DNA from: Alkalihalobacillus sp. LMS39 | Lineage (GTDB): Bacteria; Bacillota; Bacilli; Bacillales; Bacillaceae_F | Assembly (NCBI RefSeq): GCF_022812285.1 | Contig: NZ_CP093300.1 | Coordinates: 4,577,171-4,601,170, forward strand | Length of the DNA: 24,000 bases | Direction of reading: 5' to 3' | Part shown: positions 1 through 24,000 of the stretch, one piece after another | Position numbering within the stretch: the first letter of the stretch is position 1 | Layout of the letters: each line of letters begins with the position of its first letter | Position numbers and translations under genes: made by a program | The notes under the pieces: generated by a model | What the model was told of the DNA's origin: nothing | Database searches by the model: none | The model's input: only the letters and a program-made list of their open reading frames with translations

Positions 1-13
1 TGTTGGTTATATA

Positions 14-1300
14 TTGCTACATCGCATATTTAAAAAGGAATTCATTTATCCTTATTTATTTATTGGTATTTGTTATTTTTATATGTTTTTATCTATGTCC
101 ATAAGCGGTGGTGGGATTGTCGCTGCGCTGATTACGTTTTTCATCCTTTTATTATCGGTTGTCCAGATGAATCGAAATGTACTAGTGATGGGCGGTGGAT
201 TAGGATTAATTTCACTAATCATCAATATATATTTCTCTAGTGAAAGCGGGCTAGCAGAAGTAGGAAGTTCTCTAATGTTACTTTATGTATTAAGTATTGT
301 TGTTTGTTCTGTCCTTGTGTATTTAAACAACCAACAAGGCAATAAACTCGAGCAATTTGTCTTACAAAGTCAAAATGATGTGATCGAAAAAGAACAACAA
401 AAACAAAAGCTTGAAGAAAGTGTTACTGGCATCATTGAACGTGTCACTGCGGTTAATGAACAACTTCAAGAAAACCTTGAATCACAACAACAAATTGCTA
501 TTGCTGTAAATGAAATGGCAACAGGTAGCGGAACACAAAGTGAGCAAATATCTGGCATTGCAACAAATGCATATGAAACAAGGACATTAATGGATGAATT
601 AGATGGTCATACAACACAATTAAAAGAGATTTCAGGTTCAGCTTATACAGTGTCTGTTGATGGGAACCAACAAGTTGTCGCTTTAACAACGAATATGGCT
701 GAGTTAGAAACAATAACTAAAGAATTGAATCGCATATTTGAACAATTAACAGAAAAAATCGCAGAAACCAATACATTTGCTGATAGCATTAAACAAATTA
801 CCGAGCAAACGAACTTGCTTGCTTTAAACGCTTCGATCGAAGCAGCGCGTGCAGGTGAGTCTGGTAAAGGTTTCGCTGTCGTTGCAAATGAAATTCGTAA
901 ATTAGCGGAAATGACAGGCAAAACGACAGAGAAAATTACAATGAATCTATCAGAATTAAACACAAACAATGGCTTAGCTGTCGATAAAATGACACAAAGC
1001 CAAACGAAATTCGCTGAAAATTTACAAGCAACAAACACAGTGACTGATTATTTTAAACAGCTTTCCAATCAGCTTGAGCAACTAAACACACGCTTTACAG
1101 ACTTCCAGCAGTTAGCGACTGTCGTTCGCGGGAACTCGGTCAATGTGGAGAGCTCCACTTCTGACTTAGCTGCAATCATTGAACAAGCATCTGCAAGCCT
1201 TGAAGAAATGAGTGCAACGATCGATTCATTAAATGACCAAAACAAACAAATCTCTGAATCGATGGGCGAAACAGCCGACATCGCTGTGAAAATTTTATAG
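14..1300 (+). CDS. Methyl-accepting chemotaxis protein (four N-terminal TM helices, no obvious extracytoplasmic sensor domain)
   Basis: 428-aa ORF. The N-terminal ~105 aa are four hydrophobic helices. They are followed by a coiled-coil signalling domain with the conserved MCP hairpin-tip motif [32 protein letters not shown]. The ORF-track start is a TTG at 14 and the frame stays open to the window edge, so the true start may lie upstream of the window. Confidence 0.85.
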
Positions 1301-1316
1301 TAATTTGACGTTGCAT

Positions 1317-1516
1317 ATAGCGGAACTTGTCTATCGGACATACGTTCCGCTATTTTTGTTAAATAGGGCCTTTTTGAAAATCTTACGGACATCAGTTCCG
1401 TTATCTTATGAAATAGTATGGTTTCGTTGCTTTTTTTCGTCGTTTAACGGAACTGATGTCCGATAGCGTCTTATAAACGTTAATTTTTCATGAAATAGCG
1501 GAATACATGTCCGATA
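1317..1516. repeat. Structured intergenic repeat, copy A (185-bp core 1332..1516 plus an extra half-module 1317..1331)
   Basis: Modules start at 1332 (tatcggacatacgttccgctat), 1383 (ttacggacatcagttccgttat), 1444 (ttaacggaactgatgtccgata) and 1495 (atagcggaatacatgtccgata), giving spacing 51/61/51. It lies between the convergent MCP (stop 1300) and alaX-like (stop 1528) genes. Confidence 0.9.
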
Positions 1517-1527
1517 GAAACGCCACC

Positions 1528-2718
1528 TTATCCTTTTAATAGCATGCTCTCTAGTAACGCTTCTGGAGACAAAAGCTTCTCTCCGCCGCCTTGAGCCATC
1601 GTTTCACTTCCGCCACCTTTCCCATTAATCAATGGTAAAATGGACTTCATAAACTCTTTCATGTTCAGAGAAACATCTTCGCTCCTCGCACAAACGACTT
1701 GAAGTTTTTCTTCGGTTTCACTTATTAAGAAAACAACTACGTTATCTGACTTTTGCGTGATGCTTTTCGCTAGTTGTTGGAGCTCTTGCATTGGCCGCTG
1801 TTGATAGATTTGTTTTACGAGACGATGTCCACTCCAGTCGATGGATTGCTCGATTGCTTTTTCTAATTCTACTTGTAATAGTTCGCTTTTCAACTCGGCA
1901 ATTTCTTTCTCTAACGCTTTTTGTTGTTCAAACACGCGAGTCGCGGCGACCTCTAATTGTTCTTGCGGGGCACTGAATAATGAATTTAATCGTTGAATAA
2001 CTTCGTGTTTTTCATGTAATTGCTGCCGTACTCGATTTCCACAAATAAAATACACACGAGTTTGTTTCTTTTGCTTTTCCCAATGTAAAATCGTTATCGC
2101 ACTCACTTGTCCAGTTGAATTCGGATGAGTTCCCCCGCACCCGTTGTAATCAAAGTTCGGGATAACAACGAGACGAATATTTTCGCTTACGGCTAATGCC
2201 TTTCTTAATGGCAAATCACGGAGTTCTTCTTCTGTCACCCATCTCGTTTCAATTGGATGATTTTCTAGAATAACCTCGTTCGCCCTTTCCTCAACTTGCT
2301 TTGCTTCCGTCTCTGTTAAAGTTGGAATATCAAGGTCAATCGCACAAATCTCTTTTCCTAAATGAAAGCTCATTGTTTTATATCCAAACAACTCTTCAAA
2401 AGCCGCTGTTACAATATGTTGACCAGCATGCTGCTGCATATGGTCAAACCGCCGCTTCCAGTTGATTTCTCCAGTGCATTCTTTCACGTCTAGAGTTTCT
2501 TTCATATAATGACGAACTTCTTCTTCAACTTCCTCAACATCAACTACTTGGACTCCGTTTAGTTGCCCGGTATCATGAGGTTGTCCACCACCAGTCGGAT
2601 AAAAAGCTGTTTTATCTAACACCACATAATGGCCTTTTTCGTCTTGATTTTGTTCCACAATTTGGGCTGTAAATGTTTGTATGTATGGATCTTGATAATA
2701 TAATTTTTTAGTTTTCAC
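1528..2718 (-). CDS. alaX: Alanyl-tRNA editing protein, AlaX-L type (AlaRS editing domain + DHHA1-like C-terminus)
   Basis: It carries the zinc motifs of the AlaRS/ThrRS second additional (editing) domain, HxxxH (HAGQH) and CxxxH (CGGTH). The C-terminus has GKGGGS..MAQGGG, typical of the AlaRS C-terminal DHHA1 region. There is no aminoacylation domain. I prefer a GTG start at 2718 (AAGGGAG 7 nt upstream, N-terminus VKTKKLYYQDPY) over the ORF-track GTG at 2739. Confidence 0.85.
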   Translation of the reverse strand: MKTKKLYYQDPYIQTFTAQIVEQNQDEKGHYVVLDKTAFYPTGGGQPHDTGQLNGVQVVDVEEVEEEVRHYMKETLDVKECTGEINWKRRFDHMQQHAGQHIVTAAFEELFGYKTMSFHLGKEICAIDLDIPTLTETEAKQVEERANEVILENHPIETRWVTEEELRDLPLRKALAVSENIRLVVIPNFDYNGCGGTHPNSTGQVSAITILHWEKQKKQTRVYFICGNRVRQQLHEKHEVIQRLNSLFSAPQEQLEVAATRVFEQQKALEKEIAELKSELLQVELEKAIEQSIDWSGHRLVKQIYQQRPMQELQQLAKSITQKSDNVVVFLISETEEKLQVVCARSEDVSLNMKEFMKSILPLINGKGGGSETMAQGGGEKLLSPEALLESMLLKG

Positions 2719-2739
2719 TCTTGTTCTCCCTTCTGACAC

Positions 2740-2771
2740 AAAAAATGCTTACCTTTTCATTATAGGTAAGC
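2740..2771 (-). terminator. Rho-independent terminator after the XRE/SOR-like gene
   Basis: On the minus strand the stem is GCTTACC (2771..2765) / GGTAAGC (2753..2747), followed by ATTTTTT. The 11-nt loop contains TATAAT, which could double as the -10 of the alaX-like gene. Confidence 0.6.
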
Positions 2772-2793
2772 ACGTTCAGATTGAACAATATTA

Positions 2794-3408
2794 TTATGAA
2801 CTTTTCGCCAAACGACTTGGCTTTTTTATTTCCTTCATCCATAATCCATGTTGATTACAATACACATATAACCGGCCACTTGAAAATTTCGGAACCCGGA
2901 ATTCCGCATTTTGTTCAGGATAAAACGGGATAAACAGCATTTTATCACATGTAACATACGCCGCAAATGCGAGAAAGTGACTTTTACTCATTTCATGCTG
3001 AATGGAGATAAAATAATCTTGTTCAATTTCCTCAACATGGATTTTATGGATTGGGTCCTCTTTTTTCGCTGTTAATGAAGTTAGTTTCCTGCCACAACAA
3101 GCAATATCTGCTTGTGTTGAGCTTGTCATCGTATTGCCGCAGCTTGGACAAACATAGAATAAGATTCGTTTTAGATTTCCTTGATTTTTATCATTAAGCG
3201 CTAATTGTCCTTGAAGAATATTTTCAATATTGACTCCTAATAGGGCAGATAACTCCCCAAGTAACGATACATCTGGACACCCTAACCCACGTTCCCATTT
3301 TGAAATCGTTTTGTCACTAATTCCAATTGCATCGGCAATTTCCTTTTGCGTCATATTCTTTTCCTGCCGAAGCTGAAAAAGTAATTTCCCAATTTTACTG
3401 CAATCCAT
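2794..3408 (-). CDS. XRE-family HTH regulator fused to a desulforedoxin + superoxide-reductase-like (desulfoferrodoxin) module
   Basis: The N-terminus is KIGKLLFQLRQEKNMTQKEIADAIGISDKTISKWERG, a Cro/C1-type HTH. Next comes YVCPSCGN..(9)..ACCG, the desulforedoxin CxxCGN...CCG motif. After that come IHV, QHEMSKSHF and YCNQHGLW, which line up with the SOR centre II ligands (His, His-x5-His, Cys-x2-His). The start is placed at ATG 3408 (GGAGGTG 6 nt upstream). The ORF-track ATG at 3423 is part of that SD. Confidence 0.8.
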   Translation of the reverse strand: MDCSKIGKLLFQLRQEKNMTQKEIADAIGISDKTISKWERGLGCPDVSLLGELSALLGVNIENILQGQLALNDKNQGNLKRILFYVCPSCGNTMTSSTQADIACCGRKLTSLTAKKEDPIHKIHVEEIEQDYFISIQHEMSKSHFLAFAAYVTCDKMLFIPFYPEQNAEFRVPKFSSGRLYVYCNQHGLWMKEIKKPSRLAKSS

Positions 3409-3431
3409 TTCATTCACCTCCATGTAATGAA

Positions 3432-3460
3432 ATGATAGCAGTGGATGAGTGGATCCACAA
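3432..3460 (-). promoter_or_regulatory. Candidate sigma-A promoter of the XRE/SOR-like gene with an overlapping palindrome
   Basis: On the minus strand: TTGTGG (3460..3455), 17 nt, TATCAT (3437..3432). The perfect 10-bp palindrome GTGGATCCAC (3449..3458) overlaps the -35. A GTGGAT direct repeat starts at 3441 and 3449. Confidence 0.4.
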
Positions 3461-3490
3461 TAAACGATCCGTTGAGTATTAATTTAAGGA

Positions 3491-3952
3491 TTAACCTTCG
3501 ACTTTCGCAACACCTAAAGCTAAATGGTCCCAGAGAGTTTGTTCAACTTTCTCAACGAGAGCATCTGGACATTCAATGACAACAACAACTTCGGATGTTT
3601 TGCCTTTCACCTTAATTTTTCGTTTATGTATTACTTTAAAAATGATGTAATCAATCATAAATCCTATGAGAAACCCACTTGCCGCACCAATTAAGCCCCA
3701 ATAAATCGGACCCCATTCTAACACAAAACCAACACTAGCGCCGATGACGGAAAAAGCAGTAGCCAATACCGCTCCTTTATCAAATAAGCTCACCCCATCG
3801 GCACGGTGGAGTGTGTCAAACAATCGTCGTTCCTCCACCCGATTGAATAATGGAACGGCAAGGATATGGGATTTCTCCACACCTATTTTTTCTAACGACG
3901 TCAAGGCTAACTCTAAATAAGTGGTGTGCTCAAAAGTTGAAAAGATTTGCAA
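3491..3952 (-). CDS. Hypothetical membrane protein (soluble N- and C-terminal segments around a glycine-rich two-helix hairpin)
   Basis: 153-aa ORF with a TTG start at 3952 preceded by GAGGTGA 8 nt upstream. The stop of the upstream gene (3956) lies only 3 nt before this start, so the two are likely translationally coupled. The central hydrophobic stretch is GAVLATAFSVIGASVGFVLEWGPIYWGLIGAASGFLIGFMIDYIIF. I recognise no family. Confidence 0.6.
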   Translation of the reverse strand: MQIFSTFEHTTYLELALTSLEKIGVEKSHILAVPLFNRVEERRLFDTLHRADGVSLFDKGAVLATAFSVIGASVGFVLEWGPIYWGLIGAASGFLIGFMIDYIIFKVIHKRKIKVKGKTSEVVVVIECPDALVEKVEQTLWDHLALGVAKVEG

Positions 3953-3955
3953 TGG

Positions 3956-4747
3956 TTATGTCACCTCGTCCGAAAATCCTGAAAGTTTCACTTTGTGTTG
4001 TTGATATTTTTTTCTTAAAAACTTTCGTTGTTCACATTCAAATAGTTTATTGTTTTCTACTGTATTGACATAGGAATCATACATTGAAAAACCAACATGG
4101 GAAGGAATAAACAAAAGCCATTGTGGGTCAAGCTGTTGTGTTGCATAGGAAATGTTCCCTAGAAACAAATAATGAATCGCTAGCAAAATATTTGAAAAAT
4201 AAACAAAAACAATCATAAATATCATTGTAAATACCGCGGTTATAACACGGTGAATATATAATTGGCCTAATCCAGGAGTCAAAAGAGACCAAAGTACAGC
4301 CATCAACGGCCTTCTTTTATCTAAATAATTTATTTCCGCCGCTCCAATTGCATAAGTGTTAAATTCAGCATTCTCCCTTTCCGCCAACATATATACTTTA
4401 TTCATATCAACAGCTGTTCGATAACTATCCCAAATCGAAAAGAGGTACACGGGAATATAGAGCAACATCCACCGAGGTTCGAGTACATCCTTAGCCAAAT
4501 CAATTTTTCCTGTAAAAGAATACATCATAGCCAAATTCAAATTAGACATATTGTTAATCAAAATTTCCCACATAAAAAGGGCGTAACCCCTTAAATACTT
4601 GGATAAGAGAAGATGACCAAAGCCTGGAAAAGCAGCTGACCACCATGCGATTATATATGGATTTCGGAGATGTAGCTGTGTCGTTCCTATTGTACTAACA
4701 TACGCTTTAAACCTACGTTCTTTGTTTGTCGGAGTGAAATTCTGCAT
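3956..4747 (-). CDS. Hypothetical multi-pass membrane protein with an internal two-fold duplication
   Basis: 263-aa ORF with GAGGA 7 nt upstream of ATG 4747. The two halves share W-S-x2-(F/T)PG(F/L)G(H/Q)L ... (P/D)(R/Q)W(M/L)L(L/F) .. IP ... (W/Y)DSY(R/V)(T/N)(A/T)V(D/E)(M/N)NK. Confidence 0.7.
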   Translation of the reverse strand: MQNFTPTNKERRFKAYVSTIGTTQLHLRNPYIIAWWSAAFPGFGHLLLSKYLRGYALFMWEILINNMSNLNLAMMYSFTGKIDLAKDVLEPRWMLLYIPVYLFSIWDSYRTAVDMNKVYMLAERENAEFNTYAIGAAEINYLDKRRPLMAVLWSLLTPGLGQLYIHRVITAVFTMIFMIVFVYFSNILLAIHYLFLGNISYATQQLDPQWLLFIPSHVGFSMYDSYVNTVENNKLFECEQRKFLRKKYQQHKVKLSGFSDEVT

Positions 4748-4827
4748 TGTAGTATCCTCGACTTTTTTGTTTTACCTTTTTAAGTTTTACTAATATTGGA
4801 TTTATATTCTTACATTTAGAAAAGTCT

Positions 4828-4869
4828 AAAAACAAAAACCATCCTAGGCACCTGAAGTACTTAGAATGG
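4828..4869 (-). terminator. Rho-independent terminator
   Basis: On the minus strand the stem is CCATTCTAAG (4869..4860) / CCTAGGATGG (4848..4839), with one G-U pair and one mismatch. It is followed by TTTTTGTTTTT (4838..4828). Confidence 0.6.
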
Positions 4870-4883
4870 TCTTCTACTCTTAG

Positions 4884-5015
4884 CTAAATCGAGAGTTCAA
4901 CAACAAACAAAAACATAGTAACCGAAACCAGTTCGACAGCTTCCCCATATTCATCGGCCATATATCCTATGACGATCAGCGATAAAAACAGGTTGTAGAA
5001 ATAATACCATGTCAT
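4884..5015 (-). CDS. Possible 43-aa hydrophobic peptide (below the ORF-track cutoff)
   Basis: My own translation is MTWYYFYNLFLSLIVIGYMADEYGEAVELVSVTMFLFVVELSI*. The ATG lies 5 nt after the stop of the upstream ORF. The terminator at 4828..4869 follows its stop after 14 nt. There is no convincing SD. Confidence 0.3.
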   Translation of the reverse strand: MTWYYFYNLFLSLIVIGYMADEYGEAVELVSVTMFLFVVELSI

Positions 5016-5020
5016 TCGTT

Positions 5021-5365
5021 TCAACGAGCATTTAGATTTTCACGCTTTTTTCGCTTTTTATTAGATTTCATTTTTAAAACAAACTGACATAGAAATGCCG
5101 ATAATATACCCACCCAAAGGAGAACCTGACTCGTGAATAAAGAAATATCCTTTAAGTTATACGCCATACTGTCTATTAATAAGAGAGTTAACAAAATGTA
5201 AAACGCGAATATGCAACTTTTCCTCCATAGAACAGCATCACGCTTTGATTCTTCTTTAAAAAATATACCCACAACAACACCTGCTTCTTTCTCAGTTTTC
5301 ACACAACATGAACTGTCGTTACTCATTAGGGACATAGTATCATAGTGACCAGTAGTTGGATACAT
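5021..5365 (-). CDS. Hypothetical small membrane protein with a lysine/arginine-rich C-terminus
   Basis: The ORF track gives 5021..5410, but its first 15 codons approach or overlap repeat copy B. ATG 5365 has AGAGGT about 10 nt upstream. There are two clear TM helices (CIFAFYILLTLLLIDSMAY and VLLWVGILSAFLCQFVL) and a KSNKKRKKRE tail. The start is uncertain. Confidence 0.5.
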   Translation of the reverse strand: MYPTTGHYDTMSLMSNDSSCCVKTEKEAGVVVGIFFKEESKRDAVLWRKSCIFAFYILLTLLLIDSMAYNLKDISLFTSQVLLWVGILSAFLCQFVLKMKSNKKRKKRENLNAR

Positions 5366-5409
5366 TAAAAACGATACCTCTAGACGTACAGCTAATTGTC
5401 TCAGATTCA

Positions 5410-5592
5410 AACGGACATGTGTTCCGCTATTTTATCTAAAATAGCGTTTTTACAATTTCTATCGGACATCTGTTCCGTTAATCTAGTATTTTCGCCCGCG
5501 CTAACTCCAGAAAAGAGGAGAATAGCGGAACACATGTCCGATAAAAATGAAAAACACCTATATTCCGCTATATAACGGAATAGATGTCCGAA
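5410..5592. repeat. Structured intergenic repeat, copy B
   Basis: Modules are aacggacatgtgttccgctat (5410), tatcggacatctgttccgtta (5460), aatagcggaacacatgtccgata (5521) and ataacggaatagatgtccgaa (5572). I estimate about 85% identity to copy C by eye over the whole length. It lies downstream of the bglH terminator. Confidence 0.9.
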
Positions 5593-5614
5593 CAGTTGCC
5601 CCCTCCCCCTCCAC

Positions 5615-5650
5615 AAAAAAATCCCCTACGCACATCATGTACGTAGGGGG
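5615..5650 (-). terminator. Rho-independent terminator of the bgl operon
   Basis: On the minus strand: CCCCTACG (5649..5642), an 11-nt loop, CGTAGGGG (5630..5623), then A and TTTTTTT (5621..5615). It starts 9 nt after the bglH stop. Confidence 0.8.
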
Positions 5651-5658
5651 AACTTCTT

Positions 5659-7125
<1,467 letters not shown>

Positions 7126-7136
7126 TCATTTTATGA

Positions 7137-7159
7137 AAAGGGGGAGAGCCCCCCAAAAC
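7137..7159 (-). terminator. Short GC hairpin with flanking T-runs between bglP and bglH (possible partial terminator or processing site)
   Basis: The minus strand reads TTTT GGGGGG CTCT CCCCC TTTT. That is five G-C pairs plus a tetraloop. It lies within the 66-nt bglP-bglH spacer. Confidence 0.3.
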
Positions 7160-7167
7160 ACACGTAA

Positions 7168-9039
<1,872 letters not shown>

Positions 9040-9064
9040 TTAGTAGTTTTTGTTTCGTTCAATG

Positions 9065-9129
9065 AAAAAAACCTAAATTGAGCCTATTGTTTAAGCTCAA
9101 TTTAGGTTTTGCCTGATTCGTCACAATCC
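9065..9129 (-). promoter_or_regulatory. RAT (ribonucleic antiterminator) overlapping an intrinsic terminator, upstream of bglP
   Basis: The minus-strand RAT is GGATTGTGACGAATCAGGCAAAACCTAAA (9129..9101), matching the B. subtilis BglG/SacY-family RAT consensus GGATTGTTACTG..CAGGCAAAACC. The terminator stem is AACCTAAATTGAGC (9108..9095) / GCTCAATTTAGGTT (9083..9070), followed by a T-run. The 3' end of the RAT overlaps the 5' arm of the terminator. Confidence 0.85.
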
Positions 9130-9141
9130 TAAATGTGTATT

Positions 9142-9972
9142 TTATTTTTTTACAACTCTTTCAATATGAATCGTTAAATATAAAAGCTCTTCTTCTGTTA
9201 ATTCATAATCATATTGTTTTTCTACGAACTTTTTAATTTTTTGCGAACACTTATGCGCTTCTGGGTATTTGCCTTTAATAACATTTAACAAGTCATCACC
9301 TTGCTCATTTTGATAATGATTTCCCTTTACGAGACGCTGCGCAAAAAATTTCAAATGGGTAATAAAACGATAATAATTTAATGAAGTTTCATCAAACTCA
9401 ATTTTAAAATGATATTTCACAACCGTTAAAATATCTTGAATGACCTTTGTCATATCAACAATATTATGCATATCCTCATTTAATTGAGCATTCACAAGAT
9501 GTAGGGCAATAAACCCGGCCTCATCTTCAGGAAGAATAACGTTAAATTGGTCAAATATCATATTTAACGCTTCAATGCCAATCTCAAACTCTTCTTTATA
9601 CAGCTGCTTCGTTTCCCAAAGCAATCCATTTTTCACGGGAATGTTTTTATTATGCCGTTCTACCGCAAAATGAAGATGGTCTGTAAGCGAAATGTAAATG
9701 CTATCATTTAACTTCTTGCCTAATTCAAGCTTAGCATAATTAATGATTCTCTCCGATAATTCCATATATTCTAGAGGAATATCCGCAATCAACGTCTTAA
9801 ACTTTTTTGTGATGTCCTTGTCTTCTAACGTGAAGATTTTATCAATTTGTTCATTTGCCACTTCATCCCCAGCTCGCTTTTGAAAGGCAATGCCTCGCCC
9901 CATCACGATAACTTCCTGGTCATCTTTATTTGAAACAATGACATTATTATTTAAAATTTTGACAATCTTCAC
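9142..9972 (-). CDS. licT: BglG/LicT-family transcription antiterminator (CAT RNA-binding domain + two PRDs)
   Basis: The N-terminus VKIVKILNNNVIV...GRGIAFQK is the CAT domain, followed by two PRD repeats. The start is GTG 9972 with GGAGGTG 6 nt upstream. The ORF-track extension to 10098 runs through the leader RAT/terminator and is rejected. Confidence 0.9.
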   Translation of the reverse strand: MKIVKILNNNVIVSNKDDQEVIVMGRGIAFQKRAGDEVANEQIDKIFTLEDKDITKKFKTLIADIPLEYMELSERIINYAKLELGKKLNDSIYISLTDHLHFAVERHNKNIPVKNGLLWETKQLYKEEFEIGIEALNMIFDQFNVILPEDEAGFIALHLVNAQLNEDMHNIVDMTKVIQDILTVVKYHFKIEFDETSLNYYRFITHLKFFAQRLVKGNHYQNEQGDDLLNVIKGKYPEAHKCSQKIKKFVEKQYDYELTEEELLYLTIHIERVVKK

Positions 9973-9998
9973 TTGAAACACCTCCACCACAATCATAT

Positions 9999-10064
9999 AA
10001 AAAGGCAAAACCATATACTTGTGTAGCAAGTAATCGGTTTTGCCTGATTTAACAGTTACAATCC
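9999..10064 (-). promoter_or_regulatory. RAT overlapping an intrinsic terminator in the licT leader
   Basis: The minus-strand RAT is GGATTGTAACTGTTAAATCAGGCAAAACC (10064..10036). The terminator is GGCAAAACC (10044..10036) / GGTTTTGCC (10012..10004), followed by TTTTT (10003..9999). Confidence 0.85.
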
Positions 10065-10086
10065 GTTCATGTATGCGCTTTTTTTC

Positions 10087-10115
10087 ATCATACAACACGT
10101 TTTTTTAATTTGCAA
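10087..10115 (-). promoter_or_regulatory. Candidate sigma-A promoter of the licT-bglPH operon
   Basis: On the minus strand: TTGCAA (10115..10110), a 17-nt spacer, TATGAT (10092..10087). It sits about 20 nt upstream of the leader RAT. Confidence 0.6.
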
Positions 10116-10170
10116 CCGTTTTAGGTTTAAAATTTTTGTCCAATTAATGGATGGGGGAGTGCGAGTTGTT

Positions 10171-10354
10171 AACGGACACTTGTTCCGCTATTTCAACTAA
10201 AATAGCGTTTTCACAATTTCTATCGGACATCTGTTCCGTTAATCTAGCATTTCACCCGCGCTAAGTCCTGAGATGAGGCGAATAGCGGAACACATGTCCG
10301 TTAAAAATGAGAGACAGCTATTTTCCGCTTAAATAACGGAACAGATGTCCGATA
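10171..10354. repeat. Structured intergenic repeat, copy C
   Basis: Modules are aacggacacttgttccgctat (10171), tatcggacatctgttccgttaa (10221), aatagcggaacacatgtccgtta (10281) and ataacggaacagatgtccgata (10333). It begins 15 nt downstream of the lipoprotein gene stop. Confidence 0.9.
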
Positions 10355-10368
10355 AGAAATCGCCCACT

Positions 10369-10758
10369 CTACTTTTCTTCGAATTCTTCGCCATCTTCGG
10401 TAACAACGACAAGTTCACCTTTAATTTTACTGACTCCAATTAGAATATAAGGATTGTTTTCATCGGTTTCTTCTTGTTTCTCAGTAACGGTTATTGTCGT
10501 TCTTTCTTTCGTTGTTTCTAATTCAACGAACTCTAATGTTTGATTTGGCGTTCCAGTGGAAACGACTACCATCTTTTTTCCTTCAGAAATGGTAAAAACA
10601 GAGTACCCACGGAAATCTGGAAGAGAGAGTTGAAGATGGTTGACATAGGATGCCACTTCTCCTACTTCTCCTACCCTTTCTTTCTCTAGCACCCATGTGT
10701 TATTTCCACATGCTGATAATACAAACACCATTACGACAAGCATTAGCCATTTTTTCAT
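10369..10758 (-). CDS. Small secreted lipoprotein of unknown function
   Basis: From ATG 10758 the protein begins MKKWLMLVVMVFVLSACGNN, a signal peptide with the lipobox L-S-A-C. GAGGAAGGGG SD. The ORF-track start at 10800 adds 14 unsupported residues. Confidence 0.7.
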   Translation of the reverse strand: MKKWLMLVVMVFVLSACGNNTWVLEKERVGEVGEVASYVNHLQLSLPDFRGYSVFTISEGKKMVVVSTGTPNQTLEFVELETTKERTTITVTEKQEETDENNPYILIGVSKIKGELVVVTEDGEEFEEK

Positions 10759-10801
10759 AATAAACCCCTTCCTCGTACTGCTTAAAAATCTGTGTCCCAC
10801 G

Positions 10802-10846
10802 CAAAAAAGAAAACTACCGCTCTCTGTTCACATGGTGGCGGTAGTT
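10802..10846 (-). terminator. Rho-independent terminator after the sortase gene
   Basis: On the minus strand: AACTACCGC (10846..10838), a 17-nt loop, GCGGTAGTT (10820..10812), then TTCTTTTTTGC. Confidence 0.8.
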
Positions 10847-10852
10847 ATATGT

Positions 10853-11419
10853 CTATTCTTTTGGCGTTGCATAAATGATATACCGTTCTGGTGCATTCCC
10901 AACAAAATTAAACGGATAGCATGTAATAACAGTCAGAACTTCATCCGGACTTGTTGAACGAATAACCGTCCGGTCGTCTGCATCGACGATTTCCGTATCT
11001 TGAATGATGTATTCATAGTCACCGTATGGCATTTCTACAATAAAAGAATCGCCAATTTCAAGCTCACCTAATTTTGTAAACACGGTATCACGATGACCAG
11101 ATAGAACAACTTGATCAAGCTGACCTGGAAAGGCAGTGCCTGGATAGTGGCCAACACCACGCATTAACTCATCTTCATCTACACCATATACAATTGGCAA
11201 TTCTCGGTCCAGAGCAGGAATTTGTAATATCCCAATCGTGTCACCGATTTCAGCTGTAAAATCATTAGGGTCATATTCTTCGTCTACTGTTTCCAAACCA
11301 ACACGTGCTTCAACTAAGGCTTGTTCTTGCAGCAAATTCGATTGCCAAATTTGCCATGCACTAAATGCAATTAGAATAACTCCCCCACCCATTAATAAGA
11401 AGGAAAAAAATTTACCCAT
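10853..11419 (-). CDS. Sortase (class D-like transpeptidase)
   Basis: 188 aa with an N-terminal membrane anchor. It has the catalytic His motif LSGHRDT, the catalytic Cys motif LTVITCYPF (TLxTC-type) and a conserved Arg in APERYIIYA. Its ATG overlaps the TAA of the upstream LRR gene by 1 nt (TAATG). Confidence 0.85.
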   Translation of the reverse strand: MGKFFSFLLMGGGVILIAFSAWQIWQSNLLQEQALVEARVGLETVDEEYDPNDFTAEIGDTIGILQIPALDRELPIVYGVDEDELMRGVGHYPGTAFPGQLDQVVLSGHRDTVFTKLGELEIGDSFIVEMPYGDYEYIIQDTEIVDADDRTVIRSTSPDEVLTVITCYPFNFVGNAPERYIIYATPKE

Positions 11420-12531
11420 TACATCAACTTCTTTCTCCTTTTTGAAAAGGCAAATGCTACTGTTCCAATTACAAACATACTTGCCCCGACTATAAGAAAA
11501 TTATACATGCTTGTCGCCGTTTTTGGAAGCGGTTTTCCTACTTCTTCACTTTTTAATTCCTTATTCACTTTTGTTGTTTCTGGTTTAACTTCCTCTTCCA
11601 CATTTTTACCTTCCGTTATAATATGGTCTCCTTTTTTTTCTTCAATAGTTGGTTTTGTAACATGCACAGGACTTTCGATTTCTTCTTCTAGATTCTCTTC
11701 TACTATTTCCTCATCTAGATTCTCTTCATCCTCTATTGTTTCTTCTTCTCGGTTGTCAGTTACATCTTCTTGAAGTGGAAGAGTAGGACCCCCTACTAAT
11801 ATAACAACCGTAGAGTTTTGCCAAGGATTATCTAATATCATATCAATTGCGAATATATACCATGTATCTGGATCCAAATTTTCTACTTTGTAGCTGTTCG
11901 TCTCTTTTATATTTACGTTTTGCACGTTAGAATTTTCTCTTAGAATGCTTCTATCTGTTAGATACTCTACCGGGAAATGAAATTCCCACTCTAATGTCAT
12001 TGAACTTTCAGTCGCATCGACGATTTCAAAAGAAAGCATATTGTCAAAAATAACAATTACTTCTTTTAAAAACAGTTCTTGTAATACATCATTTTCTTTT
12101 GTCCCATCTTCAAACACAAGAGGATTTTCATAAATATCAACATACTTTAAACTTTCCATCGTCAACAACACATCAATATTTTGTATAGTGCCGTTTGAAA
12201 GTTTAAGAACCTCTAAATCCGATAAGCTACTAAGAGGAGAAAGCTCTGTAATGGAATGGTTATGTATAGCTAAATGTTTAAGGTTCTTTGCATACTCTAG
12301 TCCATGTAAACTGGTAGGACCATCAATTTCCCATATTTCTAACCTTTCCAACGCCAATAAATCTCTATCATATATTGGTCCACTTGGAATGTTTAAAGTT
12401 TGTCTTACTGCATTTTCAAGTACTGCACTTTCGAATACAACTTCTTCTTGAGCCGTTTCTGCACTAACAGTTGATATAAATAGAATATTTACGATGAAGA
12501 CTACTAAAAATATAAATTTAAATTTCCCCAT
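11419..12531 (-). CDS. Cell-wall-anchored surface protein: signal peptide + leucine-rich repeats + Fn3-like domain + acidic linker + LPKTAT sorting signal
   Basis: It has a signal peptide (FLVVFIVNILFISTVSAETAQ) and internalin-like ~22-residue LRRs (LKHLAIHNHSITELSPLSSLSDLEVLKLSNGTIQNIDVL). An Fn3-like segment follows (SSMTLEWEF...YKVENLDPDTWYIF). Then comes an E/D-rich linker. The C-terminus is LPKTATS + hydrophobic helix + KRRKKLM. Confidence 0.85.
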   Translation of the reverse strand: MGKFKFIFLVVFIVNILFISTVSAETAQEEVVFESAVLENAVRQTLNIPSGPIYDRDLLALERLEIWEIDGPTSLHGLEYAKNLKHLAIHNHSITELSPLSSLSDLEVLKLSNGTIQNIDVLLTMESLKYVDIYENPLVFEDGTKENDVLQELFLKEVIVIFDNMLSFEIVDATESSMTLEWEFHFPVEYLTDRSILRENSNVQNVNIKETNSYKVENLDPDTWYIFAIDMILDNPWQNSTVVILVGGPTLPLQEDVTDNREEETIEDEENLDEEIVEENLEEEIESPVHVTKPTIEEKKGDHIITEGKNVEEEVKPETTKVNKELKSEEVGKPLPKTATSMYNFLIVGASMFVIGTVAFAFSKRRKKLM

Positions 12532-12614
12532 ATCATCTTCTCCTTTTTTAGCAATTCTTCTATATTATACTAAAAAATAATCAAATATAGAGATTTTCTA
12601 GTAGAATAGTTAAA

Positions 12615-12634
12615 CCCCCTGATTTTTCAGGGGG
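12615..12634 (-). terminator. Hairpin terminator after the chitinase gene
   Basis: CCCCCTG (12615..12621) / CAGGGGG (12628..12634) form a 7-8 bp stem around a T/A-only loop. On the minus strand it is followed by only TTTAAC, so the T-tract is weak. Confidence 0.5.
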
Positions 12635-12642
12635 TGAAATGA

Positions 12643-14619
12643 CTAATCATGCAAATACAACTTTCTTCTTTTTAAAATATATAGTAACGTTCCAGCTAGT
12701 GTCAGTACACTTCCTACTACTAAGTACGTATAAAAATTTGTCGCTGTTTTCGGAAGCTTCTTTCCTTCTTCCTTCTCTTCTTTTTTCTCATTTTCCTTGT
12801 TGTCATTTACTGGCGGGACAGTACCTTCGTCTTTATCTTTATCTTTATCATTGTCTTCTTCTTCATCCTCAACCGGAGGCATTGGAACGCTTGGCTCTTT
12901 TTCATCATCATCTGTCGGTGGTGTTGGTGTCACAGGTGCTGGTGGCGTTTGCCCGAAATTTAATCCTTCAAATAACACATCGAGTAATGTTCCATTTTTA
13001 TCACCGTGAAATTCCCAAAACATCGCTCCACCTAATTGTAAATCTTGAATATGAACGACTTTATGAGCCATTGACTCCGCATCATCATAAGAGATGAAGG
13101 TACCTGTTTCTTCGTTAAATAAGAACGGAACTTTTGCAACATCATTCCAATAACGGATATAGCCATTTTGATTAATATAGTTGCTTTCAAGGTCTTGGAA
13201 ATCGTACACACCAGGCTCCCACGTTCCAGGTGGTGCTGGTCCTGTACAGTTTGCATATTGACCATAAATCGGTGTTCTTTCTATCTCTTGCTCTTCTTCA
13301 GCCGTTTCTTCCATGTCTTCTACAATTTCTTCTTCTGTTTCACGCAATTTTTCAGTTTCTTTGGATTCTGCTTCTACTTCTTCTGTTTCATCTGTTTCTA
13401 TTATTTCTTCGTTTTCTACTTCTGTCTCTACTTCTTCCACCGATTCTGTTTCTTCTTGTTGTTCTTCATCTACCGTTCCTTCATCTTCATTTATATTTTC
13501 TCGTTCGTCAGTATCGGTCCCATCGTTAGATTCCGTTGAAGTGACTTCTAGTTGTTCTACACTCTCTTGACTCGGATTTTCGACGATTTCCTCATAAGCG
13601 CACCCACCCCAAGCTCGGCCGTAAAAAGGAACACCCATGACGAGTTTTTCTGGGGGAACACCGTGGTTTATGTGCCCTTCCACTGCGGCCGCAACATTAA
13701 ATACTTCAGCACTAGGAACTCCCGCTTCTTTTGCAGCTTCGTCAAAATACAACGGAGCATTATGACCACTAATCGCTTGCCAGCCTCCATTAAAGTCATA
13801 TGTCATAATATTAATAAAGTCTAGGATTTCGGCGATTTTTTCCATTTCATTGTTTTCAAGATATGTTGGACTCGCACTAGAGGCAATCGTTAATAAATAG
13901 CGTTTCCCATCTTCTTCTCCTGCTTTATCAAGCGCATCTCGTACCGCTTGCAACAGAAGCGTATGGTTTTGCTTATCAAGAGGGGAGCGGCTATTTCCCG
14001 GCATTCCACCACTTACTGGATATTCCCAGTCAATGTCAACGCCATCCATTTGATAAGTACGGATAAAATCAACGGCCGATTGCGCAAATGTTTCGCGTGT
14101 TTCAGCTGTCATCGCTACATCAGAGAAACGATTCGACCACGACCATCCTCCAACTGAAATTAAAGTTTTCAAATGTGGATGCTTTTCTTTTAGTTTAACA
14201 AGCTCGTATAAATTCCCTGCAAACGGTTGACCTTCCTCATATCTTCCATATTGACTATCTGTATCAATCCACGGATCTCCTAATACGATCGTTCCATTTG
14301 GGACATCAATGACTTCTTCACCAGGACCTTGACAAGGGCTTGTCCCTGCCCATGTGTCTGGATTTCCCCTTTCTCCATTCCAGCAAATATCAGCAAACGC
14401 GTAATTAATATGGGTGACTTTGCTTGCATCAATGTCTGCCGGAAAATACTGCCTTTCGTATGCAGACCATGACGTATAATAGCCCACGATTTTTTTGTAA
14501 TCCCCCGCTTTTGCTTTCACTTGTTGCGTCGACATCAATGGGATAAATAATGAAAATACGAGTAACAAGCTTACTAGAATCATAACCCATTTCCGATCGA
14601 CAACCGCATGTCTCATCAT
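12643..14619 (-). CDS. GH18 chitinase, sortase-anchored (LPKTAT), with a ~105-aa acidic insertion inside the catalytic domain
   Basis: It has a signal peptide, the GH18 motifs SVGGWSWS and DGVDIDWEYP (DxxDxDxE catalytic motif), MTYDF, GVPFYGRAW and GAMFWEF. The C-terminus has a P/T and D/E/K-rich linker, then LPKTATN + TM + KRRK. GGAGGA SD 6 nt before ATG 14619. Confidence 0.9.
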   Translation of the reverse strand: MMRHAVVDRKWVMILVSLLLVFSLFIPLMSTQQVKAKAGDYKKIVGYYTSWSAYERQYFPADIDASKVTHINYAFADICWNGERGNPDTWAGTSPCQGPGEEVIDVPNGTIVLGDPWIDTDSQYGRYEEGQPFAGNLYELVKLKEKHPHLKTLISVGGWSWSNRFSDVAMTAETRETFAQSAVDFIRTYQMDGVDIDWEYPVSGGMPGNSRSPLDKQNHTLLLQAVRDALDKAGEEDGKRYLLTIASSASPTYLENNEMEKIAEILDFINIMTYDFNGGWQAISGHNAPLYFDEAAKEAGVPSAEVFNVAAAVEGHINHGVPPEKLVMGVPFYGRAWGGCAYEEIVENPSQESVEQLEVTSTESNDGTDTDERENINEDEGTVDEEQQEETESVEEVETEVENEEIIETDETEEVEAESKETEKLRETEEEIVEDMEETAEEEQEIERTPIYGQYANCTGPAPPGTWEPGVYDFQDLESNYINQNGYIRYWNDVAKVPFLFNEETGTFISYDDAESMAHKVVHIQDLQLGGAMFWEFHGDKNGTLLDVLFEGLNFGQTPPAPVTPTPPTDDDEKEPSVPMPPVEDEEEDNDKDKDKDEGTVPPVNDNKENEKKEEKEEGKKLPKTATNFYTYLVVGSVLTLAGTLLYILKRRKLYLHD

Positions 14620-14749
14620 CTTCGTTCCTCCTCTTTATACATGTGTTATTTCGAGTACAGAAGTACCCAAACTGGAAAACATCCTTATTGGAAAGAGCGT
14701 CTTAGATGTTCGTTCAGAAAAAACAATTATAAATATTCGGAATATTTAA

Positions 14750-14765
14750 CTAGATGACTATACCA
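14750..14765 (-). promoter_or_regulatory. Operator-like 16-mer, proximal copy (minus strand TGGTATAGTCATCTAG)
   Basis: It is the inverted partner of 14840..14855 and differs at one position. It lies 131 nt upstream of the chitinase ATG and immediately downstream of a TATAAA hexamer on the minus strand. Confidence 0.45.
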
Positions 14766-14839
14766 GTTTATAATAGATTTATAGTTGAAACAACCTCCCC
14801 TAAAGTACTATTTTGCATGCGCTTTTACTACTTCTTTAT

Positions 14840-14855
14840 TGGTATAGTCATATAG
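14840..14855 (+). promoter_or_regulatory. Operator-like 16-mer, distal copy (plus strand TGGTATAGTCATATAG)
   Basis: It is the inverted partner of 14750..14765 with a 74-bp spacer between them. It contains a tandem TATAGTCA TATAGTCA. Confidence 0.45.
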
Positions 14856-14896
14856 TCATTTAAGAGGAAGGCACTTGACTGCTAAAGGACAAGTCG

Positions 14897-15080
14897 TATC
14901 GGACATTCATTCCGCTATTTCAGACAAAACAGGCATTTTCAGGTTCTTATCGGACATCTGTTCCGCTATTTGCCCAAATGAGCAGTCAAACTACCTTGTT
15001 TGGTTAAGATAACGGAATAGATGTCCAATACATCTCAGAAACTGCTATTTTCATTAAAATAGCGGAACAGATGTCCGTTA
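14897..15080. repeat. Structured intergenic repeat, copy D
   Basis: Modules are tatcggacattcattccgctat (14897), tatcggacatctgttccgctat (14948), ataacggaatagatgtccaata (15009) and atagcggaacagatgtccgtta (15059), giving spacing 51/61/50. It lies downstream of the exonuclease gene terminator. Confidence 0.9.
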
Positions 15081-15116
15081 ACTAATACCGTAGTTCGATT
15101 TCCCCCGTTTTAACAG

Positions 15117-15146
15117 AAAAAAACACCCCTCATCATTATAGGAGTG
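15117..15146 (-). terminator. Candidate rho-independent terminator overlapping the exonuclease stop codon
   Basis: The minus-strand stem is CACUCCU (15146..15140) / AGGGGUG (15130..15124), with one G-U pair. It has a 9-nt loop and is followed by TTTTTTT (15123..15117). Confidence 0.55.
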
Positions 15147-15792
15147 CTTTACTCGGATTATCTGTAATATGAAGTAAATCAGCGAGCGTTGTTTTTCCGC
15201 GTTCTTCAAGCAATCGAAGCATTTCAACAAACAAATATGCCGTTGTCAAAGCATCGCCGATCGCACTATGGCGTTCAAACATATTTGTGCCAAACGTGCG
15301 GGCATAGTGGGATAAATCTCGCATATCCCATGACGGATTTAAATAGCCGATTAAATCGAGTGTATCGATAAACTGCGGCTGTTCAAATGTATGCTTTTCT
15401 CTTTTGAGTTCTTTTTTTAAAACAAGAACATCAAAGCTAACATAATGTCCGACCCATCCCGCGCTTTCGGAAGCTTCGATAAATTGAAAAAACTGTTCAA
15501 TTGCTTCTAATGCCTTTGGTGCTTCTTTCACTTTTTCTTCTGTAATTCCTGTTAAACTTTTAATCTCTTTTGGAATCTCTCGTTCTGGATTAACATAAGA
15601 ATGAAACGTCATATCTGTTACTTGTAACCCTTCGACATGGACAGCCCCAATCTCCAATAAGCGGTCTTTTGCTCCGACAGCAAAGCCGGTTGTTTCTGTA
15701 TCAAAAATTGTAAATGACATATCTTTTAACTTTTTATTTAATGGAGGTTGGTGGTCAAGTGTGTAATGGAGTTTTTTCTTTTTCCAAAACAT
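15136..15792 (-). CDS. DEDDh 3'-5' exonuclease (DNA polymerase III epsilon-like)
   Basis: 218 aa. Exo I motif FTIFDTETTG. Exo III-type motif HSAIGDALTTA (H-x4-D). AAAGGAGGAG SD. Confidence 0.85.
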   Translation of the reverse strand: MFWKKKKLHYTLDHQPPLNKKLKDMSFTIFDTETTGFAVGAKDRLLEIGAVHVEGLQVTDMTFHSYVNPEREIPKEIKSLTGITEEKVKEAPKALEAIEQFFQFIEASESAGWVGHYVSFDVLVLKKELKREKHTFEQPQFIDTLDLIGYLNPSWDMRDLSHYARTFGTNMFERHSAIGDALTTAYLFVEMLRLLEERGKTTLADLLHITDNPSKALL

Positions 15793-15866
15793 AAATGCTC
15801 CTCCTTTGCTTGAGGTTGTGTCACCCCTTTTTTATATGACCCGTTCGTTTAGACACAACATCTCAA

Positions 15867-17798
15867 TTATGTCATTCCAAATTCTCGTAACGCTTGCTGT
15901 TGAAGAGACCGAATCGTTTTTAATGCTGCCATCAGTTGCTCTTTGTCACGTGAGCGCAGATGGGTAAAATGAATATCACTTGTTTGTGTTTCATTTCGTT
16001 TTTGTTTTGTCCATCCTTGATCGACACGGATTTTTAGGATCGTTTCATACGCGTATAAAAGCTCTTCAACAAAAGAGGGAGTAAAGACACCTCTTTGTTG
16101 CAATGCGTCGATTTTTTGCTCTGGAAAGCCACCAACAATATGATGCTGAGCAGCAAGCATTTGCAAAGAATGATGAAATGGAAATAGAGCTTCTTTTTTT
16201 ACATCTAACGTCGTTCGTTTCACCCGAAATAACGCTCGAATCGGATGATCGAGTGTTGGAACGGGATGTTCTCGTTCTTGTTTGGCCATTCGGTAAAAAA
16301 AGATGCGGGAATGACTTAGTTCGGTATTTACGATTTGTTCAAACTCATCATAAAGATGACGGTCACCATGAACAAAACGGAAGGATAAAAAGTTTTGCGC
16401 AAGGAGGATATTTTCATTTGTTGCTCGAATGCCCCACCTTCTAATTTTTTCTTTCCAATCTGTTACAGTTCCTCGCCACGCTTTTTCACTTGCCATCATT
16501 TTTCCTAGACATTGAGAATATCCTGCTTGTTCGAGGTGACGGACGATTTCCTGACTTACGTTTTCAAAATACACTTCGGCTCCTTCGCCTTCCCCATAGA
16601 CAAGAAAATGGTCTTGGTCTGTCAGCAAAAATTGTTCTCCTCTTCCCCCGCTCCCCATTTGCATAAAGCAAAACGAGGCAGGCGGCATGCCACCTCCTTT
16701 TTCATATACAGACTGGACGGCGAGTTCCACACAATGGGAAACAAGGCGATCATATAATTTTGTAATGATTTCTAATGAGTGCGTTGTCGGGATTCGGTCT
16801 TGAATTAAATGCCCGAGCACTTCATAAATCGCGAGCTTGACTTCTGGTAATGTATCAAACGATGCGTCTTCGATCGTTTGTAAAATTTCCATCGTACCAC
16901 GATTCTTTTTCCGTAATAAATCGGCCATCGTCACCATACCGACGACATGATCATTTTCTATGACCGGCAAATGTTTAATTCCATTCATTAAAAAACTCGA
17001 CATCGCCTCGTAATAATACGCATCATAAGAAATCGTATACGGGTTTTCCGTCATCACGTTTTCAACAACCATTGTGTTTGGATGACCTTCACCAACAATA
17101 CGAGTCACAACATCTTTTTCCGTCATAATGCCAACAAGTTTGTTTTGTTCGTTTAATATAACGACTGAACTTGTTTGGTTTTTTGCCATTTTTTCTACGA
17201 CTTCTTTAACGGTTGCTGTCGTATACACAGATACAACAGGTTCATTCATCACATCTGCCATTCGTCTGACAAACGGTTCACTTTCGCCCCACTGACTTGC
17301 AAGCTTCACTTGTTCTGCTAACGAACCATAAACATCCTGCAAGCGAACAGCTAGCTGCCGGAGAATAAAGTCTCGTACTGATTCATCGTGCCAACGTTCT
17401 TCGATGACAGAATACGGAATTTGCAAGCAATGACAGTTCGACACTGCCATTACTTCAACGGTATAAGAAGGAGAGCTATGTTTTGTTTCTCCTAAAAAAT
17501 CAGCTAAACTGGAAAATCCAATTATGTCCCCCGCTTCAAGCACTTCAAGCACTTCTTTATCATGAAAGCTATCGTCATTTTGAATATAAACTTCAGCCAT
17601 TCCAGATAACAGCAGTAAAAGCCCTTCGCGTGGTGTTTTCGAATAAAGGACTTTTTCTGATTTTCCATATTCCTTTAACATACATTGTTCAAGCAGTTGC
17701 TCAAACTCACGAATGGGCACCCCCAAAAAGAGGGGGTGCTTATGAATTTGTTCGAGTTGGTTATTTTCCGACCGACTCATCCATCCATACCTCACCAT
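15867..17798 (-). CDS. Signal-transduction protein: cyclic-nucleotide-binding domain + CBS pair + DUF294 nucleotidyltransferase + DUF294 C-terminal domain
   Basis: The N-terminal ~140 aa are cNMP-binding-like. Tandem CBS motifs span about residues 180-300. The nucleotidyltransferase signature is MGSGGRGEQFLLTDQDH (GS-x9-D-x-D). A helical domain forms the C-terminus. The start is either ATG 17798 or, more likely, ATG 17780 (GGTGAGG 9 nt upstream). Either start overlaps the 3' end of the symporter gene, by 38 or 20 nt. Confidence 0.8.
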   Translation of the reverse strand: MVRYGWMSRSENNQLEQIHKHPLFLGVPIREFEQLLEQCMLKEYGKSEKVLYSKTPREGLLLLLSGMAEVYIQNDDSFHDKEVLEVLEAGDIIGFSSLADFLGETKHSSPSYTVEVMAVSNCHCLQIPYSVIEERWHDESVRDFILRQLAVRLQDVYGSLAEQVKLASQWGESEPFVRRMADVMNEPVVSVYTTATVKEVVEKMAKNQTSSVVILNEQNKLVGIMTEKDVVTRIVGEGHPNTMVVENVMTENPYTISYDAYYYEAMSSFLMNGIKHLPVIENDHVVGMVTMADLLRKKNRGTMEILQTIEDASFDTLPEVKLAIYEVLGHLIQDRIPTTHSLEIITKLYDRLVSHCVELAVQSVYEKGGGMPPASFCFMQMGSGGRGEQFLLTDQDHFLVYGEGEGAEVYFENVSQEIVRHLEQAGYSQCLGKMMASEKAWRGTVTDWKEKIRRWGIRATNENILLAQNFLSFRFVHGDRHLYDEFEQIVNTELSHSRIFFYRMAKQEREHPVPTLDHPIRALFRVKRTTLDVKKEALFPFHHSLQMLAAQHHIVGGFPEQKIDALQQRGVFTPSFVEELLYAYETILKIRVDQGWTKQKRNETQTSDIHFTHLRSRDKEQLMAALKTIRSLQQQALREFGMT

Positions 17799-19425
17799 CG
17801 CGATATGTCATTTGTTCTGGGTAGCGAAGGTCTGTGACTTCATCTTGAATTTTTTGTGATGGAGCTGCTGTCATTTTCGAAACAACATATGTGACAAGTA
17901 AGTTTACGGGAACCCCAATTAACCCCGCTCCTGTATCTTGAATGCCAGCAATCATAAATGTTCCGCTTTGAGCAAGGAAAATATACGTTAGCGTCACAGT
18001 TAAACCGGATAACATTCCGGCAATGGCACCTGGTGCATTACATCGTTTCCACCAAACCCCTAGCAATAAAACAGGGAAGAAAGTTCCACCTGCAAGAGCA
18101 AAGGCCCAAGCGACAATTTGTGTAATTACACCTGGTGGATCAAGTGCAACAATACCGGCGACAACTGTTGCTAAGACGATTGCAATTCGTCCTGCTGCTA
18201 GACGACGTTTGTCTGTCGCTTTCGGATTCATTAACCGATAATAAATATCATGGGCAAACGACGAGGATATCGTAATTAAAAGTCCTCCGGCTGTTGATAA
18301 GGCTGCCGCCATCGCACCTGCTGCCACTAACCCAATAACAAACATTCCTAAGTTTGCAATTTCCGGTGTTGCCATCACGACGATATCATTACTAATCATA
18401 ATTTCAGACCATTCTAATATCCCGTCTCCATTTGTATCTGCAATTTGCAGTCGGCCTGTATCGACCCAGCTTTGTGTCCAAGCTGGTAGTGAATCGATTG
18501 GTTGCCCTGCGACTTGTGTCATTAAAATAAAGCGAGAAAACGCCGCATACGCAGGAGCCGATAAGTATAATAACGCGATAAAAAGAAGTGCCCATGCTCC
18601 ACTCCAACGTGCCGCCTTCATCGTTGCTACCGTATAAAAGCGAACAATGACGTGTGGAAGTGCAGCTGTCCCTACCATGAGGGTAAATAGGAGCGCAATA
18701 AATTGTGATTTTTCACTATTCGCAAACGGGGCGAAATACTCACTTAACCCAAGTTCACGGTCAAGATCGCCTAATTGACTAACAATATTTCCATATGTTA
18801 ACCACGGTAATGGGTTATTCGTAATTTGTAGCGACATAAACACAATCGGAATAATATAAGCAATAATTAAAATGATATATTGTGCGACTTGTGTCCACGT
18901 AATCCCTTTCATTCCCCCAAGGGTCGCATATATTGCAATAACGACGACTCCAATCATCGTTCCATACATGGCATCGATGTTTAAGATACGTCCGATAACA
19001 ACACCAGAACCAGAAAGCTGGCCGATGATATAAACAAAACTAATAATTATGGTCGCAATCGCCGCAATCAGCCTGGCCGGATTGGAATCAAATCGGTCTC
19101 CTATAAATTCGGGTACCGTATACCGACCATATTTTCTTAATTGTGGTGCCAATAAGAAAGTTAAGAATAAGTACCCACCAGTCCAACCCATTATATAAGC
19201 TAAACCGTCATATCCTAAAATCATGACTGTTCCTGCCATCCCGATAAAGGATGCAGCACTCATCCAGTCACCACCGATGGCCATCCCATTCCATACTGGA
19301 GGTACGCCCCGGCTTGCTACATAAAAGTCAGATGTTGCTTTTGCACGATTATAAACGGAAATTCCAATGTACAATCCAAATGTCGCCATGATCATTAATA
19401 CTGATACAATTGATTGTGAATCCAA
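17761..19425 (-). CDS. Sodium:solute symporter family (SSS) large subunit, of the type paired with DUF4212
   Basis: 554-aa polytopic protein with about 13-14 TM helices. It has SSS-type motifs (GGDWMSAASFIG, GGMKG.TWTQVAQ). The TTG start at 19425 has GAGGAGGAA upstream. It lies directly downstream of a DUF4212 gene. Confidence 0.85.
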   Translation of the reverse strand: MDSQSIVSVLMIMATFGLYIGISVYNRAKATSDFYVASRGVPPVWNGMAIGGDWMSAASFIGMAGTVMILGYDGLAYIMGWTGGYLFLTFLLAPQLRKYGRYTVPEFIGDRFDSNPARLIAAIATIIISFVYIIGQLSGSGVVIGRILNIDAMYGTMIGVVVIAIYATLGGMKGITWTQVAQYIILIIAYIIPIVFMSLQITNNPLPWLTYGNIVSQLGDLDRELGLSEYFAPFANSEKSQFIALLFTLMVGTAALPHVIVRFYTVATMKAARWSGAWALLFIALLYLSAPAYAAFSRFILMTQVAGQPIDSLPAWTQSWVDTGRLQIADTNGDGILEWSEIMISNDIVVMATPEIANLGMFVIGLVAAGAMAAALSTAGGLLITISSSFAHDIYYRLMNPKATDKRRLAAGRIAIVLATVVAGIVALDPPGVITQIVAWAFALAGGTFFPVLLLGVWWKRCNAPGAIAGMLSGLTVTLTYIFLAQSGTFMIAGIQDTGAGLIGVPVNLLVTYVVSKMTAAPSQKIQDEVTDLRYPEQMTYRDGEVWMDESVGK

Positions 19426-19487
19426 ATTGGTTCCTCCTCGTCCTACTACTCTCTACTAAGAATAGGCTACTTTTTTTGCTAACATCA

Positions 19488-19790
19488 TTAATGGTCTACT
19501 GTTTTTCCAGCGCTTAAGCGGACATTTTCTTCTTCGTTTATACCGAATTTTCTGTCTATTCTGTCGCTAACAATGGCATTGACAAACAACATAACGACAA
19601 AGGTAACAACTGCGCCTTGGGCCGCCATATAGTAGTGGAATGGCATCCCCATAAATTGAATGTTTTGCAATGATTCTGCAAAAAAGACAACACCAAATGA
19701 TGCTAATCCGCCAATAAGTAAGCAAATAACAATAATTGTATTTCTCGCTTTAAAATAAGCATCTGCTACTGATTTATCAATTTTTTTCAT
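19488..19790 (-). CDS. DUF4212 protein (putative solute:sodium symporter small subunit)
   Basis: 100 aa with two TM helices. The sequence pattern is FFAESLQNIQFMGMPFHYYMAAQGAVVTFVVMLFVNA...DRKFG, as I remember for the DUF4212/TIGR03647 family. AAAGGAGGTG SD. Confidence 0.8.
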   Translation of the reverse strand: MKKIDKSVADAYFKARNTIIVICLLIGGLASFGVVFFAESLQNIQFMGMPFHYYMAAQGAVVTFVVMLFVNAIVSDRIDRKFGINEEENVRLSAGKTVDH

Positions 19791-19816
19791 GCTTTCACCT
19801 CCTTTACAAGTTTAAC

Positions 19817-19830
19817 TGTAATCGCTTACA
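19817..19830. promoter_or_regulatory. cre box (CcpA catabolite-responsive element), full consensus match
   Basis: The plus strand reads TGTAATCGCTTACA and the minus strand TGTAAGCGATTACA. Both fit TGWAANCGNTNWCA at every defined position. It lies 27 nt upstream of the DUF4212 ATG. Confidence 0.7.
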
Positions 19831-19842
19831 AACAACTTGATA

Positions 19843-20082
19843 TTATGAGACTTTCTTGCATGTACGACATACTTTCATTGGTGTTTTTCGTTTTGCTACT
19901 AGGAAGTTAAAGAATAGAATGGGCAGGATCATGATGAAAAATATCGGTTCAAAAATAAAACTAATGAGGACAGCAACGATGACAGGTAATGTAGATAACG
20001 TAAAAAAATATTGCCAGTGGTTCATTTGTAACAAATCTGCACTACCACATTGGCAGTGAGTTGTATTCAGTTGTTTCTTCAT
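19843..20082 (-). CDS. Small two-TM protein with cysteine pairs at both termini (HCQC ... CRTC)
   Basis: 79 aa from ATG 20082 (MKKQLNTTHCQCGS...MKVCRTCKKVS), with GAGGTG just upstream. The ORF-track GTG at 20088 adds two residues. Confidence 0.5.
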   Translation of the reverse strand: MKKQLNTTHCQCGSADLLQMNHWQYFFTLSTLPVIVAVLISFIFEPIFFIMILPILFFNFLVAKRKTPMKVCRTCKKVS

Positions 20083-20084
20083 GT

Positions 20085-20261
20085 TCACCTCAAACTAAAT
20101 ATAAATTTAACCGTTTCAAAAAATGGCATTGGCACTAATATAATTTGAACGATCATATACACAAAAATTGCAACAAATGGGAGTGTGAGAAGTAAAGGTT
20201 TTTTTCGTTTAATGGCAAAAATAATACTTGCTATCGTAATGAGTAGAAATACATAGATCAT
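20085..20261 (-). CDS. Possible 58-aa two-TM peptide (below the ORF-track cutoff)
   Basis: My own translation is MIYVFLLITIASIIFAIKRKKPLLLTLPFVAIFVYMIVQIILVPMPFFETVKFIFSLR*. GGGAGG lies 9 nt upstream of ATG 20261. Its TGA stop (20087..20085) is separated by 2 nt from the start of the next small gene. Confidence 0.45.
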   Translation of the reverse strand: MIYVFLLITIASIIFAIKRKKPLLLTLPFVAIFVYMIVQIILVPMPFFETVKFIFSLR

Positions 20262-20284
20262 CTAGAACAGCCTCCCTAGTAAAA

Positions 20285-20298
20285 TGTAACCGCTATCA
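20285..20298. promoter_or_regulatory. cre box (CcpA catabolite-responsive element), full consensus match
   Basis: The plus strand reads TGTAACCGCTATCA, which fits TGWAANCGNTNWCA at every defined position. It lies in the leader between the candidate promoter (20367..20395) and the first small ORF. Confidence 0.65.
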
Positions 20299-20366
20299 AT
20301 AGTGCTGATAGTTTTTCGTTCATCTGTTTCTATACAGGCATGTTTTATGTATATTTGATATAGTAC

Positions 20367-20395
20367 ATATTATTCCAAATTTTCTAACAATGCAA
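20367..20395 (-). promoter_or_regulatory. Candidate sigma-A promoter for the small-ORF / DUF4212 / symporter operon
   Basis: On the minus strand: TTGCAT (20395..20390), a 17-nt spacer TGTTAGAAAATTTGGAA, then TAATAT (20372..20367). Confidence 0.6.
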
Positions 20396-20474
20396 CCATT
20401 ATTTTTCTACATAAAGCTACAAATTGACGTAAGAAAGCATGGAAACTTTGTTGTTGCGGAAATGAGAGAGTTGC

Positions 20475-20659
20475 GTTCGGACATATGTTCCGCTATTCTC
20501 GTCTAATCTCACTTTTTTCATAATCTATCGGACATCTATTCCGTTACTTACATTAACCACTTCTAGTTTCAGCATGATTTGATGAAATAGCGGAATACAT
20601 GTCCATTACGATTCGTAAAAGGGGCATTTTCCATACTATAACGGAACAAATGTCCGATA
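20475..20659. repeat. Structured intergenic repeat, copy E
   Basis: Modules are gttcggacatatgttccgctat (20475), tatcggacatctattccgttac (20526), atagcggaatacatgtccatta (20587) and ataacggaacaaatgtccgata (20638), giving spacing 51/61/51. It lies downstream of the ABC-2 permease gene. Confidence 0.9.
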
Positions 20660-20702
20660 GCATTGCGCACTAGAGCGCGCAATGCCAATGACAGACAACC
20701 CG

Positions 20703-21779
20703 CTACTTCATCCGTTTATCGACAAATTGAATTCCAAATGTAATAATGACGGCACCAATAAACGTTAAGAGTGCCAGTGACGGAACAATATCTTCAAGAG
20801 ACTGTTCATACATCGTCACCGCCTTTATGCTTTCTAGCGCATGTGTTAACGGTACGGCATTTGATATTGTTAATAATAAATCCGATGTGACAATTTCAAG
20901 TGGCCAGTAAGCTCCTCCTAACATTGCCATACTTACAGAAAGCAATGAGACGAATAAATCAAACTGTGTATCTGTTTGTACGAAGGCGACCAATAACAAC
21001 AGCCAGCCAACACTGACGATGATATATAACATCATCGTTATCCCAATTGCCAACCATGTTTTAGAAAAGTCAAGTCCAAATATCGTTTGAGCAACGACTA
21101 ACACGATCGCTATGTGGATAAGGCCAATGATTACTGAGAATGTTAAAAAGCCTCCGTAGATTTTCGATTTGGATAATGGTGAAAAAACATATCGGTCCCA
21201 AATTCGTTCCCGCTTCATCCGTAAAAACTCTTTTACCGTATATCCTAACGTATACATGATAAAAAACAAGCAAGAGCCAAATAACGCCTGATAACGAAAG
21301 TCAATATTAGACTCTATATTATGTGGAGTTGTCGTTAATTGAATTTGGTCAAATTCCAACTCGCTTAGTGGCTTTCCAATAATATCGTTCGCTAACTCAT
21401 TAAATTGCTGTTCTACTTTAAGCTGGTATGCGGCATTCGTCACAACCGGAATGAGTGCTTGAAGTTCCGCTTCTTCTGACAATGTAATTATCGTAACGTC
21501 ATCTGACACAACAATGTATTCTCCGATTCTGCCTTTTTTTAATGCCGCTTGTGCCTCATCCTCTTTCTCAATATAAAAGGTGAAAGAGGATTGGTCACGT
21601 AATTGCTCGATTAGACGTTGGACTTTATGTTCCTCTCCTACTACCGCTACTTCTCTTGTTGATGATTGGGTTTGTAGCCCGATAACAAACGAAAACATAA
21701 GGGTTAAGCCAATCATTAATAAATATGGGGCACTATTTCGTTTGAGTTTAATAAAGGATAACCATAGTATCGATTTCAA
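20703..21779 (-). CDS. ABC-2 type transporter permease (second permease)
   Basis: 358 aa with one N-terminal TM, a large extracytoplasmic loop of about 150 aa, and a C-terminal bundle of 5-6 TM helices. This is the typical ABC-2 membrane-protein topology. The TTG start at 21779 overlaps the upstream stop by 4 nt, and AAGGAGGGA lies upstream. Confidence 0.8.
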   Translation of the reverse strand: MKSILWLSFIKLKRNSAPYLLMIGLTLMFSFVIGLQTQSSTREVAVVGEEHKVQRLIEQLRDQSSFTFYIEKEDEAQAALKKGRIGEYIVVSDDVTIITLSEEAELQALIPVVTNAAYQLKVEQQFNELANDIIGKPLSELEFDQIQLTTTPHNIESNIDFRYQALFGSCLFFIMYTLGYTVKEFLRMKRERIWDRYVFSPLSKSKIYGGFLTFSVIIGLIHIAIVLVVAQTIFGLDFSKTWLAIGITMMLYIIVSVGWLLLLVAFVQTDTQFDLFVSLLSVSMAMLGGAYWPLEIVTSDLLLTISNAVPLTHALESIKAVTMYEQSLEDIVPSLALLTFIGAVIITFGIQFVDKRMK

Positions 21780-22918
21780 CGACCAAGTCCCTCCTTTTGC
21801 TTGAGGATCATGATACCGGCACTAGTAAAGATAATTGCTGTAATAAGTAGTGTGGCGAATGTTGGAATAAGATCAGCTTGTGAAAACCCTTGTTCTACTA
21901 AAAGTAAACCATGCATCGCCGCCCCATTTAATAAATATTGTCCAACGATTTGCATTGCCTCTGGAAAATTCGATGTTGGCGAAAAACTTCCTCCGATTAA
22001 GGCTAACAATGTCACCCCACCACTCATAAAAAAGGTAGCAAATCCTTGTGTTTCATATTTTACAGTGATCGCATATAGGAATGCACCTAGTCCTCCAACT
22101 GCAAAAGCAAGAGCAGTAAAAATGGCAAATGTGGTCAAAGGTGCGACCCAATCTACTCGAAAGATAAACGCAGCAAACACCATGAGAAATGCAAATTGGA
22201 AAGCTGTATACACAGCGAGTGCAAATCCGTTAGCCAGTAAGATTTTTGTTGGTGTGATCCCTGAAAGAAGAATGCGTTTAATGACTCCTTGTTTTACTTC
22301 TTCTTGAGCAATAAAAGCAATTGTCGCAGCTTGAAACAAAGCAAACATGACACACATTCCAATCGTATAATATTTAAAGGAAGAGATCGGTTCATAGTTT
22401 TCTTCTAATGATTGAACCTTTACATCGACTTGGTTTTCACTTTGTTGTGCGAACGTTTCTATCTTTTCAATTGTTTCTTGATTATACTCTGGTAGATTTG
22501 TGTATAACGCTTGATAATAGTTGAACTGTTGAAGAAACGAATGGATGACACTTTCAATTGCGGTTTTGGCAATGGATGCTCTTGGATTATAAATCAGTTC
22601 GTACTCGTTATTTTTTATCAAAAGAACTGCATCGGCTCCGTTATTATCTAGCGTGTTGGATATAGTAGCTTCTTCTATGAGTTTTATTTCTAACCAATCA
22701 ATTTCTTCTTCAACGACAGAAAGAATCGAAGTGACTATAGCCTCTTCATCACTTGCAATCGCTAAAGAGGTGGTGAACCCTTTTTCATCTGTTGAAAAAG
22801 CGCCTTGAAGGGACATTCCTAGAATTGTAATTAAAACGAGTGGCATCGCTAACGACAATATTAATGTCCGGTGGTCTGTGAGCATTCCTTTTACCTTCAT
22901 GAAAAATATCGTTCTCAT
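21776..22918 (-). CDS. ABC-2 type transporter permease (first permease)
   Basis: 380 aa with the same topology as its neighbour: N-terminal TM, ~160-aa loop, C-terminal TM bundle. AGAGGGG SD. Confidence 0.8.
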   Translation of the reverse strand: MRTIFFMKVKGMLTDHRTLILSLAMPLVLITILGMSLQGAFSTDEKGFTTSLAIASDEEAIVTSILSVVEEEIDWLEIKLIEEATISNTLDNNGADAVLLIKNNEYELIYNPRASIAKTAIESVIHSFLQQFNYYQALYTNLPEYNQETIEKIETFAQQSENQVDVKVQSLEENYEPISSFKYYTIGMCVMFALFQAATIAFIAQEEVKQGVIKRILLSGITPTKILLANGFALAVYTAFQFAFLMVFAAFIFRVDWVAPLTTFAIFTALAFAVGGLGAFLYAITVKYETQGFATFFMSGGVTLLALIGGSFSPTSNFPEAMQIVGQYLLNGAAMHGLLLVEQGFSQADLIPTFATLLITAIIFTSAGIMILKQKEGLGR

Positions 22919-22930
22919 TTTCAGCCCCTC

Positions 22931-23863
22931 TTAATCTCGTAACGTTTTTCCGGTTAAATATAAAAACACATCTTCTAATGTCGGCTTTTTCACATCAACG
23001 CTACGTATTTTTGTTTCGAAACGGGAAGCGAGTTCAAACAATTCACTTAGTGATATGGCGTCTTTTTCCATTAAACACACATAGGTTTTCCCCGTTTGTG
23101 TCACTTTTGATAATCGGTTGTCGTTTTGCAGTGCTTCATAAAATGGTGGATTAACTTCTTCAACAGTCATTTCCACTGTTTCTTCGGATGCAAGGATCGC
23201 GGTTAATTCTTGTTTTGTTCCTGAGGCAATGAGCTTTCCATGGTCCATAATGTAAATTCGGTCACATAAATATTCCACTTCCTCCATGTAGTGACTCGTA
23301 TAAAGCAAGCCTACTTCGTTTGTTTGGCAATACGATTTAATAAAATCAAGAATATATTTTCTAGATTGCGGGTCAATCCCTACTGTTGGTTCATCCATGT
23401 ATAGATAATTGGGGTCATGTAAAAGAGCAATTCCGATATTCAGCCTTCTTTTCATTCCACCTGAATAGTGGCGAACGAGATCGTTTTCTCTTCCGTCTAA
23501 TCCAATTGCCTTTAACACCTCTTTTACTTTTTCTTTACGTTGATTGGCTGGGAGGTTATGGAGTTTGGCAAAAAAAAGGAGGTTTTCTAAGCCACTTATT
23601 TCTTCATATAATGCTAGTTCTTGTGGTACAACACCGAGTGTTTTTCGAAAAGTAAACAAATCTTCTTGCACATCTTTTCCGTCTAGTAATACTTGACCAC
23701 GAGTCGGCGTTAATAACGTCGATAACATCGAAATCGTTGTTGATTTTCCTGCTCCGTTTGGTCCAAGTAAACCAACGACTTCCCCTTTCTCAATGGATAA
23801 CTGAATCGAGTCCACGACTGTTTTTCCTTTAAATTGTTTTGTCAGTGTCACCGCTTCTATCAT
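22931..23863 (-). CDS. ABC transporter ATP-binding protein
   Basis: Walker A GPNGAGKST, Q-loop VPQE, ABC signature YSGGMKRRL, Walker B LYMDEPTVGID, H-loop TSHYM. GAGGTGA SD. Confidence 0.9.
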   Translation of the reverse strand: MIEAVTLTKQFKGKTVVDSIQLSIEKGEVVGLLGPNGAGKSTTISMLSTLLTPTRGQVLLDGKDVQEDLFTFRKTLGVVPQELALYEEISGLENLLFFAKLHNLPANQRKEKVKEVLKAIGLDGRENDLVRHYSGGMKRRLNIGIALLHDPNYLYMDEPTVGIDPQSRKYILDFIKSYCQTNEVGLLYTSHYMEEVEYLCDRIYIMDHGKLIASGTKQELTAILASEETVEMTVEEVNPPFYEALQNDNRLSKVTQTGKTYVCLMEKDAISLSELFELASRFETKIRSVDVKKPTLEDVFLYLTGKTLRD

Positions 23864-23905
23864 GTTTTCTCACCTCATCTTCTAACGTACTTTTATCGTA
23901 GCATA

Positions 23906-23934
23906 GAAAAAACGAACGCAAATGTAGCGTTCGT
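23906..23934 (-). terminator. Rho-independent terminator of the gene lying beyond the right window edge
   Basis: On the minus strand: ACGAACGC (23934..23927), a 7-nt loop, GCGTTCGT (23919..23912), then TTTTTT (23911..23906). This insulates the ABC operon from upstream transcription. Confidence 0.75.
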
Positions 23935-24000
23935 CATCGTTTATAGCTCAATAAAATGACTTAAGTCACTTTTTTTCAAGTCTCATGACATTGGTTAGAC

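Follow-up and report, generated by a model that had tools for sequence, protein, structure and literature searches.

A gene on the reverse strand of the window (the whole 24-kb stretch of DNA that was analysed) encodes an XRE-type helix-turn-helix (HTH) domain joined by a disordered linker to a desulfoferrodoxin, or two-iron superoxide reductase (2Fe-SOR), module. This fusion is real and far beyond chance. Sequence and fold both bear out the initial annotation, which had described an XRE HTH fused to a complete desulforedoxin (Dx) and superoxide reductase (SOR) module with its full set of metal ligands. We give roughly even weight, for and against, to the reading of the gene as a one-component, autoregulated transcription factor that uses the two-iron SOR module as an iron-based redox or superoxide sensor. 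More tentatively, and with somewhat less than even confidence, we propose that HTH-Dx-SOR proteins could form a widespread and unrecognised class of superoxide- or redox-sensing transcription factors in Firmicutes, with spirochaete outliers. The Fe(His)4Cys SOR centre would act as the sensor, a 19-20-bp operator at about -43 would be bound, and a small set of detoxification genes (for CatA-like acetyltransferase, Isf-like flavoprotein, GIY-YIG-like/DUF2087 and isochorismatase-family proteins) would form the regulon, making the class a possible Gram-positive functional counterpart of SoxR.

The architecture itself has been catalogued. In line with the initial annotation, SORGOdb contains a bioinformatically defined 'HTH-Dx-SOR' class, comprising 19 proteins grouped by domain content only, with no biochemistry (Lucchetti-Miganeh et al. 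2011, PMC3116461). The window protein shares its three-part architecture, an HTH followed by a Dx domain with CxxC...CC and then by SOR centre II, and is a member of the class. It adds a representative from a Bacillaceae-like genome to a definition that came without function, operator, regulon or ligand-register analysis. The absence of experimental characterisation that had been suspected for the class agrees with the literature searched, which covered few subscription journals and contained no such work. Likewise, the searchable literature, mostly without subscription journals, held no prior description of an operator, regulon or motif string of HTH-Dx-SOR. The gene is a member of a catalogued, biochemically uncharacterised class, and its operator and linked genes are apparently undescribed. 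TrtA of Treponema denticola, considered as a lead, is unrelated: this XRE protein of 104 aa has no Dx-SOR module (PMC12724145).

The open reading frame listing gives 2794..3423 on the reverse strand (209 aa), and the true start is the ATG at 3408, because the ATG at 3423 overlaps the ribosome-binding site (RBS) and 3408 matches the family start MDC.K. The gene limits proposed earlier (2794..3408) are those supported by RBS position and family start. The 204-aa product is identical to the database protein P0001. Residue numbers used here follow the 209-aa frame, in which the real start codon is M6. The features of the locus are collected in Table 1.

Table 1. Features of the HTH-Dx-SOR locus, in window coordinates.
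Feature	Position	Strand	Remarks
HTH-Dx-SOR CDS	2794..3408	-	204 aa + stop; ORF listing, RBS and family start
RBS GGAGGTG	3415..3421	-	6 nt ahead of ATG 3408; arrangement common to relatives
XRE/Cro-C1-type HTH domain	3208..3390	-	residues ~12-72; Pfam HTH_3, model helices, conservation
Flexible linker	3178..3204	-	residues 74-82, pLDDT <50
Desulforedoxin-like domain (centre I)	3070..3168	-	Fe(Cys)4 ligands; 1DFX and profile alignments
SOR centre II domain	2824..3069	-	ligands, fold match, profile alignment
Predicted centre I ligands	C92 3148..3150, C95 3139..3141, C109 3097..3099, C110 3094..3096	-	CxxCx13CC
Predicted centre II ligands	H126 3046..3048, H143 2995..2997, H149 2977..2979, C189 2857..2859, H192 2848..2850	-	
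Conserved motif TACTCAACGGATCGTTTATTG	3458..3478	-	family consensus AACTCTACGGAGCGTTkATTG; predicted operator
Predicted operator dyad	3459..3477	-	centre ~-43
-35 hexamer TTGTGG	3455..3460	-	read from sequence
-10 hexamer TATCAT	3432..3437	-	read from sequence; 17-nt spacer from -35
Palindrome GTGGATCCAC	3449..3458	.	present; chance frequency, unconserved
Intrinsic terminator hairpin	2745..2773	-	10-bp stem then U-run; -16.2 kcal/mol, z -3.4

The N-terminal domain is recognised by Pfam HTH_3 (PF01381) over residues 17-67, well above threshold (E 9e-16; 58.1 bits against a cutoff of 23), and an AlphaFold model with a mean pLDDT of 82.8 resolves its five helices (8-21, 26-33, 37-44, 52-62 and 66-71). 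PDB sequence matches place it in the Cro-C1 HTH family together with the lambda cI, P22 C2 and 434 repressors. Its recognition helix region, ISDKTISKWERG, is almost invariant across the family. Matches to phage repressors and antitoxins (RstR, MqsA, HipB) lay far below cutoffs and covered the HTH alone, and such an identity was rejected; a C8-C49 thiol pair in the HTH was set aside as weakly co-conserved.

Several comparisons place the C-terminal half of the protein with the SORs, as had been anticipated. The alignment of residues 86-198 with desulfoferrodoxin 1DFX is end-to-end (E 1.8e-5), and a profile built from 120 homologues matches the D. baarsii SOR at E 1e-12. The best PDB matches of the model in Foldseek are 2Fe-SOR structures (2JI2_A, E 4.9e-9, TM(target) 0.76, rmsd 2.7 Å, 123 columns), and the modelling suggested in the initial annotation upholds the fold. 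Its proposed domain profile search succeeded for HTH_3 and fell short for the SOR part, which scores below the curated thresholds of both PF01880 (Desulfoferrodox; 19.7 bits against 22.2) and TIGR00320 (34.6 bits against 146.9). By these thresholds and by the EKH motif treated below, the window protein falls outside the desulfoferrodoxin enzyme family proper, yet it has the fold and the ligands in common with it. The Dx-SOR module is represented by 318 clusters (50% identity, E <= 1e-10), and the HTH-Dx-SOR family is large.

All nine predicted metal ligands are found in the window protein, aligned to those of SOR. In a joint alignment with the D. baarsii enzyme, C92, C95, C109 and C110 correspond to C10, C13, C29 and C30, while H143, H149, C189 and H192 correspond to H69, H75, C116 and H119. 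The desulforedoxin FeS4 motif (CPSC...CC), the His-x5-His spacing (H143/H149) and the YCNQHG motif of centre II (C189/H192), all picked out earlier by eye, supply these residues. We followed their conservation in a close set of 120 homologues (56-67% identical) and in a distant set of 76 species-level genomes (41-63% identical). The Dx cysteines are invariant in both (120/120 and 76/76). H143, H149 and C189 are invariant in the close set and kept in 75, 73 and 73 of the 76 distant genomes, respectively. H126 is present in 120/120 close homologues and in 56/76 distant ones, with Glu or Asp instead in 13 of the 76; H192 is present in 112/120 and 62/76, with Asp in 7 of the latter set. A full ligand set with an invariant Dx centre is what an active enzyme would keep, an observation that counts against the sensor reading. 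The published motif reads C(xx)C(x)15CC ... H(x)19-27H(x)5H(x)40-63C(x)2H (PMC11980386). The spacings of the window protein are x13 in the Dx domain and then x16, x5, x39 and x2, both connecting loops being shorter than in that motif.

The first histidine of centre II is H126 rather than H129, because H126 is invariant in all 120 close homologues and the profile alignment sets the family's E/D-x-H126 on E47-K48-H49 of D. baarsii. Position 129 is occupied by T, K, N, R or V in the close set and is unconserved in the 76 distant genomes, whereas H126 is conserved, and H129 was rejected as an iron ligand. The initial annotation had equated KIHVEE with EKHVP, which is three residues off register: the counterpart of His49 is H126, in PIH. 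A pairwise alignment with 1DFX makes the same three-residue shift. In the correct register P124-I125 occupy the positions of the enzyme's Glu47-Lys48, and P124-I125-H126 stands where 2Fe-SOR has its conserved (E)(K)H motif, which contains the Fe(III) ligand Glu47 and the catalytic Lys48. Of the reported replacement of Glu-Lys by Lys-Ile, the loss of the lysine is sound and the residues are not, since the pair is Pro-Ile here and Glu/Asp-x in the family consensus. The Glu47 position is E or D in 94/120 close homologues, so Glu is mostly kept, while the Lys48 position is K in 4/120 and the lysine is essentially lost family-wide.

Set against the 2Fe-SORs of D. baarsii (2JI1) and D. desulfuricans (1DFX), the window protein has in common the fold and the Fe(Cys)4 and Fe(His)4Cys ligand sets. 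These enzymes are dimeric, and the window protein presumably is likewise. It differs from them in its sequence (~22% identity), in a Dx loop two residues shorter and a His49-His69 loop three residues shorter, in the lack of Lys48, in Pro for Glu47, in the extra N-terminal DNA-binding domain and in its scores below the HMM cutoffs. Substitution of K48 slows SOR catalysis. Lys48 is reportedly important for catalysis in the D. baarsii enzyme (Lombard 2001, cited in PMC3116461). Natural SORs without the Glu ligand are reported to be still active (Rodrigues et al. 2008, cited in PMC3116461), so the loss of Glu and Lys alone does not exclude catalysis. As the initial annotation suggested, the module may work as a sensor rather than as an enzyme.

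We next turn to the promoter. Regions upstream of the start codons were aligned for 80 genome loci encoding relatives. These are mostly from Clostridia, with a few Bacilli (Rossellomorea, Neobacillus, Paenibacillus, Gracilibacillus), and also include Sporomusa, Desulfosporosinus and two spirochaete MAGs. The alignment yields a motif of ~20 nt, AACTCTACGGAGCGTT[T/G][A/G]TTG, whose end lies 44-49 nt from the ATG. Scanning with a position weight matrix (PWM) found a single strong site, never in the reverse orientation, at each of ~76/80 loci and in the window; the 12-kb flanks of the loci contain no further site of similar strength. The window motif is the sole match in 24 kb, where 0.12 are expected. 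At loci L015, L024, L032, L044, L051, L065 and L077 the motif stands before the first gene of an operon in which small genes precede the regulator.

The motif abuts the -35 box, its terminal TTG being the start of that hexamer. Exactly 17 nt separate TTGnnn from the best -10 at 113/128 unique sites, and at 116/128 the -10 matches at least four of the six bases of TATAAT. A sigma-54 promoter (TGGCACG-N4-TTGC), an ECF promoter (AAC-N16/17-CGT) and a lone Spx -44 AGCA element were each considered for the motif and rejected, as their spacing or extent does not fit and a good sigma-A -10 is found 17 nt after TTG. The motif forms an imperfect dyad, best centred on its position 11 (A.TC.ACG-N3-CGT.GA.T), with half-sites 11 bp apart. 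A second, overlapping dyad is centred on position 8.5, with AACTCTAC and GGAGCGTT on either side; counted from its sequence, the window site fits the position-11 dyad better.

The initial annotation had instead drawn attention to a GGATCC palindrome over the -35 and assigned it an operator role (region 3441..3460). The palindrome, GTGGATCCAC, is there: it spans the last four bases of the -35 and the first six of the spacer, immediately 3' of the conserved motif. The operator role does not stand, since the palindrome is unconserved and the adjacent motif is conserved. Perfect 10-bp palindromes number 24 in the window against ~30 in shuffles, and GTGGATCCAC is absent from the orthologous promoters in the family upstream alignment. 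On this chance frequency and absence it was rejected as operator and is probably not functional.

The gene was also said to have its own promoter and terminator, and both are present, as sigma-A boxes with a 17-nt spacer and as a folded hairpin between the HTH-Dx-SOR gene and the AlaX-like gene. A consensus promoter/terminator scanner found neither element; they were identified by reading, family comparison and folding. With promoter and terminator both in place, a monocistronic unit is plausible. Some read-through is possible, because no terminator lies between the upstream gene (stop at 3491) and the promoter.

Variants of the motif go with variants of the HTH. The HTH variant ISDKTISKWERG (SDK..WERG) pairs with ACTCTACG...CGTTkATT, and V[VL]PKTVSKWETG (VPK..WETG) with TGTACG...GTGGATT (TGTACG..GTGGATTG). 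Similarly, S[ND]K..SKWECG pairs with AGTCTACG...CGT[G/A]G, and the variant SEQ with TAAACG. Such covariation is what direct readout predicts, though shared ancestry confounds it. Judging by these sequence patterns, we infer that the HTH-Dx-SOR protein may bind its own promoter.

In the genome loci, the regulator gene is the only one with a consistent link to the motif. The genes on either side change in almost every genome, and conserved synteny was rejected as a route to the regulon. An unbiased motif-first scan of metagenome contigs with a 16-mer returned at least 120 loci. Among the matches listed, an HTH-Dx-SOR gene follows within 1.2 kb at 73 loci; most of the others are without the TTG extension and resemble chance 16-mers, or are truncated at contig edges. 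Where the full motif occurs among these matches without the regulator, it mostly precedes CatA-like, FMN_red, GIY-YIG-like or DUF2087 genes. The CatA-like acetyltransferase matches PF00302 at E 1e-55 and scores below the CatA equivalog cutoff; the FMN_red flavoprotein carries a CxxCxxCx7C motif and, on our reading of its sequence, may be Isf-like; the GIY-YIG-like protein has ~115 aa. The same four families share operons with the regulator in genome loci, as do isochorismatase-family and GNAT genes.

Strong sites, the matches listed included, number 153 in all, and the regulator lies downstream in 133 of them. It is found without the other linked families at 102/153 sites, while 10/153 have linked families without the regulator and another 10/153 have none or are truncated. 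The regulon list is incomplete, because 12-24 kb were scanned per genome. As an observation in its own right, sites that are mostly regulator-only are odd for a pure sensor and fit the protein itself being the effector.

The main rival to the sensor reading is a self-regulating 'trigger enzyme', that is, a working superoxide reductase whose HTH serves homeostatic feedback alone. We consider it unlikely, though it deserves serious weight. Such an enzyme would explain the conservation of all five centre II ligands and of the electron-transfer Dx centre, as well as the regulator being the sole family gene downstream at 102 of the 153 strong sites; the activity ascribed to natural SORs lacking Glu also speaks for it. 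It accords poorly with the absence of Lys48 from essentially the whole family, with a module so far from the enzymes in identity and below curated SOR thresholds, and with the Asp or Glu that some members carry in place of His ligands. It also leaves aside that the motif precedes unrelated detoxification-type genes with no regulator in cis.

The sensor reading predicts that the protein binds iron, forms an SOR-type dimer, attaches to the dyad and alters its DNA affinity with redox state. The SOR module would dimerise as 2Fe-SORs do and so place two HTHs on the imperfect dyad near -43. Superoxide would oxidise the Fe(II) of centre II to Fe(III), the loop after the Dx domain would change, and DNA affinity would change in turn; oxidation by H2O2 or O2, or NO binding, would be less likely triggers. 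The Dx centre may then return the sensor to its reduced, ready state. Because Pro stands at the Glu47 position, the window protein cannot use a Glu-on/Glu-off switch. We modestly favour a repressor that acts when reduced and lets go when oxidised, because promoters with a near-invariant TTG, a good -10 and a 17-nt spacer should need no activator. The position of the site would be equally compatible with class II activation of the lambda cI kind (OR2 at -42). The output would be the gene itself and, in other genomes, also CatA-like, Isf-like FMN reductase, GIY-YIG-like, DUF2087 and isochorismatase-family genes.

Alternatively, the Dx-SOR module might be a structural dimerisation scaffold, with metal or without, in a conventional XRE repressor that receives no redox input. 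XRE regulators need a dimerisation domain, and 2Fe-SORs, judging by the matched PDB entries and general knowledge, are obligate dimers. We nevertheless regard a pure scaffold as improbable, since purifying selection on nine ligands in Bacilli, Clostridia, Negativicutes and spirochaete MAGs would be hard to explain. Slightly more doubtful still is an iron-availability sensor, in which metal occupancy of the Dx centre or centre II, and not redox state, would set DNA binding, as in Fur or DtxR. The two conserved predicted iron sites would suit this role, and metal-dependent repressors, XRE-type and others, are common. The motif-linked genes, however, encode an acetyltransferase, a flavoprotein and a hydrolase rather than iron uptake or storage functions. 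Iron is also bound tightly in SORs, both at Fe(Cys)4 and at Fe(His)4Cys centres, which are not known to exchange it with a labile pool. Least probable of all is that the motif is bound by another factor (an Spx-like -44 element or a global regulator) while the HTH-Dx-SOR protein binds elsewhere: its AGCG at about -43..-40 is near the AGCA of Spx-dependent promoters, but its ~20 conserved positions go far beyond an Spx element, it accompanies the gene even in spirochaete MAGs and in Negativicutes (L068, L071, L075), its variants track HTH variants, it has no second conserved gene linked to it, and by our reading sigma-54 and ECF spacings do not fit.

For the sensor reading, the closest functional parallel is SoxR, a MerR-family regulator of Proteobacteria and Actinobacteria that senses superoxide and redox-cycling drugs through a [2Fe-2S] cluster. 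The likeness is a functional analogy only: SoxR is a one-component system that reads redox state with iron and controls few genes, of a detoxification type, and its fold and DNA-binding family are unrelated to those of HTH-Dx-SOR. SoxR sits between the -35 and the -10 and activates transcription by distorting the DNA; the HTH-Dx-SOR site lies upstream of the -35 and overlaps it. Like operators of the lambda cI type, the predicted operator is dyad-symmetric over ~17-19 bp, one turn of the helix separating its half-sites, and its position resembles that of OR2 at PRM (centre -42), with ~2 bp of overlap with the -35. Unlike repressors of that type, the window protein has a C-terminal metalloprotein domain instead of a LexA-like protease/oligomerisation domain, and it has no phage context.

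PerR, Spx/OseR, Rex and sigma-B respond to peroxide, thiol or NADH status. Superoxide sensing itself is poorly understood in Firmicutes, and in strict anaerobes especially. If the proposal is true, superoxide would be sensed directly by a transcription factor through the iron centre of an SOR, an enzyme active site put to use in signalling. The predicted operator and the linked genes make a 15-year-old database category tractable by EMSA, reporter fusions and spectroscopy.

The window has a GC content of 38% and carries licT/PTS/bglH, sortase and LPXTG genes, which is Bacillaceae-like and matches the Bacillus-like, not strictly anaerobic, context first noted for it. The relatives of the protein are mostly from Clostridia, and the window gene is an ordinary HTH-Dx-SOR member in an unusual host, an aerobic Bacillus-like organism. 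The accessory families linked to the motif elsewhere are absent from the 24-kb window, and the other Bacilli loci have none of the gene's three immediate neighbours (the AlaX-like gene and two membrane protein genes). The neighbours in the window are genes for an MCP, an AlaX-like editing protein and two membrane proteins without an assigned family, together with a bgl operon, and the sole neighbour matches across loci are weak MCP matches at three non-Bacilli loci.

Five proteins of about 116 aa in the same clade as the window's regulator (P0128, P0132, P0141, P0143 and P0146) consist of the Dx-SOR module only. Their N-terminus falls exactly on a methionine of the fused proteins, M84 (209-aa ORF frame), which is conserved in 108 of 120 fused homologues. 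These short proteins could be genuine stand-alone forms or fragments at contig edges; alternatively, they could hint at an internal translation start yielding a product that lacks the HTH. Other architectures around a Dx-SOR-like module were represented by P0150 (488 aa), P0142 (311 aa) and P0180 (356 aa). In one, HTH-Dx-SOR is followed by a long C-terminal stretch resembling a methyltransferase when judged by eye, and another places the module after an unrelated N-terminal region of about 200 aa without an HTH.

The HTH domain itself contains two cysteines, C8 and C49, present in 114 and 117 of the 120 close homologues, respectively. Among 76 distant homologues, 39 carry both, 24 C49 alone, 3 C8 alone and 10 neither; at this distance the two residues are only loosely co-conserved. 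Their action as a thiol switch or an additional metal contact is possible but unsupported.

At the predicted operator abutting the regulator's -35, the core ACTCAACGGATCGTT is the same in the window and in the locus of a Treponema sp. MAG (L071), whereas the consensus among Clostridia is ACTCTACGGAGCGTT. The identity of the window and Treponema cores could reflect convergence or horizontal transfer of the gene together with its promoter.

Two genes for hydrophobic proteins lie upstream of the regulator, with no terminator between them and its promoter. Neither product gave a significant match in Pfam or NCBIfam, the 263-aa protein showing a weak DUF5683 match (E 9.7e-4) at 19.6 bits against a cutoff of 26.7, and neither was found beside the regulator in other genomes. 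Downstream, the AlaX-like gene probably starts at GTG 2718. A gene call elsewhere gives a protein of 396 aa, so the ORF finder, with its start at 2739, has probably made the gene too long at its 5' end. Paenibacillus ehimensis and Gracilibacillus ureilyticus, both Bacilli, have a gene for an isochorismatase-family hydrolase that directly follows or overlaps the regulator gene; this suggests an operon partner specific to the lineage.

Features of the regulator, its surroundings and related loci (window positions unless a locus is named)
Feature	Position	Strand	Description
AlaX-like protein	1528..2739	-	Downstream; stand-alone alanyl-tRNA editing; tRNA_SAD, DHHA1, AlaRS fragment
M84	3172..3174		Conserved methionine
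C49	3277..3279		HTH domain
C8	3400..3402		HTH domain
Motif core	3463..3477		ACTCAACGGATCGTT
Motif core, L071	about 5936..5950		ACTCAACGGATCGTT
Hydrophobic protein	3491..3952	-	153 aa; directly upstream, same strand
Hydrophobic protein	3956..4747	-	263 aa; upstream, same strand
Aryl-beta-glucoside operon	5659..10098	-	Antiterminator, PTS EIIBCA, GH1 phospho-beta-glucosidase
DUF4212 cluster	15136..19790	-	DUF4212, sodium:solute symporter, cNMP-binding/CBS/DUF294 nucleotidyltransferase, RNase T-like exonuclease
Isochorismatase-family hydrolase	L020 6614..7144; L034 6467..7162		Next to regulator

Elsewhere in the window, the aryl-beta-glucoside operon is of classical type, its antiterminator being LicT/BglG-type (CAT_RBD and PRD). 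The gene set of the DUF4212 cluster recurs, though it is poorly understood.

Follow-up and report, generated by a model that had tools for sequence, protein, structure and literature searches.

The five ~185-bp intergenic repeats in a 24,000-nt stretch of DNA from Alkalihalobacillus sp. LMS39 (the whole of which is referred to here as the window) belong to a dispersed and apparently undescribed Bacillales family, and this family is tied to one conserved single-copy gene. The product of that gene is a ~215-aa protein with what looks like a putative Vsr/DUF559/MTES_1575-type PD-(D/E)xK nuclease domain followed by a C-terminal winged helix-turn-helix. Our preferred reading, to which we assign a probability of roughly 0.6, is a REPIN/RAYT-like partnership built from unrelated parts, in which a four-site duplex array is paired with a nuclease-winged-helix protein whose gene lies between arrays of this type.

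Elements of the window

Each of the five elements, designated A to E, is made up of four modules (Table 1). The window was scanned with a degenerate 18-nt module core pattern, CGGACAYNNRTTCCGYTA, with up to 2 mismatches allowed. Twenty matches were obtained, against 0.03 predicted by shuffled sequences, and they were distributed precisely four to each element interval, with zero outside. The modules of A to E have the consensus TAnCGGACATnnRTTCCGyTA and are arranged two against two, cores 1 and 2 being located on the plus strand and cores 3 and 4 on the minus strand in every copy. Core start-to-start distances were 51, 59 to 60, and 50 to 51 bp. Five copies of four modules each, with the second pair inverted, had been described in the initial annotation, and this description was reproduced in full. 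The fixed geometry that it reported also held, but its middle distance of 61 bp shortens to 59 to 60 bp when counted by core starts, since a different module start had been chosen on the inverted arm.

TABLE 1 Elements A to E, the terminator next to element B, and orthologous copies in A. bogoriense. The gap is the distance in plus-strand coordinates from the element end to the stop of the minus-strand ORF.
Feature	Sequence	Position	Core starts and strands	Setting or description	Gap (bp)	Identity to window copy
Element A	LMS39 window	1332..1516	1335+, 1386+, 1445-, 1496- (0 mismatches in all)	Between convergent genes: MCP-like ORF (+, end 1300) and AlaX-like ORF (-, stop 1528)	12	
Element B	LMS39 window	5410..5592	5412+, 5463+, 5523-, 5573-	Past the bglH stop	67	
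bglH intrinsic terminator	LMS39 window, minus strand	5623-5649		GC-rich; element B just beyond		
Element C	LMS39 window	10171..10354	10173+, 10224+, 10283-, 10334-	Between 143-aa lipoprotein-like ORF (stop 10369) and licT	15	
Element D	LMS39 window	14897..15080	14900+, 14951+, 15010- (1 mismatch), 15060-	Past the stop of the DEDD 3'-5' exonuclease gene	56	
Element E	LMS39 window	20475..20659	20478+, 20529+, 20588- (1 mismatch), 20639-	Past the stop of the ABC-2 permease gene	44	
A ortholog	A. bogoriense L128	15546-15725				89%
B ortholog	A. bogoriense L128	11513-11690				82%
C ortholog	A. bogoriense L127	17097-17276				91%
D ortholog	A. bogoriense L127	10716-10895				85%
E ortholog	A. bogoriense L127	5135-5315				87%

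All but one of the window genes are encoded on the minus strand. Every element is intergenic and lies 12 to 67 bp past the stop codon of a minus-strand gene, in agreement with the limit of ~70 bp given earlier. Elements B and C bracket the bgl operon, are 4.7 kb apart and belong to the same subfamily, with 88% identity over the whole element. A central spacer common to these two copies alone had been reported; it was 86% identical over 80 nt, and no other pair in the window was alike in this region. The remaining window copies showed a mutual identity of just 63 to 72%. A contig of the Logan assembly of the same organism (L001) ends inside element C, as is expected of a multicopy repeat.

No tRNA or tmRNA gene was found in the window, and a search of its whole length against Rfam at gathering thresholds gave 0 matches. 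A permissive Rfam search with element B yielded miRNA-hairpin noise only, at 27 to 30 bits compared with a gathering score of 100. The comparison with curated families that had been proposed as a check thus turned up no Rfam family matching the element.

Orthologous copies in A. bogoriense

Three proteins of the window share clusters of 90% identity or more with proteins from Alkalihalobacterium (Alkalihalobacillus) bogoriense, and in that species the sites orthologous to all five window copies are occupied (Table 1). For the pairs C, D, and E, the divergence between LMS39 and A. bogoriense was 8.3% in modules, 16.5% in spacers, and 7.9% in other intergenic DNA. With 88% identity, element B is nearer to C than to the copy at its orthologous site (82%), a sign that gene conversion may have taken place between these two copies on either side of the bgl operon.

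A family of four-site elements in Bacillales

A two-module pattern was scanned over one genome per GTDB species and matched at least 120 stretches. Rescanning of the matched loci gave at least 131 complete four-module elements, at least 124 of them outside LMS39, in about 20 species at least. Among the matches listed, the hosts are Bacillaceae and Paenibacillaceae: A. bogoriense, Rossellomorea marisflavi, Salibacterium, Gracilibacillus (three species), Texcoconibacillus, Heyndrickxia, Pontibacillus, Neobacillus, Pseudoneobacillus, Aquibacillus, Ornithinibacillus, Salsuginibacillus, Alteribacillus, and several Paenibacillus species. The proposal of a dispersed family, as opposed to a local duplication, is therefore borne out by intergenic copies at gene 3' ends in many genomes.

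The geometry of the family is 51/59/51 bp in 92 of the 131 elements listed, and the others deviate by 1 to 2 bp. All four modules have in common the extended consensus T-A-n-CGGACAT-n-t-R-TTCCG-Y-TA-TTT and face inward. The 21-bp module is a pseudo-palindrome in which 7-bp arms, TAnCGGA and TCCGyTA, surround an asymmetric CATnnRT. M1 and M4, the outer modules, present one site in inverted orientation, and conservation ends 3 bp beyond them.

With regard to gene context, 36 elements were found in convergent, 58 in tandem, and 4 in divergent intergenic regions; the nearest stop was a median of 70 bp away and the nearest start a median of 168 bp. Their neighbors are unrelated genes in different genomes. 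In an orthologous Gracilibacillus pair, as in the case of element B, the element is positioned just after a canonical GC-rich terminator and does not replace it.

The number of copies per genome ranges from the gene-flanking ones only to roughly 10^2. A density of ~35 copies per Mb was estimated for A. bogoriense by a rough zero-truncated Poisson approach, compared with which the window is a dense patch (about six times denser). The expectation of hundreds of copies per genome, which had been drawn from the five copies in 24 kb, is thus plausible as an order of magnitude, but the density of the window overstates the number. Tandem arrays in R. marisflavi consist of an amplified 222-bp unit; since this unit includes a flank, the arrays are of no use for defining the element ends. 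A candidate for a cargo-carrying or autonomous version at locus L036 was rejected, as it consists of two ordinary elements 6 kb apart.

Neither 72,556 plasmids nor 50,697 phage records gave a BLASTN match to element B, and IMG/VR, scanned by pattern for the element, was likewise without a match. A literature search from the angles of the motif, MITEs, REP/REPIN-RAYT, and DUF559/MTES_1575 found the family undescribed in about 8 million openly searchable full texts and preprints. The element can be placed among dispersed extragenic palindromic repeats that have a flanked cognate gene, and, to the extent searched, neither Rfam nor the literature describes its link to the protein presented below. 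There is a substantial chance that it represents a mechanistically new class.

The partner gene is flanked by elements

A tblastn search that began with a chance synteny placed a 214-aa ORF, with 72 to 75% identity, immediately before an element in Texcoconibacillus, in Ornithinibacillus, and in a Paenibacillus alvei MAG. The ORF belongs to a ~215-aa protein family with 957 database matches, which is 72 to 82% identical across Bacillaceae and Paenibacillaceae, is nearly always present on one contig per genome, is annotated as "transcriptional regulator," and has no Pfam domain. Four further loci, in R. marisflavi, P. baekrokdamisoli, Virgibacillus necropolis, and Niallia oryzisoli, were picked by protein identity. 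In these an element begins 7 to 34 bp past the stop codon, and three of the four also have one or two upstream elements. The gene-flanking elements of P. baekrokdamisoli, V. necropolis, and N. oryzisoli are the sole ones in 20 kb.

In total, an element follows the stop codon of the ~215-aa gene by 7 to 71 bp in 7 of 7 loci from seven genera (L084, L094, L002, L122, L123, L125, and L126), and an upstream element is usual too. LMS39 also encodes the protein (P0316), outside the window. In the Logan assembly of the same run, its gene is carried on a 991-bp contig, both ends of which are diverged four-module copies with 51-bp spacing. Including LMS39, elements flank the gene in 8 of 8 loci. Species that appear in both the element and the protein lists are R. 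marisflavi, T. texcoconensis, O. salinisoli, A. koreensis, Gracilibacillus sp. D59, and Neobacillus sp. LXY-4. None of the three ORFs adjoining element B, of 129 aa, 263 aa, and 153 aa, is related to the partner protein.

The nearest neighbors of the ~215-aa protein sort by host family in 28 of 30 cases, and the gene appears to be vertically inherited at the family level. It should be noted that strong conservation, single copy, and apparent vertical inheritance of the protein would also fit a host-adopted function.

These data bear on two suggestions of the initial annotation, namely, an analogy with REP/BIME/REPIN elements and a search for an IS200/IS605-type tnpA or another gene flanked by the same modules. 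Elsewhere in its genome, LMS39 does have a cognate gene, in single copy and with the modules on its flanks. It is not an IS200/IS605-type RAYT gene; its product resembles a DUF559/MTES_1575-like nuclease fused to a winged helix.

Domains and distant relatives of the partner protein

An exhaustive phmmer search yielded 385 clusters at the 50% identity level, among them many full-length relatives with 28 to 42% identity. Pfam was searched with 36 aligned members, of which 20 matched MTES_1575 (REase_MTES_1575) and 18 matched DUF559, with a best E value of 2.5e-7. All of the matching members are distant relatives. The close ~215-aa family is connected to them by phmmer E values of 1e-41 to 1e-18 and is itself below every Pfam threshold. 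Many of the 36 members also gave C-terminal matches to MarR/IclR-type winged helices. The C-terminal winged helix was recognized by PDB profile search and by Foldseek, and in the Foldseek comparison with the PDB it was the only part recognized (E of ~1e-3). The AlphaFold model (mean pLDDT of 83) has three N-terminal helices, a beta-rich alpha/beta core, and the winged helix.

A Vsr-like PD-(D/E)xK motif is visible in the alignment as D71, E84-x-(D/Q)86-G, and H91, and the conserved residues are E59, D71, E84, and H91. The wider family additionally has an (L/V)RF...D(I/V) strand. Within the motif IEI(D/Q)G, the close family carries Q86 where its relatives have D, and due to this change the nuclease could be altered or inactive. 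Searches of the partner protein against NCBIfam, PADLOC, and PHROGs returned nothing useful, and no Y1_Tnp match was found.

In three distant relatives that were looked up, with 28 to 38% identity, the gene is accompanied by different modules, and the ~51-bp spacing is retained. The gene of a 38% relative is followed, from its stop codon on, by TTCCGYTA-type palindromes at 51/40/51 bp. In a spore-former, the gene of a 28% relative lies beside mutSL and cotE and has four copies of a TTAAGTGTGGT...ACCGCACTTAA palindrome on each side, spaced by 52/63-64/51-52 bp. The gene of a 35% relative from a high-GC organism precedes a pair of CCTTATnGnTkGACATAAC motifs at a spacing of 52 bp, after which the contig ends. 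Protein and modules therefore covary: layout and spacing of ~51 bp are kept while the site changes with the protein, which is the pattern expected if the protein recognizes the sites.

Constraint on phased duplex sites

The inverted elements are predicted to fold into very stable long hairpins, with z-scores of -6.5 to -9.4, and this is a trivial result of inverted identical sites. The identity of spacer 1 to the reverse complement of spacer 3 was 0.44 within elements and 0.43 between elements. At variable module positions, arm-to-arm identity was 0.54 within and 0.47 between elements for M1-M4 and 0.48 and 0.45, respectively, for M2-M3. No covariation of the variable module positions was detected for M1-M4 or M2-M3, and no self-complementarity of the central spacer was seen. 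Since there is no excess of complementarity within elements, pairing is not the selected property. Selection for a long hairpin, in RNA or in single-stranded DNA, was rejected on this basis.

The modules themselves are conserved. When one half of an element was matched exactly, the nonascertained half had 3 mismatches or fewer in 144 of 151 cases for M3 and 136 of 151 cases for M4, compared with a median of 8 in random DNA. Selection on the module sites is strong. Spacers of the A. bogoriense copies were 43% identical to one another, compared with 30% after shuffling, and reached a maximum of 68%.

A/T tracts in the spacers recur with a period of 10.25 bp, at a power of 2.5 compared with 0.26 ± 0.02 in shuffles. 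The weak similarity of the flanking spacers that had been pointed out earlier is genuine and consists of these phased tracts. With a phasing of 10.25 bp, the 51-bp spacing within an arm corresponds to five helical periods. Phased A/T tracts together with four sites have the signature of a bent or wrapped duplex that would present putative protein sites on a defined face, and the modules are probably protein-binding sites. From the fixed geometry, the initial annotation had argued for a constraint on structure rather than on sequence. This view was not upheld: a hairpin is not what is maintained, the arms being equally complementary within and between elements, and conservation falls on four sequence-specific sites, helically phased within an A/T-tract-phased duplex.

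Terminator-like hairpins occur inside element B (two) and, weakly, inside A and are absent in C, D, and E. No other recognizable terminator was found from the stop codon to the element for A, C, D, and E. A conserved role as internal terminators was rejected, since such hairpins are present in only 1 or 2 of the 5 copies.

Proposed mechanism and its alternatives

We infer that the ~215-aa protein may bind the modules, cleave DNA, and render the elements mobile. Each module would be occupied by a protein dimer by way of the winged helix. Phasing and bending of the spacers would then allow the four bound sites to form a single compact nucleoprotein complex on which the nuclease domain could act, so that elements would be copied, moved, or maintained. 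Copies would survive at positions that tolerate them, a short way past genes and their terminators. A bolder version of this partnership is tentative and, in our estimate, falls somewhat short of even odds. It holds that a PD-(D/E)xK nuclease-winged-helix protein copies or moves ~185-bp four-site bent arrays as a new class, with many coevolving lineages across a Bacillales-wide and wider range (385 clusters at 50%), and that it represents an independent REPIN/RAYT-like invention, possibly with a new transposition or homing chemistry.

Several observations count against mobility. No direct repeat of 3 to 9 bp was above chance at the element boundaries (8 boundary offsets from 0 to 7 and 9 lengths), which gives no indication of a target-site duplication. 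No empty site was found. The five window copies are retained orthologously, and most copies within a genome are old, as indicated by spacers in A. bogoriense that are 68% identical at most. The D-to-Q change of the nuclease motif points in the same direction. A host-adopted, nonmobile role is therefore a serious rival, which we regard as unlikely overall but well ahead of the other alternatives. It supposes fixed arrays bound by a domesticated winged-helix protein, serving as insulators, nucleoid-structuring sites, 3'-end barriers, or replication-transcription barriers. The arrays would have spread by rare duplication or gene conversion, and the nuclease domain would be vestigial or repurposed. 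Conserved modules, a single-copy protein that keeps 72 to 82% identity between two bacterial families and groups according to host family, and phased A/T tracts suggestive of a wrapped complex are all in keeping with such a role, as are the lack of target-site duplications, the signs of gene conversion between B and C, and the tandem amplification in R. marisflavi. However, a copy number that spans gene-flanking elements only to ~10^2 per genome is that of an expanding repeat and not of a fixed regulon. Elements also adjoin unrelated genes in different genomes, and the flanked-gene layout is kept even where protein identity has dropped to 28% and the modules differ, which is the mark of a self-contained genetic unit.

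If the elements were ordinary MITEs, they would be deletion derivatives of an insertion sequence with a DDE transposase, and the ~215-aa gene would merely be a frequent neighbor. Their inverted terminal modules, small size, intergenic location at gene 3' ends, and strong folding are typical of MITEs, and a weak TA preference at both ends recalls IS630-type targets. The flanking TA, however, occurs equally at internal modules and is therefore part of the site, not of a target. Apart from the absence of a target-site duplication, modules never bracket longer cargo or a transposase gene in ~1 Mb of flanking DNA, and the element has no match in plasmid, phage, and viral collections. Neither the 120 eight-kb loci nor these collections contained a full-length parent with the same ends and a transposase. 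The MITE explanation, which also leaves unexplained the linkage in 8 of 8 loci and the covariation in distant relatives, is improbable.

Slightly less probable still is an element that acts at the RNA level, as a 3' untranslated region structure, a bidirectional terminator, or an mRNA stabilizer, through the long hairpin or the small internal ones. Its appeal lies in the location a median of ~70 bp after stop codons, the enrichment between convergent genes, the very stable predicted folds, the two terminator-like hairpins of B, and the lack of another recognizable terminator before A, C, D, and E. These features are outweighed by the absence of compensatory variation between arms and by the restriction of internal terminator-like hairpins to just 1 or 2 of the 5 copies. 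Moreover, B and the Gracilibacillus copies come after a canonical terminator, A/T phasing at 10.25 bp is a property of duplex DNA, and Rfam has no match. Termination may be a side effect of the elements. Local duplication or chance, for which the 88% identity of B and C at a distance of 4.7 kb could be cited, can practically be dismissed in view of 20 module matches where 0.03 are expected, the identity of only 63 to 72% among the other copies, and the occurrence at many unrelated loci in about 20 species at least.

Comparison with known systems

The proposed pairing of array and nuclease-winged-helix protein is closest to the REP/BIME/REPIN-RAYT systems of Proteobacteria. Common to both are short imperfect palindromes in inverted groups, extragenic copies at gene 3' ends in numbers from a few to hundreds per genome, one single-copy and largely vertical cognate gene flanked by repeats, and protein subfamilies that each have their own repeat sequence. 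The enzymes differ: RAYT is an IS200/IS605-like HUH Y1 protein (tnpA_REP), whereas the partner here appears to be of the DUF559/MTES_1575-type PD-(D/E)xK kind with a winged helix. REP palindromes are tagged at one end by a conserved tetranucleotide, GTAG or CGTC (Di Nocera et al. 2013, PMC3733652). Neither tag is found at the ends of the 21-bp module consensus. In contrast to REPINs, the present elements are fixed four-site arrays of 51/59/51 bp with helically phased A/T tracts, are hosted by Firmicutes, and show no selection for hairpins, so that the substrate looks like duplex DNA and not like single-stranded hairpins.

Bacterial MITEs such as Correia/NEMIS, ERIC, RUP, bcr1 of the B. cereus group, and EFAR of enterococci resemble the family in their length of 100 to 200 bp, inverted ends, intergenic position, strong predicted folding, and tendency to break assemblies. 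They differ in that the family has neither a target-site duplication nor a parent DDE insertion sequence that could be found, conserves only its four internal and terminal sites while the rest has diverged nearly to saturation, and possesses a dedicated partner gene that is not transposase-like. The bcr1 and EFAR elements are probably distinct from the family.

Among the distant full-length relatives, similarity to DUF559, Vsr-like, and REase_MTES_1575 proteins is given by Pfam matches and by the D...E-x-(D/Q)-G...H motif. The order of N-terminal helices, nuclease, and C-terminal winged helix-turn-helix, along with the flanking arrays, is particular to this group. No DUF559, Vsr, or MTES_1575 member is known to be linked to dispersed repeats.

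Firmicutes are regarded as poor in REP/RAYT-type systems, and the known repeat-domesticated enzyme partnerships are essentially from Proteobacteria and always involve HUH Y1 enzymes. The family is a concrete and testable second example, with a 21-bp site, a four-site architecture, and a highly conserved candidate protein. It also provides some of the large DUF559/MTES_1575 group with a functional context and concerns a ~215-aa protein that is misannotated as a transcriptional regulator in hundreds of genomes. If the nuclease does mobilize the arrays, DNA mobility would gain a new mechanism, and the protein with its site would form a compact pair that is programmable. On the practical side, the element family explains assembly breaks in host genomes.

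Known operators were compared with the module as well. The LexA (Cheo) box, CGAACN4GTTCG, was rejected, as the module has an invariant GGAC (G in 99 to 100%) in place of the required GAAC and an asymmetric extension. Chi (AGCGG) and other Bacillus operator consensuses likewise misfit at invariant module positions.

Arrays of ~20-bp sites with fixed helical phasing are further known from the ends of Mu and Tn7 (several 22-bp transposase sites), from res sites, and from the internal resolution site of Tn4430/Tn5401 (four TnpI motifs). There, DNA bending is needed for one nucleoprotein complex, as would be the case here. Such arrays form internal or terminal parts of kilobase-sized elements with genes for DDE, serine, or tyrosine recombinases, whereas here the array is the whole element and the sole linked protein is a small nuclease-winged helix-turn-helix candidate. 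The module half ATGTCCG(A/T)TA may resemble the TnpI motif of Tn5401, ATGTCCRCTAAY.

Sequence relationships and variants of the repeat element

The two copies of the four-module repeat that bracket the bgl operon, B and C, belong to a single subfamily, being 88% identical and having their central spacer in common. Element B is closer to its neighbor than to its own ortholog in the sister species Alkalihalobacillus bogoriense, to which its identity is 82%. This relationship between adjacent copies suggests either gene conversion or that the bgl operon was formerly delimited by a duplicated element.

Elements were also found in tandem. The arrays in Rossellomorea marisflavi and at locus L062 contain at least six elements with a period of 222 bp, and a 37-bp linker is conserved from unit to unit. 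Conservation of this linker shows that the arrays come from amplification of the element together with its flank, not from repeated insertion. Length variation was observed in a pair of A. bogoriense elements, whose central spacing is 68 bp instead of the usual 59 bp, with the change confined to the middle spacer.

In the elements flanking the gene for the predicted nuclease-winged-helix partner protein, the two modules proximal to the gene were consistently degenerate, with three to five mismatches (downstream elements at loci L094, L125, L126, L123, and L002; both flanks at L132), and the distal pair was intact. This degeneracy could reflect decay or tuning of self-binding. Both elements flanking the partner gene of strain LMS39 are a diverged variant, CGGyCAsAGsAGCsGYTWAT. 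At the locus of the 28%-identity relative of the partner protein (L130), a perfect 22-bp tandem duplication immediately precedes the downstream four-module array.

Coordinates of elements and neighboring features
Feature	Locus	Position	Strand	Remarks
Element B	Window	5410-5592		One side of bgl operon
Element C	Window	10171-10354		Other side of bgl operon
licT-bglP-bglH operon	Window	5659-10098		Between elements B and C
129-aa ORF	Window	5021-5410	Minus	Start exactly at element B edge
Terminator-like hairpin, 19 pairs	Window	9068-9110	Minus	Between licT and bglP
Short GC hairpin	Window	7140-7154	Minus	Between bglP and bglH
Class D sortase operon	Window	10853-14619		A. bogoriense counterpart, L127 11174-16595
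Two 51/68/51 elements	L105	3343-3530 and 4582-4769		A. bogoriense
Tandem element arrays	L030 and L110	7597-8000 (L030) and 1-1040 (L110)		R. marisflavi CP033051, about 527.6-529.0 kb
Further tandem element array	L062	2718-3650		
Perfect 22-bp tandem duplication, GATGATGCATGTTAATGGACGA x2	L130	5698-5741		Begins at stop codon of 28%-identity relative

Genes surrounding the elements

GC skew is negative across the whole window (1-24000), and the minus strand carries all of its genes except one. The window therefore lies within a single replichore, and its genes are co-oriented on the complement of the given strand.

The hairpins in the two intergenic regions of the bgl operon are probably its LicT-controlled RAT/terminator switches. 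For the ORF abutting element B, the 3' two-thirds is kept in A. bogoriense, the 5' part differs by indels of 32, 14, and 5 bp, and no gene is called at the counterpart in that genome. Any genuine gene here would be shorter than this ORF, with its start well downstream of element B.

The sortase operon encodes a pair of LPxTATN-sorted proteins, a GH18 chitinase, and an LRR/internalin-like protein. The last of these is 370 aa long in LMS39 and 833 aa long in A. bogoriense, a difference that reflects a large indel within its repeats.

Follow-up and report, generated by a model that had tools for sequence, protein, structure and literature searches.

A six-gene uptake operon of Alkalihalobacillus sp. 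LMS39 with a conserved nucleotidyltransferase and DEDDh exonuclease pair as candidate writer and eraser of a protein mark

The 24-kb window of Alkalihalobacillus sp. LMS39, meaning the whole stretch of DNA that was analysed, contains a transporter locus which ends in the genes of a sensor nucleotidyltransferase (NTase) and a DEDDh exonuclease (Exo). With a probability of about 0.35 this locus may be read as a catabolite-repressed six-gene uptake operon in which NTase is the writer and Exo the eraser of a nucleotidyl mark. The operon would provide for uptake, coupled to Na+, of a small monocarboxylate, for example acetate, lactate or pyruvate. Its transporter would consist of the VC_2705-type symporter with the DUF4212 subunit and of two small membrane proteins, and translational coupling would connect it with the conserved regulatory module that the last two genes form. 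NTase would attach a nucleotidyl (NMP) mark to a protein via a phosphodiester bond, most likely to the complex of the symporter or to some other protein of carbon uptake or activation, the activity of which would be lowered. Exo would cleave this bond hydrolytically, with 5'-NMP as product, and so provide the removal activity that NTase lacks. Acting together, the two enzymes would restrain, in response to energy charge, an assimilation of organic acids that generates AMP.

According to the ORF calls, positions 15136-19790 are filled exactly by four minus-strand ORFs. The tight one-strand packing described in the first-pass annotation was thus seen again, with the DUF4212 gene 62 nt upstream of the symporter gene, then an overlap of 20 nt and a spacing of 74 nt, and all four of its domain assignments were borne out by Pfam and NCBIfam matches. 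The unit really comprises six genes rather than four, because two small membrane ORFs lie upstream of the DUF4212 gene (Table 1). For sORF1 no family was found in Pfam, NCBIfam or PADLOC; sORF2 had no family match, and its homologues with the same cysteine and transmembrane pattern occur in the alkaliphile clade only. Two copies of a palindromic repeat, which is outside the function of the unit, flank the locus, and an Rfam scan of 14400-20900 (E<=1) yielded no known RNA element. The cre site and the promoter at this locus are consensus matches, and binding of CcpA to the former is predicted. A cre site with at most one mismatch is present at -25 to -67 in 39 of 69 orthologous loci, as compared to 1 of 69 in a control segment. 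A consensus promoter scan upstream of sORF1 gave no convincing sigma-A promoter; a putative TTGCAT-17-TAATAT was spotted by eye.

Table 1. Features of the LMS39 locus, listed by position in the window.
Feature	Position	Strand	Description
Palindromic intergenic repeat, downstream copy	14900..15077	.	about 180 bp; bounds the unit
Intrinsic terminator	15113..15150	-	11-bp stem and U7; overlaps the last Exo codons; RNA fold of 14885-15150
DEDDh 3'-5' exonuclease (Exo), 218 aa	15136..15792	-	PF00929 RNase_T, E=2e-32
Sensor nucleotidyltransferase (NTase), 637 aa	15867..17780	-	PF00027, 2x PF00571, PF03445, PF10335
VC_2705-family sodium:solute symporter, large subunit, 554 aa	17761..19425	-	TTG start; PF00474 SSF; TIGR03648
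DUF4212 small symporter subunit, 100 aa	19488..19790	-	PF13937, E=1e-25; TIGR03647, 86 bits (cutoff 26.05)
sORF2, 79 aa	19843..20082	-	CxC...two TM helices...CxxC; start 2 nt past the sORF1 stop
sORF1, small membrane protein, 58 aa	20085..20261	-	first gene of the unit; GGGAGG ribosome-binding site
cre (predicted CcpA site), TGATAGCGGTTACA	20285..20298	-	37 nt upstream of the first ORF; exact match to TGWNANCGNTNWCA
Palindromic intergenic repeat, upstream copy	20478..20656	.	matches the downstream copy

The counts for Bacillales were taken from a scan of genome contigs, the best 80 loci of which all belonged to this order. Among the matches listed, the gene order sORF1-DUF4212-symporter-NTase-Exo is kept in 68 of 79 Bacillales species, and the NTases of these species are 34-64% identical to that of LMS39. 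As the order recurs at so low an identity, the arrangement is not due to chance. In the same set of matches sORF1 homologues precede DUF4212 in 68 of 68 loci of the full-order type, and NTase is followed by Exo in 77 of 78 informative loci. Bacillus massiliigorillae has the pair with no symporter nearby. The overlap of NTase start and symporter stop amounts to 38 nt when counted from the first ATG (at 17798, yielding 643 aa) and to 20 nt when counted from Met7, the two values given in the first-pass annotation. Met7 is the start of an identical NCBI protein (637 aa, Alkalihalobacillus sp. LMS39), and the alignments of homologues agree with it. An overlap of 14, 17 or 20 nt was found in 51 of the 68 loci, which makes the translational coupling suggested earlier probable.

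For the comparison across phyla, plasmid and chromid records and contigs encoding the proteins were used. A conservation of the four-family set across phyla, as had been expected, was indeed found, in Bacillota and in Alphaproteobacteria (Marivivens, Agrobacterium, Aliiroseovarius, Ruegeria, Thioclava). The proposed survey of gene neighbourhoods, however, yielded a constant unit of NTase and Exo only, with a transporter that is interchangeable or absent: the pair is accompanied by the DUF4212/VC_2705 type, by ActP/DUF485, by a sugar symporter, by symporter-fused kinases (which flank it in Paracoccus and Cupriavidus) or by none of these, as in Hymenobacteraceae and some Vibrio besides the Bacillus species mentioned. 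It is kept in 18 of 19 Proteobacteria and in 5 of 5 Hymenobacteraceae (Bacteroidota). The invariant core is therefore the NTase and Exo pair, found in three bacterial phyla or more. Matches were obtained in at least 598 species genomes, and 490 clusters at 50% identity reached E<=1e-30; in a profile search seeded with four proteobacterial NTases the best 120 matches were all from Rhodobacterales. Operons of the type acs-adk-DUF4212-SSF-NTase-...-Exo in Rhodobacterales tie the module to AMP-forming acetate activation, and the alphaproteobacterial Exo carries a PAS sensor of its own and adjoins a response regulator gene.

A cluster of this kind has been described before. Shewanella amazonensis Sama_1522-1525 and P. 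stutzeri Psest_0346-0349 are symporter clusters with a downstream COG2905 NTase and RNase_T gene, in which DUF4212 mutants are cofit with the large symporter subunit, both subunits are required for use of D,L-lactate or D-alanine, and cofitness with the symporter was seen for the RNase_T-domain gene as well (Price et al., bioRxiv 10.1101/072470). These clusters comprise the same four families on one strand as in LMS39, the gene order being taken from locus-tag numbers there and confirmed directly in Alphaproteobacteria. The novelty is smaller than implied in the first-pass annotation, since the linkage has been published by Price et al. and in papers on the CrbS/R-MxtR/ErdR regulon, with some genetics, including the finding that Exo mutants phenocopy transporter mutants. 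Because an orthologue of the cluster is already described in Proteobacteria, the locus is not a discovery on its own. Compared to the proteobacterial clusters, that of Bacillales has one or two extra ORFs for small membrane proteins at its upstream end, an NTase start that overlaps the symporter stop, and a cre site in place of CrbS/R control; its NTase is only 21-26% identical to the proteobacterial homologues. In Alphaproteobacteria the cluster is extended by acs and adk, both frequent companions of the four families there, and by a protein of 170 aa, a response regulator and a long PAS-Exo.

In Vibrio cholerae the literature assigns VC2704/VC2705 to the symporter system and VC2702 to crbR. 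PA3232-PA3235, which had been named in the first-pass annotation as the same four-gene set, contain a transporter of DUF485 and ActP type, PA3234 being 80% identical to E. coli ActP (PMC9765439). The Pseudomonas version, a member of the MxtR/ErdR (= CrbS/R) regulon, hence has ActP with DUF485 (YjcH) instead of VC_2705 with DUF4212, and its orthologous NTase and Exo (PA3232-PA3235; PP_0353/PP_0354) are located in an operon, are co-regulated by the acetate two-component system and have growth phenotypes which tie them to the use of acetate, propionate and pyruvate. The P. putida pair is separated from actP and located near glcB. The pair in Pseudomonas is controlled by a symporter-fused histidine kinase system, whereas among the ORFs of at least 90 aa in the LMS39 window none looks, by eye, like a histidine kinase or response regulator; in place of CrbS/R (MxtR/ErdR) control the locus has its cre site. 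The acetate-utilization genes that had been named as neighbours of PA3232-PA3235 are missing near the locus, and acs is absent from the 24-kb window.

The symporter scores 748.1 bits against TIGR03648 (cutoff 320.75) and remains below the cutoffs for ActP, MctC and PutP. An identity as ActP/YjcH was rejected, with 167 versus 1099 for TIGR02711 and 212 versus 750 for PRK09395, and with DUF4212 rather than DUF485 as its partner. By analogy to the fitness data of its homologues it may transport monocarboxylates or D-alanine coupled to Na+. A conserved C-terminal RYPEQM motif was considered as a modification site and dropped, as nothing separates it from a structural feature of the family, and also because the NTase start and its ribosome-binding site overlap and constrain the last symporter codons.

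NTase consists of a cNMP-like barrel (residues ~20-150), a CBS pair (~175-295), the DUF294 NTase domain (~320-455) and a helical DUF294_C domain (~495-637). Its pol-beta motif, G376-S377-x2-R380-x-E382 ... D388-Q-D390, proved to be invariant in 60 sequences from two phyla. A likeness to GlnD and GlnE, already supposed in the first-pass annotation, is supported by these intact motifs, by the Foldseek search with the AF2 model (pLDDT 86.5), which returned the adenylyl-transferase domain of GlnE (3k7d) as top PDB match with E=7e-9 over 390 columns at an identity of only 13% and a TM of 0.38-0.47, and by the match of PF03445 to residues 43-125 of E. coli GlnD (26 bits, cutoff 21). Alignment by hhalign superimposed the catalytic motifs, but with a probability of 3.8% (E=0.011). 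GlnD (PII uridylyltransferase/UR) and GlnE (GS adenylyltransferase/AR) have a pol-beta core followed by a KNTase_C-type helical domain, as has NTase with its C-terminal KNTase_C/GlnD-type domain (PF10335), and all three enzymes carry a fused domain for ligand sensing. NTase differs from them by the lack of a removal domain, which is HD in GlnD and a second NTase domain in GlnE, neither being detected by Pfam in its 637 aa, by having a CBS pair with a cNMP-like barrel as sensors in place of ACT domains, and by having a separate DEDDh exonuclease as constant partner. Among the 150 best NTase representatives, with family lengths of ~485 or ~630 aa, no longer fused architecture and no NTase-Exo fusion occurred; the long matches were CBS-repeat proteins. 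No solved DUF294 NTase was found by sequence search of the PDB, which matched CBS and CRP-like proteins only.

Sensing of a cyclic nucleotide, as suggested earlier, is doubtful. The Pfam match of the barrel to cNMP_binding is marginal (31.3 bits, cutoff 27.5), the Glu and Arg of the phosphate-binding cassette of CRP/Vfr are replaced (in comparison to Vfr, G-E by G-F and R-S by Y-T), and the cassette segment has no invariant Glu or Arg across phyla, so that the barrel is cNMP-like and probably does not bind cNMP. Both CBS motifs (Ghh[ST]xxD) are intact as GIMTEKD and GMVTMAD, with G217, T220, D223 and G281 invariant and T284 conserved to at least 90%; judged from these residues, the CBS pair probably reads the adenylate energy state (AMP/ATP).

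In Exo, the residues D31, E33, D121, H175, and D180 are conserved to at least 93% in 90 homologues including those of Pseudomonas, Vibrio, and Hymenobacter. Among proteins of solved structure it is closest to the PolC exonuclease domain, DinG, and DnaQ, and it is by similarity to these only that Exo is predicted to act at nucleic-acid 3' ends. That its closest relatives are DNA/RNA 3'-end exonucleases speaks against a role as eraser, and we know of no DEDDh enzyme which removes NMP from a protein. Genetic data come from P. putida, where on pyruvate the mutant in PP_0353 (Exo) is impaired like the actP-I and yjcH mutants and the mutant in PP_0354 (NTase) is not, an asymmetry that is predicted by Exo counteracting NTase. 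On propionate both mutants of the pair are impaired, which is not a simply antagonistic behaviour. As the pair is also found without a symporter nearby, the symporter cannot be its universal target.

A credible though doubtful alternative is that NTase gates Exo, switching it on or off by nucleotidylylation or simple binding, and that the symporter and other carbon-uptake genes require the action of Exo on RNA 3' ends for their expression. MNT NTases, which AMPylate their HEPN RNase partners, offer an analogy. In both systems an NTase is encoded beside a nuclease, and DUF294_C and HEPN share a Pfam clan; here, however, the nuclease is of the DEDDh type instead of HEPN, the catalytic motif of HEPN is missing from DUF294_C (PMC3710099, Table 1), the context is metabolic and inheritance is apparently vertical. 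A gated Exo would leave the family-typical roles in place, GlnD/GlnE-clade enzymes modifying proteins and DEDDh enzymes acting on nucleic acids. It would also explain why the pair persists without a symporter and why the alphaproteobacterial Exo has a PAS sensor beside a response regulator. To our knowledge E. coli has no NTase and Exo pair; it apparently runs its ActP, the close homologue of PA3234, without one, which counts against such gating, as does the absence of an invariant Tyr from Exo (at best Y163 with 87% and Y117 with 82% of the 90 homologues). Degradation of mRNA has been speculated upon by Henriquez et al., but the Rfam search disclosed no conserved RNA element in the operon, and how a 3'-5' exonuclease could raise expression is not evident.

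It is distinctly unlikely that NTase tails and Exo trims RNA or DNA 3' ends, with tRNA, sRNA or the operon mRNA as target, for which the CCA-adding enzyme with RNase T and the MenT-type NTases are models. An NTase together with a 3'-5' exonuclease follows the classic logic of end turnover, the relatives of Exo act on nucleic-acid ends and the two genes are near-obligate neighbours; NTase is by fold and profile, however, nearest to GlnE and GlnD rather than to CCA-adding enzymes or poly(A) polymerases, its C-terminal domain is of the KNTase_C/GlnD type, and the Rfam scan gave no candidate RNA. Very unlikely is a second-messenger circuit, in which NTase makes a linear or cyclic oligonucleotide and Exo degrades it like Orn or NrnC. 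Orn is a DEDDh enzyme that degrades dinucleotides, NTase bears sensor domains, and PAS and response-regulator genes adjoin Exo in Alphaproteobacteria; against this, NTase is not CD-NTase/cGAS-like by fold, has no PADLOC/CBASS match and is not accompanied by a conserved receptor or effector gene. That the pair is an unrelated neighbour, either a housekeeping exonuclease for proofreading, like epsilon, or a pair with a toxin-antitoxin or defence role, is extremely improbable and largely refuted by synteny statistics and published regulon data: Exo matches generic DEDDh models of the CRISPR-associated and PolC/DnaQ kind (in PADLOC only such generic ones), but the two genes remain neighbours in three phyla with identities of 20-60%, the overlap of NTase start and symporter stop is conserved, the Pseudomonas pair belongs to the acetate two-component regulon with growth phenotypes, and the defence or toxin-antitoxin version was rejected because NTase and the transporter proteins have no PADLOC match.

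Returning to NTase as writer and Exo as eraser, the wider proposal that the pair is an unrecognized reversible protein-nucleotidylylation switch, with the DEDDh fold recruited as a de-NMPylase, which in three or more phyla would link adenylate energy charge to the activity of SLC5/SSS transporters, SSS-fused sensor kinases and further proteins of carbon uptake, must be regarded as rather unlikely. In line with the first-pass annotation, the literature up to a September 2026 preprint yielded no biochemical data for any DUF294 protein. The problem concerns a widespread pair with genetic links to the use of acetate, propionate, pyruvate, and lactate in pathogens and industrial strains, and the survey narrows it, as the conserved unit is the pair and not the four-gene set and recurs beside SSS-family proteins with different substrates. 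For tests of the mechanism, the Bacillales provide a compact and translationally coupled version without the CrbS/R layer.

The first-pass annotation had described four tightly packed genes and an overlap between the end of the symporter gene and the start of the nucleotidyltransferase (NTase) gene, and this account is accurate. Exactly four minus-strand reading frames lie in 15136-19790, and the overlap is 20 nt when counted from Met7 and 38 nt when counted from an upstream ATG. Met7, which is the start assigned by NCBI, has a GGTGAGG ribosome-binding site just 5' of it, and a database protein of Alkalihalobacillus sp. LMS39 is 100% identical to the NTase. When scored against the equivalogs of ActP, MctC and PutP the symporter stayed below the cutoff for each. 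The transcription unit is bigger than had been reported, as two small membrane reading frames (sORF1 and sORF2), separated by 2 nt, are found directly 5' of the gene for the DUF4212 small subunit. Neither has a match in Pfam, NCBIfam or PADLOC; sORF1 may be a further transporter subunit.

Features of the operon, its surroundings and related loci (positions of L-numbered loci, fetched from other species, refer to those loci)
Feature	Position	Strand	Remarks
sORF1	20261..20085	minus	58 aa, small membrane ORF, good ribosome-binding site
sORF2	20082..19843	minus	79 aa, CxC...TM-TM...CxxC pattern, good ribosome-binding site
small subunit	within 15136-19790	minus	100 aa, DUF4212/TIGR03647
symporter	within 15136-19790	minus	554 aa; TIGR03648 'VC_2705 family sodium/solute symporter', 748 bits vs cutoff 320.75
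NTase	within 15136-19790	minus	637/643 aa; cNMP_binding, two CBS, DUF294, DUF294_C
exonuclease	within 15136-19790	minus	218 aa, RNase_T/DEDDh
cre (CcpA) consensus	20285-20298		operon leader, 37 nt 5' of sORF1; exact match TGATAGCGGTTACA
predicted intrinsic terminator			overlaps exonuclease gene end; 11-bp stem + U7
palindromic element copies	1335-1513, 5412-5590, 10173-10351, 14900-15077, 20478-20656		
Alkalihalobacterium	L005-L007 9932-12414		genes between NTase and exonuclease
Mesobacillus campisalis	L051 9833-12132		gene between NTase and exonuclease
Salipaludibacillus keqinensis	L020 10724-17211		second NTase-exonuclease pair
Rhodobacterales operons	L102 2124-10794, L103 1974-10844, L104 2000-11871		174-aa protein before long exonuclease
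Paracoccus denitrificans, Cupriavidus necator	L093 6332-13232; L086 1192-7966		SSF-fused kinase clusters
Hymenobacter, Pontibacter	L085 5239-7849; L098-L101 about 6277-8914		reversed pair

Cre-like sites with 0-1 mismatch were found at the equivalent position in 39 of 69 orthologous loci, as compared to 1 of 69 in a control segment. The keeping of this position suggests that the Bacillales transporter may be under carbon catabolite repression, replacing the CrbS/R control of proteobacteria. The window contains no acs gene, two-component genes were not apparent by eye among its reading frames of at least 90 aa, and an Rfam scan of the operon region gave no known RNA. The neighbours of the operon resemble a chitinase-like surface protein and an ABC transporter. 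A palindromic intergenic element of about 180 bp, present in five copies in the 24 kb, occupies sites that separate transcription units, and two of its copies lie on either side of the operon. Each copy carries the 19-mer CGGACATNTNTTCCGYTAT four times, two per strand (0 expected by chance), and the element folds to a long hairpin (z = -8.9); the exact 19-mer pattern is absent from all 104 loci fetched from other species.

When one genome of each species was scanned, at least 598 genomes had a relative. The best 80 of these loci, from Bacillales plus Heliorestis (identity 34-64%), were classified by phmmer, the NTase being scorable in 79. The order sORF1, DUF4212, VC_2705 symporter, NTase was found in 68 of the 79, and sORF1 is kept in all 68 Bacillales loci with this symporter type, while homologues of sORF2 are restricted to the alkaliphile clade. 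An ActP-type symporter replaces the VC_2705 type in six of the 79 (Sporosarcina and two MAGs, with a weak DUF485 match in two). No symporter was detected in five, three of which lack upstream sequence; the other two, Bacillus massiliigorillae and Bacillus sp. JJ722, have full flanks, with an M23 peptidase and an MFS gene 5' of the NTase. Of the 68 loci, 50 have a gene overlap of 14, 17 or 20 nt and one has an overlap of 23 nt, and the keeping of this length argues for selected translational coupling of NTase and symporter.

The DEDDh exonuclease is a near-obligate neighbour of the NTase, located 3' of it in 77 of 78 informative Bacillales loci and at most 300 nt away in 67. Surface-protein and sortase genes lie between the two in Alkalihalobacterium, and a PhoX gene in Mesobacillus campisalis, so the pair withstands insertions of about 2.5 kb without loss. 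Salipaludibacillus keqinensis has a second, divergent pair, 3' of genes for an MrfA-like helicase and an RNase_H_2/TPR (MrfB-like) exonuclease. Two loci labelled 'Chryseobacterium sp. ISL-80' and 'Pseudomonas sp. ISL-84' (L031 and L043) are of Bacillaceae type, with NTase identities of 47-48% and identical synteny including sORF1; these assemblies are probably mislabelled or contaminated.

By tblastn, DUF294 NTases turned up in 63 records of plasmids and chromids; 16 loci from outside Bacillota and six further ones from encoding contigs were read. The exact four-family set is present in Alphaproteobacteria, in the order acs-DUF4212-SSF-NTase-hyp-RR-Exo in Marivivens and acs-adenylate kinase-DUF4212-SSF-NTase-hyp174-(RR)-Exo in Aliiroseovarius, Ruegeria and Thioclava, and also in Agrobacterium. 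The predicted conservation across phyla is thereby supported. The P. aeruginosa genes PA3232-PA3235, which had been named as the same set, form an ActP/DUF485 variant; PA3234 shares 80% identity with ActP of E. coli (PMC9765439). In the Rhodobacterales operons the adenylate kinase gene adjoins that of the AMP-forming Acs, and their conserved protein of about 170 aa, without family, recurs in Marivivens, Agrobacterium and Skermanella. Skermanella has DUF4212, SSF and NTase genes, with no exonuclease found within 7 kb.

DUF485 and ActP are the transporter partner also in Methylocella, Microvirga and Aeromonas, and an ActP-type gene occurs in Cupriavidus. The partner is a sodium/sugar symporter in a gal operon in Salinivibrio, and in Vibrio and Photobacterium other SSF proteins lie 2-5 kb from the pair. 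In Paracoccus and Cupriavidus symporter-fused histidine kinases adjoin the NTase: in P. denitrificans and C. necator an SSF-fused CrbS-like kinase lies between the NTase and a long exonuclease that contains PAS, so that the pair can be linked to a symporter-like sensor instead of a transporter. Both clusters also encode a protein of 81 aa, and the Paracoccus cluster a response regulator. In five loci of Hymenobacteraceae (Bacteroidota) no SSF protein was found near the pair, which is reversed: the exonuclease precedes the NTase, and the two genes either overlap or are separated by 1 nt. In two of these loci (L085, L100) the pair is found among genes for polysaccharide utilisation (GH43, LacI). 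As the pair is kept in 18 of 19 proteobacterial and 5 of 5 Bacteroidota loci while the transporter partner changes, NTase and exonuclease are the invariant core.

The NTase is a GlnD/GlnE-like enzyme without an eraser domain, the likeness having been anticipated in the first-pass annotation. It yielded a confident AF2 model (pLDDT 86.5) with the adenylylation domain of E. coli GlnE (3k7d) as closest PDB fold (E=7e-9, 390 columns), and the DUF294 HMM matches the NTase domain of E. coli GlnD above the gathering threshold. In hhalign the catalytic motifs line up with each other, at low probability (3.8%, E=0.011). The residues G376-S-x2-R-x-E...D388-Q-D390 are invariant in 60 of 60 sequences from Bacillota and Alphaproteobacteria; an HD domain or a second NTase domain is absent. 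The two CBS motifs (GIMTEKD, GMVTMAD) have the canonical form, with T220 and D223 invariant. A cyclic-nucleotide sensor had been proposed as well; binding of such a ligand is doubtful, since the cNMP-like domain scores just above the Pfam cutoff (31.3 versus 27.5 bits) and the cassette residues G-E and R-S of Vfr are aligned to G-F and Y-T. Family members are about 630 or about 485 aa long, the shorter form aligning only from about residue 166 on, downstream of the cNMP-like region. No fusions to the exonuclease were seen among the 150 best representatives.

The catalytic DEDDh residues are conserved in at least 93% of 90 exonuclease homologues, and the nearest solved relatives are domains of PolC-exo, DinG and DnaQ. 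The alphaproteobacterial proteins are 471-706 aa long; a PAS domain is detectable in one, and several adjoin a response regulator. The sequence shows a transport operon that probably has a catabolite-repression site and is joined to a conserved pair of enzymes with intact catalytic motifs.

DUF4212 and the symporter are needed for use of D,L-lactate in Shewanella and of D-alanine in P. stutzeri (Price et al., bioRxiv 10.1101/072470). The nearby genes Sama_1525 and Psest_0349, given there as 'COG2905 (RNAse T domain protein)', are cofit, and were speculated to be required for symporter expression. This wording is ambiguous; by gene order they are most likely the exonuclease. In Pseudomonas CrbS/R (MxtR/ErdR) acts directly on the NTase/exonuclease operon (Pflu5625; PP_0354/PP_0353; PA3233/PA3232). 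Deletion of PP_0353 (exonuclease) causes a pyruvate defect like that of the actP-I and yjcH deletions, deletion of PP_0354 (NTase) causes none, and growth on propionate is reduced in both. A preprint of September 2026 still calls the function of these genes unclear.

In this published work, strains without the exonuclease behave like strains without the transporter, and those without the NTase are less affected, which fits an antagonistic pair. In the model we prefer, at a probability of about 0.35, the NTase would mark a carbon-uptake protein with an NMP group that inhibits it, and the DEDDh enzyme would take this mark off again; in formal terms, hydrolysis of a Tyr/Ser/Thr-O-P-5'-nucleoside bond with release of 5'-NMP does not differ from the removal of a 3'-terminal nucleotide. 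The presence of genes for AMP-forming acetyl-CoA synthetase and adenylate kinase in the Rhodobacterales operons fits a CBS pair that reads AMP/ATP. Against this model count that no DEDDh de-NMPylase is known and that the pair also occurs without any symporter. Its main rival, that the NTase gates an RNA-directed exonuclease which is itself needed for expression, we regard as somewhat less likely.

The published genetics and the 2026 preprint document both the linkage of symporter and pair and its unsolved biochemistry. The observation of the first-pass annotation thus holds, and its interpretation finds partial support. The linkage is already known, and the present locus adds a Bacillota case of the same kind: unsurprising, yet a clean entry point to the unsolved biochemistry of the pair.
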